Origin: a virus | Lineage: Duplodnaviria > Heunggongvirae > Uroviricota > Caudoviricetes | Virus record (IMG/VR): IMGVR_UViG_2565956708_000007 | Reading direction: 5' to 3' (one strand) | Length of the DNA: 64,000 nt | Shown: positions 1 to 64,000 of the stretch, piece by piece | Layout: each line of letters opens with the position of its first letter | Position numbering within the stretch: the first letter of the stretch is position 1 | Translations under genes and position numbers: made by a program | Notes under the pieces: generated by a model | What the model saw: the letters and a program-made list of their open reading frames with translations, nothing else | Told to the model about the DNA's origin: nothing | Database searches by the model: none

Positions 1-1
1 T

Positions 2-469
2 TTCGTTTGCAGTTGGAACAATTTTTGAAGCATCAAGGCCAATCACTTTTGGGTAAACAGCGCCGTCTGTCCTTTCTGTCACCATACTTCTGACTAAGGA
101 AAAATAACTATTGTTTGTTGAGGGATTTAAAGGCACCACTGCCCCCTTAAACGAGCCTACTGATTCCCATATTGAATAATTTTCAGTATTTACAGTCTTG
201 AACTCACCATAGATATTACGTATGGCATCACCTTGAGCGGATAATATTGTTCTCCCCGCATCCACACCACGTCCGTCATCCCAGCCGCGAATAAACTCAC
301 CGCGTAAATCCGGTAATTTATCGGTGGGATAAGCCTTTGCCAGTTCTGGGTATTCTTCAGCAGAAAAAGCTGCTCCGTTGCATTTTAGCCAGCCTGTTGG
401 CGGAGTGGCTGAGGGCCACGGAACAGGTACGCCAACAGGCAATGCTGAGCCTTCCCCCAAACCAACGTT
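2..469 (-). CDS. Tail-fibre variable C-terminal cassette, partial (continues past window start); invertase-proximal, promoterless alternative cassette of the invertible segment
   Basis: Minus-strand frame open from 469 to the window edge; translation starts NVGLGEGSALPVGVPVPWPSATPPTGWLKCNGAAFSAEEYPELAKAYPTDKLPDLRGEFIRGWDDGRGVD, the conserved motif of Mu/P1-type invertible tail-fibre cassettes; an in-frame TAA sits immediately 5' at 470-472. Confidence 0.6.
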
Positions 470-477
470 TTAGTCTT
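452..477. other. cix/gix-like inversion crossover site, copy 1 (TTCCCCCAAACC AA CGTTTTAGTCTT)
   Basis: Resembles the Mu gix site as I recall it (TTCCTGTAAACC GA GGTTTTGGATAA); lies exactly where the tail-fibre cassette frame opens and just upstream of the invertase gene. Confidence 0.45.
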
Positions 478-531
478 AATCCCTACCTATACCAACGATG
501 TATTTTTAACTAAACAAAGAGGTTGTTTTTC

Positions 532-613
532 ATGCAAATTGGCTACATTCGTGTGTCAACAAATGACCAAAACACAGATTTACAAAGAAATGCACTGAAC
601 TGCGCAGGATGTC
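532..613 (+). pseudogene. Truncated 5' fragment of the invertase gene (27 codons) created by the tandem duplication
   Basis: MQIGYIRVSTNDQNTDLQRNALNCAGC is identical to the N-terminus of the full cin gene at 775, then runs out of frame into antisense tail-fibre sequence. Confidence 0.6.
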
Positions 614-694
614 TGCTCCGTTACATTTCAGCCACCCCGTTGGTGGTGTGGCTGAGGGCCACGGAACAGGCACACCAACGGGCAGCGCCGATCC

Positions 695-720
695 TTCCCC
701 TAAACCAACGTTTTAGTCTT
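695..720. other. cix/gix-like crossover site, copy 2 (TTCCCCTAAACC AA CGTTTTAGTCTT)
   Basis: Second copy, 243 bp from copy 1, one mismatch. Confidence 0.45.
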
Positions 721-774
721 AATCCCTACCTATACCAACGATGTATTTTTAACTAAACAAAGAGGTTGTTTTTC

Positions 775-1347
775 ATGCAAATTGGCTACATTCGTGTGTC
801 AACAAATGACCAAAACACAGATTTACAAAGAAATGCACTGAACTGCGCAGGATGTGAACTGATTTTTGAAGATAAAATAAGCGGAACAAAGTCAGCCAGA
901 CCAGGCTTGAAAAAGCTGCTCAGAACGTTATCAGAAGGAGATACGCTGGTTGTCTGGAAGCTGGATAGGCTTGGCAGAAGTATGAAACACCTTATCACGC
1001 TTATAGAGGAGTTGCGGGAAAAAGGTGTTAATTTCCGTAGTCTGACAGACAGTATTGACACATCAACACCCATGGGGCGTTTCTTTTTTCATGTCATGGG
1101 TGCTTTAGCAGAAATGGAACGTGAATTAATTGTTGAGAGAACACTGGCCGGACTGGCAGCTGCACGCGAACAGGGACGCATTGGCGGACGTCGCCCGAAG
1201 TTGACAAAAGAACAACATGAGCAAATAGCGAGGTTGATCGAAAATGGCTACAGCAGGAAACAGTTGGCAATTATTTACGATATCGGTGTATCGACGATTT
1301 ATCGTTATCATCCTGTAGAGAAGCGCCAAACTCAATCTGAGCTGTAA
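775..1347 (+). CDS. cin: Serine DNA invertase (Cin/Gin/Hin/Pin family)
   Basis: MQIGYIRVSTNDQNTDLQRNAL...VVWKLDRLGRSMKHL...GRFFFHVMGALAEMERELIVERT with C-terminal HTH; ATG at 775 follows RBS AAGAGG; track ORF begins at the upstream TTG 766. Confidence 0.92.
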   Translation: MQIGYIRVSTNDQNTDLQRNALNCAGCELIFEDKISGTKSARPGLKKLLRTLSEGDTLVVWKLDRLGRSMKHLITLIEELREKGVNFRSLTDSIDTSTPMGRFFFHVMGALAEMERELIVERTLAGLAAAREQGRIGGRRPKLTKEQHEQIARLIENGYSRKQLAIIYDIGVSTIYRYHPVEKRQTQSEL

Positions 1348-1782
1348 TTCTAATGCCGCGTCGGTGTAATTTATCTTGATAGAATAGGTACATTTATCGC
1401 GCGGCACATCAATTCGATGTATCTAGCGCCTGCTGGCCGCTAATGAAAACTGTTCTCGAAATGTTGTCCCTAGTCCGAGACTAGGGTATCACCTCTGGAA
1501 AGCATACGCAGAACCTTTTTTAACCCAGGGTGCCCAGCTTTTTTGCTGCTCGCCTTATTCGCAAAAATTAGCTCACATCCTGCGCTTTCAAGTGCTTTTC
1601 ACTGCATAGCTGTGTTTTGTTCATTTGTCTATATGCGTACATAGCCTATTAGCATATTTTCTGCCCACTATCGTTATTTATTGCAAGCTACAGGTTTTAA
1701 TTAACAAAACCAGTGTGTGTGGAAATCACAAAGTGCATACCGTTCTCAAATGTTGTTCAACTTACTGTTGTATAGGTAAAAA

Positions 1783-2046
1783 ATGACATTTTATGTACAT
1801 ATCGTGATGTTATCCCTTCTTGGTGGGGTGTATTCGTATTTGAGTGGGCTATGTGAAAACCGTTACGAGTCTTCATGCAAGAAATTGCTGGCCGAATGTA
1901 TTTCCGCCGTACTTGCTGGCTTTATTGGCATGTATCTCGCGGAATATAAGGACATGAATGAAAGCCTTCAGAGCTGCATGGTTCTTATTTTCAGCGCCAA
2001 TAGCAGGCTTATTATTGAAGGTTCCAAAAGTCGGTTGAATAGGTAA
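1783..2046 (+). CDS. Small two-TM membrane protein, holin-like (position of lydC)
   Basis: 87 aa with two hydrophobic segments, immediately upstream of lydA. Confidence 0.4.
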   Translation: MTFYVHIVMLSLLGGVYSYLSGLCENRYESSCKKLLAECISAVLAGFIGMYLAEYKDMNESLQSCMVLIFSANSRLIIEGSKSRLNR

Positions 2047-2120
2047 GTCTCTTATGCAACATAACCGGTTGAGAAGTTACTTTGCATACCATTACCTCCT
2101 GACAACGTAGGAGGGAACTT

Positions 2121-2450
2121 GTGCTTGACACACAGGAATTAGCTCCAGTTGCTATTGCGCTCCTGCTTTCAGTAATTGGTGGGATAGGCACGTTCCTGAT
2201 GGATGTCCGAGACGGTCGCCAGTCTGGCAATTTGTTGGGATTGGTTACGGAGATCTTTGTTGCAGTGACAGCTGGCGCGGTGGCGTACCTATTGGGGCAA
2301 CACGAGGGCTGGGAGTTATCAATTACGTACTTAATGGTAACGATAGCCAGCAATAACGGTCATGAGGTGATTTCAGGGATGAAACGAGTGAATATCGATA
2401 GCATTCTGAATGTTCTTACAAGTTTGGTGAAAAAGGGAGGCGGGAAATGA
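2121..2450 (+). CDS. lydA: Holin LydA-like
   Basis: 109-aa membrane protein, GTG start after GGAGGG RBS, overlaps next gene; matches P1 lyd position. Confidence 0.55.
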   Translation: MLDTQELAPVAIALLLSVIGGIGTFLMDVRDGRQSGNLLGLVTEIFVAVTAGAVAYLLGQHEGWELSITYLMVTIASNNGHEVISGMKRVNIDSILNVLTSLVKKGGGK

Positions 2451-2890
2451 TTGGCTGGGGTGTATGCGTTCTTGCGTTAGCCTTAGCCGATCGCTATTTG
2501 CTAAAACGCAAGGACATCACGCATTTAGAACTTGGTGATGTGGAAATTAAACCGGGTTTCATCCGGGTGCCGTTCAAATACCGGTCTAAATTCCCGTTTT
2601 TGCGCGGCGCAACGGTCAGATATTGGATCCGCGATGTTCAGAAGCCGACGACAGTGATTGAAGGCGAACAACGTTGTTTGACGTCGGCTGAACAGGGCGA
2701 AAACAGTGAATGGTTGTACATACCCACTGAATATATGGGTAAAGGAGAGCGACTGTGGCATTTCAACGTCATGGTTACGCATGGCGACTCGTTCATTAAC
2801 CCGTTGTATCGGATTTTCCCTGTTACTCAGCAAATCCGCAGAAGTTACGTAATAAATCTCGCACAGGATGTGTCAGATGACGAAAAATAA
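2447..2890 (+). CDS. lydB: Antiholin LydB-like
   Basis: 147 aa, translationally coupled to lydA, in the P1 lydA-lydB-hdf-darA arrangement. Confidence 0.55.
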   Translation: MIGWGVCVLALALADRYLLKRKDITHLELGDVEIKPGFIRVPFKYRSKFPFLRGATVRYWIRDVQKPTTVIEGEQRCLTSAEQGENSEWLYIPTEYMGKGERLWHFNVMVTHGDSFINPLYRIFPVTQQIRRSYVINLAQDVSDDEK

Positions 2891-3479
2891 GTATGCAACA
2901 GTCGATTTTGACCAGGTTAATGAAAAGGGGCTGAAATCCCTTATCGCGGCGATCAATAAAACCGGTGTTACGGTAATTGAGGTTGACTCCAGCAACCGCG
3001 CAACAACGAAAGATGGCGTTAAAGTTAAAACCGCAAAGCTGGTTCTTAACGACGGACAAATTCTTGCCATACAGGTAAACGATACTGGCGATATATCGTC
3101 TGTGAGGCTGAATGGAAAAGCTATTCCTAACGCTCAGTCGCCGGATATCAAGACGCTTGGTACCGTCATGGGGCAAGCGGCCCGCAAAAACTCCGCAAAA
3201 TTCCAGAAATCACTGATCGCCAAAGCGAAACGTGTTGCCAATCCGGTAGACAAGAAACCGGCAGTAAAATCCAACTTTCAGCGCCTGCAAGAGGCAAAAC
3301 AGCGGAATGCTCAGGTGGTTGCCGCTTATAAATCAGCGCAGAACTCGGTGTCTTTCAATCAACAGCAGATCACTGATTTGCGGGCGAAGCTGGATAAGGA
3401 GACAGGCCGACTCAATAACGAAAAGGCCCGAAATGGCGAACTCAAACGCCGTCTTAAGCAACTGAAAGCAGGAAATTAA
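2868..3479 (+). CDS. hdf: Hdf, homolog of a DarA fragment (Dar antirestriction operon)
   Basis: 203 aa; shares the KNSAKFQ..coiled-coil segment with the following DarA ORF. Confidence 0.6.
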   Translation: MCQMTKNKYATVDFDQVNEKGLKSLIAAINKTGVTVIEVDSSNRATTKDGVKVKTAKLVLNDGQILAIQVNDTGDISSVRLNGKAIPNAQSPDIKTLGTVMGQAARKNSAKFQKSLIAKAKRVANPVDKKPAVKSNFQRLQEAKQRNAQVVAAYKSAQNSVSFNQQQITDLRAKLDKETGRLNNEKARNGELKRRLKQLKAGN

Positions 3480-3480
3480 C

Positions 3481-5400
3481 ATGGAACAGTTCAATATCAA
3501 TAAAGGGGTGACGATCAAGCCTGGGCTTGACGTGCTTCCCCCGCCAGTGACTGATGATGAATATCGCGCATTAATGGCCGGTGAGGACCGCTATCTGATG
3601 ACGGAATCCAACACCCTGGAGGAAATCGAGGCTACGTTCTTCTATGACACGCCGATCCACTGGTGTGCTACGGATTTACTGGAGGCGATTAGTTCTACTC
3701 GTTTGCAGTTACACCGGACCATGCAGGCATTTGTCCGGGCATTGAACCAGAAGCTGAATGGTACCGGAATCTCTGCGGGGAGTGATAAAACGGGGGATGT
3801 GGCCCAGAGCGGCGCGCGCGCGATCGGCGGCGCTGAAATTGGCCGGGCACGTAACGTTAACGGGCTGCCGGTCTTGCCAGCCATTATTCCGCTCAGTGAT
3901 GGTCAGACTATCAGCATTCTGTTTCATAGCCCGACAGCGGAAAACCGGATCACAAATAGCGATACGCTGGTTGCTTTCCAGTTCTTACTGAATAAAAAAG
4001 ACGTTACTCACACCGTTGCTCCGATGAGTGGACGTGATATGACGCTGGCGCAGGTCACCATGAAACTTGCCAACCTTGCAGAGAAAAACTCGGCAAAATT
4101 CCAGCGTGCGCAGAAGAAGAAAAAAGCCCTTGTTGATGAAATAACCCAACTACAGGCTGACAGTGACCAGAAAGAGGATGCCATGAGCGACCTCGCGGAT
4201 CAGGTGGCAGCGGTAGAAGGGCAGAAGGCAGATCTGGAGCAGAAAATTAACGCTGTTGCATCGGAAGCGGATTCTCTTTATGAAGAGAATGAGCGTTTGC
4301 AGACGGAGATTGATCAGCTCAATCGCACTGGTGGGCGCGATACCATTGCTCCAGCGGGGATGACTGGTGGGCACTCTCGCGCGCTGACGGATCGCCTTGC
4401 CAGTATCAAAAATCGTATGCATATGGACGGGGAAGTGACGCTCAGTAATGGTGCATCAATGAAGCAATTCATTGGGGGCGGCGAAGGGTATATCCAGTTA
4501 ACCGATCCGGATGGCAGCGTATACATGATCAAGGCTAAATCCATACAGGGTGTGGACATGGCAGATGCGATCGGCAAGCTGTTTAAAGCCTATAAAGCGG
4601 GTAATGTATCGGAATACCTGGTCCAACCAGAAGAACATAAACCGGAAAACGTCGAACCTGAACCAGCGGAGGATACCGGTAGCTCTTCGCCTGAACCAGA
4701 AGTCTCTGTAGGTGCATATCGATATGCCCTGCAAATGCGTCCGGCGGCCCCTGGCGCAATACCTGAAGGTAACAAAGCAATTCTGCCGCGCCCTGATGAA
4801 GGTGACCCGTATTATGAATATGCACGCTACGGCATTGCTACTTACGATACCCCGCTTTCTGATCAGCAAATGAGTGAGTACGACCTGAAGTTATTGCCTC
4901 GCGAGGATTCTTTCGACTTCCTGGCGAAGACACTTACTAATGGTCCGTTTGGCAAATATGCACAAAAAGCTCTGGAGCTGGCCACCAGCTCACCAGACGA
5001 GTTCCGCGTAATGCTGAAAACTCAGTTTCAAAAAACTTTCCCCAATATTGCGTTTCCTGGGGGCGCTGGCACCGAGAAAATGGTGCAGAGCATGATCAAT
5101 GCATTGCAGGCCGAAGTCGGTGAGATTACTCAGCCAGAACCGGCTCCGGCACAGCCTGATGAAACGGTTAGCGAAGCAGATGCAGAGGCTAATAAAGCCA
5201 TTGAATATCTCAATAACGTGATGGATATACAAAGCACTGACATGGCGGAGATCCGTAACGCCCGGGGCAATGTCCGGGAAGCGATTGCAGCCCTTCAGGC
5301 TGCCGGACGTTTTGAGGAAAACGAAGAGCTGGTTAACGGCGCAGCTCGCCACCTGGCTGATCTGTTGGTAGCAATCCAGAAAGCGGGGGTAGCGGCATGA
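3481..5400 (+). CDS. darA: DarA, capsid-internal antirestriction protein
   Basis: 639 aa ORF in the hdf-darA-ddrA-ddrB order; size matches P1 DarA as recalled. Confidence 0.75.
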   Translation: MEQFNINKGVTIKPGLDVLPPPVTDDEYRALMAGEDRYLMTESNTLEEIEATFFYDTPIHWCATDLLEAISSTRLQLHRTMQAFVRALNQKLNGTGISAGSDKTGDVAQSGARAIGGAEIGRARNVNGLPVLPAIIPLSDGQTISILFHSPTAENRITNSDTLVAFQFLLNKKDVTHTVAPMSGRDMTLAQVTMKLANLAEKNSAKFQRAQKKKKALVDEITQLQADSDQKEDAMSDLADQVAAVEGQKADLEQKINAVASEADSLYEENERLQTEIDQLNRTGGRDTIAPAGMTGGHSRALTDRLASIKNRMHMDGEVTLSNGASMKQFIGGGEGYIQLTDPDGSVYMIKAKSIQGVDMADAIGKLFKAYKAGNVSEYLVQPEEHKPENVEPEPAEDTGSSSPEPEVSVGAYRYALQMRPAAPGAIPEGNKAILPRPDEGDPYYEYARYGIATYDTPLSDQQMSEYDLKLLPREDSFDFLAKTLTNGPFGKYAQKALELATSSPDEFRVMLKTQFQKTFPNIAFPGGAGTEKMVQSMINALQAEVGEITQPEPAPAQPDETVSEADAEANKAIEYLNNVMDIQSTDMAEIRNARGNVREAIAALQAAGRFEENEELVNGAARHLADLLVAIQKAGVAA

Positions 5401-5762
5401 CACTATCAGCTATTGAGTTAATGGATCTCAGCGATAAGTTGGATGCTCTGATGTCCAAAGCGGCGACCGCGAGTGGCATGGAGTTGCTGGATATCAGCGA
5501 TGAAATTGACCAGATCATGCAACAGATGGGGTACGGCGCGTCCGGCGGTGGTAGTGGCGAGGAAAAACAACCTTCGGAACATGATGGTGTGCCAAAACTG
5601 GTTGCTGATTTCCTGGCTGATAAATTCGTCGATCAGAGCACCGATGCATTTATCGGTACCTTGCAGGATTTGAGTCAATATGTTGGCACATACATCGACC
5701 TGGACCAGGTTAAACAGCACACTGCGGCATGGATAGCCGCCAACATTAAAGAGGCAGCATAA
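5397..5762 (+). CDS. ddrA: DdrA
   Basis: 121 aa, start overlaps darA stop; position in dar operon. Confidence 0.55.
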   Translation: MTLSAIELMDLSDKLDALMSKAATASGMELLDISDEIDQIMQQMGYGASGGGSGEEKQPSEHDGVPKLVADFLADKFVDQSTDAFIGTLQDLSQYVGTYIDLDQVKQHTAAWIAANIKEAA

Positions 5763-5774
5763 GGCGTAACAGGG

Positions 5775-8762
5775 ATGAGCTTAAGCGATCAGGTGGTAAT
5801 GGCCACCAGCATAGAAACGCTGATCGAGCTGCTAAAGAACCTGCCCGATTATGGGCGGGTTTCGTATGTGGTGACAGCGAAGGGAGACGAGGTAAAAACA
5901 GCGTTTGATATCGTCGATGCCTCAGCTCTTTTGGTATCCAATACTCTGGATGGGAAAATTAATCCTGACTATCCCCAGGAACTTCAGCCGCGCGACCGGA
6001 CCCGCGCATCCAGCCTTCTTCAGGTTAACCAGATATCCAAAGATTTGCGGCCAGCTCAGCTTACTGATTCCGGTTTATCCAGCCATGGTGCGCCAATAAT
6101 TGGTGAGGACAATGCCGTTGAGTCAGGTAATGGGCGGACCATGGGGATCATTAAAGCCTATCAGGACGGTAATGCGGATCGGTATCGGGAGTACCTGATT
6201 GAACATGCGACCGAATTCGGCATACGGCCTGAAAAGGTTGAATCAATGACGGCTCCGGTACTGGTGCGCCGCCGGTTAACGAAGGTTGACCGTGTTCAGT
6301 TTGCCAAGGACTCAAATATTTCTGATCTCCAGGAAATGGCAGCCAGTGAAAAGGCTTTTGTTGATGCCGACAGCATAACACCGGCGATGATGGCGTTGTT
6401 TAACCCGTCAGAAAGTGGAGATCTGCTTAGCCGCAGTAATGACGCGTTTATTCGCGGATTTATGACGCAAGTTGGTGCCACACAGGCGGCTGGCCTTGTA
6501 ACTGAAGATGGGCGACCAACACGGCAACTTGTAGACCGTATACAAAACGCGATCTTTGCCAAGGCATATAAGGATGCGCGCCTGGTAAGGATGGTTGCAG
6601 AAGAACCTGATCCGGATATGCGTAATGTTCTGACGGCGCTTAATGCGGCAGCCAATGATTTTGTCCAGATGCAGGCTTTATCAGGAGAAGCGCACAAGCA
6701 GGCTGTGACAACTATTGTTGATGGCATTGAGACAGCGGATTGCCTCGATAAAAAGGCGCTGGCGGCATTGAAAGATGCGGTAGACCTGGTAAGGCAATCG
6801 AAGGAGTCAGGCCAGCATATTACCGATGTTATTGCTCAGGGGGATATGTTCAGCGAAACGGCCCCGGAAGTGAAAGCACTCGCGTTGTTCATCGTCGCGA
6901 ATAACCGTAGCGCGAAGCGTATGGCCACCGCCTTTAAGTTGATGGCTCAACGTATCAATGATGAGTTACAGCACCAGGGCCAGGCGCTGGGGGATATGTT
7001 TGGCGGCGGCGATGTGTCGTTACAGGATATCCTTCGCCAGGTGTCTCAGGAACTGGAAAACGAAGGCATGCAAGGGATATCCGGCGGTCTTTTCGAGTCC
7101 GTTTCCGGCGGTAGTTACAACGGTGTTGCTCCGTATACCAGTTTGCTATTACATCGGGCATCCGGCATCAAAGACATTATTCATCTGATCAGGCTGCTTT
7201 CCCGCACAGATCCCCAGGATGAACAGCTTGTACAAGTGCTTGCGCATTTTGTTCGAATGCCTGTTGCCGACGTGAAAAAATGGTGCCGATTATTCGGTAT
7301 CAGCAATTCGTTACTTCGCGGCTTGTTAAATCACGCATCCTCCCTTGGGCGCGATGGCTTTGACGAGATAGCGCAGGCGATAAAAAACGGAGATATGCCA
7401 CCAGCTATTGACTGGTTTTCCATTCGCCCAACCAGGGTGAAAGCATTCCTTAGCGCGGCGCATTCGGCATCACCATTGGCAGAAATGGTTCAGAGGTTGT
7501 CGCTCATATTCACAGACCATACCGCGTTGGGTGACCTGACTCTGGACGAGATGAAAGAAGCCTCCATTCAGTGGGCCGATCAACAAAATGAGGTTAACTC
7601 AGACTTCTTGCCAGCATTCAGGAAGGCCGTTAGTAAAGCGGATGATGCCCGTGGAATTCTGAAGGCATTTAAGGCATTGCAAAGTCGTGTTAATAAACAT
7701 GTCGGTGATATCGATGGGGTAACGGCGGAAGGCCGGGATATCCTTAAAGAGCACGGCATAACGCCAGAGTTTATTGATGAGATCAGGACTGATATGCAGC
7801 GTGAGGTCGTATCGTCCCTGCAAATCGTAGCCAGAGCGTTGGCGGATGCTAATCCGAAGAGTGCGGCCATTGTTAACCGTGTTATTGGTGATATTGAAGC
7901 ATCGGAGGGCATGGGGGCGCTGAAACTCTTCCTTTCGCGAGCGTTTAATCCTAACGGCAATATTCTCCCCGGCATTATTGGTGAGGCTAAAAAGTATGTC
8001 AGCGAAGAAGAACTTGAGCATCTTGACCAACTACTTAAGCGATTCTCATATAACCCGCAGACACGCTGGCAAATGAATCAGCAAAGTATGGGTTCGGTCC
8101 ACGAGAAAGTGTTATCTGCCATGAACAGTGCGATCGCCAACTCATCCGTATCTGAAGAAAAAGCTCTTGAGTGGGCTGACTCTTTTATCACGGAAGAAGT
8201 GGAAGAAGCCCGCGCTGGACAGAATGGTGGGATAGACCTGCGCAAGGAACTTGCTGATATTTATCGCCTGACCGGCGGTAAAATTTCGACCTTATCAAAG
8301 GTGGTTCACCACCAGGGAAGGGCATATGCAAATATTAATGGTGTTGTTGCTGTCAATTTGAACGATGAAAATGCAAGTGCACTGTGGCACGAGCTGGGTC
8401 ATCATCTTGAGTACAGTAACCCTGGTTTGTTAGAGAAAGCCCGGTCATTCCTGAAGGCCAATGTTGAAGGGGATAAGCCATCTTTCGTTAATATCGGTGG
8501 GCGTGGCAAGCCTGAATGGTGCTTCAGATCTCGATTGAGTAATATTTATATGGCGAAGGTATACCCGCCAGCCTCAGTAAGTAACACCGGGAAAATTCGG
8601 CAGAAATCACCGACTATTTCCAAAACGTCAGCAACGGAAGTATTCTCTATGGCTCTTCAGTTGTATCATGACAAAGAGGCCGCTGCCGCATCACTGATGA
8701 ATGGTGACGGATTGCTGGAACTGTTATTAGGTGTGGCAAAGGAGCTAAATAATGCAGATTAA
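5775..8762 (+). CDS. ddrB: DdrB, large Dar operon protein; contains an HExxH zinc-metallopeptidase-like motif (WHELGHHLE)
   Basis: 995 aa ORF following ddrA; motif read from translation. Confidence 0.65.
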   Translation: MSLSDQVVMATSIETLIELLKNLPDYGRVSYVVTAKGDEVKTAFDIVDASALLVSNTLDGKINPDYPQELQPRDRTRASSLLQVNQISKDLRPAQLTDSGLSSHGAPIIGEDNAVESGNGRTMGIIKAYQDGNADRYREYLIEHATEFGIRPEKVESMTAPVLVRRRLTKVDRVQFAKDSNISDLQEMAASEKAFVDADSITPAMMALFNPSESGDLLSRSNDAFIRGFMTQVGATQAAGLVTEDGRPTRQLVDRIQNAIFAKAYKDARLVRMVAEEPDPDMRNVLTALNAAANDFVQMQALSGEAHKQAVTTIVDGIETADCLDKKALAALKDAVDLVRQSKESGQHITDVIAQGDMFSETAPEVKALALFIVANNRSAKRMATAFKLMAQRINDELQHQGQALGDMFGGGDVSLQDILRQVSQELENEGMQGISGGLFESVSGGSYNGVAPYTSLLLHRASGIKDIIHLIRLLSRTDPQDEQLVQVLAHFVRMPVADVKKWCRLFGISNSLLRGLLNHASSLGRDGFDEIAQAIKNGDMPPAIDWFSIRPTRVKAFLSAAHSASPLAEMVQRLSLIFTDHTALGDLTLDEMKEASIQWADQQNEVNSDFLPAFRKAVSKADDARGILKAFKALQSRVNKHVGDIDGVTAEGRDILKEHGITPEFIDEIRTDMQREVVSSLQIVARALADANPKSAAIVNRVIGDIEASEGMGALKLFLSRAFNPNGNILPGIIGEAKKYVSEEELEHLDQLLKRFSYNPQTRWQMNQQSMGSVHEKVLSAMNSAIANSSVSEEKALEWADSFITEEVEEARAGQNGGIDLRKELADIYRLTGGKISTLSKVVHHQGRAYANINGVVAVNLNDENASALWHELGHHLEYSNPGLLEKARSFLKANVEGDKPSFVNIGGRGKPEWCFRSRLSNIYMAKVYPPASVSNTGKIRQKSPTISKTSATEVFSMALQLYHDKEAAAASLMNGDGLLELLLGVAKELNNAD

Positions 8763-9063
8763 AATCGCAGCGCCATTAGGCGGAGATGCCATTATCGAAT
8801 TTGATGATAATGAAGAAGTTTCCGGGCGTTTAAGCATTATCTCCGGTGACATTACCGAGGACATGATCGCTGAAGCCATAGCTGGGGCAAATCCCAATAG
8901 CTATATGGGATTCGTTAACACCCTTGATGCTCCCGCAAGTGATGTTCTCCGAACGCTGCATCTTTACGCTGGCTGGTTTGTTGATTGGCCAGCAGTAGAT
9001 GGTGGCGATGAGGACGACGACGACGACGATTTTGGTGATCATGTAGACCAGATCGTATATTGA
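8752..9063 (+). CDS. Hypothetical acidic protein with poly-Asp tail (GGDEDDDDDDFGDHVDQIVY)
   Basis: 103 aa ORF overlapping the ddrB stop, last gene before a strong terminator. Confidence 0.4.
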   Translation: MQIKIAAPLGGDAIIEFDDNEEVSGRLSIISGDITEDMIAEAIAGANPNSYMGFVNTLDAPASDVLRTLHLYAGWFVDWPAVDGGDEDDDDDDFGDHVDQIVY

Positions 9064-9065
9064 AG

Positions 9066-9092
9066 AAATCCCGCCAATTGGCGGGATTTTTA
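9066..9092. terminator. Bidirectional rho-independent terminator (AAATCCCGCC AATT GGCGGGATTT)
   Basis: Perfect 10-bp stem, 4-nt loop, A-tract and T-tract flanks, between convergent genes. Confidence 0.6.
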
Positions 9093-9094
9093 CC

Positions 9095-10189
9095 TCACGA
9101 GAAACTCTTTTCTGATGTCAGCCAACAGTGCTCGTGCATATCTCTTGGTGGTTTTTCGACAAATGCCTCTTCAGCCACATCCTGCCAGGGGATTTGTTTA
9201 GCCCATTCAGTTATAGCGTTATGGTTTGCCGAGAATAACGGTATTGTATAGGCCTTCAGCCAGTCTAATGTGCTGGAGTTGTGTTTTTGAGCGTGATGTT
9301 TCGCATGGTGTTTGGCGATCACGATCGTAGGCACTACCCATTTACTACCGTCAGTCATTGTGAAGTGCATATTACGGGGAACAGATGACTTTTCCATCAA
9401 CTCCCGAATCCCGGGGAATTTCCCCAAGATCAATCGGCGATATTCATCGCTATTGCGCCCACCAAACTCTTTGGCTTTGAATTCAAGATATGCTTCAGAA
9501 ACGAGAGGTGAATCCTCTGTGTTTAGAGTTATCGCCGTGAAAAAACCAGCAGGATTGTTTTTACTATGGGCCAACCGGTGATGCGAATCATAAAAGTACC
9601 CTTTCTCGCGTTCCGATGGTTTCGACAGCAACAGCAGGCGCGAGTCATAATTGGTTAAATTGCCAGTTATCACTGCATGAGCGCGATCGCTGATTTCCGC
9701 CGAGTTAATAACGATGAAAAGATCGTGCGGTCCAGTAAAACCAGCCAGAGACTCTTCGTTATTCAGACAATAGGTTATATAGACGCATCCCCATGTTTCA
9801 CTGATATGCACCAACCCTTTGTCAGGGTGTATTCTGAAATAATTGCCAAGAAAAGGGTGTTTTTGGGTAACTCGCTCCCAATAACGGAACATATAGTCAA
9901 TTATTGTTTTTCGACAATCGTTAATCGCAGGAGAAACAACCACTGTACGGGAACACGAATACAGTATTGTTTGCAGGATGCTAATCACTGCCACAATAGA
10001 GGTTTCCCCAATACCATGTGGTGTGGTGGCAGTGATTTTGGCTCCGGTGTTCTTTATCGCGTTAATAATTTTTGCTTGATGAGGTGTTAACTCAATATCA
10101 AGCAACTCTTTTGCTGCCAGTTCCCAATTGTCTTTATACCGTTCTATCAGTGCTAACCAGGCAGATTCATTCTGTATACGATTAATCAC
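9095..10189 (-). CDS. PacB-like terminase large-subunit ATPase-domain paralog with degenerate Walker motifs, C-terminally truncated
   Basis: Clear similarity to the window's own PacB (e.g. LLLLSKPSEREKGYFYDSHHRLA vs [21 protein letters not shown]; ITLNTEDSPLV vs [11 protein letters not shown]), but Walker A GHGTGKS is PHGIGET and Walker B IIDEAS is VINSAE. Confidence 0.6.
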   Translation of the reverse strand: MINRIQNESAWLALIERYKDNWELAAKELLDIELTPHQAKIINAIKNTGAKITATTPHGIGETSIVAVISILQTILYSCSRTVVVSPAINDCRKTIIDYMFRYWERVTQKHPFLGNYFRIHPDKGLVHISETWGCVYITYCLNNEESLAGFTGPHDLFIVINSAEISDRAHAVITGNLTNYDSRLLLLSKPSEREKGYFYDSHHRLAHSKNNPAGFFTAITLNTEDSPLVSEAYLEFKAKEFGGRNSDEYRRLILGKFPGIRELMEKSSVPRNMHFTMTDGSKWVVPTIVIAKHHAKHHAQKHNSSTLDWLKAYTIPLFSANHNAITEWAKQIPWQDVAEEAFVEKPPRDMHEHCWLTSEKSFS

Positions 10190-10970
10190 TTTCCACCTCT
10201 TCCGTGGTGTTTTCTTGCAGTTCTGTTAATGCAGCACGACATAGGTTCCGGGCATTGGCTATAGCCACACTTTTGACTTCATCCGTCATCGTGCAGGTAA
10301 TGTACTGATCGAGTTCTTCAGCGCGGATGATGCTTTTGCCAATCAGAAACTGTATTTGCCATAGCAGATCGGCATCCATAATCAGAATTTCTGCCGGGCC
10401 TTCAGGGCCAGCCGGGAAGGAAACATAAGACTGTTTGCCAAGGCCGACAACTCGACAACTTGCTTCAAGAATTGCGCGCTTGAGGTCTGACTTTATAACG
10501 GAAACAGGTTGATTTTCACCAGTGATTACGCCGTTGACATGGAAAGGCATGTAGCTTGAAATACGCTCTACTTTCCACACGCCAGCAAGCGATCCTTCAT
10601 GCAGCACAATGGGGGTAACCGCGAGTTTCATCTCACCATATAACTGCTGGCAGATAGCTGGATTGCTGAATACATCTAAAGGCTCACATTCAAACAGCGG
10701 CGCAATCTGCATGAGGTCCATCATGGTCATCCCTGGGGTACGAGCAGTAATGAATTTGCGCATACCAGTATCCATTGCGCTCCAGATTGCTACACCATGC
10801 TTTTTGCTCACTTCTTCAGTAAAGCCAAGGTGGCACATGATGGTTTTTTCGATAGCCAGATCAGAGATAGAAACCTTTTCGCCAGGTACTCCATCATTAT
10901 TGATGGTCACTTCGACACTCTGGCCATTACGTAGGCGGTATTGAATGGTTTTAGTATTTTGTGCTGTCAT
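10182..10970 (-). CDS. Hypothetical protein, co-oriented downstream of ssb
   Basis: ORF with internal start MTAQNTK at 10970; longer track ORF starts at 11090. Confidence 0.45.
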   Translation of the reverse strand: MTAQNTKTIQYRLRNGQSVEVTINNDGVPGEKVSISDLAIEKTIMCHLGFTEEVSKKHGVAIWSAMDTGMRKFITARTPGMTMMDLMQIAPLFECEPLDVFSNPAICQQLYGEMKLAVTPIVLHEGSLAGVWKVERISSYMPFHVNGVITGENQPVSVIKSDLKRAILEASCRVVGLGKQSYVSFPAGPEGPAEILIMDADLLWQIQFLIGKSIIRAEELDQYITCTMTDEVKSVAIANARNLCRAALTELQENTTEEVESD

Positions 10971-11172
10971 AGTCTTTTCTCTGCTTAAAAACTGATGTAT
11001 TGCGTCTTCAGGTGGGTTAGGAATGTTTTCCCACCAGCGAAAGCAATATCTCGTGGTGTTCTGTTCGTTAAAAACGCGTGCCATTGCCAACTTTGGCGTT
11101 TTTTAGCGAGTTCGTGCTTTTGTTGGCGTTTGGACCACCGCTTTTCTTTCAGTCGTTTTTTACTCATAAACT

Positions 11173-11661
11173 CTAAAACGGAATATCGTCTTCAAAGTCC
11201 ATTGGAGGTTCGTTATTGGCGCTGCTCTGAGGTTTGCCGCCACCGCTGTATTGCTGGTGGTTTTGAGGTTGGTTTGACTGCCCCCAGCCATTTGAGGACT
11301 GTGAATCGTCGCGGCGAGTGTCGATCATTTGCATGGTGCCGCCCTGGCTGACGATAATTTCCGTCGTGTAACGTTCTACACCGGCGTCATCAGTCCACTT
11401 ACGGGTTTTAAGTTTCCCTTCGATGTAGACCTGAGAACCTTTTCGTAAATACTCACTCGCAATTTCAGCAAGTTTTCCGAACAAAACGACTTTATGCCAT
11501 TCTGTTTGCTCTTTCTGTTGGCCCGTTTGCTTATCGCGCCATGATTCATTCGTTGCGATGCTGAGTCTTCCGACTGCGCCGCCATTTGGTATATACCTGA
11601 TCTCCGGGTCTTGCCCCAGGGTACCAATCAGGATGACTTTGTTTACACCGCGTTGTGCCAC
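11173..11661 (-). CDS. ssb: Single-stranded DNA-binding protein
   Basis: Classic SSB OB-fold sequence, Gly/Gln-rich linker and acidic C-terminal tip DFEDDIPF. Confidence 0.92.
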
Positions 11662-11680
11662 TTTTCTTACCTTATAAAAT

Positions 11681-11697
11681 AAATTAATTAGAGCAAT
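11681..11697. promoter_or_regulatory. C1 operator-like 17-mer (AAATTAATTAGAGCAAT) upstream of ssb
   Basis: One mismatch to reverse consensus AAATTTATTAGAGCAAT. Confidence 0.55.
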
Positions 11698-11720
11698 AAT
11701 GTATATCTTTGAAACGTGGC

Positions 11721-11742
11721 TAACAAGTGATTTGCATTATCC
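11721..11742 (+). promoter_or_regulatory. Late-promoter-like element (TAACAAGTGATTTGCATTATCC) upstream of lyz
   Basis: Shares AACAAGTGA box plus -10-like hexamer with two other sites in the window. Confidence 0.35.
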
Positions 11743-11830
11743 TGTGCCTTCTAAAGGGATCGAGTCAGTCGGTATTGGCTGTGAATGAGTGTTTGTCCTG
11801 GAGCGTAAAAAATTCGCTTATGAGGTCTTT

Positions 11831-12388
11831 ATGAAGGGAAAAACAGCCGCAGGAGGCGGTGCAATTTGCGCTATCGCGGTGATGATTACCATCGTGATGG
11901 GTAATGGCAATGTGCGAACCAACCAGGCGGGGCTTGAGCTGATTGGTAACGCTGAAGGTTGCCGACGTGATCCATACATGTGCCCGGCGGGGGTATGGAC
12001 TGACGGGATCGGTAATACACACGGGGTAACGCCGGGTGTGCGAAAAACCGACCAGCAAATCGCCGCTGATTGGGAAAAGAATATCCTGATCGCTGAACGC
12101 TGTATTAATCAGCACTTCCGGGGCAAAGACATGCCCGATAATGCCTTCAGTGCAATGACAAGCGCGGCATTCAATATGGGATGCAATAGCTTACGGACCT
12201 ACTACAGCAAAGCGCGAGGCATGCGAGTAGAAACGTCCATCCACAAGTGGGCGCAGAAAGGGGAATGGGTGAATATGTGTAACCATCTCCCTGATTTCGT
12301 GAACAGTAACGGCGTGCCCCTGCGAGGTTTAAAGATTCGCCGTGAAAAAGAACGCCAGCTTTGCCTGACGGGGCTTGTCAATGAATAA
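11831..12388 (+). CDS. lyz: SAR endolysin Lyz
   Basis: MKGKTAAGGGAICAIAVMITIVMG N-terminal signal-arrest-release segment followed by a lysozyme domain; internal start chosen at 11831. Confidence 0.88.
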   Translation: MKGKTAAGGGAICAIAVMITIVMGNGNVRTNQAGLELIGNAEGCRRDPYMCPAGVWTDGIGNTHGVTPGVRKTDQQIAADWEKNILIAERCINQHFRGKDMPDNAFSAMTSAAFNMGCNSLRTYYSKARGMRVETSIHKWAQKGEWVNMCNHLPDFVNSNGVPLRGLKIRREKERQLCLTGLVNE

Positions 12389-12629
12389 ACTCCGGCAGCT
12401 CCGCCGACTTTCGACAATGAAGTTATCGCTGGCGGCGATAGTTTTTGACTCGATTTTCATGGCGGTATATGTGCTCAATGAGACGTGGCCACTGGAACCG
12501 CTATTGTATGCCGGGCTTCGGCTGTGCCTGACATTTTTGAGCATGGCTGCGAGATTGATGCAGCAGAAAGAAACCGCTTCAGATTGTCCACGCCGCGCGG
12601 TGCGCAAATATATGGCACGAAGGCGATAA
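12375..12629 (+). CDS. Hypothetical small membrane protein overlapping the lyz stop
   Basis: 84 aa, two hydrophobic segments, basic C-terminus; ends just before a terminator. Confidence 0.3.
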   Translation: MSMNKLRQLRRLSTMKLSLAAIVFDSIFMAVYVLNETWPLEPLLYAGLRLCLTFLSMAARLMQQKETASDCPRRAVRKYMARRR

Positions 12630-12642
12630 TAGTTAACGAGAA

Positions 12643-12668
12643 CCCCGGCAGCTGCCGGGGTTATTTTT
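12643..12668 (+). terminator. Rho-independent terminator (CCCCGGCAGCTGCCGGGG + TTATTTTT)
   Basis: GC-rich perfect hairpin followed by T-tract. Confidence 0.6.
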
Positions 12669-12673
12669 GGTGG

Positions 12674-15404
<2,731 letters not shown>

Positions 15405-15442
15405 TTAATTAGAATAATTCGCATCGTGTTTGAACGGAATTT

Positions 15443-15460
15443 AACACTAGTCACTTGTTA
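15443..15460. promoter_or_regulatory. Near-palindromic late-promoter-like element (AACACTAGTCACTTGTTA) in the prt/darB divergent intergenic region
   Basis: Reverse complement reads TAACAAGTGACTAGTGTT, the same box seen upstream of lyz. Confidence 0.35.
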
Positions 15461-15470
15461 AGGATTACCA

Positions 15471-18400
15471 ATGAACAAGCTATCTATGGGTGTGTTTCGC
15501 TGTTCAAGTGTCAGCGAAATATTGAAATACATTAGGACAATAACATCTCACCGAGCGCCGATTAAATACGGCGTGGAAAAGGTGGAAGGCAAAAGCTATG
15601 ACCGACTGCGCCGGGAGGCGAATCAGAAGGCGATAGATTTGCTTAATTCGCTGGTGGACGGCGCGACACTGACAGATGAACAGCGCCAGATCCTGGCCGG
15701 GTACACTGGTGAAGGCGGCATTGGCGGGTCCGTCTCCGAATATTACACACCAAAGCCTATCGCTGAAGGTGTCTGGGAGATCATGAAGCTCTACGGCGCG
15801 GACGTAGGTAACACTCTGGAACCATCGGCGGGAACCGGCGTTTTTAATGAGACAAAACCGGTTGGTACGGTGATGACCGCGACTGAGATCAGCAGTGTTT
15901 CCGGTCGTATAAACCAGTTGTTACACCCGGAAGACAGCGTACAGATTTCCCCGTTCGAACAGCTGGCTATAAACACGCCTAACGATTCATTCGACCATGT
16001 TGTGGGTAACGTTCCGTTCGGCGGTCGTGATAACACACGCAACATCGATAAGCCTTACGCAGAAGAAACGGACATGGGTTCTTACTTCATGCTCCGCATG
16101 CTGGACAAGATAAAGCCTGGCGGATTCATGTGTGTGATTGTGCCGCCGTCCATTGTTTCAGGTTCAAACATGAAGCGGTTACGCCTGCGCCTATCACGGA
16201 AAGCTGAATTTCTTGGCGCTCACCGCTTGCCTACCGGTACTTTTGACGCAAACGGGACCAGTACAGTCGTTGATGTGGTGCTGATGCGCAAACATCCGGC
16301 AGAGATGGCTGAGAAAATCCCCCTGGTGGATGAAAGCACTCTCGAATCGGCAAATGTGCTTTGGCCAACGTTTATTTCTGGCAAGTGGTTTGAAAAGGAC
16401 GGCCGCCGGTTTGTTCATGGCACCCAGGAAAAGGGCTTCCAGGGGCGTATTGAGGTTCGTGCCGACGGTCAGATTGATAACCAGGCTCTTAAAGCGAAGC
16501 TGATTCATCGTTTCGAAAGCCGTATCGACTGGTCTTTGCTCGATATGGCTGAACCGTCACCGACCGCAGACGTTGTTGGTGAAGGGGAAATGCGCCTGAT
16601 TAATGGCGTATGGCAAAAATATGCTGGTGGTCGCTGGATTGAAGCTGATGCCGGGAAGGAACTTAAGATCGATGCTGCCAGTTATGGCGCGGATAGCTGG
16701 GAGGCTCTTCAGCGTAACCTGACTACAACAGAAGGCCGTCTCGGCATGACATTTACCCAGATGGCAAATGTCCGCGATAAGTACACCACATCAATCAGCG
16801 ACGATATGGTGCAGCTGGTGGACTGGATTAACAGCCAGCCTGAAAAATACCGTGAACGCTTGTATCGCGGGGCGATGATTGGCCGGATGTTAATTGAATA
16901 TCAGGACATGAAGGCCGCCGGGCATAGTGCTGAACAAATCGAACAGCAGCGCCTTTCTCTGGTATCCCGTTTGCAGGCAGAGATTGACCGTTTTGGTAAC
17001 CCCGGTCGCGGTCCGATAGCGAAATTGTCGGGGAGCGGTGCGCGCGCCTGGTTTGCTTTCCGTGGTGCGATTAAGCTGGATGGCACTATTTCTGACGAGC
17101 TGACAGGAAAGCTGGTTACGCATGATTCCAGCGCCAGTTATGACTCCACCAGCTATCAGGACACCCTGCGTTATCTCTATAGCGATCTTACCCGCGATCC
17201 AATCCAGCTCGATGATTTCCGCCTTGCGTTTACCGGCGAACTGCCAGCCAGTGATGAAGAGTTGCTTAATTTATTGGCCAGCACCCCTGGTATTGCGGTT
17301 TCACCGTATGGCGGGATTGTTCCGTTCGCCCGCGCCACCAGCGGCGACATTAACGAGATAGTGGCTCCAAAACAGGAATTTCTTGCCACACTCCCCGACG
17401 GTCCAGTAAAGAACAACGTCCTTAATCAGCTGGCAGCGATCGAAGAGAAGCGCATCAAGACGCCAGCAGAGAATATCCGCTTTAAGCTCAATAGCCGTTG
17501 GTTCGACCGCTCCGTCATTCTGGAATTTTTGCAGGAAAACGGCTATCCGGATCTGCGCTATGTGCAGTCAGTGCAGCTGGAAGGCGACGAAATGGTTTCT
17601 GACACCTATCACGGTGGTGATGGTCTGTTCGTCGGGCACCGATACGGTGTCGTCCAGCGCAAGGATAAAGAAACAGGCGAGATCCGCTACGAGTGGGACC
17701 GTAAATCGGGTGAAAACGCGACCGGGTTCCCGGCACAGCTGGAAAAGTATCTCAATGGTGCGCGTATCGGTGGCAAAGATAGCGCGACGGCGAACGGCTA
17801 CCGCGAGCAGATGGCACTGCTTGAGGACCAGTTCAATAAGTGGATCAAGACGCACGATCGCTACGATGAGCTGGTTGCCAAATACAACGATGTGTTCAAT
17901 AGCAATATCCCGTATGAACACTCTGGCGATCCGCTTGGGTTGAAGGGATTAAGCGGTAAGCGCCAGCCATTTGATTACCAGAATAGCGAGGTGCGCCGAC
18001 TGTCCGAAGATGGGCGCGGCATCCTGGGCTTCGGCACCGGGCTGGGTAAAACCACGACCGCGCTGGCGCTTGAGGCGTTCAACTATGAGAACGGTCGCTC
18101 TACCCGTACTGCGTATGTAGTGCCTAAATCAGTGCTGGAAAATTGGTATTACGAAGCAAAAGAATTCCTGAGTGAAGAGGCATTCAGTAACTACTTGTTC
18201 GTCGGTCTTGATGTGCTGATGGATGGCGATCAGATTCGCCAGGTGCCGGTGCTCAATGAGAACGGTAAACCTGTTCTTGGTACTGATGGCACTCCAGTTA
18301 TGCGCGATGCTCTTAAGCTGGCAGATGAAGCCACTATCACGGCGCGGATGAACGCGATCCCGCACTCAAACTACCGTGCAGTCGTGTTTACCAAAGAACA

Positions 18401-21400
18401 ATACGCCCGCATTCCGCTACGTGATGACACCGTAGATGAGCATGCACAAGACATGCTTTATGACTTCGTTGCCGCCGGGCGCGTAGCCAGCGCAATGGAT
18501 TCCGACTCCCATCGTAAAGAGGCGGCGCGTCGCCGGGTATTGTCGGAGTATTCAGATACCGGTACCGAAAAAGCAGAGAAATATCCGTACTTTGAGGATA
18601 TGGGCTTCGATAGTGTGATCGCCGACGAAGGCCACAACTACCGCAATAGCTATAAAAATGGTCGCGAAGCGTCACAACTGGCCTATCTGCCCACCAGCGC
18701 GGTGGCGCAATCGGCGCGGGATATGGCAATCAAAAACGCGTACCTGATGAAAAAGAATGGCGGGCGCGGGCCGGTTCTCCTGACTGCAACGCCAGTCGTT
18801 AACACCCCGATCGATGCATACAACATGCTTTCTCATGTTCTGCCGAAGGAATACTGGCAGAAGATGGGGATCTACGGTCCTGATGACTTCGTTAAATTCT
18901 TCGGCAAGACCAGGCTGGAAACGGTACAGAAAATCAGCGGTGAAGTTGAAGAAAAAATGGCGCTGGTGGGCTTTGAAAACCTTGATGCGCTGCGCGGTAT
19001 ATTCCATCGCTGGGTAACGCTTAAAACGGCGGAAGACGTTAAGGATACCGTGGAGATCCCGGAGCTGGACGAACACCAGCAGGATGCACCACTTACTGAA
19101 GAACAACTGGCGGCGTATGAAGAATTGCGTCAGCAGGCGGAAGCGGCGGCCAAAGCCAACAATGGCGTAACGACCTCGGTCAATGAAGACGGCGTGATTG
19201 AGCACGAGAAAGCCCGTCCGATCTTCTCAATAATCAGGGATATGGACCGCGTATGTACTGACATGGACCTGTACTATCGCCGGATCACCTATCGTTTCCT
19301 GCCGGAGTACGCCGATGCGGTGCAGCAGCTGGCGGACAGTTTGCCTAAACAAGCCACCAGCGAAGACGACGACAGTGATGATTCAATCACGCAGCAATCG
19401 CAATACTCCCTGATAGATAAGGGCGAGTTTATTCAGTTGCAGGTTCCGGAAGCGTTCGAGCAGGAAGTGAATAAGCGCCTGGCCAGGTTTGGCATTGACG
19501 AACAGACCGTAACTCACCCCGTTACGCCGAAATACGCGAAGCTGATCGCCACGCTGAAGGAGTTTTTCCCGGAAGGTAAGCAAATCATCTTCACCGATGA
19601 AAAAACGCAGCACCAGAAGCTCAAGCGCATTATCTGCAATGCTCTAAACCTTGAACCTTCAAAGGTGGGGATCCTGAATGCTCAGACGGTTGCCGAGGCA
19701 GGTAAAACCGGTAAGAAACTGAAAGCGGTTAAACCGCCGAAAGAGTTACCGGATGAACCAACAGATGCACAGATAGCGAAATACAACGAGCAAATGGCTC
19801 TGTATGACGCCTATATCGCGCAGCAAAATGAAATGTCGTTGGGCGGTCTGGAAAAGATTGCAGCCGACTTCCAGGAGGGCCGGACTCCGATCATCATCTG
19901 CAACAAAAAGGCAGAGGTGGGTATCAACCTGCATCGAGGAACGACTGACATCCATCATCTGACGTTGCCATGGACTCCAGCCAGTATTGCGCAACGAAAC
20001 GGTCGCGGTGCCCGAGTTGGCTCCAACCGTGCAAGCGTTCGCGTTCACTACTACTGCGGCAAGGGTTCTTTCGATGAATACCGACTGAAGACGCTGAAGC
20101 GTAAAGCAGGCTGGATCTCCGATATCCTCCGTTCAGATAAGTCAGAAATGGAGAACGCCGACGCCAACGATATGATCGAAATGCAGATGTATACCGCTAA
20201 GGATGATGGCGAACGTCTGGCAATGATGCAGGTTCAAATGGATAAGGCGAAAGCCGCGCAACGCGCTCGCCAGAAAGAACAGGCTACTATCGACCTTCAG
20301 AACTACATCAAGGCGCAGCACGCAGCTGGTGAGGATGTGGAGGTGCTTACCGCTGAATTAGAGCGAAGCAAAGCGGAACTTGAAAAGACCACCGCCGAGG
20401 TAGCTAAATTCAAACAGGCGGCAATGGCCAAGGCAGCGGATAACGCAGACTGGAAGGCACGCTGGGGGAGTGTCCATCACACAGACCGTATGTTGTTAGC
20501 ACAGTATCGCGCGTCGTTGAAAAGCGCCATTCAGCGCAAGGCTAATATCTCTCAAGCCATCTCCCGCTATGAGAAATTATTGAACCGTACTCAGAAGGCC
20601 GCGACGGATATCAAACGCCTGCGCCCGCTGGTGGAGGATGCATTAAATAAAGGCATTCTGGATGTTGATCCTGACCTGGTTAACCATGCGAGTGAGTTCC
20701 TTGTTATCGGCGATCGCTCATGGCGTGTAGGCCAATACTACGATTGTGCCGGTGATATCGTTCGCATTAAGTCGCTGGACTTCGACAGCCAGCGCGCAGA
20801 CGTGGAGATCATCTTCACCTTCAAAGGCACCAAATCTGGTAACTGGGATGTGAAGACGCTGGATAAACAGGTTGATGTAACTCCCGATGAAGATGCTGTT
20901 ATGCAGAAAATCAGTGGTGGCGTCTCCATCGCCGGGATTAACGACATCGTTTCCTGTGACGATTTCTACCGTTTCCAGCAGCGCGGCATGATCAAAATCA
21001 CTGACTCATACGGTGTTCAGACTACAGAGTCAGGCTATAGCATTGATTTTGTTGGTACCTATACGGACCCACTGAAGCATGCGGTTTACCCGGATCGCCG
21101 TGACGGCGCGCTGAAGTCGTCAATTGCAAAATGGGTGCTTGGTATGATGTCGGAAGGGAATAACCGCCAGATCCGTTCGGCAGAAGCATTCCTGGTTGAA
21201 CTGTTTGGCTCCAATTATGGCGATGTAATCGCGTCATACGGAGATACGCTATCCCCTGAAGCAATTCAGGAGAAAATAGCGGATGCGATCGCCAGAATGC
21301 CGGAGAAAACAAGCCAGGGGGCTACTCGTAACGGGGATTCTGAACTTGAAGTCACCAATGCCATTTTCGGTACCAATGAGTTCCGGGCGTCAGATTATGA

Positions 21401-22238
21401 GATCACCACAGCACAGTTTGGCACCATTGGCATTTACAGCAATAAAGACGAGATCAAGCAGGCAATGGACGCAGCAAGCGCGCGCATTGCAGCAGAACGG
21501 AAAGTCAATCTGAATCATGCAGTCGCCGCGCTGACTCAATCGTGGGTAACAGCAATCAGGGAGGCCGCCACCACAGGAAAAATCACACCGGCAATTGCGG
21601 ATGTCGTAAACGACGGCTCTAAATTTATGGATGCCTATAAAATGGATGCGGTGCAGTTGCCATCAGCCTATGGGCAACTCAGCTATCGCATGACCTACAA
21701 CCTGGTATCAATGTTTACCGACCTTGCCATCCTTGGGCTGGTGGACCTTAACGAGGTTACGCCGGAATTGCTCAGCATGCGCAAGAATCATGTGGAGATA
21801 TTGCACAGAATTAACACGGTACTTGCCGGGCGCACCGATGAAGAGAAACAGGCAGACGCTGATCGGATAAACCTGGCCCTTGGCAACATCACGGAGGAAG
21901 AAATTGCTGCCAGAAACGAGAAACAAGAAGAGTTATCATCAATACAGGGTGATGCCACCAGCATAGCTCAGTCTCTTGGTCTGAATTATCGCGTATCCAC
22001 CGCCGACCTGAAGATGATGTACGCACCAAAATTCGCCGCTGGCGAGGTATTTGGGCTTCAGGAAGCCTCCGGCATGAAAGGGGTTCTTTTCCGTGCGAAA
22101 GACGCAATCAAGGCGAAATTCGGCGCTCGCTGGTTGCCAGCGAAGGCGAAGAACAGCGACTTCCCAGGTAACTGGTGGATTATCGAGACAAAACACAACG
22201 TGGCGGACGTTCTGGCCGTCATCCAACAATACGCATAA
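15471..22238 (+). CDS. darB: DarB, giant antirestriction protein with N6-adenine methyltransferase-like and DExH helicase domains
   Basis: 2255 aa; helicase motifs VIADEGHNYRN and LLTATPVVN read from translation. Confidence 0.85.
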   Translation: MNKLSMGVFRCSSVSEILKYIRTITSHRAPIKYGVEKVEGKSYDRLRREANQKAIDLLNSLVDGATLTDEQRQILAGYTGEGGIGGSVSEYYTPKPIAEGVWEIMKLYGADVGNTLEPSAGTGVFNETKPVGTVMTATEISSVSGRINQLLHPEDSVQISPFEQLAINTPNDSFDHVVGNVPFGGRDNTRNIDKPYAEETDMGSYFMLRMLDKIKPGGFMCVIVPPSIVSGSNMKRLRLRLSRKAEFLGAHRLPTGTFDANGTSTVVDVVLMRKHPAEMAEKIPLVDESTLESANVLWPTFISGKWFEKDGRRFVHGTQEKGFQGRIEVRADGQIDNQALKAKLIHRFESRIDWSLLDMAEPSPTADVVGEGEMRLINGVWQKYAGGRWIEADAGKELKIDAASYGADSWEALQRNLTTTEGRLGMTFTQMANVRDKYTTSISDDMVQLVDWINSQPEKYRERLYRGAMIGRMLIEYQDMKAAGHSAEQIEQQRLSLVSRLQAEIDRFGNPGRGPIAKLSGSGARAWFAFRGAIKLDGTISDELTGKLVTHDSSASYDSTSYQDTLRYLYSDLTRDPIQLDDFRLAFTGELPASDEELLNLLASTPGIAVSPYGGIVPFARATSGDINEIVAPKQEFLATLPDGPVKNNVLNQLAAIEEKRIKTPAENIRFKLNSRWFDRSVILEFLQENGYPDLRYVQSVQLEGDEMVSDTYHGGDGLFVGHRYGVVQRKDKETGEIRYEWDRKSGENATGFPAQLEKYLNGARIGGKDSATANGYREQMALLEDQFNKWIKTHDRYDELVAKYNDVFNSNIPYEHSGDPLGLKGLSGKRQPFDYQNSEVRRLSEDGRGILGFGTGLGKTTTALALEAFNYENGRSTRTAYVVPKSVLENWYYEAKEFLSEEAFSNYLFVGLDVLMDGDQIRQVPVLNENGKPVLGTDGTPVMRDALKLADEATITARMNAIPHSNYRAVVFTKEQYARIPLRDDTVDEHAQDMLYDFVAAGRVASAMDSDSHRKEAARRRVLSEYSDTGTEKAEKYPYFEDMGFDSVIADEGHNYRNSYKNGREASQLAYLPTSAVAQSARDMAIKNAYLMKKNGGRGPVLLTATPVVNTPIDAYNMLSHVLPKEYWQKMGIYGPDDFVKFFGKTRLETVQKISGEVEEKMALVGFENLDALRGIFHRWVTLKTAEDVKDTVEIPELDEHQQDAPLTEEQLAAYEELRQQAEAAAKANNGVTTSVNEDGVIEHEKARPIFSIIRDMDRVCTDMDLYYRRITYRFLPEYADAVQQLADSLPKQATSEDDDSDDSITQQSQYSLIDKGEFIQLQVPEAFEQEVNKRLARFGIDEQTVTHPVTPKYAKLIATLKEFFPEGKQIIFTDEKTQHQKLKRIICNALNLEPSKVGILNAQTVAEAGKTGKKLKAVKPPKELPDEPTDAQIAKYNEQMALYDAYIAQQNEMSLGGLEKIAADFQEGRTPIIICNKKAEVGINLHRGTTDIHHLTLPWTPASIAQRNGRGARVGSNRASVRVHYYCGKGSFDEYRLKTLKRKAGWISDILRSDKSEMENADANDMIEMQMYTAKDDGERLAMMQVQMDKAKAAQRARQKEQATIDLQNYIKAQHAAGEDVEVLTAELERSKAELEKTTAEVAKFKQAAMAKAADNADWKARWGSVHHTDRMLLAQYRASLKSAIQRKANISQAISRYEKLLNRTQKAATDIKRLRPLVEDALNKGILDVDPDLVNHASEFLVIGDRSWRVGQYYDCAGDIVRIKSLDFDSQRADVEIIFTFKGTKSGNWDVKTLDKQVDVTPDEDAVMQKISGGVSIAGINDIVSCDDFYRFQQRGMIKITDSYGVQTTESGYSIDFVGTYTDPLKHAVYPDRRDGALKSSIAKWVLGMMSEGNNRQIRSAEAFLVELFGSNYGDVIASYGDTLSPEAIQEKIADAIARMPEKTSQGATRNGDSELEVTNAIFGTNEFRASDYEITTAQFGTIGIYSNKDEIKQAMDAASARIAAERKVNLNHAVAALTQSWVTAIREAATTGKITPAIADVVNDGSKFMDAYKMDAVQLPSAYGQLSYRMTYNLVSMFTDLAILGLVDLNEVTPELLSMRKNHVEILHRINTVLAGRTDEEKQADADRINLALGNITEEEIAARNEKQEELSSIQGDATSIAQSLGLNYRVSTADLKMMYAPKFAAGEVFGLQEASGMKGVLFRAKDAIKAKFGARWLPAKAKNSDFPGNWWIIETKHNVADVLAVIQQYA

Positions 22239-22271
22239 CAGGAGCGCCCGGTTCGCCGGGCGTCGCATAAT

Positions 22272-22712
22272 ATGGCCACACTATCTGATACAATAAAACC
22301 GAATAAAACATATCTTGAGGCGGTACTCCGTACAGCGTTGTTAGGAAAGACAGAAGACGAATACGTTGATTTCTTCCTGTCAGGGCTACGCGGGCGATTA
22401 CTGAAAAATCCCCGCCTGTACCGCAGCTATGGTCCATACTGGCCGGAAATTAAAAAATTATTACTGGAGCGCGGTTATGGTAATTTCGGTCGTCTCGTTG
22501 ACCGTGACGTTCGCAAAATTTACCGTTATGACCGCCCGGCGCTAACACTCATAGCCGCGACGCTCTACAGCCAGGAGCGTTTTGATAATGGTCAGATATA
22601 CTCAGCCTGGCATTTACTGCCAGTGCCTGAAGAAGTTGACGACCAGGACTATGAGTTTGAGTCTTACGATTTGGAAGTTGAAGCCTTGGCACAGGCTGGA
22701 GAGAAAACTTGA
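22272..22712 (+). CDS. ulx: Ulx-like
   Basis: 146 aa ORF immediately downstream of darB; by position. Confidence 0.5.
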   Translation: MATLSDTIKPNKTYLEAVLRTALLGKTEDEYVDFFLSGLRGRLLKNPRLYRSYGPYWPEIKKLLLERGYGNFGRLVDRDVRKIYRYDRPALTLIAATLYSQERFDNGQIYSAWHLLPVPEEVDDQDYEFESYDLEVEALAQAGEKT

Positions 22713-22957
22713 AAAAGCGATACTACACAGTAAAGCATGGGACGCTACGAGCATTACAAGAGTTTGCTGACAAGCATAACGTTGAGGTGCGCAGGGAAGG
22801 GGGAAGTAAAGCTCTGCGCATGTACCGTCCGGACGGGAAATGGCGTACAGTCGTCGATTTCAAAACAAACAGTGTTCCCCAGGGCGTCCGCGACCGGGCA
22901 TTCGAAGAATGGGAGCAGATCATCATAGATAATGCATTGCTTCTCAATGCTGATTGA
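22709..22957 (+). CDS. lxc: Lxc-like (C1 co-repressor position)
   Basis: 82 aa, TTG start after GGAGAG; followed by hairpin GCCCGG-TTTGCA-CCGGGC. Confidence 0.5.
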   Translation: MKKRYYTVKHGTLRALQEFADKHNVEVRREGGSKALRMYRPDGKWRTVVDFKTNSVPQGVRDRAFEEWEQIIIDNALLLNAD

Positions 22958-23039
22958 GTTTTGTTGGCCCGGTTTGCACCGGGCGTTTCACAAACAATCA
23001 ACTGGTTTGTAGTTCCTGCGGCGAGATGAATTATTAATA

Positions 23040-23648
23040 TTATCGTGGTGCCGATGATGCGATAGCCTGTATGATGTTATCAATATCGTTATCGTTCAGC
23101 ATGAATATAGGTACACCATTAGAGTTTGCATTTTTTTCAGTGCTCATCAAACAAAGCCCCTCATACATGCCGCGAGTTTTTTTGAAATTGGCGACTGATG
23201 GAGTGGTGTAATTTCCTTTAAAGTGCATTCCGGCTGATTCATAAAAAGGAACCAAATCAGACTGGCAAATCAAAGCGACCTCATTTGGAAATGCAAGTAT
23301 TTCTGCCAGTATATTACTTCCAAGTCCATTACCACGATATTGCTCATATACATATATTTTATGACAGTACAACGGAAAATTTCCCGATGGATGTCCGAAG
23401 ATTAAGGCGTATCCGAACAAGTTTTCTTCATTAGTAAAGCCCATAATGCGCAAATGACCGGCTCGGTAACACTCTTCAAAAACGTTAATTATGTAGCTTC
23501 TCGCTGCTTTCAGCTCCTCTTCTGTCGGGAACATCATCAACCCCATAAGCGATGGAGTATAGGCCAGATCCTGAAGAATCCCATTAGCTTCATTTTCGAA
23601 AATTAGCGGTAAGTGCGGTACAATTTCATTTGCCGAGGTATTAGACAT
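23040..23648 (-). CDS. GNAT-family acyltransferase, low-GC accessory gene in the slot where P1 carries res/mod
   Basis: 202 aa; acetyl-CoA motif A QYRGNGLGSNILAEIL and motif-B-like LVPFYESAGMHF; visibly AT-rich gene and upstream region. Confidence 0.6.
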   Translation of the reverse strand: MSNTSANEIVPHLPLIFENEANGILQDLAYTPSLMGLMMFPTEEELKAARSYIINVFEECYRAGHLRIMGFTNEENLFGYALIFGHPSGNFPLYCHKIYVYEQYRGNGLGSNILAEILAFPNEVALICQSDLVPFYESAGMHFKGNYTTPSVANFKKTRGMYEGLCLMSTEKNANSNGVPIFMLNDNDIDNIIQAIASSAPR

Positions 23649-23656
23649 AGTATGGT

Positions 23657-23680
23657 GAGTCCTTTGTTTTCAAAGGACTC
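23657..23680. promoter_or_regulatory. Perfect palindrome GAGTCCTTTG-TTTT-CAAAGGACTC 9 bp upstream of the GNAT start codon
   Basis: 10-bp arms, 4-bp spacer; the only SD-like sequence (AAGGA) lies inside one arm. Confidence 0.5.
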
Positions 23681-23846
23681 ATGTTATCAGTGATAATCGT
23701 TTGTTGTAATAGTGTTGATAAAATAATTTTCTATTATGTAAGCAAGCTCATTTTTATGACGGGTAATGCAAAAAAAATAGAATCAAAAAACTAAAAAATA
23801 ATAATTCATGGGGTTTTACACCATCAAAAGTCCCCACTATAAATTA

Positions 23847-24488
23847 TTAGAAATAATTATGCTTGCCTGTTAATACCCCTTTCGGCACTTTTTTTTGTTC
23901 CAGTGTCTGGGTACCCAGAATTATGTTAATAAGTGGACTTAGTAACGATGGTTCCTGGCGGGCTTCAACTTCTCCAGCCATTGCCCTGATGTAGTCGGCG
24001 CTGGCAACGTTGTTGTATTCCGTCGCAAAGCAACATAGTAACGTCAGAACATGCTCTGTCGTTATTTCGCTCCAGTTGATGTTGAAAAATTCATCGCCTT
24101 TTTTATCGTGTTCGGAATCGAAGATGCTTTGGTGGAGGATGTATTTGCCGGATTCCTTGCGCGGTAACTTGATCGCTTTCTGGCGTTCCAGCTCCTTGTA
24201 AATCTGCATTGCTTCAATCAGTACCGGCCTGCCGTTCATGAAGGGATCGCGCAACCTTACACGCTGGCCAACTCGACCAGTAATAAAGCTGTTTTCCTCT
24301 TCCACCAGCACGATAAAACCCTTTTCCTCTTTTTCTCGCAATTCGCGCAGCAGCTGGAGTTCCATGTCGCGGCGGCGTTCAGGGTAGCTGGTCCGCTCAG
24401 CCATTATCAGCTCGTTGTTGATCCATGCAGCAGTCATTGACGCCGGTTTGCCGACGCTCATCGAAACAACGCATATTTTCTTATCCAT
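23847..24488 (-). CDS. mat: Mat-like protein
   Basis: ORF between the variable slot and ref; by position; start chosen at MDKKICVV. Confidence 0.45.
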   Translation of the reverse strand: MDKKICVVSMSVGKPASMTAAWINNELIMAERTSYPERRRDMELQLLRELREKEEKGFIVLVEEENSFITGRVGQRVRLRDPFMNGRPVLIEAMQIYKELERQKAIKLPRKESGKYILHQSIFDSEHDKKGDEFFNINWSEITTEHVLTLLCCFATEYNNVASADYIRAMAGEVEARQEPSLLSPLINIILGTQTLEQKKVPKGVLTGKHNYF

Positions 24489-24676
24489 AGCGCCCCTACA
24501 AAAAAGAAAAGCCACCAGCGGCGGCTTAGCAATACAACTGAAGGTAGCGCCCGGTACTCAGACTGTGCCGTCCATGGAATATTTGAAAAGGGATCCATCC
24601 GTACCGGGCGTGTGATGATTCTGACTCAAGTCACTTGTCAGTTGTCAATCATTTAAGATTAAAAATAATATATTTA

Positions 24677-25237
24677 TTAGTGCATGATGTTTGCCATTTC
24701 ATAGGCGTCAGCCAGCAACTCCATCTCTGACTTGTTCAACAAGGTGAATTCTTTCTTGCCTCCTACCACGCCATCGGCATGAACAGGGACCAGCCAGGGG
24801 TATTTTTCTCTTACTTCAGCCGGTGCTGCATGCTGGTGGTGCCATCTGCAAAGGGGCAATTGCTTTTTGTGACAACCCGGCGCGGTACGACCGGAGATAT
24901 GGTGCAGAGACACCTCTTCAGATATTACTCCATGCATGTAGCAGGCAATGCAGGGGAGAGTGCCAAGAGCATTGGCGATAGTCTGTTCCTCCTCCGTCGG
25001 TGTTCGCCCCTTCAAGCCACGAGATTTTATTTTTACCGCACTTTTCCGCGTTTTGCTGGCTGGTGGGCGCTCTTTCTGTTTAGCGATACGACGGTCGATA
25101 GAATCCCGCATTTTCTGATATTGCGATTCTCGCCAGGCGGGGTCAGCCAACTTTTCCCGTTGCCGAGCGATCGCTCGTTCTCTGGCTGCCTTCTGCCACT
25201 CGCGGCGCTGTTCAAGTTTTTGTTCGATTGTTTTCAT
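24677..25237 (-). CDS. ref: Ref, HNH-family recombination enhancement nuclease
   Basis: Basic N-terminal region then Cys/His cluster CIACYMHG...LHHISGR...CRWHHQHA; start MKTIEQ. Confidence 0.75.
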   Translation of the reverse strand: MKTIEQKLEQRREWQKAARERAIARQREKLADPAWRESQYQKMRDSIDRRIAKQKERPPASKTRKSAVKIKSRGLKGRTPTEEEQTIANALGTLPCIACYMHGVISEEVSLHHISGRTAPGCHKKQLPLCRWHHQHAAPAEVREKYPWLVPVHADGVVGGKKEFTLLNKSEMELLADAYEMANIMH

Positions 25238-25335
25238 ATGGCAAAAAAAAGGCGGCCTAATGGCCGCCAATGATGTCAAGGAGTGAAGTAATGGCAACGT
25301 CTTCGTAGTTGACAAAAACTGCGGCTAAATTATAG

Positions 25336-25352
25336 CAATCAATTAGAGCAAT
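25336..25352. promoter_or_regulatory. C1 operator-like site upstream of ref (CAATCAATTAGAGCAAT)
   Basis: Core ATTAGAGCAAT exact, 3 mismatches in outer half. Confidence 0.5.
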
Positions 25353-25484
25353 GGTAGATATTTTGTTTCTCGCGAATCACATTTTTTCACTTCAGTACCT
25401 GTGTGCTATACTCCTTCTTGATTGATTGGATGCGGAATACAAACCCGCTCTTTTGTGCAGCCTGGCTCCTTGCCAGGCTTTTTT

Positions 25485-25796
25485 TTATTTCATCATGGAA
25501 GCTGTTAACGCTTTGGACCTTGCTGAACTGATTGAAAGGGCATTGTTTACCTTACCCAGGAGTTCGCCAAATTCCCCCATCACTCTAGTAAGCCCGCGCC
25601 GCGCTTCTTCCTCGGTGGCATTCATCACGAAATGTTCAGCACCACGCATACTTTTGACAGGGAACGCAACGGATATTGAATCAATATCAGGCATTCTATC
25701 GCTCAGCTTTACAGTGACAATGACGGCTGGCGACTGAATATTAGTGCTTACAGACAGCACTACATATTTTCCGTCGATGTTGAAATCCTTTCTCAT
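25485..25796 (-). CDS. cra: Cra-like small protein between cre and ref
   Basis: 103 aa ORF; by position. Confidence 0.45.
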   Translation of the reverse strand: MRKDFNIDGKYVVLSVSTNIQSPAVIVTVKLSDRMPDIDSISVAFPVKSMRGAEHFVMNATEEEARRGLTRVMGEFGELLGKVNNALSISSARSKALTASMMK

Positions 25797-25812
25797 ATGT
25801 CACCATAAATAT

Positions 25813-25829
25813 CAAAGAATTAGAGCAAT
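25813..25829. promoter_or_regulatory. C1 operator-like site (CAAAGAATTAGAGCAAT)
   Basis: Core ATTAGAGCAAT exact. Confidence 0.4.
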
Positions 25830-25846
25830 CATTTACGCGTTAATGG

Positions 25847-26878
25847 CTAATCGCCATCTTCCAGCAGGCGCACCATTGCCCCTGTTTCACTATCCAGGTT
25901 ACGGATATAGTTCATGACAATATTTACGTTGGTCCAGCCACCAGCTTGCATGATCTCCGGTATAGAAACTCCGGCGCGGGCCATATCTCGCGCGGCACCG
26001 ACACGGGCACTATGTCCAGACCAGGCCAGGTATCGCTGACCAGAGTCATCTTTTGCCCCGTAAATCAATCGGTGAGTTGCTTCAAAAATCCCTTCCAGGG
26101 CGCGAGTTGATAGCTGGCTGGTGGGTGATGGTGAGGCAACACCATTTTTTCTGACCCGGCAAAACAGGTAGTTATTCGGATCATCAGCCACACCAGAGAC
26201 AGAAATCCATCGCTCGACCAGTTTAGTTACCCCCAGGCTAAGTGCCTTCTCTACACCTGCGGTGCTAACCAGCGTTTTCGTTCTGCCAATATGGATTAAC
26301 ATTCTCCCACCGTCAGTACGTGAGATATCTTTAACCCTGATCCTGGCAATTTCGGCTATACGTAACAGGGTGTTATAAGCAATCCCCAGAAATGCCAGAT
26401 TACGTATATCCTGGCAGCGATCGCTATTTTCCATGAGTGAACGAACCTGGTCGAAATCAGTGCGTTCGAACGCTAGTGCCTGTTTTGCACGTTCACCGGC
26501 ATCAACGTTTTCTTTTCGGATCCGCCGCATAACCAGTGAAACAGCATTGCTATCACTTGGTCGCTGCAGCCCGGACCGACGATGAAGCATGTTTAGCTGG
26601 CCCAAATGTTGCTGGATAGTTTTTACTGCCAGACCGCGCGCCTGAAGATATAGAAGATAATCGCGAACATCTTCAGGTTCTGCGGGAAACCATTTCCGGT
26701 TATTCAACTTGCACCATGCCGCCCACGACCGGCAAACGGACAGAAGCATTTTCCAGGTATGCTCAGAAAACGCCTGGCGATCCCTGAACATGTCCATCAG
26801 GTTCTTGCGAACCTCATCACTCGTTGCATCGACCGGCAATGCAGGCAAATTTTGGTGTACGGTCAGTAAATTGGACAT
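25847..26878 (-). CDS. cre: Cre tyrosine recombinase
   Basis: 343 aa, MSNLLTVHQNLPALPVDATSDEVRKNLMDMFRDRQAFSEHTWKMLLSVCRSWAAWCKLNNRKWFPAEPEDVRDYLLYLQARGLAVKTIQQHLGQLNMLHRRSGL... almost identical to P1 Cre as I recall it. Confidence 0.97.
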   Translation of the reverse strand: MSNLLTVHQNLPALPVDATSDEVRKNLMDMFRDRQAFSEHTWKMLLSVCRSWAAWCKLNNRKWFPAEPEDVRDYLLYLQARGLAVKTIQQHLGQLNMLHRRSGLQRPSDSNAVSLVMRRIRKENVDAGERAKQALAFERTDFDQVRSLMENSDRCQDIRNLAFLGIAYNTLLRIAEIARIRVKDISRTDGGRMLIHIGRTKTLVSTAGVEKALSLGVTKLVERWISVSGVADDPNNYLFCRVRKNGVASPSPTSQLSTRALEGIFEATHRLIYGAKDDSGQRYLAWSGHSARVGAARDMARAGVSIPEIMQAGGWTNVNIVMNYIRNLDSETGAMVRLLEDGD

Positions 26879-27296
26879 TTGACACTCAGATAATGGTTTT
26901 AAGTAAAGTGTACAGGATCGGCTCTGCCTTTACCTGTTTATGGTTCTCGTCATAGAAACGCCAACGACCGCGACTGCGTTCTATCTTTTCTTCACCGCGC
27001 GATAATGACAGTTGACAACTATCACGATCAAACCCTTTTGCCCGCCAGTAACCACGATTTTTCTCAAGCTCAAGATGAGTGGACACTTTAGCAGCTGAAT
27101 ATCCCATTTTTCACCTCTGATTGATTGGTGGTGCTAAGTGCGCTACGCGAAATCTGGAGCACTAACACTGCCAACATTTCGCAGATTTTACGTAGCGCAA
27201 CCTTGATCAAATGATCAAGTGATCACTATTTGACCTGATAAGGTATTGAACTGTATGGATTTACAGGTAAATTGATCATGTTCAATAACCCTTAAG

Positions 27297-27330
27297 ATAA
27301 CTTCGTATAATGTATGCTATACGAAGTTAT
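27297..27330. other. loxP site
   Basis: Exact ATAACTTCGTATA-ATGTATGC-TATACGAAGTTAT. Confidence 0.97.
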
Positions 27331-27373
27331 TAGGTCCGAAGAGGAGTTTACGTCCAGCTGCGCATAAAAATCA

Positions 27374-27390
27374 AGAATTATTAGAGCAAT
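27374..27390. promoter_or_regulatory. C1 operator (AGAATTATTAGAGCAAT)
   Basis: 2 mismatches to consensus; paired with the operator at 27457. Confidence 0.6.
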
Positions 27391-27450
27391 AAATTTTGAG
27401 AGAAAAATCCCACTCCACCAGCCAAAAACTGGATTGTTTTTCATAGTTGT

Positions 27451-27478
27451 TTGACAATTGCTCTAATAAATTATAGTT
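27451..27478 (+). promoter_or_regulatory. Sigma70-like promoter (TTGACA ... TATAGT) overlapped by a C1 operator, directed toward coi/c1
   Basis: Consensus -35 hexamer immediately 5' of operator 27457-27473. Confidence 0.45.
27457..27473. promoter_or_regulatory. C1 operator (ATTGCTCTAATAAATTA)
   Basis: 16/17 match to consensus. Confidence 0.7.
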
Positions 27479-27711
27479 TTGCCGCCGTTTCGTAATACGA
27501 CTTTGGATTCACTATTTAATGTGTCTTCAGCGTTGTAGAGCGGCTCAGAAGGAAATGAGCAAACAGGGAAACCTTATACAACGGCATTACAGCTATGCAT
27601 TGCTCATCTTACACACAGCGCAATGTTGTTAGATTACCCCAGCATGGATCATGGGTGAAACAGTAGGTCAGAGCTTCAGGCTCTGTGTTGTCAATACAGT
27701 GAGGCATAATT

Positions 27712-27921
27712 ATGGCTTTCATTCCACCAACCATCGACGACGTTAGACATTGCTCTAACGCTTTATCTGTAGACCCCGCCGAAACCGACGCTGCCCGCGC
27801 CATTGCTGAACACTACTCAAAGATATCCAATCAGGAGTACCGCATCACCCAAGACGACCTGGATGATCTCACTGACACAATCGAATATCTCATGGCCACT
27901 AACCAGCCAGACTCACAATAA
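27712..27921 (+). CDS. coi: Coi, C1 inactivator
   Basis: 69 aa ORF directly upstream of c1. Confidence 0.8.
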   Translation: MAFIPPTIDDVRHCSNALSVDPAETDAARAIAEHYSKISNQEYRITQDDLDDLTDTIEYLMATNQPDSQ

Positions 27922-28031
27922 ATGCACTAATAAATCTATTATTTTCGTTGAATCCTTCTATAATGGTGGCCAACAACTCCCAGTGTAATCCGCTGTGAGT
28001 TGTTGGCCATGTCAATTCTGGAGGAGGATCA

Positions 28032-28883
28032 ATGATAAATTATGTCTACGGCGAACAACTGTACCAGGAGTTCGTCAGCTTCAGGGATCTCTTTCTAAAA
28101 AAAGCTGTTGCACGCGCCCAACACGTTGATGCCGCCAGCGACGGTCGTCCTGTACGCCCGGTTGTCGTTCTGCCGTTCAAAGAAACTGACAGCATTCAGG
28201 CTGAAATTGATAAATGGACTTTAATGGCGCGGGAACTGGAACAGTACCCAGACCTCAATATCCCAAAGACTATTTTATATCCAGTGCCTAACATCCTTCG
28301 CGGTGTGCGTAAGGTTACGACTTATCAGACAGAAGCTGTGAACAGCGTCAACATGACCGCTGGCCGCATTATTCATCTGATTGATAAGGACATTCGCATC
28401 CAGAAAAGCGCGGGGATCAATGAGCACAGTGCGAAATACATAGAGAACCTGGAAGCAACAAAAGAGCTAATGAAGCAGTACCCGGAGGATGAAAAATTCC
28501 GTATGCGTGTACACGGCTTTAGCGAAACAATGCTGCGCGTCCACTACATTTCCAGTAGCCCTAACTACAATGATGGTAAATCAGTTAGTTACCATGTGCC
28601 GCTGTGTGGTGTGTTTATCTGCGATGAAACTCTCCGTGATGGAATCATCATCAACGGTGAATTCGAGAAAGCAAAATTTAGCCTTTATGACTCTATAGAA
28701 CCGATCATCTGCGACCGCTGGCCGCAGGCAAAAATATATCGCCTGGCAGATATTGAAAATGTAAAAAAACAAATTGCCATCACTCGCGAAGAGAAAAAGG
28801 TCAAATCAGCCGCATCAGTTACGCGCAGCCGTAACACTAAGAAGGGGCAGCCAGTAAACGACAACCCCGAAAGCGCGCAATAG
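28032..28883 (+). CDS. c1: C1 repressor
   Basis: 283 aa ORF between coi and pacB; size and position match P1 C1; many cognate operator 17-mers in the window. Confidence 0.9.
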   Translation: MINYVYGEQLYQEFVSFRDLFLKKAVARAQHVDAASDGRPVRPVVVLPFKETDSIQAEIDKWTLMARELEQYPDLNIPKTILYPVPNILRGVRKVTTYQTEAVNSVNMTAGRIIHLIDKDIRIQKSAGINEHSAKYIENLEATKELMKQYPEDEKFRMRVHGFSETMLRVHYISSSPNYNDGKSVSYHVPLCGVFICDETLRDGIIINGEFEKAKFSLYDSIEPIICDRWPQAKIYRLADIENVKKQIAITREEKKVKSAASVTRSRNTKKGQPVNDNPESAQ

Positions 28884-28907
28884 TTTCTATCCGGCATGGT
28901 CAATGAG

Positions 28908-30392
28908 TTATTCATTAAGCCATGCCAGAGCTTCATCAACCTGCGCTTCGTCTTCGACGCTAAGCACTTCATCCTGGGGAACATAATCAGCCAGCATAGC
29001 GAAACAATATGTATCCCAATGGTCTGGTGAGTGCAGGTTGAGTTTTTTCTTCATATCCTCCTTACTCATCACCTTCCATTGACCTGCGGAGTTAATCCCT
29101 ACAGGGATTTTCGACGCTTCCTCAATAGTTTCATTACCCTTATCCAGTCTCATACGACCAGATTTTACGGCCTCTGCGGCTTGAACGTTGGCATAAGCAC
29201 GCTTATCAAAGTACAGGCTCTTATCTTCACGGCTATGCATCTTTTTACCCCAGCGTATACGCTGTACGGTAATACCATAATACTCGTACATCAGATCCGC
29301 CGTTGCTTTACCCAGGCCATCGCCGTCTATCGCTATGGTGATATTTGGGAATCGCTCAGGATTACATTCTGCGAAAATTTTGGCGGCAAGCTGCGTTTCT
29401 GTAACGTCTGTGTATTCCAGCATTCGATAGTTGATTACACGGCGTTTATTTCTCTGGCCGGACACCATCATGATATTGATAACGGACTTATCCCGTCCCG
29501 TACCACCAGCAACGTCCACACATGCAAGCCAGCCCCATCCTTTGGCAATCTTGACTTTCCGCCGCGTCGCACGTTCAACCTCATCACGTCCAAGAAGGAA
29601 GCCATCCTGTGATTTAGGGAATAGTCCGCGTACTTTAATCATGTACATAGGGTTATCACGCCCGCCGTACTCCGCCAGCTTCATTTTGATAAATGCTGGC
29701 GTTACCAGCGGTGATTCCTCACTGTTAAGCGTGATCGCCGTATAAACGCCATCAGGGTTACCAGGACGCTTGGCCAGTTTATGGTGAGTATCGTAGAAAT
29801 AGCCGCTTGGGCGTGTAGGCTGTGACAGTAATAAGATGCGGTTATCCTGTCCGGTAAGAGCACCAGTGATGATACCGAAAGCTCTATCACTGACACCGGA
29901 GGCTTCATCGATAATATACAGAAGATGATCTGCGTGTTCACCGGCGAGAGCTTCTTCACTTCCCAGACGAAAGCCCTTCGGTACTACAGTCCATACACCT
30001 TTACCAGTAACCTCATAGAAAGCGGTTTCTGTCAGAACAAAATAATCAGCAAGCCATGGAAAACGGCTGGTGGCAGTAGCCCAGTTTATCTTGATGTACT
30101 TGAATATACCGGTCATTACCTGCTGAATTTTGTTCGCAACGATAATGGCGCGGGCACCGGGATACATGATTATGAACAACATGATCATGATAGAAGTCAT
30201 GTCTGATTTCCCGGTACCGTGACCAGACGAAACAGATGTCTTGCTACCCTGTTCCTGCACAGACTCAATAATCAGATCCTGCTGCCAGGTAGGTGTTTTG
30301 CCGAACAAAACATCAGCGGCCGCAATCCAGTCATAACGATATAGCGCCACCAGCTCGCGCCAACGTGGATCCGTTACGCAACTTCTGGCCAT
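28908..30392 (-). CDS. pacB: PacB, terminase large subunit
   Basis: 494 aa; Walker A GHGTGKS, Walker B IIDEASG. Confidence 0.88.
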
Positions 30393-31585
30393 TAATCATC
30401 ATCCCCGTATAGCTTGCGGGTAACTTCTTCGTCTTCCTCCTCGTCTTCGTCCAGGTCTTGTTCCAGCCATGGGTCGTTTGATACACCTTCAGTATCAACA
30501 TCTCCATAACCGCCTGTATCAACAATATCGGCGATTTCTTCCCTACGCTGCTCAATCCACAATGCGGCATCGGCGCGGCGGTTGGCGGCCCGTTCTCGCG
30601 CAACTTTGTCCAGATCTTCAAGAGAAGGGCCACCGACGGCTGTTTGCCTTTCCTCATCATCGGTATTGGTCTTAGGAGCACGCAGATCGGCTTTGATTTG
30701 CTCCAGCATCAGGGGCGGTACTTTCCCTCCATGCGCCTCGATGAATTCAGCTGCCTCCAGCACTGACCAGTTGTTTTCACGCTTTCGTTCGTATGCCAGC
30801 TTAACAATGCCAGCTTGCCCCATAGACAAAGCGTGCTTTTCCGCCTCCCGGCTTTCTTTTCGATAGTTATTCCGGATGCTGTAAATGGTGTTGATCAGGC
30901 TGCTTATCTGCGCGGAACAGCTGTTTAGCATGCTCGCGATACGGTATTCAGGCGGAGTTCCTTCATCATCGTCTTTTTGCTGATCGCGCATTTCCTGAAC
31001 CAAGCGAATACACGTATCCCTGGCGTTCTCCAGCATAAGGAGATGAGAGAGAGACTTTTCCAGAAGAGTGGTTTCCAGAACATCAGCCCCGGACCGACGC
31101 AACATAGCGCGCGCGGCCTTCCGCGCTTCAACGTTATCTATCAGGTAATCGCCAGCTTCGAATTCAAAGCGTTCACCATCATCATCCAGGGTGTCGCGTT
31201 CCAGGCGATCACGTAAGGTCCGGTGGGCGCGGGTGATCACGTCATGATCATCAGAACGATCATTTATGCGCTTATTCTGGCGCTTCGCGTTCTCGACTGC
31301 GGCACTGACAACAGCATTAACTCTTTGTTTTTCAGCCATTTCAGCCACAATGTGATCACCTGCACGTTGATCATTAGCGTGATCAATGATCATGCTTTTT
31401 AGTGGTTTTCTGACAGGCTTATTTGGCTTACGGCTGTCCGCTGTTCCGGTGTCTTCTTTGAATGCACGGAGATAACGACGTGCGGTGTTTGGGTTGAGAT
31501 TAAACTCGGCGGCATATTGTGCGATGGTGTAACCACCATCTCGCGCCAGGCGAGCAAAATTCTTCTTGTGATCGTCCCAGGTCAC
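30392..31585 (-). CDS. pacA: PacA, terminase small subunit / pac recognition
   Basis: 397 aa; N-terminal HTH-like region; contains the GATC-hexamer pac cluster. Confidence 0.85.
31230..31395. other. pac packaging site (clustered TGATCA/G hexamers, 3 + 4, flanking a central cleavage region)
   Basis: GATC-containing hexamers at about 31234, 31245, 31257 and 31353, 31369, 31381, 31388 inside the pacA 5' region. Confidence 0.7.
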
Positions 31586-31671
31586 TTATGCTTCCTTTCG
31601 TATAAAACTCTTTTTGACGCGAGGGTAACGAAAGTCACATGTCAAAAGGCCCGGAACGGGCAAGCAATCAA

Positions 31672-32124
31672 TCAGATACGTGCGGATGTGGCATTACCGT
31701 AATGACGGTGCTGACGGACCACCTTATTGAAAAGTTGACGCGCCATCACCCAAGGCTGGTGCTCCCGGCGTTCCTTTTCGTCCTGCGTCATATAGAGTTC
31801 GTTCTGGAGTTTTTCATCAAACCGGCGCGGAGCGCGGCTGCGGCGAAAGAATTCAGGATTCAGAGAGTGGATCTGAAATCTACGTGGGCGTGTACTGTCA
31901 TCAATCAAAACAGACGAATACTTAGACACAGCGATAGCCTTTAAGCGCAGATAAACATCGCGCTTATCGACATCCAGATGCGGGTATTCCTTTTCAAGAA
32001 TTGCTGCGAGTTCTTTCGCTGATAGAAGAGATTTAGTGCGGATCATGTAATCCGCAATCTCGTACGATGTTATTCGTGAGTGATTTATTTCCATGAAGTG
32101 GCGTCCCTGCCAGTTAAGTAACAT
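31672..32124 (-). CDS. lpa: Lpa-like late promoter activator
   Basis: 150 aa ORF upstream of pacA with a C1 operator in front; by position. Confidence 0.5.
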   Translation of the reverse strand: MLLNWQGRHFMEINHSRITSYEIADYMIRTKSLLSAKELAAILEKEYPHLDVDKRDVYLRLKAIAVSKYSSVLIDDSTRPRRFQIHSLNPEFFRRSRAPRRFDEKLQNELYMTQDEKERREHQPWVMARQLFNKVVRQHRHYGNATSARI

Positions 32125-32194
32125 CCTGTCACCTACTGATTAGCCCATGTCAACTAATCAACGTCGAATATAATACCCTCGATTAAAGAAATAG

Positions 32195-32211
32195 CAATAC
32201 ATTAGAGCAAT
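32195..32211. promoter_or_regulatory. C1 operator-like site upstream of lpa (CAATACATTAGAGCAAT)
   Basis: Core exact. Confidence 0.5.
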
Positions 32212-32212
32212 T

Positions 32213-33256
32213 TTATCTAACGCTCGACGAGTGACTTGTGATAGCGCCGACTCCAAGCGCGTAATCAAAGAACAATCGTTGATGCATCGCCAGCCTACCG
32301 TGCGTCTTCTCCCAATTATCGCGGTCACGCTCAATATCACGCTGGCATGACTGGCACAGAGGAATAGCATAAATGTCATGCGCGCATAATCGACTATGAC
32401 GAACGATATAAGGCGTAATGTGAGCGCCAGCTCCCGCAGCTCCACAGCCACAGCATGGACGGGAAGCCACAAAGTCCATGTACTCGGGCAATTTTAGCGA
32501 TTGAAGTTTTGGTATTTTGAAATGCGCCATATCTGGGTCGGAGTCAACATCCACAGGGCATACTTTTGCACGCATTGGCGCGGCGCGTTCTTCCATCATC
32601 TGAACATATGCTGTAGCGCGATCGTCATACGGGCGAATATCCGCCTCTTTCAGAGGTCCGCTATCCTGCGGAGTAGCCTTCATCTTATTTATTGATATGC
32701 GGCAGACTTCTTCCGGCATCAGGTGCATCATGTTGCGCATGAAAGCCCACCAGCACAGTTCCTGAATACTTAAATCATGGCCATCTGAAAGCCCCATTTC
32801 CTGACGGGCGACATCCAGTATCCAGTTAACGCGATTATTATGCAGCGTTTCTTTCAGCTCATTAAAACCACGCATCCGGTAATGGTTATCGTGATGCCAG
32901 CACAACAACACCGCGCTCTTGTCTCGTTCAGCGTGGACAATATGGTTGTCACACCAACTACGATCTGCGGCCTGGCATTGACCCTCTTTCCTACGCAACC
33001 ACGCCACCAGCGAGTCAATTCCACCAATACGGCGAAACAGTTCATCGCTGTTAAAAAACGGCTGCAACGCCTCATTTGTTGCCATGGTTTGCTCGGTAAC
33101 AACGAGGCCGTCTTCCATGTGCTCGATTAACTCACGCGGCACCGGCTCCATAATAAATTTACGGCCAGCCTCCACCAGCTTTCTGACCTCCTGATCCACT
33201 TTGAACGTGGCGAGGCCAAGCTCTTTCTGTACAAAGGGAGTAATTATGGCTTTCAC
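32213..33256 (-). CDS. pdcB: PdcB-like protein with C-terminal Cys-rich cluster
   Basis: 347 aa downstream of doc; CCGCG...CAHD...CQSCQ. Confidence 0.5.
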
Positions 33257-33283
33257 ATCACACCTTTAATCACTGATTGGGCT

Positions 33284-33484
33284 TTATCTGCTGCCCGGCA
33301 TTCTCTGTTTAAGCACAACCATTTCCTGACGGCATAACACAGCAATAGCGGTCCTGACTCCAATTTGCTTACCAACCAGGTATTGCTTTACCTTGCGGCG
33401 GCTCACGCCATCAAGAAGCATCTTTAACGCTTCACGAGACAACTTGTTGTATTTACGTGCCATTAATCTACTCCGCAGAACCAT
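33284..33484 (-). CDS. Small basic protein
   Basis: 66 aa ORF overlapping doc stop. Confidence 0.3.
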
Positions 33485-33848
33485 ACAATCTACGTAACGT
33501 GTCGGCGACAGAAGATACAGATATCTCGCCAGTCGCAGCGCCTACAGTAAGGTCTGCCAGTTCAGGTGAATCAAATACCTGCACCCCGTTACGGCGTAGA
33601 AATAGCAGCGCACTGTTTAGCGCGGTACGCTTATTGGCATCATTGAATATATGCCCTCTCGCTGTAGCCACCAGGTAGGTGGCGGAGACTTCGAAAAGGT
33701 CGGTGATCTCTTCGTAGGCAACTCTGGCCTGAACTCTCCCGATAATGGCCTCTGCCCTACCCGGATCAGACATTCCCGGCAGGCCGCCGTAGCGGCTTAT
33801 ATTCGCATCATGAAGCGCAACAAGTTCTTCCGGTGATATATGTCTCAT
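33468..33848 (-). CDS. doc: Doc toxin (Fic-fold kinase)
   Basis: 126 aa [39 protein letters not shown]... Confidence 0.92.
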
Positions 33849-34069
33849 TATCGGTTAACCATTTCCTTGTTGGTGGAGTCCAGGGTGTCAAACAGGGATG
33901 CAAATTCAGCATCCAGCGCCGCTTTTTTGTAGGCTTCGAAAGTAGCCTTGCTGACAATTACTGCTGGCTCACGGCCTCTGCGGGTGATTTCAACCTCTTC
34001 CCCGGCTTCAACATTGTTGAGCACTTCAGAAAGGTTGCCACGCGCGGTACGGAAGTTAATGGATTGCAT
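33848..34069 (-). CDS. phd: Phd antitoxin
   Basis: [73 protein letters not shown]. Confidence 0.92.
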
Positions 34070-34141
34070 AAACACCTCGTGTACTCGTTATGTGTACACA
34101 ATTATAAACTTCACAGGCATAAAGCACCAGCACTTTGCAGC

Positions 34142-34531
34142 TTAAATAACCGGACAATCATCAAATTCCCCACTTCGGGCATCATTGATGACATGAGTGA
34201 TCACACCAAAAACAGCATTACTGCCCGTGTATCCATCGTCATCTACTGGTAACGCCTCTTTCTTCCCGGTGCTTAAGTCCTCCAGGTGCTGGCGCGGATA
34301 CTTCCTGTATCTCTTTATGCGATATTCACCCTCCATAGCGCACACAAGCAGAGAACCATCAACCGGAGTAAGCGAGGAATCAACCACCAGCAAAGCACCC
34401 TGCAATATTCCCTCACGGTGATGGCTATCAGCTGCCCGCATGAAGTAGGTTGCTGATGGATGTCTAATTATCTGCTGATCAAGAGAAATTCGGCTTTCAA
34501 CATAATCCGCCGCAGGAGAAGGGAAGCCCAT
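34142..34531 (-). CDS. humD: HumD, UmuD-prime homolog
   Basis: 129 aa, LexA/UmuD-type peptidase fold sequence; LexA box 20 bp upstream. Confidence 0.8.
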   Translation of the reverse strand: MGFPSPAADYVESRISLDQQIIRHPSATYFMRAADSHHREGILQGALLVVDSSLTPVDGSLLVCAMEGEYRIKRYRKYPRQHLEDLSTGKKEALPVDDDGYTGSNAVFGVITHVINDARSGEFDDCPVI

Positions 34532-34549
34532 AGCGTTTTACCTCAATGA

Positions 34550-34569
34550 TACTGTTTATTCATACAGTA
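34550..34569. promoter_or_regulatory. LexA box (TACTGTTTATTCATACAGTA)
   Basis: CTGT-N8-ACAG immediately upstream of humD. Confidence 0.7.
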
Positions 34570-34654
34570 TACATTGAAAAGGCATAGTTTGTGAAAGCGG
34601 GGTTTGTAGGCGCGCCACGCTGGGGGCTAATCACATTTCTCCCCCATCTTGCCG

Positions 34655-34906
34655 TTATTTTTTTGGTGCATCCTCGTTCTGATACACCGGATCGCTCCCT
34701 TTTGGCAACTGGAGGCTTAACTGCCGGTAGTGCCGTAGCCGTTCCATGAAATAGGCGCGCAGGTTTTCCGGTTGCTCACGGGCCACCTGCTCTGCAATCA
34801 CAGGTATATTCAGCCGTTCTTTGTAAGCAACGCCGCTGGCGGCAAGGTCTACGTTCACCTTGTCTCGCTCTTCCTGGCTTTTAGCTGCTATATTTCGATC
34901 TGACAC
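34655..34906 (-). CDS. hot: Hot, homolog of DNA pol III theta subunit
   Basis: 83 aa; by size and position. Confidence 0.7.
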
Positions 34907-34938
34907 AAGAAACCTCCAGGAGTTAGTGGATCAGGCAC

Positions 34939-35289
34939 ATGCACAATAACGTTCTCAATGTTAGCCGTTCAATTCAGACAATCAGAGACTGCACCAGTGT
35001 GGTGGCATCAATCCCATTGCGAAACAGCATAGACGAACTGCAAATTCGTGTATTGAATCCGAATCAGGCTAATAAGCAATTGCGCTTTATTTTGACGCTG
35101 AAAAGTGAAACAGAGGGGATAAAGCACAGCGTAAAAGTGTTTTCTGAGGCCATTCTGCTTAATGGGAAGCTCCGGCATCTGGTAAGGCCAGAACGTCAAT
35201 ATCCTGACGTCCTGGCGCGTGAAAAAGACCTTCTTTCTGAAGTTCAGGATAGGGTGATCGATTTCGTCAAATGCTATCCCCTGCATTGA
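34939..35289 (+). CDS. Hypothetical protein
   Basis: 116 aa, only plus-strand ORF in this block. Confidence 0.3.
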   Translation: MHNNVLNVSRSIQTIRDCTSVVASIPLRNSIDELQIRVLNPNQANKQLRFILTLKSETEGIKHSVKVFSEAILLNGKLRHLVRPERQYPDVLAREKDLLSEVQDRVIDFVKCYPLH

Positions 35290-35558
35290 GGGCAGGTGTT
35301 CCCTTCCGCAAAGTAGGGAAAATTGCTATCAAGTTCATCACACCATCTGCGATGGTCGTAGCACCAAAACGCCTCCCACGGTGCACGGAAATACTTCATC
35401 CACCAGGACACTCGATCAGGTATATCTGCTGGTGGCAGTTCTTCTGGCAATAATTTGCCTGATAATTCCCTTTCCGCCCGCGACAGCATTTTTTTGAGGC
35501 TCGCGTTCTCTTTTTCAAGCTCATCTACGCGCACCTGTAATTCAGCTTTCGTTGGCAT
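35274..35558 (-). CDS. Hypothetical coiled-coil protein with C-terminal CPQCRG zinc-ribbon-like end
   Basis: Internal start MPTKAEL; displayed sequence and track disagree by 1 nt here, coordinates approximate. Confidence 0.35.
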   Translation of the reverse strand: MPTKAELQVRVDELEKENASLKKMLSRAERELSGKLLPEELPPADIPDRVSWWMKYFRAPWEAFWCYDHRRWCDELDSNFPYFAEGNTCPQCRG

Positions 35559-36222
35559 GGTCCACCTCATGCTTTTCAGCCACCAGCGGCAATAAAGCCC
35601 TGGCCATCTTATGAACCAATAGTGCATCAATAATGCCAAGCGTATGCCCCGGCTTAATGTTTAATGCCGCCTCAAGGCGACACCTTTCCAGGCCACTTTT
35701 CTCGGCTTGTTTATGATGATCTGGTGTAATAACGTCGCCCAAAACACGGCTAATTCTTTCTCGTAATTGCTGGGTGCCAGCACACTTGATCGCTGTATCG
35801 TGGAGACGGTTAACCAGTTCGCGATAAACATGCGGCTTAATTCGGATACGTTCACCGGTGACGCCCTTTCCTGGTGCTGGCACCGAACTATCCGGAATAT
35901 CCGGATAGTTGCCAGCCTCGTAAGCTACCCGCAGCCAGTGCATGAATGTTTCAGTGGACACACAACCACAGTCCACATCGATTTTTCCGCGTTGCTGTTC
36001 CAGCCACTGCTCAAAATTCAATCTACACGTATTACTTTCATGTTGCTCTTTTTGTCTCAAGGCCAGCACCTGTTGGGCCAGTTCCAGAACGATACCGGGT
36101 GACGCTAACCTCTCAAATTCCAATAAATAGTTTGCGTCAGGATGACAAGTAGCCTCGCCTGCAAAAAATACCAATTGCTGTAAGTATGCTGTCGTTAGAG
36201 TAGTCATTTCTTTTTGCGCCAT
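35542..36222 (-). CDS. Hypothetical protein
   Basis: 226 aa ORF in a tightly packed operon. Confidence 0.45.
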   Translation of the reverse strand: MAQKEMTTLTTAYLQQLVFFAGEATCHPDANYLLEFERLASPGIVLELAQQVLALRQKEQHESNTCRLNFEQWLEQQRGKIDVDCGCVSTETFMHWLRVAYEAGNYPDIPDSSVPAPGKGVTGERIRIKPHVYRELVNRLHDTAIKCAGTQQLRERISRVLGDVITPDHHKQAEKSGLERCRLEAALNIKPGHTLGIIDALLVHKMARALLPLVAEKHEVDHANES

Positions 36223-36578
36223 TTCTTTTCACATTCCTTAGTCCATTTTTCAATGTTCATTTTGGCAATATCAGTCATTCCATCACCTAAGAAATACTTT
36301 TTCCGGTACGTCTTGCACTTAAACCACACTACAACAGCCACCAGCCAGAAAATAAAAGGCCATACGGCAATACCAACTCCAGCCGCGATAAAGCCCAATA
36401 TCCATAAATGAAGCTCTCCAACTTCTGTTTCCGGCAATATTCTTAAAGAATTAAACAGCAGGCTGAACGAATGGTCGTATGCATTGGCAGTATAAGACAT
36501 GCAATCCATATAATTAAAGTCATAGCCTGCGGCTGCCGCCCATAATGGGCGGTCAAGAAAATGTTTTAGTGTCATCAT
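36204..36578 (-). CDS. Hypothetical membrane protein
   Basis: 124 aa with hydrophobic core and Lys-rich tail. Confidence 0.4.
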   Translation of the reverse strand: MMTLKHFLDRPLWAAAAGYDFNYMDCMSYTANAYDHSFSLLFNSLRILPETEVGELHLWILGFIAAGVGIAVWPFIFWLVAVVVWFKCKTYRKKYFLGDGMTDIAKMNIEKWTKECEKKWRKKK

Positions 36579-36584
36579 ATTAAT

Positions 36585-36878
36585 TTAAGGTTCAGACCAG
36601 TTATCTTCAATAGCAATGCTTAATCTTTGTAGCCATTCTGCTAATTTCAGCATTGCTTCTCTTTCGCTTAAACCACACGGAAAATCATCAAGCGATATTG
36701 TTGGCTTGAAGTTTCCCAAATTATCCATTTCAACGGTCAGATTTTGCTCCAGAACGGTATTTCTTACGCGGCTATTGTGCCGAAGCAAATATACTGAACG
36801 TGATTTATTGGTTTTGTGGTCGAACGTATATTCGGTAAGTATCATCTGACTTCCGCCATGATTATTACCGCGCCACAT
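36585..36878 (-). CDS. Hypothetical protein
   Basis: 97 aa ORF. Confidence 0.4.
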   Translation of the reverse strand: MWRGNNHGGSQMILTEYTFDHKTNKSRSVYLLRHNSRVRNTVLEQNLTVEMDNLGNFKPTISLDDFPCGLSEREAMLKLAEWLQRLSIAIEDNWSEP

Positions 36879-36901
36879 AATTACTCCGTGTTAATTGAAA
36901 T

Positions 36902-37183
36902 TTAGCTATTAATCTTCACTTTTATCGCGAACACCTTTACCGGTTTATCACCGAAGTGTGGATGTGTGATTGTTTTTATTTCATATCCGTTATACGGGAC
37001 GTCAATTCTGCGACTGAAGTCTTCGCGCTTCGGATATCCCTTTGTGATAATCAGGCGGTAATACTTACGGTTAACGAGGCGCTTATTCCAGTAGTCATTA
37101 CACAGGCGATACTCTTCCGTTTTCTCCCCGCGAATCATGGCATCGAAGTATTCACCTTTAACGGCAAGTTGCAGGTTAGCCAT
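36902..37183 (-). CDS. PUA/ASCH-like (DUF3850-type) small protein
   Basis: MANLQLAVKGEYFDAMIRGEKTEEYRL pattern. Confidence 0.4.
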   Translation of the reverse strand: MANLQLAVKGEYFDAMIRGEKTEEYRLCNDYWNKRLVNRKYYRLIITKGYPKREDFSRRIDVPYNGYEIKTITHPHFGDKPVKVFAIKVKINS

Positions 37184-37443
37184 TACCTCACCTCCAGTCT
37201 CCATACCGCCTGACCAATCCGGCTGGCATGGGTATCTTTGGATACTGTTCCGTCTTTAGCCAGCTCCATAAGAATTTTGCGCAAATCTGCCGAACGCCAT
37301 TCTTCATCAGGAAATTCCTTCTCCATTGCCAACCGCAGATTCCAGGTTGCCATCCTGAATGGATATTCCCCGCCGAGAGCTTTATCTTGCAGGGCAGCCC
37401 GGGAACGCATCACCTGCAAAACCTTCTCTTTTACATCCATCAT
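37183..37443 (-). CDS. Hypothetical protein
   Basis: Internal start MMDVKEK. Confidence 0.3.
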   Translation of the reverse strand: MMDVKEKVLQVMRSRAALQDKALGGEYPFRMATWNLRLAMEKEFPDEEWRSADLRKILMELAKDGTVSKDTHASRIGQAVWRLEVR

Positions 37444-38333
37444 TTCGCCTCCTGCGGCGGTTCTGGTAGCGGCATCCAGAACAAGGCGTTCCCTAACCAC
37501 GATAAAGTGCCGTCGCTCAACTCCACGTATTCCCCTTGTACCTGTCCTGCCATATACTCGCCGTGCTTTGAATAAATTAAAATCCAATCATCTTGAGGGG
37601 GCATTCGCTCACTACAGCTTATCCAACCATCCGGAGTTACCGGAACTTGTGGAATGGCTGTCTGCTCTCGAACGTCATTAGGCGCTATAGGTTCTGCTGC
37701 CAACTGACTGGCATATTTGTTAATGGTAACGATAAGCTCTTGCTCAGCCTCATCCAGACAATCACCGATACCTCGCCTGTCACCGTCAAAATCATCGAAA
37801 TCGGCACGAATCCTGGCAACCTTCAGGATTGCGGACAACACCTCACTAGGAATTGCCGGATAGTTGGTTGACGTTTCCGCGATTTCCCGAAAATTATTGG
37901 TTGACGAATTCTTGTTTTCCCGAAAGTTTCCGGACTGAAGCATGGCGGCGCGGCAGGCGTTCCATATTTCGGCAGCAATATCGCGCTCGCTATCGGTTAA
38001 TTTGTACGTTGAAACATAGCCAGAGAGCATTTCTACGTTTTCCGGAGTTGCTTCTTCAGGCACTACCGGTGCTGGAGGGGCGGCGTAAATGCCCTCTATC
38101 ACTAAATGTTTGCGCTCAAAATCATCTGGCTCTCGATGATATACGTAACTCCAATCACCAAGGTTATCATTGCGCCTGCAACGGAAACCTATCGGCTCTG
38201 CTTCCAGCGATGCCAGAGCAATTCGTGCCAGTTCTTCCGCTTCTTCTGCTGGCAGTACAACGTTGCTACCAGGTCCGTATGTTTCGCGCCACTGCCTGAT
38301 TGTCAGCAGTCGCTCTTTGGTAATAGTGATCAT
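37440..38333 (-). CDS. Hypothetical protein with DUF551-like C-terminus; shares an N-terminal module with the ORF at 39208-39570
   Basis: C-terminal WISCSERMPPQDDWILIY...WMPLPEPP; N-terminal MITITKER...ELARIALASLEAEP. Confidence 0.5.
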   Translation of the reverse strand: MITITKERLLTIRQWRETYGPGSNVVLPAEEAEELARIALASLEAEPIGFRCRRNDNLGDWSYVYHREPDDFERKHLVIEGIYAAPPAPVVPEEATPENVEMLSGYVSTYKLTDSERDIAAEIWNACRAAMLQSGNFRENKNSSTNNFREIAETSTNYPAIPSEVLSAILKVARIRADFDDFDGDRRGIGDCLDEAEQELIVTINKYASQLAAEPIAPNDVREQTAIPQVPVTPDGWISCSERMPPQDDWILIYSKHGEYMAGQVQGEYVELSDGTLSWLGNALFWMPLPEPPQEAK

Positions 38334-38845
38334 GCCGCGTTTCCTTCTTTCTTATTAACAATTACACCGTCATATATTTCATTAAGGTGCCCTCTCAACT
38401 CCATGCGCCTTAATGCAGATAACATGTAATCGCATTCAACCTGCTTATTTCCAGTAAATGGCTTATCGTCAGGATTACCCCAACAGCAATTACCCTTGGG
38501 CCACCCATGTACTTTCCGTACTCTTCCGTTAACAACGTGAAGTAATCCCCAGCCAGGTGGTAAATCCTCAACTGAAATAATTCCCGGCTCACTAATAAAG
38601 AATCGCCAGTCGCCCATTCCAAGAGATGGATTTTTACGAAAACGCTTTTTTCTATCTGCCAACAAGTCAGCACGAGAACACTTCGCCTCTATCAGGCATG
38701 ATGCTGAATTTCTGAATCCCATAGCATCTGGCTGTTCTCCGGTACTGGTTACAGCTATAAAGCGGTCATGAAAACAAACCTTGAACCCGTTGCGCTTAAG
38801 GAACTTATACGCAATCTGACAGAGTTCGCGGTGTGTTAACGCCAT
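38330..38845 (-). CDS. Putative PD-(D/E)xK-family nuclease
   Basis: GEQPDAMGF ... CLIEAKCSRAD motif; start defined by conserved AAGGAGAGTGATATGGC initiation region. Confidence 0.45.
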   Translation of the reverse strand: MALTHRELCQIAYKFLKRNGFKVCFHDRFIAVTSTGEQPDAMGFRNSASCLIEAKCSRADLLADRKKRFRKNPSLGMGDWRFFISEPGIISVEDLPPGWGLLHVVNGRVRKVHGWPKGNCCWGNPDDKPFTGNKQVECDYMLSALRRMELRGHLNEIYDGVIVNKKEGNAA

Positions 38846-39207
38846 ATCACTCTCCTTTAGTGCGCAAGTGGTTTTTCCAGCGGTTTTGCGCCGCGCTGGG
38901 CTTTTTGCAAAAACCACAATCCATCATCCCGTAATATTTCATCAACCCCATCCGTCGGTTGCTGAGTCTCACCCACTGCCAGACGCCAGGAGCGTTTCTA
39001 CGAACTAACAGAATCTTTGCTTTACGGTTTTTCATCGCTTTGCTCTCCTGCGTCTCTTTGCTGCTCGTCGTGCCGCTGCAATACCGGTATGGCGGCGCTT
39101 TGGTGCCGGGATGATGTTGTCAGCCATCAGGACATGTGGCTTTGCAATTAGCGCAGAAGCCCAAAAACGAGTCGGGTACGGTAACAAGCCGAAAAATGCC
39201 ACACGCA

Positions 39208-39570
39208 TTACTCACCTCCCTTACCCTGAAGCATGGCAGCGCGGCAGGCGTTCCAGCCATCAACATAATCAAACGTATTGCTATCGTCTGGATCGATTTC
39301 ATCCGGCACTACCGGCTCTGGTTGGATAGTGACGTTGGCAAAGGCAGCACGCAAACCGGCCTTAATTTCCTCTACTTCATCAGCGCCTAGCGATGAATCT
39401 GACAATGCGTGATGGAATGCGTAAGCCATGTCGTCGTTTACTGCAACCGGTTCGGCTTCCAGTGATGCCAGCGCAATTCGTGCCAGTTCCATTTGTTCGC
39501 CACGGGTAAGCCCGTTATCAAGCGGATTTTTAATGAATAATTCGATACGTTCTTTGGTAATAGTGGTCAT
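39208..39570 (-). CDS. Hypothetical protein, paralog of the N-terminal module of 37440-38333
   Basis: MTTITKER...ELARIALASLEAEP...WNACRAAMLQ. Confidence 0.45.
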   Translation of the reverse strand: MTTITKERIELFIKNPLDNGLTRGEQMELARIALASLEAEPVAVNDDMAYAFHHALSDSSLGADEVEEIKAGLRAAFANVTIQPEPVVPDEIDPDDSNTFDYVDGWNACRAAMLQGKGGE

Positions 39571-39776
39571 TTGTTAATCCTCAAAACTTTATGCCCGGGC
39601 GCAAAAGCACGTGTTTTGTCTTTACTTATTCGCCACCCGTCTTTACGGGCCTCTTTTGCACAACCAGACCATGACGTACCGATATACTCACCGAAGTCTG
39701 GCACTGGATATACACCTTCCGTACACTGGCGGCAGTCACAATAGAGATGCATGGTGTAACTTGCAGCGATAGCCAT
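39567..39776 (-). CDS. Small Cys-rich protein
   Basis: Start set by the same conserved initiation region AAGGAGAGTGATATGGC; CDCRQC motif. Confidence 0.4.
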   Translation of the reverse strand: MAIAASYTMHLYCDCRQCTEGVYPVPDFGEYIGTSWSGCAKEARKDGWRISKDKTRAFAPGHKVLRINK

Positions 39777-39777
39777 A

Positions 39778-40410
39778 TCACTCTCCTTTGATGCGAATGC
39801 CAGGGGCGCGTGGCACATTAACTTCCACGATGCGCACAGTTGGTTTGTACATCTCAATCGCAGTCAGCCAGTCAGCGCCAGTCATGCGCTTTTCTGCATC
39901 GCCATTAGTCCACTTAACCGGTACACCAATAGCCTTCATCGCGATTTCTATTTCCCCGGCAATGGCGCTTTTTCCGCAACCAGTAAAACCAGATACAACG
40001 ACCAGAACTTCACCTTTGGCTGGTTTTATTTCCCGCTCCTCCAGTTCAGCAATGCGCTTACTCCCATCCGAGATAACACCTTCGTAATACTCACGCTGCT
40101 CGTTGAGTTTTGATTTTGTCTCCTCAAGCTCAACTCTCAGCTTCCCAACCGTAAGCGCAATATCCTCGTTCTCCTGGTCGCGGGATTTGATGTATTGCTG
40201 GTTCCTTTCCCGTTCATCCAGTAGTGCCAGCACGGTTTCTGGTCCGGCCAGAAATTTGAAGGCGTTGAGCGCATCAATATCCACACCGTAATCTTTAAGT
40301 TCCTGTTCACTTAACAAATCATCATCAGCTGGCAACATTAACAGGCGTTCCATTGCTGGAATTGCACGTTCCGCCGCCTCACGCAGTGCCTGGTAATTAA
40401 TTTCGCTCAC
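39778..40410 (-). CDS. Ea22-like coiled-coil protein (paralog 1 of 3)
   Basis: N-terminal INYQALREAAERA, coiled-coil middle. Confidence 0.45.
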   Translation of the reverse strand: MSEINYQALREAAERAIPAMERLLMLPADDDLLSEQELKDYGVDIDALNAFKFLAGPETVLALLDERERNQQYIKSRDQENEDIALTVGKLRVELEETKSKLNEQREYYEGVISDGSKRIAELEEREIKPAKGEVLVVVSGFTGCGKSAIAGEIEIAMKAIGVPVKWTNGDAEKRMTGADWLTAIEMYKPTVRIVEVNVPRAPGIRIKGE

Positions 40411-41141
40411 TGGTTGCCTCCTTTGCGAAGCTGGGCAGCAAAGTCAACTAACCACTCAGTCATTTCAACCTTCCCTACCAGGTCTGAACCAGGGTGCATA
40501 CAGCAATCACTCTGCGCCGCTTTGAAATCCTTATACTCATATTCTTGGGCCACCAGATTTTTTGCAGCTTCTATAGCAGCATCCACGCCCTGCGCCCGCA
40601 CTTCAGCCAGGAAAGCATCGGTGGCTGGCATATTTCCTGTTGCCTTCATGGCCTCCAAAATAACCAGAACGCCATCTCGCCCAACCACCTCAGCGATAAC
40701 CTCGGTGTTGTCGCCAACAACATCGCAGAATGCCTGAACTGCCTTACGAGCCAGCTCATTCTCCACTGCCAGCGCCGTGCGATTACCCTCCAGCTCTGCA
40801 ATGCGCTGTTTTGCGGCATCCAGTTCAATCGACAATTTTTCCAACTGCTCTTGATGCTTCTTGTATTCCTGATATGCGTGCCAAGACTGACCTTTGCGCA
40901 CACTATCAGTGATATCAGTAATCTGTTCTGGTGTTAGCGTGGTCAGTGGCTGTGATGGGAAAATAAGCACTTTCCCGGAATCCCAATCAAAACCAGCGTG
41001 AATTGACTGAACCTCAACTGAAGGTGTTGAACCAATGCTGCCAGGCGAATGAACAACGATTGTTACATCCATATCGCGACGATGGCTGTGGTTGTTGGAC
41101 AAAATACGATTCACCAACTCAGAAAATTTGGAAAATTTCAT
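40407..41141 (-). CDS. Ea22-like protein (paralog 2 of 3)
   Basis: Shares ATDAFLAEVRA and C-terminal EWLVDFAAQLRKGGNQ with 41425-42129. Confidence 0.45.
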   Translation of the reverse strand: MKFSKFSELVNRILSNNHSHRRDMDVTIVVHSPGSIGSTPSVEVQSIHAGFDWDSGKVLIFPSQPLTTLTPEQITDITDSVRKGQSWHAYQEYKKHQEQLEKLSIELDAAKQRIAELEGNRTALAVENELARKAVQAFCDVVGDNTEVIAEVVGRDGVLVILEAMKATGNMPATDAFLAEVRAQGVDAAIEAAKNLVAQEYEYKDFKAAQSDCCMHPGSDLVGKVEMTEWLVDFAAQLRKGGNQ

Positions 41142-41461
41142 GCTGATTCCCCTTTCTCTGCTCTCTCCTGTCGGAACATCACTATCATCAGGTCGCCTTT
41201 TGTCGCTATCCTGGCTGTTGTACCTGGTTCAATGCGGCTAAGCTCAAATGCGTCATAGAACGCTTCTAATGCCTTCTGGCGTAGTTCCTGTTTGCGCCGT
41301 TTTTTCCACTGTTTTAGGAAAATGGAACCCAGCCATCGCCATGTGCGGGACATGATGTAAAGCCAACCGAGAAGTGCCAGACCGGTATTTAGGAGCGTAT
41401 CGATCGTTATTGTCGTGTCGATATTCACTGGCTGCTTCCTTTGCGAATCTGTTCCGCCCAT
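41138..41461 (-). CDS. Small membrane protein
   Basis: 107 aa ORF, hydrophobic N-terminus. Confidence 0.3.
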   Translation of the reverse strand: MGGTDSQRKQPVNIDTTITIDTLLNTGLALLGWLYIMSRTWRWLGSIFLKQWKKRRKQELRQKALEAFYDAFELSRIEPGTTARIATKGDLMIVMFRQERAEKGESA

Positions 41462-42129
41462 TCTTCAAGGGATTTCTCCGCATATTCACCAGACAGGCCA
41501 TCAATCGGATGCGCTTCATTAGCCAACTCTTCTTTCGCTGACAAAATCATGCGTGTAACGTCGAAAACTTCACGCAAAGACTTATTGATAAATCCGTGAT
41601 TGAACGCAGCAGCAAGACGGCTGGCGGTATAGTTAATCCCCTCGTTGCGTGCTTCCGCACGAATTTCAGCCAGAAAAGCATCGGTAGCTGGAGTTTCGCT
41701 GTGGTGCAGGGCATCGTTGATAATCATTGCAGCAACTCCGGCCTGCCCTGCATCCGTGACCGACACATGCTCAAGAGTTACGGCCATTGCGTGTTTCAGC
41801 CCGGCGTTCTCTGCCACCAGCGCCGCGAGCTTAGTCTCAAGCGGTGCTATTCGGCACATAGCATCAATATTTGTGTCCTCCAGGCGCTTAATTTCACCAA
41901 GTAGCTCCAGTGCAACCTTTGGGTTGAATGCGGCAACATAACGAGCGTTGTTCTCTGCGTTTTTCAGCCCATCAAAGCCGGTCCATTTGATAACATCTTC
42001 ACATCGTTTATCACCGGGCGTATGCACAGCATACGTACCTGTACCCGTCGAAATAAACGCGACCCATTCGCCCTGTGTTGCCTGTTTTGCTATCTCACGT
42101 AGTGCCTGATAGTTAATTTTGGTTGTCAT
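41425..42129 (-). CDS. Ea22-like protein (paralog 3 of 3)
   Basis: N-terminal INYQALREIAKQA, C-terminal ATDAFLAEIRA...EEWAEQIRKGSSQ. Confidence 0.45.
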   Translation of the reverse strand: MTTKINYQALREIAKQATQGEWVAFISTGTGTYAVHTPGDKRCEDVIKWTGFDGLKNAENNARYVAAFNPKVALELLGEIKRLEDTNIDAMCRIAPLETKLAALVAENAGLKHAMAVTLEHVSVTDAGQAGVAAMIINDALHHSETPATDAFLAEIRAEARNEGINYTASRLAAAFNHGFINKSLREVFDVTRMILSAKEELANEAHPIDGLSGEYAEKSLEEWAEQIRKGSSQ

Positions 42130-54417: not shown

Positions 54418-55416
54418 TTATCCGTTACCGCGCGACGGTTTCTGCGTGATAAACGTCTCAAGCATCTTTTCCGCAATTGCCGACCAGGTGTGACACTGGA
54501 CCTTTTCAGCATTTTTCACGCGATCAACGCGAGCAATAACCTCATCCCAATCAATCCGCGACTTGATAACCATATGGTTCACCAACTCCAGGCGATCCGG
54601 CGGAAGGCAATCGGGCGGAGTTAATATCAACGCTCCACACATTGCCGCCTCAAGAACAGTTAATCCAAGGCTTTCGGGATGCGTAACGATAAAAATGTCA
54701 CTCTTACGCAATTCAGCTGCAAATTCGGTTGCTGGTACCGGAGTCCGTCTGTATGGGGTTACCGAAATATTCCCCGGCTCAATGGTAACCAATCCGTCAT
54801 CGGTCAGCGTTTTGGCCTCATACGGAACGGTCAGGCGCTGAAGGTTCATAAGGATACTTAAGGAGTGATCAAACCCACTAACATCAAATGCCGCGTGGTC
54901 TACAAAAATACGCAGAACATCGTCTGTTTTGGTTTCCAGATGGAACAGCTCCTGATTCGCTGCCCATCCAACATGTTTGTTAAAACGATTATGACGCTCT
55001 AACCTGCCGGGATTATCCAGGTACCGCCAGGTATCATCGCGGACAGTAAAAGTAATATCGACTGGTGCCGAATCCAGCATAGAACCGTCATATACCTGGG
55101 CTACCCATCCAGAGAATCGGCGACACAGTTGCATGCCTATTTCCCTGGGTACCGTAGTAAAATACCTCAATCCTGGTGCCAAAATGGCCTTCGCAGAACA
55201 TGCGGTCGCAGCAGTCAACACAGCTTCAACATAATCCTCCGGGCTTTCGACGCCAGGGGAATATGGACGATGGTATTGCAATGTTACCCCTGCCTCACTA
55301 AAGGCGCAGGCCAGGTTATAAGCCCACATTTCCGTATATGTTTTCACATCACTGATAGCTTCAAATTTTCGCCCAATGATCAGGATGTTCATCGGCTTTT
55401 CCTCATTCCATTGCAT
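54418..55416 (-). CDS. GT-B glycosyltransferase-like protein downstream of ban (position of dbn)
   Basis: ESLGLTVLEAAMCGALIL resembles GT4 E-x7-E motif. Confidence 0.5.
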   Translation of the reverse strand: MQWNEEKPMNILIIGRKFEAISDVKTYTEMWAYNLACAFSEAGVTLQYHRPYSPGVESPEDYVEAVLTAATACSAKAILAPGLRYFTTVPREIGMQLCRRFSGWVAQVYDGSMLDSAPVDITFTVRDDTWRYLDNPGRLERHNRFNKHVGWAANQELFHLETKTDDVLRIFVDHAAFDVSGFDHSLSILMNLQRLTVPYEAKTLTDDGLVTIEPGNISVTPYRRTPVPATEFAAELRKSDIFIVTHPESLGLTVLEAAMCGALILTPPDCLPPDRLELVNHMVIKSRIDWDEVIARVDRVKNAEKVQCHTWSAIAEKMLETFITQKPSRGNG

Positions 55417-56786
55417 TAATAATCCTCTTGCCAGTCAGCACCAGCATAGTTATCAAACCGTGAGTATTGGCCGTTAAAAGCCAATCTCACCGTGCCAATT
55501 GGGCCATTTCGTTGCTTTCCGATAATTACCTCGGCAATGCCCTTCATTTCGCTATCCGGGTGATAAACTTCGTCGCGATACAGAAACATGATCAGGTCTG
55601 CATCCTGCTCAATTGCTCCTGATTCACGTAAATCTGAATTTACCGGTCGTTTGTCCGCACGCTGTTCAAGCGATCGATTAAGTTGTGACAATGCCACCAC
55701 CGGTACTTGTAATTCCTTCGCCAACGCCTTCAGTGAGCGAGAAATCTCGGCAATTTCCAGCGTTCGGTTATCTTGCAGCTCGGGGACGCGCATAAGTTGC
55801 AGGTAGTCGATCATAATCATGCTCAAACCACCATTTTCTTTATAAACACGACGAGCGCGGGAACGAAGCTCTGTAGGTGTCAGGGCGCTTGAGTCATCAA
55901 TAAAAATATTCTGCTTGTCCAACAGAATACCCATTGCGCCAGAAACCCGCGCCCAATCATCGTCGTTAAGTTGCCCCGTTCTAATACGAGTCTGATCAAC
56001 GCGTGCAAGAGAAGCCAGTGAGCGCATCATCAGCTGGTGGCTCGGCATCTCAAGGCTAAAAACCAATACGGGCTTATCGTTACGAACTGCGGCATTTTCG
56101 ACGAGATTCATCGCAAACGTGGTCTTCCCCATAGATGGGCGGGCGGCGACAATGATGAGATCGGACGGCTGAAGCCCTGCCGTCTTCTTATTGAGATCGG
56201 TAAATCCCGTATCAAGCCCCGTTACACCATCATGTGGTCGCTGAAACAACTCTTCTATGCGAGATACCGTTGCATCGAGAATGCTGGCGATATCTTTTGG
56301 ACCACTACCGCTCTTTTGTCGTTTTTCAGCTATTTCAAAAACGCGGCGCTCGGCCATATCCAGCAATTCATTGCTGCCCCTGCCATCCTGCGCATATCCA
56401 GCTTCGGCTATTTCATTTGCGACGGAAATCATTTCACGAACAACCGCGCGTTCACGAACGATATCCGCATAAGCACAAATATTTGCCGCGCTGGGCGTGT
56501 TCTTTGACATCTCCGCAAGGTACGCAAAACCACCGGCGCGTTCTAATTTACCGTTCTGTTCAAGTGCTTCAGCAAGTGTTATCAAATCAATCGGTTTGCC
56601 ATGACTTAATAACCTCTCCATCTCACTGAAAATTTCACGATGAGCACTGGTATAAAAATCATCAGCAACTATACGATCTGCAACTTCATCCCAGCGGCAG
56701 TTATCAAGCATTAAGCCACCAAGTACAGCTTGTTCTGCACTAAGGGAATTTGGCATGGATTCAAGAGGGGATGCAGACATTAGCAC
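55416..56786 (-). CDS. ban: Ban, DnaB-family replicative helicase
   Basis: 456 aa; Walker A ARPSMGKTT, Walker B IMIDYLQ, arginine finger region. Confidence 0.92.
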   Translation of the reverse strand: MLMSASPLESMPNSLSAEQAVLGGLMLDNCRWDEVADRIVADDFYTSAHREIFSEMERLLSHGKPIDLITLAEALEQNGKLERAGGFAYLAEMSKNTPSAANICAYADIVRERAVVREMISVANEIAEAGYAQDGRGSNELLDMAERRVFEIAEKRQKSGSGPKDIASILDATVSRIEELFQRPHDGVTGLDTGFTDLNKKTAGLQPSDLIIVAARPSMGKTTFAMNLVENAAVRNDKPVLVFSLEMPSHQLMMRSLASLARVDQTRIRTGQLNDDDWARVSGAMGILLDKQNIFIDDSSALTPTELRSRARRVYKENGGLSMIMIDYLQLMRVPELQDNRTLEIAEISRSLKALAKELQVPVVALSQLNRSLEQRADKRPVNSDLRESGAIEQDADLIMFLYRDEVYHPDSEMKGIAEVIIGKQRNGPIGTVRLAFNGQYSRFDNYAGADWQEDY

Positions 56787-57066
56787 TCCACCCAGGCGTG
56801 CTGAATGTCAGATATAATCGGCATACTCAAATCACTCCTAACGATATGAGTCATCACCAGAAAATCAGGATTAATGCGCCGGACTCTTCCCGGCTGTCAC
56901 ACCGAATCGCCAGGATGGTGAATCCCTTTACCCGAGAAACAACAAACGGTGGCTTGCACATTCCGGCTACCTGGTTCGTTGCCTGAGCTAGGGGCAAGGT
57001 TCCCCCCTTTTAACGTCACCAGACCGCTAACGACGCATGTGCCAGACGCCGTGTTACAACCAAATA

Positions 57067-57142
57067 TGGTGGCCCCTACCGGACTTGAACCGGTGACCGT
57101 GCGATTATGAGTCGCCAGCTCTAACCACTGAGCTAAAGGGCC
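57067..57142 (-). tRNA. tRNA-Ile2 (anticodon CAU, lysidine type; Met not excluded)
   Basis: 76-nt cloverleaf; sequence GGCCCTTTAGCTCAGTGGTTAGAGC...CTCATAA...GGTTCAAGTCC...CCA closely resembles E. coli ileX as I recall it. Confidence 0.85.
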
Positions 57143-57169
57143 GGATTACTGCCAATTTTGCTTACGCTT

Positions 57170-57997
57170 TTATTTCACCGGAACAAACGGAACAGCGGTA
57201 TTACTGGTCATATACTGCGGTAATGTACCGTTCCATTTGTTGATCGCTTCCAACTCCATAACACCGGGGTTCTGGCGCAGAGCTTCACCACGTAAACGAA
57301 TGGCATCAGCTTCGGCCTGGGCTTTTGTGCGAATAGCATCAGCCTGTCCGGCAGCTTCCGCGCGCAGCATGTTGGCCTCTGCTTCACGTTGTTTGACCTC
57401 TTGCTCGCGTTGCAGGGTTTTTTGGTTTGCCGTGACTTTGGCGTTAATACTGTCAATAACTGTTGGCGGGTATTCTGGCTTACCTACATAAGAGAGGCTC
57501 ATCACCTGAATGCCGATTGGCGTCATTTCTTCCTGAATGTCTTTAAGGGCTGCATCAAGCAATTCAGATTTGCCACCGTCGATAAATTTGTCGGTGGTCA
57601 TTTTGCTGGCTAACCGGTTCAGAGCATCTGCAACCTTCTGGCGTAGATCGGTATCAGTAATATCATCTACACCTTTGCGATAGGTCTGAAATACCGTTGT
57701 GACTTTTGCTGGATCAACCTTGTAGGCTACGCCGATGTGGTAACCAATGGTTGTTCCGTCGCTCATCTGGAAGCTGAACGGCTCATCGTATGTCTTCATT
57801 TGCTTAAAGGTCGGGAAGATATAAACTTCAGTATTCAAGCCTGTCCAGTAGCGACCAACGCCAACTACTTCACCGATACCTTTATCATCCCCCAGCTTAT
57901 TTACTTTGATCCCTACGTTACCTGGCTCTACCCGATCGCATCCGGTCAGACATAAAGAACCCAAAATAATCGCTGCACTAATCAACGTTTTTTTCAT
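57170..57997 (-). CDS. plp: Plp, SPFH/band-7 lipoprotein
   Basis: Lipobox LCLTGC, SPFH-like core, Ala/Gln-rich coiled-coil tail. Confidence 0.7.
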   Translation of the reverse strand: MKKTLISAAIILGSLCLTGCDRVEPGNVGIKVNKLGDDKGIGEVVGVGRYWTGLNTEVYIFPTFKQMKTYDEPFSFQMSDGTTIGYHIGVAYKVDPAKVTTVFQTYRKGVDDITDTDLRQKVADALNRLASKMTTDKFIDGGKSELLDAALKDIQEEMTPIGIQVMSLSYVGKPEYPPTVIDSINAKVTANQKTLQREQEVKQREAEANMLRAEAAGQADAIRTKAQAEADAIRLRGEALRQNPGVMELEAINKWNGTLPQYMTSNTAVPFVPVK

Positions 57998-58214
57998 TAA
58001 TTAATTTCCTGGTTTTTTCACGAAAAAAGACTACTGCGAAAGCCGGGTAAATGAGCGCGAGAAGGACTCCCAACAATACAAGTATTGTGCTGTTAGATGA
58101 GATCATATTTGGCAAAAGCCAAACATACAGAACCAGTGACACAATCAAACAGAGGACGGCATAAATATATAACCGCACCCATAGCGTTCGACATTTGTTC
58201 GGATTGTTCTGCAT
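57978..58214 (-). CDS. upl: Upl-like small membrane protein
   Basis: 78 aa two-TM ORF upstream of plp. Confidence 0.4.
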   Translation of the reverse strand: MQNNPNKCRTLWVRLYIYAVLCLIVSLVLYVWLLPNMISSNSTILVLLGVLLALIYPAFAVVFFREKTRKLINEKNVD

Positions 58215-58359
58215 CCTCTCACTCCATTATTTAACGAATAAAAAAGCTGCGGTGCCGGGTGCCTCCCGGTGTCCTTTGGCTGGTTATCCACCGTGGACGG
58301 GGAAACAAGGAGAAATGAATGGACTGATATAACCATTTCCCCGCGTGCGCTTAGCCGCA

Positions 58360-59141
58360 TTCACCGCAACGGAAAGAGCATTCTTGGTGGACCTGTAGAT
58401 TGGGATATGAACCCGTTACAGGAGAATGCTCTTACCTGTTACGTGCTCCGTTTCGTGGAGCTAACGGCGGGTGATCGGGCCGCACCAGGCTGGACTTATT
58501 TCAGCGTTATGCTCATGCCAGAGAATCAAACTGTGATGGTCGGTGCTGAACTCCGACACAGGGTTGTAGCAAGCCCCGCAAAGCGCGCACTACTGTAGTT
58601 GCGGCACATCAGCCTGTGCATTCACCACAATGTTGAGAACACTGGTTGTCACGCTGCAACGCAACATTTATTCGTAGATTGGGATATGACCCCGTTACGC
58701 CAGTGTTCTCAACGTTGTAGTGCCGGTTACGGTTCCGGCCAGGCCTCTTCCTCAACGGGGTGTTCTCCATACGGACTACCGTTTATTGGTCGTTCCTGCG
58801 GTTTATGTTGTGAAGCCAGATGCTTATCTTCTGGTTGCTTCAAAGAGCTGCACTTCATCACAACGGTAAGAGCACTCGATGCATTTAAGCCAAGCCCCAT
58901 AATGGAGAATGCCCTTACCTGTTGTGTTGTGATGACCGGTGCTGATCTCCGGCTTGCGGTTATTTCAGACTCTCACGGGCGTTTAATTGCCCCGCCGAAC
59001 AGCTCTTTTCCGCAATAGCTGCAATGTCTTTCGCGCATCAGCCTGCGCATTCATCACAACGGTAAGGGTACTTCGTAGGGATTCGAACCCTCTGCCAAGC
59101 TCGGCGATCTCCGACGTCGCAAAATACCCTTACCTGTTGTG
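58360..59141. repeat. Family of four inverted-repeat hairpin elements sharing the stem motif CACAAC(A)GGTAAGGG / CCCTTACC(T)GTTGTG, three with a tRNA T-arm-like loop
   Basis: Stems at about 58360-58380/58431-58445, 58628-58645/58700-58717, 58856-58873/58912-58926, 59055-59068/59127-59141; loops contain GGGAT(A/T)(T/C)GA(A/C)CCC. Confidence 0.6.
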
Positions 59142-59142
59142 C

Positions 59143-59218
59143 TGGTGCCGATTAACGGACTCGAACCGCTGACATCCTGCTTACAAGGCAGGCGCTCTAC
59201 CAACTGAGCTAAACCGGC
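59143..59218 (-). tRNA. tRNA-Thr (anticodon UGU)
   Basis: GCCGGTTTAGCTCAGTTGGTAGAGCGCCTGCCTTGTAAGCAGGATGTCAGCGGTTCGAGTCCGTTAATCGGCACCA, full cloverleaf with encoded CCA. Confidence 0.9.
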
Positions 59219-59220
59219 AT

Positions 59221-59296
59221 TGGCGATGGTGGATGGATTTGAACCATCGACCCGTTGATTAACAGTCAACCGCTCTAACCGCTGAGCTACACCATC
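59221..59296 (-). tRNA. tRNA-Asn (anticodon GUU)
   Basis: GATGGTGTAGCTCAGCGGTTAGAGCGGTTGACTGTTAATCAACGGGTCGATGGTTCAAATCCATCCACCATCGCCA. Confidence 0.9.
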
Positions 59297-59951
59297 ACTT
59301 GCCGGGTACGTCTCCGGCGAGGGCTTCCACCTCCGTATGCTTTTCGGCGCACCGCGCCCTGGCTGCAATTCGGTAACAGGGGATGCATAACCCTGGCTTC
59401 CAGCGTGATTAGCGCTTTCAGCATGACGGGATATACCCGTAAATTCGTGGAACTGTACCCAAAGTGCTGTTAAGCACCGCTGTTACGCTGAAAAGAAGAC
59501 GCAACAGGAAAGGACGCTGACCAACAGATGGCCCCTTCTCGTTCATCTGGTTAATCACACCAGCGCCCTTACCTGTTGTGCCTCCCCGTTCCCTAATACA
59601 CAGACGGGGACACTCTGCGGTCGATTTTTTTGACGGGGGACGACTCATACCCCGTGGCATCTGGTTTCTTAGGCCGCTACCATCATCAGATCATCGTTTG
59701 CATTTACTTTAATGGTCAGTTTCTAAACCGCCGCAAAGTCGCTAACCATGACGAAAACCCTGAAAAAAACGCCCACCCGAAGATGGGCAAACTGGAAGCT
59801 CGTAACGCACTTCGGCGTTGCCACTTAGGCGCATGGTCAACCTGGCAACTCGGTGGTTTGTCTGGGAGGACTAGGCCCAGCCATGCTTACCGCCGCGCCT
59901 GTCGCGGCTAACAGCTAAATCGCTCTATAAATCACGATTCATTGAGGCGAT

Positions 59952-59979
59952 ATTACACTAATAAATTTATTAGAGCAAT
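59952..59979. promoter_or_regulatory. Overlapping inverted pair of C1 operators (ATTACACTAATAAATTTATTAGAGCAAT) on the dmt stop codon
   Basis: Right half is a perfect match to the reverse consensus; sits at the head of the minus-strand tRNA / plp / ban operon. Confidence 0.7.
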
Positions 59980-62234
59980 ACACCCAAAACGTCATGAGCT
60001 ACACCTCGAGTGTCCCCCTTACAAGACACAGAACGTCTGGCAAAAAGAGGTTCCACTCTGAAGCCACTGTCATGATAAAGCTCTCTGATGTTTGGCGCGC
60101 CACTGTTAGTAATGAGAACCTTTGCACCTCGACGATGAGCATCCGTCAACAGAGACACCAGGCGTTTTTGCTCTTCAAACTTAAAGTCATGACCGGAATA
60201 GTTCGTGAATCCCTCTGTATTTGGAAGCGGTTCATACGGCGGATCGCAAAAGATGACATCTCCTTCTCCGGCAGCTTCAATCACCGCTGCAAAATCACCG
60301 CATACAAACTCAGACCGCCCTTCCGCACCGAGGAAGGCTTCCATCTCCTGTAATGGGAAATACGGAGTTTTATACTTCCCATAACCGACATTGAACTCAC
60401 CGGCCTGGTTGTAACGCGTCAATCCGTTAAAACAATGTCGGTTCAGGAACAAAAACGCCGCTGCGCGATGTAAATCATCATAGACTTGTTTGTTAAACGC
60501 ATTCCGTACTGCCAGGTATCCTTCCTGTGTGTTGTAGTCCTGGAAGAAACGATGTGCCAGAGTGATAAGTGAATGCGCCTCGCGTTGCAGAGTCTTGTAA
60601 AAGTTAATCAGGTCAGCATTCACATCATTTAGCAGATTTTCCTGGTATCCGGCATTCATGAAGACAGCTCCGCCACCAACGAAAGGTTCAATCAGGCGCT
60701 TCCCTTCTGGCAAATAGCGAAAGATTTGTTCCAGAACACCAAATTTTCCACCAGCCCATTTGAATATGGACCGTTCGAATTCTGCCGCTGGTTTAACTTT
60801 TCGCTCTTTTGTTTCACTTCCTTCTTTCTGCCGACATACGGCCTTAGTAATCCGATCGCCAATCCAGCGCATTACTGGTATTGCCATACTATTGCCGATC
60901 GCTTTGTAACGCGGTCCGTCAGCTGCAAGCATCGCGGCCTCTTCTTCGCTTAAATCTGGATAGTGATTGCGAAGATATGCCAGTTCATCTGAATTAACTT
61001 TTTTACGCTTTTCCGTCGGGATCAACGTATGCCCATCAGGAAAACCTTGCAGCCTTTCACATTCGACAGGGGTAAGACGGCGGACAGCTACTTCTGCGTT
61101 TCTTACTTCATAGCAAACAGCTGTTGGATTTTTAGCCATTAGAGATGGTGAAGTATTCTTAGTTGCAGCATGTTGTGTACCGCTCATACGCTCAGGAAAA
61201 GCCAATGTAACAAGATGCTCATGGCTTTCTTGCTCACGTGCCCGCAATGTACCATGCCCTTCTGACCAAAAACCTGCTCCTGTGCTGCTAAAAACGGCAA
61301 GGTCAGTGGCATCTTTAAAATCTCTTGCCTTTACTGTCGATGCGGTTTCATCGTCAATATATTCCCCAAATGCTGCCATCCTGAAAGCGTTTACGGCTTT
61401 CGTCGATTTCATACCGGGTGGCATGTCAGCGTGTAGGCATGGATTTAGGCTTTCGCCACTGATTGCAGCGCCATTTGCAATAATGGCGGAAGCGATTTCC
61501 TTCTTTTTTCGGCTCGGCGCAATATTCCGGCGCACGCCTTCGAACTCAAAAAGTACCGTTGCGGGATCGAGGTCTGTTCGAGCACTTGCGACAACAAACA
61601 CGCGTCGGCGTCGTTGTGCCACTCCGAAGTATTGGGCATCAAGGATTCTCCAGGCCACCTTTCGCTGCGGTCCATAAATACAACCACACTGCGGCCACTT
61701 TGGAGCATGGCAACCGGTTTTGCCATCCCACCGCCAGAACGCGTTACTTTTTCCTGATTCAGGTCGATCACCTGGTTCAAATGGCGCATCTTCTCCAGCC
61801 AATCCGGCAAGGAAACATCCGAAGGCGTTATCTGCCGATGACAGGACTCCTGGGACATTTTCCCAGACGATAACTGTCGGTTTGAGAAATGACTCAGCCC
61901 GTTTGTCGTCAATTGCATTTGCAAGCTCCACATACTTTAAAGTTAGCGCGCCACGCTCATCATCAAGCCCACCACGTAATCCAGCGATACTGAATGCCTG
62001 ACAAGGTGTTCCCCCGACGAGCACATCAGGGGATTCGATTTCCCCAGCCAGGACTTTTTTGGCAAGTTTTGTCATGTCGCCAAGGTTGGCGACATGGGGC
62101 CAGCGGTGCGCAAGAACGGCAGATGGAAAAGGCTCGATTTCAGCAAACCACGCCGGACGCATACCCAACGGTTCCCAGGCAATACTCGCGGCTTCAATTC
62201 CACTGCAAACAGATCCATAGCACAGCTCTTTCAC
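59970..62234 (-). CDS. dmt: Dmt, bifunctional DNA methyltransferase (N-terminal C5-cytosine, C-terminal N6-adenine Dam-like)
   Basis: 754 aa; GTPCQAFS and ENV motifs N-terminal, DPPY motif C-terminal. Confidence 0.85.
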
Positions 62235-63139
62235 TGCTTAGCCTCTCCACCAAGGGCATTTACCAGAGCATCAACCAGGCACGAAATTTCACTGGTCAAC
62301 AGGAAGAAATCTGCGTCCAGTCGCTGCGCTACATCTTCACTATCAATATCAGAGTTCTGATCAAGCAATTCATCCGCAAATTTGACGCTGGTAAGGCTGA
62401 AGTTATGGTCCAGTGTAAATTTAATGCGGTTCTGCCAGTCGAGTGCCAACTTAGTGACGAGCTTGCCAGCTTCCAGGTGTGTGGAAATTTCATCGCTTCC
62501 CAAATCCTGCTTTTTCACTCGGGCAATACCGCCATCCTCAAGCACTGCCTTAAGTTCTGCCGCATCCCCCATTTGAAATCCCTGTGGAGCACTACCATCA
62601 CGTACCCAGTCGGTCAGCGTTAATTCAATGGGATTTTCAACACTCAGGGGAACAACAGGAAGAGAACCCAGAGACTTACGCATAAGCGCGAGCATATCCT
62701 CTGCCTGCCGCGCGCTGGCATTGATATAGATACGTTTAGTTGAACCGTCGTAGATCGCCTGGATAACAGAAAACTTTGAAAAAGCCCGTGGCAGAAGAGA
62801 ATGCAGAACTTCGTCTTTCAGGGAGTCCTTCTCTGTTTTCTTCAGTTTACGCGCTTGTTCTTGCTCAAGTTTTTCAATTTTTTCTTGAATAGCTCGCTGG
62901 ATAACCGGCGGGGGAAGAATTTTTGTTTCGCGCTTTGCTTCAACAAGGATAAAACCATTTCCATGCATAGCGATAACTTCGGAATTATCACCAAATGGAG
63001 ATACAAAACCGAACTTGGCCATATCCTGACTACCGCATGGCGTGAAAAGGATCATTTTCTTTTTATCTTCTAAGTCGGTCAGATCCGCCTCACGAGAAAG
63101 TTTATAAATAGTAATGTTTTTCCAGTGCTTAAACATGTT
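62231..63139 (-). CDS. hrdC: RdgC-like recombination-associated protein
   Basis: Start [13 protein letters not shown], RdgC-like; start overlaps dmt end. Confidence 0.7.
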
Positions 63140-63476
63140 GTAACCCTTGAATATCAACCACAGAAAGCTCGTCTTTGTAGAAAAAGGCCAGGTTGTGGCA
63201 CCCCCTCGTTTGAGCGTATGAGCTGGGACCAATTTCGTTCTTCCAGACAAATGGCTTCAAATCCGTACGGCGAAGCATAAAAACGCGATTTGTTCCGCTC
63301 TGATTCCCAATGAGGCAAAAGCCTTCTTTCACCTTGATAGCCTGCAAGTTGTCGAGTTCACCGCTGGTTACACGGCTATCGAACTCTTTGCGGCTTATTA
63401 GCTCCATCTGCATCTGACGACTCCAAACAAATGCCCATTGAAGGGCGATGGCTGAATGGTACCGAAAATACGACAT
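63129..63476 (-). CDS. Hypothetical protein
   Basis: ORF with ATG at 63476, C1 operator 9 bp upstream. Confidence 0.35.
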
Positions 63477-63484
63477 AAAAAACA

Positions 63485-63501
63485 ATATTTATTAGAGCAA
63501 T
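63485..63501. promoter_or_regulatory. C1 operator (ATATTTATTAGAGCAAT)
   Basis: 16/17 match. Confidence 0.6.
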
Positions 63502-63582
63502 TTTGCAATAGTTGAACTCCATGTAGACCACAAACAACCTGAGTTAAAATAACGAAAATCAGAGCAAATAATTGGTGATAAC

Positions 63583-63867
63583 GTGGCAAGTATTGCAACA
63601 AAAGACAGCATTTGTTCGGGGCACGGAGGATTCCCATCCAGGCCTCCTGTAGAGAGTGAACCACTACTTAAAGTCAACGGAGTCGAAGTGTTAGTTGATG
63701 GTAAGCAATATGCACAGCATACCGATGGAAACAGTACGCACGGTGGGCAAGCTATATCAACCAGGGCATGGTTTACCGTCAATGGTAAAGGGATCGTATG
63801 CGTTGGTGACCCTGTTTCATGCGGATCTACCGTAGCGTCCGGAGACGGCCTGGTTCAGGTAAGTTAG
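63583..63867 (+). CDS. PAAR-like small protein
   Basis: GTG start; SGHGG...VNG...THGG...VNGKGIVCVGDPVSCGS repeats. Confidence 0.45.
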   Translation: MASIATKDSICSGHGGFPSRPPVESEPLLKVNGVEVLVDGKQYAQHTDGNSTHGGQAISTRAWFTVNGKGIVCVGDPVSCGSTVASGDGLVQVS

Positions 63868-63876
63868 GAGATATCA

Positions 63877-64000
63877 TGCTGGAAAAAGACTACCAGTTAT
63901 CCGCATATAAAAAATTGGCCGCCGCCGGTGGGATGAAAACACCTGGTGCCATAACATCGGCACGAAACAGTGCTAACACAGCAAAACTGCTTGCAGAAGA
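63877..64000 (+). CDS. Hypothetical protein, partial (runs off window end)
   Basis: ATG at 63877 after AGGAG, open to window edge. Confidence 0.25.

Follow-up and report, generated by a model that had tools for sequence, protein, structure and literature searches.

Architecture of the locus

The window analysed here is the whole stretch of 64,000 nucleotides, corresponding to positions 5401–69400 of KI538682.1, a scaffold of E. coli HVH 12 (4-7653042) in assembly GCA_000494955.1, with identity checked over the first 10,756 bases. The locus described forms the right-hand end of a Min multiple-inversion region of the p15B type, carried on a P1-like phage-plasmid. A minus-strand tail-fibre cassette (T2) meets a crossover site, which is followed by the first codons of an invertase gene, the head of another cassette (T1), a second crossover site, and the full-length invertase gene (Table 1). 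Downstream of the invertase the backbone is P1-like, with the lydC/lydA holins, lydB, darA, ddrA, and ddrB.

Table 1. Features at the left end of the 64-kb window
Feature	Position	Strand	Description
Tail-fibre variable cassette T2	1..469	-	5' end at 469, 3' end cut by the contig edge; Collar domain
Outer crossover site mixA	452..477	+	TTCCCCCAAACC AA CGTTTTAGTCTT; predicted exchange point 464/465; from pattern search
Duplicated 54-bp spacer, site to invertase ATG	478..531	+	Includes the Shine-Dalgarno region; identical to 721-774
Truncated invertase fragment min'	532..612	+	Codons 1-27, then in frame to a stop at 754-756
Partial putative enhancer copy	550..612	+	63/72 bp homologous to the P1 annotated enhancer
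Orphan stub of cassette T1	613..712	-	First 33 codons, NVGLGEGSALPVGVPVPWPSATPPTGWLKCNGA
Inner crossover site mixB	695..720	+	TTCCCCTAAACC AA CGTTTTAGTCTT; predicted exchange point 707/708
Full-length Min-type serine DNA invertase	775..1347	+	190 aa; Pfam Resolvase + HTH_7
Full putative enhancer homologue	793..864	+	Inside the invertase 5' end; 58/72 identity to the P1 annotated enhancer
psi-cin, decayed P1-type cin 5' end	1479..1658	-	In-frame stops; outside the duplication

A 243-bp tandem repeat is present in this sequence as two head-to-tail units. Tandem Repeats Finder returns one array at 370–855 (period 243, 2.0 copies, 94% matches, 0 indels, score 874), and a second repeat search returns the same two copies, units 370–612 and 613–855. 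The coordinates and anatomy proposed in the earlier note on this DNA are thereby upheld by repeat finding and by direct comparison of the units. Each module opens with the 5'-terminal 96 nt of a tail-fibre cassette and runs through a mix site and the 54-bp spacer into the invertase gene min, as far as nt 81. Compared base by base, the units differ by 14 mismatches, all at unit positions 10–88 and all to the left of the crossover core, on the cassette side. The rightmost lies at 458 in copy 1 and at 701 in copy 2. Unit positions 89–242 (154 bp) are without any difference, in agreement with the earlier claim that the portions from site to invertase are identical. The tail-fibre portions had been described as differing at about 16 of 96 positions; the divergence stands, but the actual count is 14 in 89 bp.

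The novel joint between the units reads GGATGT/CTGCTCC, with no homology at the join and no base common to either parent. To its left lies the truncated invertase fragment that had been recognised in unit 1, where the stretch from the ATG at 532 to 612 gives 27 codons, the same as at 775–855. Translation of the listed open reading frame extends the fragment into a fusion ORF at 532–756 of 74 aa, in which residues 3–27 of min' give a weak Resolvase N-terminal match. The 74-aa fusion protein is ESP10959.1 of E. coli HVH 12, which comes from one contig among ~15 billion proteins. Its stop codon falls 3 nt ahead of the min Shine-Dalgarno sequence. A search for a consensus sigma-70 promoter at 300–1800 gave no match.

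Crossover sites and enhancer homologue

The crossover site is 26 bp long, with imperfect dyad symmetry around a 2-bp core, and can be aligned to cix. The 26-bp string TTCCCC[C/T]AAACCAACGTTTTAGTCTT has exactly two matches in the 64-kb window, the two sites of Table 1, with 0 expected in shuffles. The form TTCCCCNAAACC AA CGTTTTAGTCTT aligns to P1 cixL, TTCTCTTAAACC AA GGTTTAGGATTG, where the annotated crossover coincides with the core; the right arm matches poorly. The predicted exchange points were set by this alignment, using the annotated crossover point of cixL. The sister plasmids NC_017653.1 and NZ_CP065205.1 have short Collar cassettes in arrays, with one and the same left half-site at the head of every cassette. 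The cassettes lie on both strands, and several of the crossover sites are directly oriented ~480–520 bp apart. Two direct crossover sites 243 bp apart had been pointed out in the earlier note, and the pair is there, but direct repeats as such are normal in Min arrays. The unusual points are confined to the spacing of 243 bp and to the piece of invertase gene that separates the sites.

The P1 annotation places the enhancer of Cin-mediated inversion at cin nt 19–90. Within its homologue in min, two G...C 15-mers are candidate Fis cores at 796–810 and 845–859 (min nt 22–36 and 71–85), 49 bp apart, and the distal candidate, GCGCAGGATGTGAAC, fits all four scored key positions of the Fis consensus. 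The proximal candidate site lies 96 bp from each crossover core. In Hin the enhancer lies ~100 bp from the crossover site (PMC3798978), so that the spacing matches the 96 bp seen here. The upstream copy keeps only 63 of the 72 bp because the duplication ends at min nt 81, and in the P1/min alignment it departs from homology from enhancer position 64 onward. Its distal predicted Fis site reads GCGCAGGATGT/CTGC, cut after position +3, with the purine at +4 lost and the C at +7 retained by chance. The suggestion that the enhancer might also be duplicated is therefore borne out for a partial copy but not for a complete one, since the predicted distal Fis site is interrupted by the break.

Two cassette heads

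The window contains one cassette and one stub, with full arrays seen only in the sister plasmids, here loci L001, L002 (NZ_CP065205.1), and L026. The cassette T2, the minus-strand ORF at 1–469, matches the Collar domain (Pfam PF07484, E=2.4e-15). Window positions 1–612 are 100% identical to L002 6001–6612, where a T2-type cassette adjoins the invertase. The T1 stub reads, on the minus strand, through 33 codons and then 27 antisense-min' codons to a stop. An orphan tail-fibre stub of 30 codons had been proposed earlier; the stub is confirmed, with a length of 33 codons before the antisense invertase sequence. Positions 613–714 match, at 100% identity, the 5' start of an internal cassette (L002 5339–5440, L001 5853–5954), which in both sister plasmids is full-length and different from T2. 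The T1-mix-min and T2-mix-min joints are each found as single copies in many plasmids.

Both tail-fibre portions encode NVGLGEGSALPVGVPVPWPSATPPTGWLKCNGA in the minus-strand frame. Their 14 differences comprise 13 third-codon positions and one synonymous Leu first position, so that all are synonymous, an outcome seen in 0 of 200,000 random placements of 14 changes. Because random placement did not once give this result, both heads appear to have evolved as working genes, with no divergence after duplication. As each matches a cassette of its own in the sister plasmids at 100% identity, the two copies carry, judged by these identities, two genuine cassette heads and not one diverged duplicate. 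The view that the tail-fibre portions derive from two variable cassettes is thus corroborated.

Identity of the inversion system

The protein encoded at 775–1347 has the architecture of a Din-family serine invertase (~190 aa), with a Resolvase domain (PF00239, E=2.1e-51) and a C-terminal HTH_7 domain (PF02796, E=3.4e-15). Identity is 100% to WP_001165547.1, the product encoded in L002, and to the invertase of many E. coli phage-plasmids. It shares 99.5% identity with the pJIE250-3 invertase and 72.6% with P1 Cin. The pJIE250-3 invertase has been reported to be 98.5% identical to Min of p15B (PMC6906374), and the likeness to p15B Min thus goes via the pJIE250-3 protein and not via the p15B sequence directly. 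The Min multiple DNA inversion of plasmid p15B is the work of Sandmeier, Iida, and Arber in 1990–1992, as cited in PMC5903667 and PMC11850598. The invertase gene adjoins the crossover site with its 5' end. By sequence comparison the inversion system is Min/mix of p15B-type phage-plasmids and not Cin/cix of P1.

The genes and sites had been named cin and cix in the earlier note. These names do not hold, given the 72.6% identity to Cin and the arrangement in P1, where cin abuts cixL with its 3' end instead of its 5' end. A P1 Cin/cix identity is ruled out by this level of identity, by the opposite gene arrangement, and by the presence of only a decayed cin relic. It had also been considered that canonical P1 might carry the same arrangement as a known pseudo-cix site. 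When P1 was compared at this position no pseudo-cix arrangement was found, and its cin is oriented the other way round. The relic, psi-cin, lies in a segment (window 2304–1479) that is 85% identical to P1 31000–31837, and in the repeat search it forms part of inverted repeat I1. It is common to p15B-type plasmids and is also present in L001, L002, and L026.

Occurrence in relatives

Searches for the novel joint point to a single record. A 100-bp junction probe, run by megablast against 5,426 complete E. coli genomes and PLSDB, gave only split, single-copy matches. Wherever plasmids and complete E. coli genomes include the region, two-piece matches are without exception 243 ± 1 bp shorter in span than the query, which indicates a single copy. 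The three-piece match in NC_017653.1, the one examined, is due to a neighbouring cassette. An exact 23-mer across the joint had no match in GTDB species representatives or IMG/VR, and a 19-mer gave 23 matches in JGI metagenomes, all by chance (20–26 nt without context). Duplication of the module was seen in none of the ~150 related plasmids, 18 viral contigs, and chromosomal relatives examined, and the min enhancer string occurs once per contig in 18 IMG/VR contigs and one GTDB contig.

A probe for the min 5' end found 152 places in 148 PLSDB records, with two places in four of them. Of the two-copy records the one examined was pPC6-mcr1, in which two complete min genes lie close to the ends of the record, within a duplication around the Min region that is 99.6% identical with indels. 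This is a different thing from duplication of the 243-bp module. Among the databases searched, the novel junction is confined to its source record, KI538682.1.

Possible origins of the repeat

The reading preferred here, with a rough probability of 0.58, is a private, recent, and real tandem duplication that became mosaic through Min inversion or through exchange between inversion isomers. The duplication itself would need one illegitimate join without homology, linking min nt 81 to a position on the cassette side of the mix core, 95 nt away from it (613 vs. 707–708). Min would exchange strands exactly at the 2-bp core, so that the sequence left of each core would be the cassette last placed there by inversion. 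The observed restriction of all differences to the cassette side of the exchange point is the pattern expected if Min recombination sets what lies left of the core. Two routes could lead to this structure. The module may have been duplicated with T1 beside min, T2 then taking the place of T1 through an inversion at the outer site. In the other route, the two sister molecules that were illegitimately joined would have differed in inversion state.

A serious rival, possible but held at less than even odds, is that the repeat is an assembly artefact. The plasmid would then have a single module in a mixture of Min isomers, with T2 or T1 beside min, and the alternative joints would have been strung together at the contig end when assembly or later patching or polishing joined the two isomer junctions. 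The source scaffold lends weight to this explanation. Positions 527–5400 of KI538682.1 are 4,874 Ns that replace the Min region, window position 1 is the contig edge immediately after this gap, and the repeat sits 370–855 bp from that edge. The 526-bp contig ahead of the gap has the same 33-nt mix-site string at both its ends, an indication that this repeat family broke the assembly. The caution about assembly error in the earlier note gains weight from the short distance, 370 bp, between the feature and a contig edge that borders a 4.9-kb gap. Reads from mixed inversion isomers would contain precisely the two alternative joints that the copies represent. Both joints are single-copy in many relatives, and the unit is barely longer than needed to span an isomer joint. 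The restriction of the junction to the source record among the databases searched is also in keeping with an artefact, as is pPC6-mcr1, a public record of the same plasmid family with an evident duplication around the Min region.

Against an artefact stands the joint itself. It has no shared bases, and a k-mer or de Bruijn graph should be unable to cross it unless the reads contain it. The HVH genomes were presumably assembled with ALLPATHS. By our own calculation the k-mer branch points for K=96 would be expected at 620 and 553, and neither breakpoint lies there. There are also no N bases at the join 612/613. A systematic artefact finds no echo in the 18 IMG/VR contigs and one GTDB contig, which are single-copy with contig ends at varied distances. 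In other drafts of the plasmid family contigs end 23, 57, 133, 372, 578, and 647 nt from the core, and the assembler signature sought in them, contig ends 96 nt from the core, was not found.

A junction made by Min itself, through recombination between quasi sites in min and in a cassette on sister molecules, is very improbable. A half-site-like string, GATTTTTGAAGA, does occur at 862–873, just past the breakpoint, and Cin is known to use quasi-cix sites. However, this string is offset from the breakpoint by 5 bp, and no likeness to the conserved left half TTCCCCNAAACC is seen on either side of the joint. The products of serine invertases share the parental 2-bp core, whereas the joint has no common base. 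A Min-mediated origin of the joint was rejected on these grounds, the lack of a shared core and of a half-site.

It is likewise highly unlikely that the repeat is a selected functional module, acting as a regulated OFF position for tail-fibre expression or raising Min expression. The module does hold all the known cis elements, namely the site, the spacer, and most of the putative enhancer, and the position of the fusion ORF stop just ahead of the min Shine-Dalgarno sequence could be read in the same way. Nevertheless, the module is not conserved in the plasmids, viral contigs, and chromosomal relatives examined, its 154 bp of direct identity make it unstable, and no promoter was detected. Simple tandem duplication of one cassette head with later point mutation, conversion or selection having kept the right part identical, is the default model for any diverged tandem repeat and could draw on the functional site and coding sequence in the right-hand 154 bp, but it is effectively refuted by the identity of both versions to existing cassettes elsewhere and by changes that are synonymous only, where a non-functional orphan stub should decay at random, and it leaves the divergence boundary coinciding with the crossover core.

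Consequences and significance

If the private duplication is real, its two sites would differ in their effect; the proposal in the earlier note that use of the inner and outer sites gives different fusions, one of them unproductive, is plausible. Inversion at the outer site would leave min untouched and switch the tail fibres normally. Inversion at the inner site would instead carry min' and the outer site into the cassette array, and its product would join the constant part of the fibre to 33 cassette codons and 27 antisense codons, truncating the Collar domain. Such a fusion would be a dead end, though one that can be reversed. Invertases that depend on Fis disfavour deletion when two sites are direct repeats. 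Deletion by Min between the two sites should likewise be disfavoured, and Min should not remove the duplication. This is in line with the preference for inversion stated in PMC11850598. RecA recombination across the 154 bp of identity should remove the duplication over time, and such an expected loss fits its restriction to one isolate.

That the duplication is both real and used by Min, giving two alternative right-hand boundaries each ~96 bp from a putative enhancer, is improbable. Were Min to use both sites, inner inversions would flip the site, enhancer, and min' into the array and cap the tail fibre with the stub, and the phage-plasmid would gain a reversible state with no functional fibre. 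The locus would then be a natural test of invertasome choice, with adjacent direct sites and a full versus a truncated enhancer. A real duplication would in any case provide a small natural experiment in a classic system, probing site choice and the enhancer needs of a Fis-dependent invertase, and its mosaic boundary would locate the Min exchange point to within 7 bp from the letters alone.

There is no sign of conservation or selection of the duplicated module, and it is not a new mechanism. It challenges no model and opens no long-standing question. Its main practical value is one of caution. Cultures of P1/p15B-like phage-plasmids are heterogeneous in their invertible regions, which public assemblies often break or join wrongly, and for this reason odd repeats beside invertible tail-fibre regions need read-level confirmation before they are interpreted.

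Comparison with known inversion systems

The system is a known one, Min of p15B and kin of Cin, Gin, Pin, and Hin, and the duplication is at most a private variant of it. The locus shares with Min of p15B a near-identical invertase, a gene whose 5' end lies at the crossover site, a P1-like backbone, and the downstream psi-cin relic. Arrays of short Collar-domain cassettes, each headed by a site, are seen in the sister plasmids, which have sites in direct and inverse orientation, while the window itself has one cassette and one stub. It differs in having two modules in tandem, each with the site, the spacer, and the start of the invertase gene, an arrangement seen in none of the relatives examined. 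The doubling leaves behind a cut-short invertase ORF, part of a further putative enhancer, and the stub of a cassette.

Cin/cix of P1 belongs to the same recombinase family and has a homologous 26-bp site, with AAACC..GGTTT-type arms and a 2-bp core. The enhancer homologue lies at the same codons (58/72), and the role, switching of the tail-fibre C-terminus, is the same. In contrast, P1 has two sites and one invertible segment, which carries Sv/U and Sv'/U', its cin reads toward the segment with a 3' end that overlaps cixL, and it has no duplication. Secondary, quasi-cix crossover sites are reportedly used by Cin, as described by Iida and Hiestand-Nauer. Like the second site here, these are extra crossover sites that lead to unproductive or aberrant inversion products. 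The quasi-cix sites are degenerate look-alikes, whereas both sites here are full and canonical, made by duplication.

Gin/gix of Mu and Hin/hix of Salmonella, whose invertasomes depend on Fis and an enhancer, resemble the locus in having the 5' end of the invertase gene beside the crossover site. Their enhancer lies inside the gene, as the putative one does here. A preference for inverted over direct sites is expected in those systems, as it is here. They differ in having a single pair of sites and a single enhancer, whereas in HVH 12 two direct sites flank a truncated putative enhancer.

Assembly around the Min invertible region

Position 1 of the window (KI538682.1 position 5401) is a contig edge, directly following a scaffold gap of 4,874 Ns that stands in place of the Min invertible region within KI538682.1 1-5400. 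The 526-bp contig ahead of this gap carries the same 33-nt string, AAACCAACGTTTTCATGCTGCCCTTACGATGTA, at both its start and its end. In the sister plasmid pPC6-mcr1 (NZ_CP080254.1), the min invertase and holin genes are present whole and twice, at record positions 1-2534 and 95705-98237, with 99.6% identity and five gap openings between the copies, and the cassette arrays between the two min copies differ in assembly. The double copy has the look of a circular overlap at the Min region that was left untrimmed or joined wrongly.

Open reading frames and related modules

The 74-aa fusion ORF that begins with the truncated invertase fragment min' ends at a stop codon at 754-756, 3 nt ahead of the Shine-Dalgarno sequence of the full min gene (759-765). 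If the upstream min' copy is translated, translation of min could be affected. GenBank gives the name 'DNA invertase' to KUS01773.1 and KUS04427.1, both 41 aa long, but these are antisense ORFs spanning tail-fibre cassette heads and a mix crossover site, and not fragments of an invertase.

Prophages in E. coli chromosomes show the same order of T2-like tail-fibre cassette, site, and invertase at ~91% identity (e.g. NZ_AP045783.1 2210622-2211696), in single copy in every case. The module is therefore common to phage-plasmids and integrated prophages. The tRNA genes of the window are as expected for a P1-like genome.

Features located in the window
Feature	Position	Strand	Details
Decayed relic of P1-type cin 5' end	1479-1658	minus	~59 codons; in-frame stops; enhancer-like stretch included
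tRNA genes Met-CAT, Thr-TGT, Asn-GTT (n = 3)	57067-57142, 59143-59296	minus	

A relic of cin beside min

Downstream of min, and inverted relative to it, lies a relic of cin. It also occurs in L001, L002, and L026, the three loci of sister plasmids that were checked for it. The relic records Min taking the place of a Cin-type system. The homology extends more widely around it, with window 2304-1479 matching P1 31000-31837 at 85% identity, and P1's own annotation ties this region of P1 to p15B nt 7147-7408.

Follow-up and report, generated by a model that had tools for sequence, protein, structure and literature searches.

Few phage proteins are as strongly conserved as the large terminases, which serve bacterial immune receptors as a signature of infection. 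Canonical TerL proteins of the T4 gp17 type are ASCE packaging motors, and in P1, P7, D6 and other P1-like phage-plasmids the large terminase is PacB. Packaging interference proteins are also known from satellites (SaPI Ppi and PICI Rpp), and these are not known to be terminase homologs.

Here we describe a 364-residue protein, referred to below as the pseudo-terminase, which is encoded in a 64,000-nt stretch of viral DNA (IMG/VR record IMGVR_UViG_2565956708_000007; the whole stretch is called the window). Its nearest described relatives are the PacB proteins of the same phage group, with which it has in common a homologous N-terminal ATPase-fold domain. Unlike PacB, it has no P-loop lysine, no Walker B aspartate or catalytic glutamate and no nuclease, and it carries an unrelated 97-residue C-terminal domain. 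It also differs from PacB in being an optional and hypervariable gene of what appears to be the ssb operon. The general ASCE fold of canonical TerL proteins would be shared, judging from the kinship with PacB and a weak match to the large-terminase family phrog_2 (E 4.3e-9, as against 3.3e-40 for PacB); the residues of an active motor are absent, so that the protein would be a pseudo-enzyme relative of these enzymes rather than a motor. SaPI Ppi and PICI Rpp have no known sequence relation to it, and they are satellite genes whereas the pseudo-terminase is a phage gene; a possible functional analogy would lie in non-enzymatic binding to the packaging machinery.

A literature search, carried out for the most part outside subscription papers, returned no dead or second terminase paralog and no terminase decoy or pseudo-terminase weapon. 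A selected, dead, nuclease-less terminase paralog with a hypervariable terminase-like domain is not described in the searchable literature, and the joining of a pseudo-terminase ATPase domain to a small phage domain is a new domain architecture.

Layout and predicted expression of the locus

The window comes from a P1-like (Punavirus) phage-plasmid; positions 8000-12000 are 96-99% identical to several Punavirus records. The features referred to in the text are the following.

9066-9089, terminator-like on both strands: 10-bp G+C-rich hairpin (-20.9 kcal/mol, z -4.4)
9095-10189, minus strand: pseudo-terminase gene (364 aa, GTG start), with a dead PacB-type ATPase-fold domain and a small C-terminal domain
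9098-9388, minus strand: C-terminal domain (aa 268-364), a phage domain of ~95 aa with the family pattern MPDGSxWxVP ... DWAxNNMxWxDV
9389-10189, minus strand: N-terminal domain (aa 1-267), homologous to the PacB/TerL ATPase domain
9695-9715, minus strand: degenerate Walker B, IVINSAE (aa 159-165); PacB has IIDEAS at 160-165
10001-10021, minus strand: degenerate Walker A, PHGIGET (aa 57-63), corresponding to GHGTGKS (residues 57-63) of PacB
10182-10970, minus strand: isaA (262 aa, ATG at 10970), its stop overlapping the pseudo-terminase start
11173-11661, minus strand: ssb, first gene of the predicted operon; the homologous site in P1 has an annotated operator and promoters
11681-11697, minus strand: C1 repressor operator (equivalent of P1 Ossb/Op21), one mismatch to the consensus, 20 nt upstream of ssb
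28908-30392, minus strand: pacB, functional large terminase (494 aa), in which GHGTGKS and IIDEAS are intact; paralog against which the pseudo-terminase was compared

The pseudo-terminase gene lies between plus-strand hxr and minus-strand ssb. The hxr gene (stop at 9063) is the last of the plus-strand ddrA-ddrB-hxr cluster and is convergent with the pseudo-terminase gene, whose own stop is at 9095-9097; the hairpin fills the 31-nt gap between the two. At the other end, the GTG start codon overlaps the stop of isaA (GTGA) and is preceded by GAGGTG. Following the minus strand from the C1 operator, a strong hairpin appears only once the pseudo-terminase gene has been passed. The operator itself is one of eight C1 operator matches in the window, where none would be expected by chance. 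This gene layout and the annotated site in P1 suggest that the pseudo-terminase is co-transcribed with ssb, as the final gene of the operon, and repressed by C1. A simple promoter/terminator scan flagged neither the hairpin nor the known ssb promoters; the hairpin was confirmed by folding.

The pacA-pacB genes (28908-31585) are ~19 kb from the pseudo-terminase, which is not adjacent to the small terminase gene. The original prediction had placed the ORF beside ssb and away from the packaging genes, and this is the arrangement found, with ssb, isaA and the ORF together at 9095-11661.

Kinship of the N-terminal domain to PacB

In a BLASTP comparison, residues 11-272 of the ORF aligned with residues 11-274 of the PacB encoded in the window, with 35% identity and 58% positives over 266 aligned residues (E 5e-55). 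The claim that the ORF is a paralog of the PacB ATPase domain, originally made by eye, is thus borne out far beyond chance. The same claim held that the C-terminal nuclease domain is missing, and residues 273-364 of the ORF indeed gave no BLASTP alignment to the nuclease half of PacB (275-494). Both proteins matched PHROG 5902, annotated terminases were among the tblastn matches of the ORF, and its closest kin is the PacB of the same phage group.

In a neighbour-joining tree of ATPase domains, drawn without support values, the pseudo-terminase family formed a single clade that was sister to a PacB clade, the latter taking in a Vibrio PacB. The family is ~35% identical to P1-type PacB and equally so to D6-type PacB, whereas between these two PacB types the identity is 57%; the split of the pseudo-terminase from PacB is accordingly old. 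Residues 1-267 represent a paralog of the P1-type PacB ATPase domain that separated from it long ago.

Neither the pseudo-terminase ORF nor IsaA had a match in Pfam, NCBIfam or PADLOC; PacB itself also had none in Pfam, and none of the defence models of PADLOC-DB matched the ORF, IsaA or Hxr. Among PDB chains, searched by sequence and by profile, there was no terminase match for the pseudo-terminase. A helicase P-loop match obtained there with the full-length family profile was set aside as due to chance.

Loss of the catalytic residues

The motifs were compared in an alignment of 14 sequences, made up of eight genuine PacB/TerL proteins and six members of the pseudo-terminase family. All eight genuine terminases retain S-G-x-G-x-G-K-[ST] and h-h-h-D-E-A-[SA]-G. 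In the window ORF, the P-loop lysine is replaced by glutamate, the Walker B aspartate by isoleucine and the catalytic glutamate by asparagine. Across the family, the P-loop lysine position is occupied by E, R, Q, H or T (six of six members) and the Walker B aspartate position by I, V, T or M, while the position of the catalytic glutamate is not conserved (N/D/E/D). The more distant homologs in D6-like phage-plasmids have lost the catalytic residues as well, through different substitutions.

The reading of Walker A as PHGIGET in place of GHGTGKS, proposed from the sequence of the window, was confirmed, the two strings standing at residues 57-63 in both proteins. For Walker B, the degeneracy stands but the string VINSAE does not, being one residue out of register; the aligned segment is IVINSA.

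Several scaffold blocks are retained by the family and shared with PacB: the Q motif, the HGxG backbone of the P-loop, LLLSxP, FYDSHH and the GG...FPG block (GGxNSDxYRR..LGxFPG). The two proteins further agree in their first 50 residues and in several surface blocks. Varied substitutions at the catalytic positions together with a conserved scaffold are what would be expected of a pseudo-enzyme kept for a non-catalytic role, and on the basis of sequence homology the ATPase fold is probably preserved.

A sequencing error was considered as the source of the unusual motifs and excluded. The motifs are identical in all six translated close relatives (the window included), 100 complete E. coli genomes have this DNA at 93% identity or more, and in diverged homologs the positions in question are filled by non-canonical residues of other kinds. 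The possibility raised along with the original prediction, that the catalytic residues might prove intact after correction of an error, falls on the same three grounds.

The C-terminal domain belongs to a family of small phage proteins

Residues 268-364 are a separate small phage domain that is unrelated to terminase. When the domain alone was searched against 1.84 billion cluster representatives, there were 152 matches at E<=1e-3, most of them stand-alone proteins of 95-120 aa, with the family pattern MPDGSxWxVP..IAxxRAxxYA..TLPLF..DWAxNNMxWxDV..GW. A profile search added a further 62 matches, all of them without annotation. The domain corresponds to the C-terminal part of PHROG 17928 (E 9.2e-15), a family with no assigned function, and Pfam holds no model for it. 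Within the alignment W68 is invariant, and both the MPDGSxW hairpin and the DWAxxxxW helix lie inside the matched span.

An AlphaFold2 model of the domain, built from a 75-sequence alignment, had a pLDDT of 94 and predicts a fold in the order beta-hairpin, three helices, strand, helix. Comparison of the model with solved structures gave no convincing match; the domain profile found only a weak, unrelated match among PDB chains (3ic3, E 0.12), and a Foldseek search of BFVD returned only uncharacterised phage proteins.

This PHROG 17928-type family of ~100-aa proteins is mostly stand-alone, and its fusion to a dead terminase ATPase domain was seen here and in P0019. In P0019 the order of the domains is reversed, the small domain being followed by a PacB-like N-terminus with GSGTGTT and no lysine, and the gene is interrupted by a Tn3-type transposase. 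Some other homologs are fused to coiled-coil regions. The stand-alone genes lie mostly among small early genes, for example in the lambdoid early-left region, and a comparison of their neighbourhoods showed no consistent functional context. These mixed contexts include positions next to Mu-type terminase genes for two of the homologs, so that a packaging-linked role is conceivable, which counts against the conflict reading discussed below.

A cassette in the slot occupied by isaB in P1

It had been suggested that the ORF might be the uninterrupted form of an ancestral gene that is split by IS1 in P1. Comparison with the isaA/isaB region of P1 contradicted this. P1 DNA matches the window at 10181-11800 and at 8701-9061, and window positions 9062-10180, which hold the ORF, have no match in P1 DNA. 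The window has an intact isaA of its own, the product of which is 93% identical to P1 IsaA, and P1 IsaB showed no similarity to the pseudo-terminase (best E 0.053). IS1 itself lies in the isaA-isaB intergenic region of P1, with a perfect 9-bp target duplication (CAGAGGGCA) on both flanks; since the duplication is intact, IS1 entered P1 by a simple intergenic insertion.

In phage SJ46 the isaA stop is followed at once by the hairpin, and the pseudo-terminase is thus a precise presence/absence cassette. The ssb-hxr interval has other occupants elsewhere: isaB in P1, a 95-aa ORF in Ro157c2YLVW, dGTPase-like genes in 673R5 and the nmpC porin gene in P7. The interval corresponds to a published variable region of P1-like plasmids, termed 'RD-2' (PMC6906374) or 'region 2' (PMC9603915). 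The pseudo-terminase and isaB are cassettes that alternate in one slot, and the laboratory P1 strain carries a different one; because it is missing from laboratory P1, the pseudo-terminase has never been studied.

Constant and frequent neighbours

We examined nine loci (the window, L002, L003, L004, L005, L014, L015, L016 and L023). In all nine, the pseudo-terminase gene directly follows isaA with a stop/start overlap; the IsaA proteins of the D6-like plasmids are 47-48% identical to that of the window. Six of the nine also have a Tad2-like gene (PF11195/DUF2829, E 1e-18 to 1e-23), without homology to the pseudo-terminase, immediately upstream of isaA. Tad2/DUF2829 proteins have been shown experimentally to be anti-Thoeris sponges (bioRxiv 10.1101/2023.05.01.538930), and it is plausible that the Tad2-like neighbour marks the module as a counter-defence locus. 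The Tad2-like gene is missing from the window and from P1 by a clean indel of ~650 bp, as a result of which the start codon of isaA in the window is one that relatives use for the Tad2-like gene. This absence from the window, and the general weakness of guilt by association, count against reading the locus in terms of conflict.

The setting of the module differs in the D6-like plasmids, where it follows dut, has no ssb nearby and is only ~6 kb from pacA-pacB. A search near the D6-like modules found no P1-type C1 operator; the case for early, repressor-controlled expression therefore applies to the P1 lineage only.

IsaA was poorly modelled by AlphaFold2 (pLDDT 58); a Foldseek search of the PDB with this model was empty, and sequence searches with IsaA gave no match. 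The idea that IsaA is a paralog of the small terminase PacA was rejected, there being no similarity between them. IsaA is commoner than the pseudo-terminase, being present in 477 PLSDB plasmids as against 162.

Distribution, selection and variability

Of 5,426 complete E. coli genomes, 100 contain the 1.1-kb pseudo-terminase segment, with 93-100% identity, and 99 of its 101 places there are on plasmids. About 2% of complete E. coli genomes thus carry the gene, on P1-like phage-plasmids that also spread resistance genes. In the same set of genomes, there were 599 carriers of P1-type pacB, 335 of isaA and 213 of the Tad2-like gene, so that ~17% of P1-type elements have the pseudo-terminase. Beyond these genomes it is present in the 162 PLSDB plasmids mentioned above (at least 80% coverage) and in three phage records, and it is absent from P1, P7, SJ46 and D6. 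Homologs with 50-53% identity were found in the D6-like phage-plasmids L003, L004 and L023 and in a metagenomic Caudoviricetes contig (P0002).

None of the eight sampled copies, which diverge by up to 50% at the protein level, is truncated or disrupted. Pairwise dN/dS between orthologs was 0.28-0.46 overall and 0.16-0.50 per domain across pairs, in each case below 1. The pseudo-terminase is therefore an optional cassette under purifying selection.

The variation is unevenly spread over the module and its surroundings. Among the three D6-like plasmids, the identities were as follows.

PacB: 92-98%
dut: 89-98%
C-terminal domain of the ORF: 96-97%
N-terminal domain of the ORF: 52-75%
IsaA: 72-99%
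Tad2-like protein: 69-82%

The N-terminal domain differs by ~46% between plasmids in which PacA and PacB are 96-98% identical. Between L003 and L004, nucleotide identity is ~100% through the end of isaA, falls to 44-68% over the dead ATPase domain and climbs back to 86-95% in the C-terminal domain. For the N-terminal domain of this pair, dS was 1.3 and omega 0.28, values that indicate an exchange of long-diverged alleles rather than positive selection in situ, a point against the conflict reading discussed below. No other segment of the backbone, which is otherwise conserved, varies as much as the dead ATPase domain.

Possible roles of the pseudo-terminase

The explanation that we tentatively favour is that the pseudo-terminase is a terminase-fold mimic, that is, a non-catalytic binding protein, used in phage-host or phage-phage conflict. 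Judged by its motifs, it would be unable to power packaging or to cut DNA and would work by binding. The gene order and the start/stop overlap suggest that it acts in a complex with IsaA, and it is probably produced early in lytic growth. A mimic of the terminase fold might titrate or block a factor that normally engages a large terminase, which could be a host sensor or the packaging protein of a competitor. A role in conflict is favoured over one in the phage's own packaging because the gene is optional, because a Tad2-like gene accompanies it in six of nine loci and because it is hypervariable independently of PacA, PacB and IsaA. If the protein is a mimic or decoy, it would represent a new strategy of counter-defence or competition and would provide a handle on IsaA and on the ~100-aa domain, both of them unannotated families.

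The main alternative, which we regard as rather unlikely, is that the pseudo-terminase regulates the packaging of its own phage. By binding PacA, PacB or the portal, it would adjust when, how specifically or how processively pac cleavage and headful packaging proceed; it would, for example, keep PacA inactive early in infection. Such a role would suit a protein whose nearest kin is the PacB of the same phage group and whose N-terminal 50 residues and surface blocks are conserved with it, as well as the proximity of the module to pacA-pacB in the D6-like plasmids. In two related Mu-like contigs, moreover, a stand-alone C-domain gene is immediately upstream of a DUF1804 small terminase, a large terminase and the portal. 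A regulator of this kind is hard to reconcile with the dispensability of the gene, which is found in ~100 of ~599 P1-type elements and in none of the four named above, or with an N-terminal domain that does not co-vary with PacA and PacB. There is also an apparent early promoter with a C1 operator upstream of the pseudo-terminase, apart from the packaging genes, which are transcribed late. Were the pseudo-terminase a modulator of packaging, it could have an effect on how natural P1-like elements transduce.

We consider it unlikely that the pseudo-terminase works in early DNA metabolism (replication, recombination or repair) with Ssb and IsaA, its ASCE fold serving as a scaffold for binding DNA or protein. 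On this reading the terminase ancestry would say little about the present role of the protein. It would fit the position of the gene in the same predicted operon as ssb in P1-type elements and after dut in D6-like plasmids, and C-domain homologs do occur between DNA polymerase and RecA genes in one case and near a thymidylate synthase gene in another. The link to ssb, however, is not conserved, the constant neighbour being isaA and the frequent one the Tad2-like gene. Hypervariable and optional genes would be unusual in core DNA metabolism, and a search of the pseudo-terminase for a DNA-binding motif or fold detected none.

A more specific form of the favoured conflict reading would make the protein a decoy, in which the hypervariable, dead ATPase-fold domain intercepts molecules that recognise terminases, such as Avs-type host receptors or the small terminase of a rival, while the conserved C-terminal domain and IsaA contribute assembly or neutralisation. 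This, too, seems improbable to us, and we are equally doubtful of the specific mechanism of an Avs decoy, attractive as it is. In the published Avs3-terminase structure, recognition reportedly takes place through the ATP-bound active site and the nuclease domain; both are missing here, which argues against a simple decoy for Avs. If a decoy were nevertheless correct, the stand-alone ~100-aa family could be a new anti-defence domain.

That the gene is a decaying duplicate or a recombination relic without function is very improbable, and we reject a pseudogene reading: although the catalytic residues are lost and vary between alleles, the gene is optional and a dN/dS of ~0.3 is not very low, every sampled copy is intact, both domains have a dN/dS well below 1, the pseudo-terminase and PacB share conserved non-catalytic blocks, and two divergent phage-plasmid lineages have kept the fusion of the domains, the coupling to isaA and the order of the genes.

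Mosaicism around isaA and the pseudo-terminase gene

Three D6-like plasmids were compared (L003, L004 and L023; NZ_OY754396, CP057047 and Logan ERR4220894_83, respectively), and all three have the conserved gene order pacA-pacB-c1-int-x-x-dut-Tad2-like-isaA-pseudo-terminase. The sequences flanking the Tad2-like/isaA/pseudo-terminase stretch are 89–98% identical among these plasmids; the stretch itself shows strong mosaicism, its breakpoints falling at the borders of genes and domains, and it behaves like an allele-shuffling hotspot. At 9000–10500 of the window, G+C content falls to 41–47% over the pseudo-terminase and isaA genes, compared with 50–54% in the ddrB and head genes that flank them.

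The Tad2-like gene (DUF2829/PF11195) is present between ssb and isaA in many P1-like plasmids (e.g. L013 and L016), and a longer version is found in L010. Both the window (at 10960–11172) and P1 are without it, the difference from their relatives being a clean ∼650-bp indel. Therefore, isaA in the window begins with the ATG at 10970, which in the relatives serves as start codon of the Tad2-like gene. Because isaA uses this ATG, the 302-aa TTG-initiated ORF of the window and the 320-aa IsaA annotation of the P1 RefSeq entry look over-extended at their 5′ ends.

Relatives of the two pseudo-terminase domains

The small C-terminal domain of the pseudo-terminase is homologous to a family of stand-alone proteins of ∼100 aa, with members also at loci L006, L007, L009, L028, L029 and L031.

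L008, 6001–6294: stand-alone ∼100-aa member, Mu-like contig
L030, 5001–5294: stand-alone ∼100-aa member, Mu-like contig
L017, 6001–8384: reverse-order fusion, small domain first and PacB-like N-terminus second
L027, 682–2673: large terminase of Acinetobacter phage vB_AbaM_ABMM1

On the two Mu-like contigs, the gene is directly 5′ of those for the DUF1804 small terminase, large terminase and portal; elsewhere, family members are placed among early genes. No Pfam model covers the family and no solved structure matches its confidently predicted fold, which makes it a candidate for a new domain family.

A Tn3-type transposase gene cuts the reverse-order fusion short, and the P-loop lysine of its PacB-like N-terminus is replaced (GSGTGTT). 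Genes for AbiH and a RecA-dependent nuclease are close by on the same contig.

The Walker A motif of the Acinetobacter phage large terminase is split exactly within the motif by a ∼150-aa insertion (SGHG/insertion/NTGKT) that looks like an intein.

Putative C1 operators across the window

The 17-bp P1 C1 operator consensus gave eight matches in the window at ≤2 mismatches, where none would be expected by chance.

C1 operator matches: 11681, 27374, 27457, 43765, 49531, 59952, 59963 and 63485

Judged by sequence, these would map the repressor-controlled promoters of the element. The overlapping pair at 59952–59979 is on opposite strands.

Follow-up and report, generated by a model that had tools for sequence, protein, structure and literature searches.

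The GNAT cassette and its genomic context

By its sequence, the window, i.e. the entire stretch of 64,000 nucleotides analysed here, can be identified as a P1-like phage-plasmid. The 1.9 kb segment that was used as query (window 22700-24600) shares 100% identity with the 95 kb plasmid pATCC10729_02 of Salmonella Pomona (NZ_CP019188.1), and the genes following mat are arranged as ref, a 103-aa ORF (c8 in the P1 record), cre and then loxP (Table 1). Between the stop codons of lxc and mat (22958-23846) lies a slot that in the window harbors a gene for a GNAT acetyltransferase, and that in relatives is occupied by EcoP1 res/mod (P1) or by a RelA/SpoT-domain, SIR2, PIN or DUF2971 gene, and is empty in phage RCS47. 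This slot corresponds to the 'highly variable region 1 (res-mod)' of P1-like phage-plasmids (PMC9603915). The GNAT cassette resembles the res-mod cargo cassettes or 'morons' described there (PMC9603915) in that one accessory gene occupies the lxc-mat slot together with a promoter-like element of its own and a hairpin downstream, but that literature deals with the gene content of the slot and not with the present palindrome or the control of GNAT expression. On the regulation of the slot, our literature search retrieved nothing beyond this catalogue of variable regions. A separate leader and a separate GC hairpin following lxc accompany each alternative cargo, and the GC-rich hairpin between the convergent lxc and GNAT genes is probably the terminator of the cassette. 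Several of the alternative cargoes resemble defence effectors.

Table 1. Features of the GNAT locus and its surroundings, in window coordinates.
Feature	Position	Strand	Basis or remark
darB	15471-22238	+	
ulx	22272-22712	+	
lxc	22709-22957	+	
GC-rich hairpin GCCCGG-N6-CCGGGC between the convergent lxc and GNAT stop codons	22966..22984	.	equivalent present after lxc for each alternative cargo
GNAT acetyltransferase cargo gene, 202 aa (start codon 23646-23648)	23040..23648	-	Pfam; identity to PDB 9s30; AlphaFold
13-codon uORF MSPLKTKDSPYYV	23641..23682	-	runs from the -10/stem junction through the hairpin; stop over GNAT codons 2-3
AT-rich spacer/leader, 198 nt, from mat stop to GNAT start	23649..23846	-	weak upstream promoter-like TTGATG-18-TATTAT, 23827->23798
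Perfect palindrome, 11-bp arms TGAGTCCTTTG/CAAAGGACTCA, 4-nt loop	23656..23681	.	intact in 11/11 window-lineage loci
3′ arm CAAAGGACUCA, holding the Shine-Dalgarno (SD) sequence	23656..23666	-	keeps the family-conserved C(G/A)AAGGA block (alignment)
SD-like AAGGA, 11 nt before AUG	23660..23664	-	sequence
5′ arm, UGAGUCCUUUG in mRNA sense, putative anti-SD role	23671..23681	-	leader alignment; 0/2000 shuffles
TGATAACAT, candidate extended -10 (TG 23689-23688, hexamer 23686-23681)	23681..23689	-	invariant columns, 15 leaders
mat homologue, co-directional and directly upstream; possible source of read-through	23847..24488	-	homology
cre	25847-26878	-	
loxP	27297-27330		

The identity of the GNAT product is confirmed by matches above cut-off to the Pfam families Acetyltransf_10/_1 and by 100% amino acid identity to PDB entry 9s30, 'GNAT family N-acetyltransferase'. 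Its AlphaFold model (pLDDT 88) has a generic GNAT fold with no separate DNA-binding domain, and the closest solved folds are those of the polyamine/arylalkylamine acetyltransferases SpeG, PaiA, AANAT and ElaA (TM 0.4-0.5). As the fold is unlike that of known toxins, it provides no independent reason to expect tight control of the gene. A GNAT toxin-antitoxin module of the TacAT/AtaRT/KacAT type, in which a tRNA-acetylating toxin and its antitoxin are autoregulated through a palindromic operator, was considered and rejected, since no small ORF and no RHH or DUF1778 antitoxin adjoins the gene and no TacT/AtaT-type toxin occurs among its listed sequence and fold matches, which are headed in both cases by polyamine and arylalkylamine acetyltransferases. 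Annotation as a defence system or toxin is likewise unsupported: the PADLOC and NCBIfam searches returned no match, and in PHROGs the protein belongs to PHROG 10454, a family of unknown function. No paper on the protein or on PDB 9s30 was found in the literature.

The cassette is rare, being present in 12 of the 5,426 complete E. coli genomes, always on a plasmid, and in 19 plasmids of PLSDB (97.4-100% identity). The wider GNAT family is small and mobile, with members on P1-like plasmids of E. coli and E. albertii (84% DNA identity), on Klebsiella plasmids and Serratia chromosomes, in Providencia and Enterobacter, and in metagenomes. Family members elsewhere adjoin AbiTii, NACHT-like and ParE genes and IS elements (loci L074, 1724-2644; L016, 5223 onward; L015 and L025), and these neighbours appear consistent with defence-island or mobile contexts.

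The mat homologue precedes the GNAT gene by 198 nt on the same strand. Its control region (~24600-24715) is 96% identical to Omat/Pmat/LPmat of P1, and in the annotated P1 record mat is served by two promoters, Pmat (sigma-70) and the late promoter LPmat (Lpa-dependent), together with the C1 operator Omat. The annotated mat product comprises 213 aa in the window versus 250 aa in P1, and the P1-type start (ATGGATCCC, ~24598) opens just a 46-aa ORF in the window. The interval between the two mat starts, in the 5′ region of mat, contains a hairpin with a T-run that resembles a terminator (24527->24509, minus strand) and might limit read-through.

A perfect palindrome over the ribosome-binding region

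An earlier note on this DNA had described a perfect palindrome with 10-bp arms upstream of the GNAT gene. This palindrome is present on the plus strand at 23657-23680 (GAGTCCTTTG-TTTT-CAAAGGACTC), but one further complementary pair outside the core extends the arms to 11 bp. The GNAT ORF lies on the minus strand, and the hairpin in mRNA sense thus reads UGAGUCCUUUG-AAAA-CAAAGGACUCA, followed by CCAUACU and the AUG start codon. The distance of 9 bp to the ATG given in the earlier note is the same fact counted otherwise, as the 10-bp palindrome ends 8 nt (ACCAUACU) and the 11-bp stem 7 nt before the AUG. The same note had placed the sole SD-like sequence in one of the arms, and AAGGA (23664-23660) is indeed the only such sequence within the last 20 nt of the leader and is situated in the 3′ arm. 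The spacing between this sequence and the AUG is 11 nt in the window versus 7-8 nt in relatives.

The palindrome is genuine and is not a product of chance. In the 64-kb window there are six perfect hairpins with arms of 11 bp and loops of 3-8 nt, compared with a mean of 0.1 in 60 dinucleotide-preserving shuffles of it, while for 10-bp arms there are 12 hits at 8 places versus a shuffle mean of 0.37 hits, with overlapping registers counted as separate hits. Shuffling of the window leader never yielded an upstream segment that was complementary to the SD region over the observed length (0/2000).

Several other identities for the palindrome were rejected. It is absent from the output of the scan for intrinsic (Rho-independent) terminators on either strand; its flanking tails read ACCAUACU (minus strand) and TGTTATCA (plus strand). 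As the exact matches in IMG/VR represent only the same cassette, a MITE or other dispersed repeat is not indicated, nor is a regulatory palindrome common to the cargo cassettes of the slot, given that none of the alternatives (RelA/SpoT, SIR2, PIN, DUF2971) carries it. The covariance models of Rfam 15 gave no match at E <= 1 in window 22900-24000. A second perfect palindrome, TTATCA-C-TGATAA (6-1-6; window 23684-23696), coincides in part with the candidate -10 element, at its TG and its first bases, and is also specific to the window lineage.

Comparison of the leader within the GNAT family

Fifteen distinct leaders, which accompany proteins of ~54-100% identity, were aligned from -85 to +45. 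Conservation or covariation of the hairpin across the family was rejected on the basis of this alignment: the hairpin columns pair in 44.5% of cells, versus 30-47% in slid controls, and the RNAalifold consensus of the 15 leaders amounts to -0.46 kcal/mol. The perfect palindrome was observed in all of the window-lineage loci fetched (11/11) and was found nowhere else, and the sequences thus indicate that the hairpin is confined to a single near-clonal, recent lineage. The view in the earlier note that the gene is specifically regulated is not demonstrated by these data, the hairpin being absent from all diverged homologous leaders.

In the sub-lineage with 97% identity there are zero changes inside the 26-nt palindrome, where ~0.8 would be expected at 3.2% divergence, and an adjacent C>T change extends the stem to 12 bp (-16.6 kcal/mol); divergence within the lineage is, however, too low for selection on the palindrome to be demonstrable from it. 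Relative to the family consensus CAGGCTTT(A/G), the 5′ arm has undergone ~3 substitutions and one insertion, all toward complementarity, and the 3′ arm retains the ancestral C(G/A)AAGGA block. Templated correction of quasi-palindromes is known to yield clustered changes of this kind, and the pattern in the 5′ arm could reflect either this process or selection.

The palindrome could thus be neutral, i.e. a quasi-palindrome in a fast-evolving leader that was perfected by templated (strand-switch) mutation or by drift and hitch-hiked in a near-clonal cassette, with transcription starting inside it so that the hairpin never matters. Such an origin would account for the clustered changes in the 5′ arm, for the twelfth pair in the 97% sub-lineage and for the restriction of the palindrome to one near-identical lineage among the diverged homologues, and it is compatible with the conserved -10 block described below, which predicts a start inside the 5′ arm. 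Drift alone is, however, very unlikely to place a perfect 11-bp hairpin exactly over the SD sequence, as judged by the shuffles of the leader (0/2000) and of the window (0.1 per 64 kb), and, selected or not, the hairpin would matter in any transcript reading through from mat, which is co-directional. We regard a neutral palindrome as rather unlikely, though well worth keeping in view; were it the case, the hairpin would have annotation value only.

A candidate extended -10 element adjoining the stem

In the alignment of the 15 leaders, nine non-coding columns are invariant, and six of them make up the block T-G-n-T-A-n-n-A-T, which also occurs at locus L074. These are the positions that sigma-70 reads in an extended -10 element (TGnTATAAT), and the assignment of TGATAACAT as a promoter element is based on the invariant block together with this consensus. 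In the form TGnTAAYAT, the block precedes the start codon by ~35-45 nt in every family leader whose protein has ~54% identity or more (the window, L002-L008, L015-L019, L024, L025, L030, L063 and L074), and it probably represents an extended -10 promoter that travels with the gene.

The 11-bp stem begins with the last T of TGATAACAT. The nominal +1 (~23674), 7 nt downstream of the -10, falls inside the 5′ arm; this base and its neighbours (23675-23672) are pyrimidines, and the nearest purines lie 10-11 nt from the -10 hexamer. Because the conserved -10 abuts the stem, its transcript is predicted to lack the 5′ arm. The earlier note had named a transcription start downstream of the palindrome as speaking against its own reading, and for the promoter of the cassette itself the comparative data predict a start of this sort, whose transcript lacks the 5′ arm.

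The weak promoter-like site in the AT-rich spacer scores 9 of 12, and the counts of such sites are 8 versus 4.1 +/- 2.1 and 6 versus 2.4 +/- 1.6 in the sequence and in shuffles, respectively. An antisense promoter-like site, TCGAAA-17-TACAAT (window 23596-23624, plus strand), lies in the 5′ coding region of the GNAT gene and points across the start codon, the SD sequence and the palindrome; it also scores 9 of 12, and the regional count of 8 is within ~2 SD of the shuffle mean (4.1 +/- 2.1).

Predicted folding of the leader and accessibility of the SD sequence

The earlier note had proposed that the palindrome forms an RNA hairpin which hides the SD sequence, and had recommended that the leader be folded. 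Folding predicts a stable stem with the SD sequence in its 3′ arm, the hairpin alone reaching -13.9 kcal/mol with 10 bp and -15.5 kcal/mol with 11 bp, and the leader has a folding z-score of -3.8 to -4.7. When both arms are included in the transcript, the probability of AAGGA being unpaired is 0.00 in silico, and opening of the ribosome-binding site (RBS) is predicted to cost ~14-16 kcal/mol. This value ranks fourth among the 43 annotated genes of the plasmid, three others having an equal or higher predicted cost; it is thus high but not exceptional on this plasmid.

The predicted cost depends on where the transcript begins, with values of 10.7-15.8 kcal/mol if the 5′ end lies at 23678 or further upstream and of 3.3-4.3 kcal/mol if it lies between 23675 and 23670, and the accessibility of the RBS thus switches sharply with the 5′ end. 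Occlusion of the SD sequence is therefore partly supported: in the folding model it is thermodynamically sound if both arms are transcribed, and it is conditional on the position of the transcription start.

A start further upstream, in the AT-rich spacer or in mat, would place the hairpin in every GNAT mRNA, where it would keep translation low unless relieved by translation of the uORF, by temperature or by another factor. The stability of the hairpin and its fully paired SD sequence would suit such an attenuator, as would the promoter-like site in the spacer, the long SD-AUG spacing of 11 nt, which also points to low expression, and the precedent of IS200 (PMC4513863). The uORF spans the hairpin and its stop overlaps the GNAT gene, a geometry compatible with translational coupling, and its frame and stop position recur in several relatives; however, it lacks an SD sequence and the window lineage alone has its start codon. 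A conserved leader peptide was accordingly rejected, as the start codon is not kept in the family. Sites resembling the upstream promoter are, furthermore, about as frequent in shuffled sequence, no leader structure is conserved among the 15 leaders or matched in Rfam, and the invariant TGnTAAYAT at the stem is best explained as the promoter of the family. An attenuator acting on all GNAT mRNA is hence, in our estimation, quite unlikely.

Possible insulation of the GNAT gene from read-through transcription

No intrinsic terminator was predicted by the scan on the minus strand between mat and the GNAT gene, and since mat is co-directional, transcripts reading through from it would carry both arms of the palindrome. 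We tentatively propose, at somewhat less than an even chance, that the hairpin silences translation of mat read-through transcripts while the cassette's own transcript escapes. The palindrome would then be a lineage-specific cis RNA hairpin in which the GNAT SD sequence pairs with an upstream anti-SD arm, in need of no dedicated protein partner, and its formation would depend on the 5′ end of the transcript. Transcription from the cassette's own promoter TGATAACAT would start at ~23675-23670, inside the 5′ arm, and yield an mRNA without the anti-SD arm and with an accessible SD sequence, while transcripts from mat (Pmat/LPmat) or from promoters in the AT-rich spacer would include both arms and be translationally silent with respect to the GNAT gene. 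The net effect would be production of the GNAT protein from the cassette's promoter, e.g. in the plasmid-prophage state, and insulation of the gene from lytic-phase read-through. The start site, the read-through and the effect on translation are steps that we infer.

An arrangement of this kind is familiar from IS10 and IS50, which silence read-through transcripts and have their own start inside an inverted repeat. The GNAT leader is similar in that an inverted repeat brackets the RBS, the gene's own start is predicted inside the repeat, and the RBS would be hidden in transcripts from upstream, which contain both arms. It differs in that the GNAT gene does not encode a transposase, the start and the read-through are predictions in the present case, and no antisense RNA component is evident. 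The logic of shielding is thus already known from IS elements and the palindrome reveals no new kind of regulation: it is an ordinary kind of cis element, a new instance in a known hypervariable slot, and could at best act as an ordinary cis-acting brake on translation. If the proposal is correct, the locus would provide a minimal example of an accessory gene shielded from the phage's own transcription programme, and would help to predict the expression of cargo (RelA/SpoT, SIR2, PIN, GNAT) in the P1 lxc-mat hotspot.

Upstream of the -10 block, segments complementary to the SD sequence are present in 3 of the 5 lineages with a close co-directional upstream gene versus 0 of the 11 others, a post-hoc observation that gives weak support to insulation from read-through. 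In shuffles, anti-SD matches are obtained in 116/2000 cases (5.8%) for UTME12 and in 187/2000 (9.4%) for P0016, each of which is compatible with chance. Recurrent sequestration of the SD sequence as a feature of the family was rejected, as the window alone is significant, UTME12 and P0016 are marginal and 13 other lineages show nothing. The broader proposition, that the palindrome is a selected, promoter-embedded insulator by which translation of cargo is restricted to transcripts of its own promoter in the prophage state while lytic read-through from the C1/Lpa-controlled mat operon is silenced, and that other cargo cassettes downstream of co-directional genes may independently gain anti-SD arms (UTME12 and P0016 being possible cases), is an unlikely one as it stands.

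Comparison with other leaders and with a DNA operator

A stem-loop in the leader of IS200 tnpA sequesters the SD sequence, and its disruption results in ~20-fold more 30S toeprinting (PMC4513863). Both there and in the proposed GNAT hairpin, the SD sequence and an anti-SD segment upstream of it are the partners in a cis stem-loop, and no dedicated activator protein is involved. The IS200 stem-loop is, however, long, conserved across copies, contained within a mapped 5′UTR and functions together with an antisense sRNA and Hfq, whereas the GNAT hairpin is a short, perfect 11-bp stem that is lineage-specific and may be absent from the main mRNA. Diverged homologues offer no compensatory changes in the stem, as the hairpin is missing from them.

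The earlier note had also likened the arrangement to that of the mom gene of phage Mu, where Com, a zinc-finger protein encoded just upstream, binds an adjacent hairpin with a CC(N)2-3GAG loop and melts a translation-inhibition structure (PMC6483171). The two cases are alike in that a phage-borne accessory gene of the modification type is concerned whose start signals can be buried in RNA structure, in silico in the present case; Mu requires both Com and its motif, neither of which is present here, and the analogy therefore does not hold. The statement in the note that a com-like ORF is missing is borne out for the whole plasmid, on which the small ORFs with CxxC...CxxC motifs are all remote from the GNAT gene. 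The minus strand of the leader contains no ORF of at least 20 aa other than a cysteine-free one of 27 aa, and a tblastn search with a Mu Com query returned chance matches only (E >= 2). The CC(N)2-3GAG motif is absent from the 198-nt leader, the loop of the hairpin being AAAA.

As an alternative to the RNA hairpin, the note had suggested that the palindrome could serve as the DNA operator of a dimeric repressor. The binding protein might then be a host protein, a P1 core protein or the GNAT protein itself. The position of the palindrome is a classical one for repression of transcription, a perfect dyad at ~-7 to +19 of the candidate promoter that overlaps the predicted start, and the inner 6-4-6 CCTTTG-N4-CAAAGG has a centre-to-centre spacing of 10 bp. 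The cassette consists, however, of a single gene without a regulator, and the GNAT model has no separate DNA-binding domain that could fill this role. The search for the palindrome elsewhere in the genome, which the note had advised, revealed no second copy on the 95-kb plasmid, even with up to 3 mismatches, and no copy was found on E. coli chromosomes (5,426 genomes) or elsewhere in IMG/VR. Half-sites with at most one mismatch number 6 versus 3.2 expected in the window (reached in 13 of 100 shuffles) and 5 versus 1.9 in the rest of the plasmid (5 of 100 shuffles), neither count being clearly above chance. The palindrome matches neither the asymmetric P1 C1 operator nor the annotated LPmat -22 box, and the homologous cassettes of the same P1 slot do not carry it. 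With its position and dyad symmetry set against these findings, which provide no positive evidence for a repressor site, an operator function appears very improbable.

Two further predicted structures were observed in leaders other than that of the window. Leaders of the Serratia/Klebsiella clade contain a segment, CUAUCCGUUUCGCUGC, whose pairing with codons 5-10 (GCAGCAAAUGAGAUAG) would enclose the RBS (L007 and L008, ~1455-1530, with equivalents in L004, L015 and L025); this helix, which was derived from one member, pairs in 72.9% of cells versus 30-45% in slid controls, with robust covariation measures not above those of shuffles. In the leader of the RelA/SpoT cargo of E. coli pE2-2 (L011, ~1690-1790), pairing of ACATTCTCCATTG with CAATGGGGAATG is predicted to bury the start codon, a possible case of independent translational occlusion in the same slot.

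Follow-up and report, generated by a model that had tools for sequence, protein, structure and literature searches.

Prophage sRNAs of the STnc100/PasD family (Rfam RF02076; Zhu, Shabalina & Storz, bioRxiv 10.64898/2026.05.13.724894) are processed and Hfq-bound, and in that literature PasA is reported to be cut from a longer transcript. Bacterial Y RNAs with a tRNA-like domain (YrlA, RF02553; PMC4201824) combine a long stem formed by distal sequences with an apical module that mimics tRNA arms, and also occur in phages. tmRNA (ssrA) is known in one-piece and two-piece forms, and mycobacteriophage DS6A carries an RNA that has the tRNA-like domain only (PMC4131195, PMC11915505). In the 64,000-nucleotide stretch of phage DNA analysed here (the window), we found RNA modules that bear partial resemblance to each of these systems, arranged as a non-coding array on the minus (transcribed) strand of the C1-controlled ban/tRNA operon of a P1-like phage. 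In order, the array comprises a DicF-position leader, a tmRNA-like module (tmL), a long hairpin (E5), tRNA-Asn, tRNA-Thr and then alternating E hairpins and copies of a second module, the S-domain (E4-S4-E3-S3-E2-S2-E1-S1), followed by the first protein gene. Such arrays occur in many unrelated phages, and neither Rfam nor the literature that we searched in full text describes them.

An earlier note had described four inverted-repeat elements in this region. All four were confirmed: in minus-strand RNA sense they are E4 59141-59055, E3 58934-58856, E2 58722-58623 and E1 58443-58365. A further copy of the stem motif at 59566-59580, also listed in the note, is the 5′ arm of a fifth complete hairpin, E5 (59580-59500), with arms CACAACAGGUAAGGGCGCUG / CAGCGUCCUUUCCUGUUGCG. 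Folding of 59480-59600 (E5), 59045-59145 (E4), 58850-58935 (E3), 58615-58730 (E2) and 58355-58450 (E1) gave energies of -50.8, -42.7, -35.1, -49.3 and -37.1 kcal/mol, respectively, with z = -5.6, -5.2, -4.8, -6.2 and -4.7, and 0 of 200 shuffles were as stable. The whole 910-nt stretch had z = -6.7 and kept all four hairpins in the minimum-energy fold. The 15-mer CCCTTACCTGTTGTG occurs three times exactly, and five times with up to 3 mismatches against 1.3 expected by chance. The 5′ arm of E4 starts 2 nt after tRNA-Thr, and its stem has a bulged A. E2 has fully covaried arms, CACUACAACGUUGAGAACACUGG / CCAGUGUUCUCAACAUUGUGGUG.

The apical sequences, which we refer to as cargo, differ among the five hairpins. 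The note had assigned T-arm-like loops to three elements and a terminal CCACCA to one. However, only E4 has a canonical T-loop (GGGTTCGAATCCC, 59090-59078), within a canonical T-arm (AGGGUUCGAAUCCCU) that abuts the 3′ arm. E1 has GGGTTCATATCCC and E2 has GGGGTCATATCCC, which lack the canonical A58. In E1, the cargo is an inner helix CCUGUA/UACAGG capped by GGGUUCAUAUCCC and followed by UCCACCA, which lies inside the loop (58391-58385) and not at an RNA end; a small hairpin, CUCCACGAAACGGAG (58460-58446), precedes E1. The E2 cargo comprises a T-like hairpin, GGGGUCAUAUCCC, plus a second hairpin, and the E3 cargo, UCCAUUAUGGGGCUUGGCUUAAAUGCAUCG, is shared with P7 and Shigella phage Sf16.

The transcript carrying the array starts at the ban-operon promoter, where a C1 operator (ATTGCTCTAATAAATTT, 59963-59979, minus strand) corresponds to the Oban/Op72 operator and Pban annotated in P1 and P7. 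A terminator-like hairpin followed by U7 (GCCCAUCUUCGGGUGGGC, 59763-59788, minus strand) ends a leader that P1 annotates as 'dicF-like region'. This label reflects homology to the sequence upstream of dicF in the K-12 Qin prophage and not to DicF itself; the Rfam DicF model gave no hit. Next on the minus strand is tmL (59584-59759), which has a 5′ helix GGUUUU/GAAACU, a tag frame at 59701-59669 (ANDDLMMVAA*), an H-type pseudoknot at 59655-59620 and a terminal hairpin at 59609-59584. Beyond E5 lie tRNA-Asn (GTT; 59221-59296, minus strand) and tRNA-Thr (TGT; 59143-59218, minus strand), detected by ARAGORN and by the Rfam tRNA model at 74.5 and 72.9 bits, respectively.

The hairpins alternate with S-domains, also on the minus strand. 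S4 (58926-59060) consists of a closing helix GUUGUGA/UCACAAC, a linker UGAAU, hairpin hpA GCGCAGGCUGAUGCGC (59048-59033), a variable region and hairpin hpB CCGGAGAUCAGCACCGG (58952-58936), then UCA; this piece is 97-98% identical to a stretch in lambdoid and Stx phages. S3 (58807-58864) is short and degenerate, with linker UGAAG and an hpB-like hairpin CCAGAAGAUAAGCAUCUGG at 58834-58816, and was assigned by architecture only. In S2 (58530-58631), hpA is GCACAGGCUGAUGUGC (58619-58604), whose stem covaries with that of S4, and hpB is GUCGGAGUUCAGCACCGAC (58557-58539). The terminal copy, S1 (58240-58370), has a closing helix GUUGCGG/CCGCAGC, GGUGAAU, hpB CCGGGAGGCACCCGG (58269-58255) and a U6 tail, and sits directly upstream of a 78-aa ORF that starts at 58214. 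Across 57 sequences, the five inner closing-helix pairs of the S-domain showed 11-27 double-sided changes with at most 5 non-pairs, and the covariation score was 0.299, against 0.083 for shuffled and at most 0.113 for slid partners; the outermost helix was the most variable part. hpB showed compensatory changes, and the two hairpin loops are complementary (GCUGAU/AUCAGC), with a covarying variant (GUCGA/UCGAC). The 21-nt core of the S-domain is identical in at least 120 viral contigs and at least 120 species genomes, mostly Proteobacteria. Of note, this core is used as a CRISPR spacer in a Halomonas genome, which shows that hosts target it. ORFs downstream of the S-domain in 73 genomes were heterogeneous, arguing against the 5′ UTR of one particular gene. 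The CUGAUG in hpA recalls a hammerhead core, but hpA is a covarying hairpin and, judged by inspection only, the junction strands do not fit. By our own estimate, the similarities of GGUAAGAGC to RNase P RNA and of the tmL loop UGAUUAA to host tmRNA are both short enough to be chance.

Comparison with relatives revealed selection on the E stems at the RNA level. In 63 well-folding relatives anchored on the neighbouring module, there were 1192 Watson-Crick and 138 G.U pairs against 8 A.C mismatches, and every stem position showed 3-6 pair types, arguing for selection on RNA of this strand. Arms were conserved while cargo was hypervariable, with 74 unique elements among 94, found in P1-like, lambdoid, P22-like, T1-like, N4-like, Vi1-like, FelixO1-like and 9NA-like phages. 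Canonical T-arms were present in 16 of 144 unique cargos (11%), against 0 on the antisense strand and 0.08 expected in shuffles; their density of 1.75 per kb, compared with a background of 0.062 per kb, represents about 28-fold enrichment, and they always abutted the stem. The hairpins occupy the same slots as tRNA genes in the array, as illustrated by a tRNA-Ser-like sequence in P7/D6 and by a Massilia tRNA-Gly flanked by complementary sequences that could close a stem around it.

These findings partly support the interpretation in the earlier note. The region is non-coding, it lies in the C1-controlled polycistronic tRNA operon, the hairpins are structured RNAs on the minus strand and their tRNA flavour is real. 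However, the proposal that the elements are decayed tRNA 3′ halves was not supported. The shared stem motif is not tRNA-like, ARAGORN found only tRNA-Met, tRNA-Thr and tRNA-Asn in the window, and the Rfam tRNA model (RF00005) gave no hit on E1-E5 even at E <= 10. Only 1 of the 5 window copies carries a canonical T-arm, and in phage Ro157c2YLVW the T-like tip of E1 is deleted while the stem and UCCACCA remain. The stems also interlock with the S-domain, which the note did not mention.

We tentatively propose that the E stems, of 16-23 bp with free-to-vary cargo, act as structural punctuation of a polycistronic RNA array. In this view, they would fold first during transcription and so insulate neighbouring modules from misfolding, give nuclease-resistant ends and define endonuclease sites: double-strand cleavage by RNase III within the stems, RNase E in the conserved single-stranded GAAU linker and RNase P where a T-arm stacks on the stem. 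The precursor would thereby be cut into tRNAs, stable hairpin RNAs and S-domain RNAs, the last of which (S1) resembles an STnc100/PasD-type terminator-ended sRNA. Without expression or end-mapping data, processing itself, the nucleases involved and any trans-acting role of released hairpins are inferred. The proposal draws on the stability and covariation of the stems, the interchangeability of their slots with tRNAs and the resemblance of S1 to a processed sRNA family; stems of about 20 bp are generally RNase III substrates. Several findings weigh against it. The one P1 transcriptome preprint that we found does not mention plp, upl or RNA species from this region. RNase III and RNase E do not need the near-identical arm sequences seen in unrelated phages, so something more specific may read them, and hypervariable cargo and T-arm enrichment suggest an additional trans-acting role. 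Furthermore, the base of each E stem (CACAAC/GUUGUG) competes with the closing helix of the adjacent S-domain (GUUGUGG/CCACAAC), so cleavage at GAAU would destroy a helix that clearly covaries elsewhere.

Other explanations appear less likely. The hairpins could be decoys, as the note suggested for tRNA-targeting nucleases, or baits; after release they would present a tRNA elbow or acceptor-T minihelix and titrate or misdirect host factors that read tRNA shape, such as tRNA-targeting defence nucleases, RNase P, TruB/TrmA, the CCA-adding enzyme or the ribosome. The sense-strand T-arms, positioned as in an acceptor/T coaxial stack, the perfect T-arm of E4, the UCCACCA after the inner helix of E1, the location of arrays in phage tRNA clusters and the adjacent tmRNA mimic are consistent with this idea, but it remains doubtful because about 89% of cargos, including E3 and E5, have no T-arm, no conserved anticodon-like loop is present, the tRNA and YrlA models are negative on the hairpins and the E1 tip can be lost without loss of the hairpin. 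The arms might alternatively exist mainly as a folding switch that times or gates the folding or processing of flanking S-domains or tRNA trailers. In enteric arrays, GUUGUGG can pair either with the upstream CACAAC of the E stem base or with the downstream CCACAAC of the S closing helix, and the same two-way complementarity, with different sequences, flanks the Massilia tRNA-Gly. This too is unlikely, as the minimum-energy fold of the whole region keeps full E stems and only 6-7 of about 20 stem pairs are shared with the S helix, leaving the inner 13 bp and the cargo unexplained. More speculatively, and with low probability, the E hairpins, displaying tRNA-elbow mimics or whole tRNAs, the S-domain, a junction RNA with candidate kissing loops whose core is identical across alpha-, beta- and gamma-proteobacterial prophages, and the tmRNA mimic could form three interlocking parts of an RNA toolkit that is not mere spacers but acts on the host's tRNA and ribosome-rescue machinery, for example by sequestering SmpB, S1 or RNase R, by re-templating tagging or by self-processing the array. 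Conservation at the level of the S-domain core is normally seen only in RNAs that touch the translation or transcription machinery, or in ribozyme cores.

A DNA-level origin, in which the arms are terminal inverted repeats of miniature transposable cassettes or recombination boundaries for module swapping, could account for near-identical arms with hypervariable content in several copies per genome of unrelated phage families, and for the mosaic module order among P1, P7, D6 and Ro157c2YLVW. It is improbable given the strand-specific excess of G.U over A.C and the single-strand distribution of T-arm cargo; in addition, stems covary completely while the neighbouring module stays constant, and no target-site duplications, and no transposase next to the arrays, were seen. 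We also considered nut/rrn-like antitermination, in which a boxA (UGCUCUUU) in the 3′ arm, followed by a boxB-like hairpin, would load NusB/S10 for read-through of Rho sites and terminators in the long untranslated operon. The commonest 3′ arm, GUGCUCUUUCC, keeps the boxA U at the cost of a U.U mismatch, a variant reads CUCUUACC, like lambda boxA, and Sf16 has UGCUCUUUAAAAU; a 5-bp hairpin follows 14 nt later, the elements in mEp460 lie just downstream of the repressor gene, where nutL would be expected, and the ban operon contains internal terminators. However, when sampling was anchored on the neighbouring module instead of the arm, many of the 126 distinct 3′ arms lacked any boxA-like core while the hairpin was kept, and the putative boxA is buried in a stable stem. 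None of the E, S or tmL motifs was found in the HK022 early region that holds the put sites, a comparison of sequence and not of structure. Antitermination is very unlikely. The possibility that the repeats reflect codon conservation in plus-strand genes is remote. Plus-strand ORFs of 139 and 109 aa do exist, and P1, RCS47 and JL22 annotate CDSs here, but the ORFs have no Pfam match, homologous segments fall into different reading frames in P1, P7, D6 and Ro157c2YLVW, ORF boundaries differ in every relative, P7 annotators left the region empty and the repeats pair as RNA on the opposite strand. The gene that the note called upl is the 78-aa minus-strand ORF, whereas in the reference P1 record upl and plp are plus-strand ORFs drawn on top of this RNA region.

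About a fifth of complete E. coli genomes (1106 of 5426) carry matches to a 290-nt piece of this array, and RefSeq annotates nothing under the matching hairpin and S-domain parts; in several phage records the region is covered by what are probably spurious small ORFs, including upl and plp. The analysis defines at least two RNA structures supported by covariation, the E hairpin and the S-domain, and a tmRNA-like RNA without a tRNA-like domain, none of which matches an Rfam 15 family at its curated threshold, and links STnc100/PasD and the DicF locus to a much larger modular system.

Of the known systems, STnc100/PasD resembles S1 alone. S1 has the same plan (GGUGAAU, a 5′ hairpin, a variable middle, the hairpin CCGGGAGGCACCCGG, a closing helix and a U-tail) and lies in a phage operon leader, and a full STnc100 hit occurs in the equivalent RNA island of Klebsiella phage Magnus. 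However, S1 scored 37.8 bits against a gathering score of 47 (E = 6e-6; model positions 31-147 of 206), S4, S3 and S2 gave no hit, S4 and S2 have no terminator, and the E hairpins are not part of that family. The closing helix and loop-loop complementarity are not among the features reported in the parts of that preprint that we examined. An S1-type domain also occurs in P7, and in K-12 Qin it lies between dicF and dicB, exactly as S1 lies before the first ORF here, although Qin has no E hairpins, tRNAs or tmRNA-like module in that locus. YrlA shares with the E hairpins a long stem and, in some cargos, T-arm mimicry. The only YrlA hit (25.6 bits, gathering score 69) spans the two real tRNAs, the 5′ arms read (C)ACAACAGGUAAGRGC, without the GNCGAA Ro-binding motif, and no TROVE/Ro gene is annotated in the 6.5-kb homologous stretch of P1. 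D-arm mimicry is absent from most cargos, and the YrlA order is T arm, acceptor-like stem, D arm, whereas here the T-arm abuts the closing stem.

The tmL module shares with tmRNA an A-rich run before a GCA resume codon, a 10-codon tag AN(D/E)xxxxxxA followed by a stop in a helix-5-like stem, and then an H-type pseudoknot. Forty-three copies gave 11 tag variants, all exactly 10 codons, and the pseudoknot stems occurred in about 6 and 5 mutually compensating types. Unlike tmRNA, tmL has no acceptor stem, T-arm or CCA. ARAGORN found no tmRNA in the window or in any of the 14 tmL-bearing relatives scanned, and Rfam tmRNA models scored 14-35 bits, below threshold, with the tmRNA_permuted model aligning the tag region only. 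The 5′ end pairs locally (RGUUUU/RAAACU, covarying in Sf16), no consistent acceptor pairing was found with the UCCACCA of E1 or with a GGGCCUA near the promoter, and the stand-alone copy in Aeromonas phage pAh6-C has nothing else between two promoter-like repeats. tmL is the inverse of the DS6A case, and the tmRNA database papers that we examined name phage tmRNAs only from mycobacteriophages and Bacillus phage G. Finally, the array recalls the processing stems that typically bracket functional RNAs in rRNA operons and phage T7 early RNA, and the small stable non-tRNA RNAs of the T4 tRNA cluster. In contrast to these, the arm sequences here are shared across unrelated phage families, the loops carry variable cargo and the stems interlock with a second, ultraconserved module.

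The stretch was 99.5-99.7% identical to P1-like phages (vB_EcoM-813R1, RCS47) and 99% identical to P1 itself. On the minus strand, the C1 operator and Pban, next to dmt, are followed by an untranslated stretch of about 1.7 kb that holds tRNA-Asn and tRNA-Thr, and then by a 78-aa ORF, an SPFH/Band-7 lipoprotein, a tRNA with a CAT anticodon, and ban, indicating that the RNA sense is the minus strand, as the earlier note had assumed. Of note, the 78-aa putative membrane protein and the SPFH/Band-7 lipoprotein (Pfam PF01145, E = 1e-30; 57170-58214, minus strand) occupy the place where P1 and P7 have tciA/terB, tciB and tciC.

All four inverted repeats described in the earlier note were found where it placed them, and the additional copy of the motif that it listed at 59566-59580 proved to be the 5' arm of a fifth complete hairpin. 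In RNA sense, the hairpins (E hairpins) are E5 (59580-59500), E4 (59141-59055), E3 (58934-58856), E2 (58722-58623) and E1 (58443-58365). Each folds 4.7-6.2 standard deviations better than dinucleotide shuffles, none of 200 of which did as well, and the whole 910-nt stretch has z = -6.7 and keeps the four hairpins in the global minimum-energy fold. The 15-mer arm occurs three times exactly, whereas E2 has the same architecture with different letters on both arms (GUUGAGAACACUGG / CCAGUGUUCUCAAC), so compensation is already visible inside the window. Although the earlier note described three loops as T-arm-like and one element as ending in CCACCA, only E4 has a canonical T-loop; E1 and E2 have GGGUUCAUAUCCC and GGGGUCAUAUCCC, and UCCACCA lies inside the E1 loop.

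We next asked whether the region could encode protein. The plus strand has ORFs of 139 and 109 aa, and in the reference P1 record (NC_005856) this very region is annotated as upl and plp, drawn antisense to the operon and over the RNA array (2659-3228 of L001, the fetched P1 locus; window 58269-59018, plus strand). These ORFs have no Pfam match, their homologous segments fall into two or three different frames in P1, P7, D6 and Ro157c2YLVW, and the ORF limits differ in every relative. The P7 annotators left the region empty, and RefSeq annotates nothing under the matching hairpin and S-domain parts in E. coli genomes (the S-domain being the second module described below). Relatives therefore do not carry intact genes here, and upl and plp are probably not genes. 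In phage mEp460, two annotated hypothetical proteins, gp36 and gp37 (locus L002, 2878-3431), lie antisense over E and S modules directly downstream of the repressor gene, where an N gene and nutL would be expected; no N-like gene is annotated there.

Fragments of the arms, together with the sequence just downstream, occur in 208 phage records spanning P1-like, lambdoid, P22-like (HK620), T1-like, N4-like, Vi1-like (Ackermannviridae), FelixO1-like and 9NA-like phages, almost always in unannotated DNA and often inside or beside tRNA clusters. A pattern scan of viral contigs returned 94 complete elements, 74 of them unique, in which the arms are nearly invariant (ACAACAGGUAAGAGCAUUG ... CAGUGCUCUUUCCGUUGUGG), with a conserved bulged A and, in the majority form, a U.U mismatch, whereas the apical 'cargo' ranges from about 35 to 180 nt and is different almost every time. 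To sample without forcing the arm sequence, we anchored on the conserved hairpin just downstream, which gave 126 different 3' arms, 63 of which have an upstream partner at -24 kcal/mol or better that beats all 30 shuffles. In those 63, every stem position shows 3-6 different pair types, and there are 138 G.U pairs against 8 A.C mismatches, an asymmetry that is predicted by selection on RNA of this strand and that a DNA-level repeat would not produce.

The tRNA-like character of the hairpins is real but partial. A strict T-arm (G53-TTCRANN-C61 plus three more pairs) was present in 16 of 144 unique cargos and absent from all 144 on the antisense strand, with 0.08 expected in shuffles. Its density was 1.75 per kb against 0.062 per kb in all fetched DNA, a background that includes real tRNA genes, and the T-arm always abuts one arm, as if stacked on the stem. 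The cargo in Klebsiella phage Magnus looks like a class II tRNA without free ends, and in this phage a stretch of about 3 kb upstream of the tRNA genes (locus L007, 1650-4880), although annotated with eleven tiny hypothetical proteins, is instead packed with RNA modules: the tmRNA-like module tmL, an E hairpin with tRNA-like cargo, S-domains, further T-arm-like hairpins, and a full STnc100 hit at 4068-4282 (52.9 bits). In P7 and D6 (L005 1638-1724 and L004 1638-1724), a class II tRNA-Ser(UGA)-like gene with an encoded CCA sits in an array slot between an S-domain and an E hairpin; ARAGORN calls it, P7 does not annotate it, and the window and P1 lack it. In a Massilia genome, a complete tRNA-Gly is flanked by complementary sequences (CACACA / UGUGUG) that could close a stem around it. 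Escherichia phage IME11 has, in a 2-kb unannotated gap together with tmL, E and S modules, a tRNA-like sequence (locus L010, about 1925-2003) with a 7-bp acceptor stem (UCCGGUG/CGCCGGA), a canonical T-arm and ACCA but a core about 10 nt too short, which ARAGORN does not call. However, ARAGORN, the Rfam tRNA model and the YrlA model found nothing in E1-E5, most cargos have no T-arm, and in Ro157c2YLVW the T-like tip of E1 is deleted while the rest of the hairpin stays. Thus, contrary to the suggestion in the earlier note that the elements look like decayed or repurposed tRNA 3' halves, the arms are not tRNA-derived, and tRNA-like tips are a recurrent option rather than the essence of the element.

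A second module lies between the hairpins. Each hairpin is followed by GGUGAAU and a 5-bp hairpin, hpA (GCGCAGGCUGAUGCGC; in the S2 copy it is GCACAGGCUGAUGUGC, a compensated stem), then by a variable stretch, a second hairpin, hpB (CCGGAGAUCAGCACCGG), CCA or UCA, and CACAAC-type sequence. We refer to this unit as the S-domain (window 58926-59060 and 58530-58631, minus strand; fetched loci L235-L354). The sequence just before UGAAU pairs with the sequence just after CCA: on 57 S-domain cores, each with a different closing-helix sequence, the five inner pairs of this closing helix show 11-27 double-sided changes with at most 5 non-pairs, and the covariation score is 0.299, against 0.083 for shuffled partners and at most 0.113 for slid partners. 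hpB also shows compensatory changes. The two hairpin loops are complementary (GCUGAU / AUCAGC), with a covarying variant (GUCGA / UCGAC) and a third type in P7 (ACUGA / UCAGU), suggesting a likely loop-loop (kissing) contact, although the covariation for it is limited.

The 21-nt core of the S-domain is identical in prophage-like regions across alpha-, beta- and gamma-proteobacteria; the genomes include Enterobacterales, many Pseudomonas, many beta- and alpha-proteobacteria, Xanthomonadales, Halomonas and a few MAGs of other phyla. In Halomonas olivaria (AP019416.1; locus L275, about 6841 on the minus strand of the locus), the conserved core GAGTGAATGCGCAGGCTGATGCGCACGTAGCGAC is a spacer between repeats GTTCCCCGCAGGCGCGGGGATGAACCG, which by eye we judge to be a type I-E CRISPR array; hosts therefore target this phage element. 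No Rfam family matches these distant copies, no paper in the literature searched contains the sequence, and the genes downstream of solitary copies are heterogeneous. Only the terminal copy in the window, S1 (58370-58240), which ends in a U-tract just before the 78-aa ORF, resembles a known RNA, matching STnc100 at 37.8 bits, below the gathering score of 47; STnc100 is related to the Hfq-bound prophage sRNA PasD. The same S1-type domain, not annotated in K-12, lies between dicF and dicB in the K-12 Qin prophage, and the P1-type leader between Pban and a terminator-like hairpin (59788-59763) is homologous to the sequence upstream of dicF (window 59763-59960, minus strand; K-12 Qin locus L358, 13260-13590), explaining the 'dicF-like region' label in P1. 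This leader ends in its own terminator where DicF would be, so it may encode a different sRNA at the DicF position.

The two modules interlock. In enteric arrays, the last 6-7 nt of each hairpin's 3' arm (GUUGUGG) are also the 5' strand of the next S-domain's closing helix, and the 3' strand of that helix (CCACAAC) is in turn the start of the next hairpin, making the two pairings mutually exclusive. The same two-way complementarity, with other letters, flanks the Massilia tRNA. In the minimum-energy fold of the window region, the hairpins win.

Between the terminator-like hairpin (59788-59763) and E5 lies a unit of about 175 nt (59759-59584, minus strand), the tmRNA-like module tmL. It begins with a local helix GGUUUU/GAAACU, after which an A-rich run UAAAU leads into a GCA resume codon and the frame GCAAACGAUGAUCUGAUGAUGGUAGCGGCCUAA, encoding ANDDLMMVAA*, the stop codon of which lies in a helix-5-like stem; an H-type pseudoknot and a final hairpin follow. 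The unit occurs in 293 phage records from many families. Forty-three copies in the fetched loci give 11 tag variants, every one exactly 10 codons of the form AN(D/E)xxxxxxA*, and the two pseudoknot stems occur in about six and five mutually compensating versions. Rfam tmRNA models align only the tag region and stay below threshold, and ARAGORN found no tmRNA in the window or in any of the 14 relatives that carry the unit. In Aeromonas phage pAh6-C the unit stands alone between two promoter-like repeats, and in DS8 and Sf16 it has its own sigma-70-like promoter. It therefore looks like a tmRNA message domain without the tRNA-like domain; the tmRNA database papers that we checked name phage tmRNAs only from mycobacteriophages and Bacillus phage G.

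The E hairpins are thus transcribed-strand RNA structures maintained by selection that are slot-equivalents of tRNAs in a polycistronic array, are flanked by a single-stranded GAAU linker, and belong to an array ending in an STnc100/PasD-type module. We tentatively infer that the stems act as punctuation, insulating module folding, protecting RNA ends, and defining cleavage by RNase III (in the stems), RNase E (in the linker) and RNase P (where a T-arm stacks on the stem), which would release tRNAs, hairpin RNAs and S RNAs. However, processing alone does not explain why the arm sequences are so similar in unrelated phages, nor why the cargo is so variable and so often tRNA-like. For that reason, a decoy model and, with slightly less support, a folding-switch model cannot be set aside, although we consider each of them unlikely. 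A DNA-cassette model is less likely still, being disfavoured by the strand-specific signatures. Some 3' arms resemble the rrn or lambda boxA (UGCUCUUUAAAAU in Shigella phage Sf16, locus L008, 2520-2545; UGCUCUUUCC in E1; and UGCUCUUACC in E3), a resemblance that is not general across the family but might matter for the enteric subgroup; a boxA/nut model fails once sampling is unbiased and appears very doubtful. The coding model is essentially excluded.

We found no Rfam family or paper describing the E hairpin, the general S-domain or the tmRNA-like module without a tRNA-like domain, although the literature searched was incomplete and prior description elsewhere cannot be excluded. Structured non-coding RNAs in phage tRNA operons are already known, and the main value of the present observations lies in the breadth and conservation of the system to which the hairpins led. 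The closest known counterparts are STnc100/PasD, for the terminal S-domain only; YrlA-type Y RNAs, for the idea of a long stem carrying a tRNA mimic; tmRNA, for the upstream module; and rRNA and T7-type processing stems, for the proposed mechanism. For every family, membership fails on at least one of the defining features that we tested.
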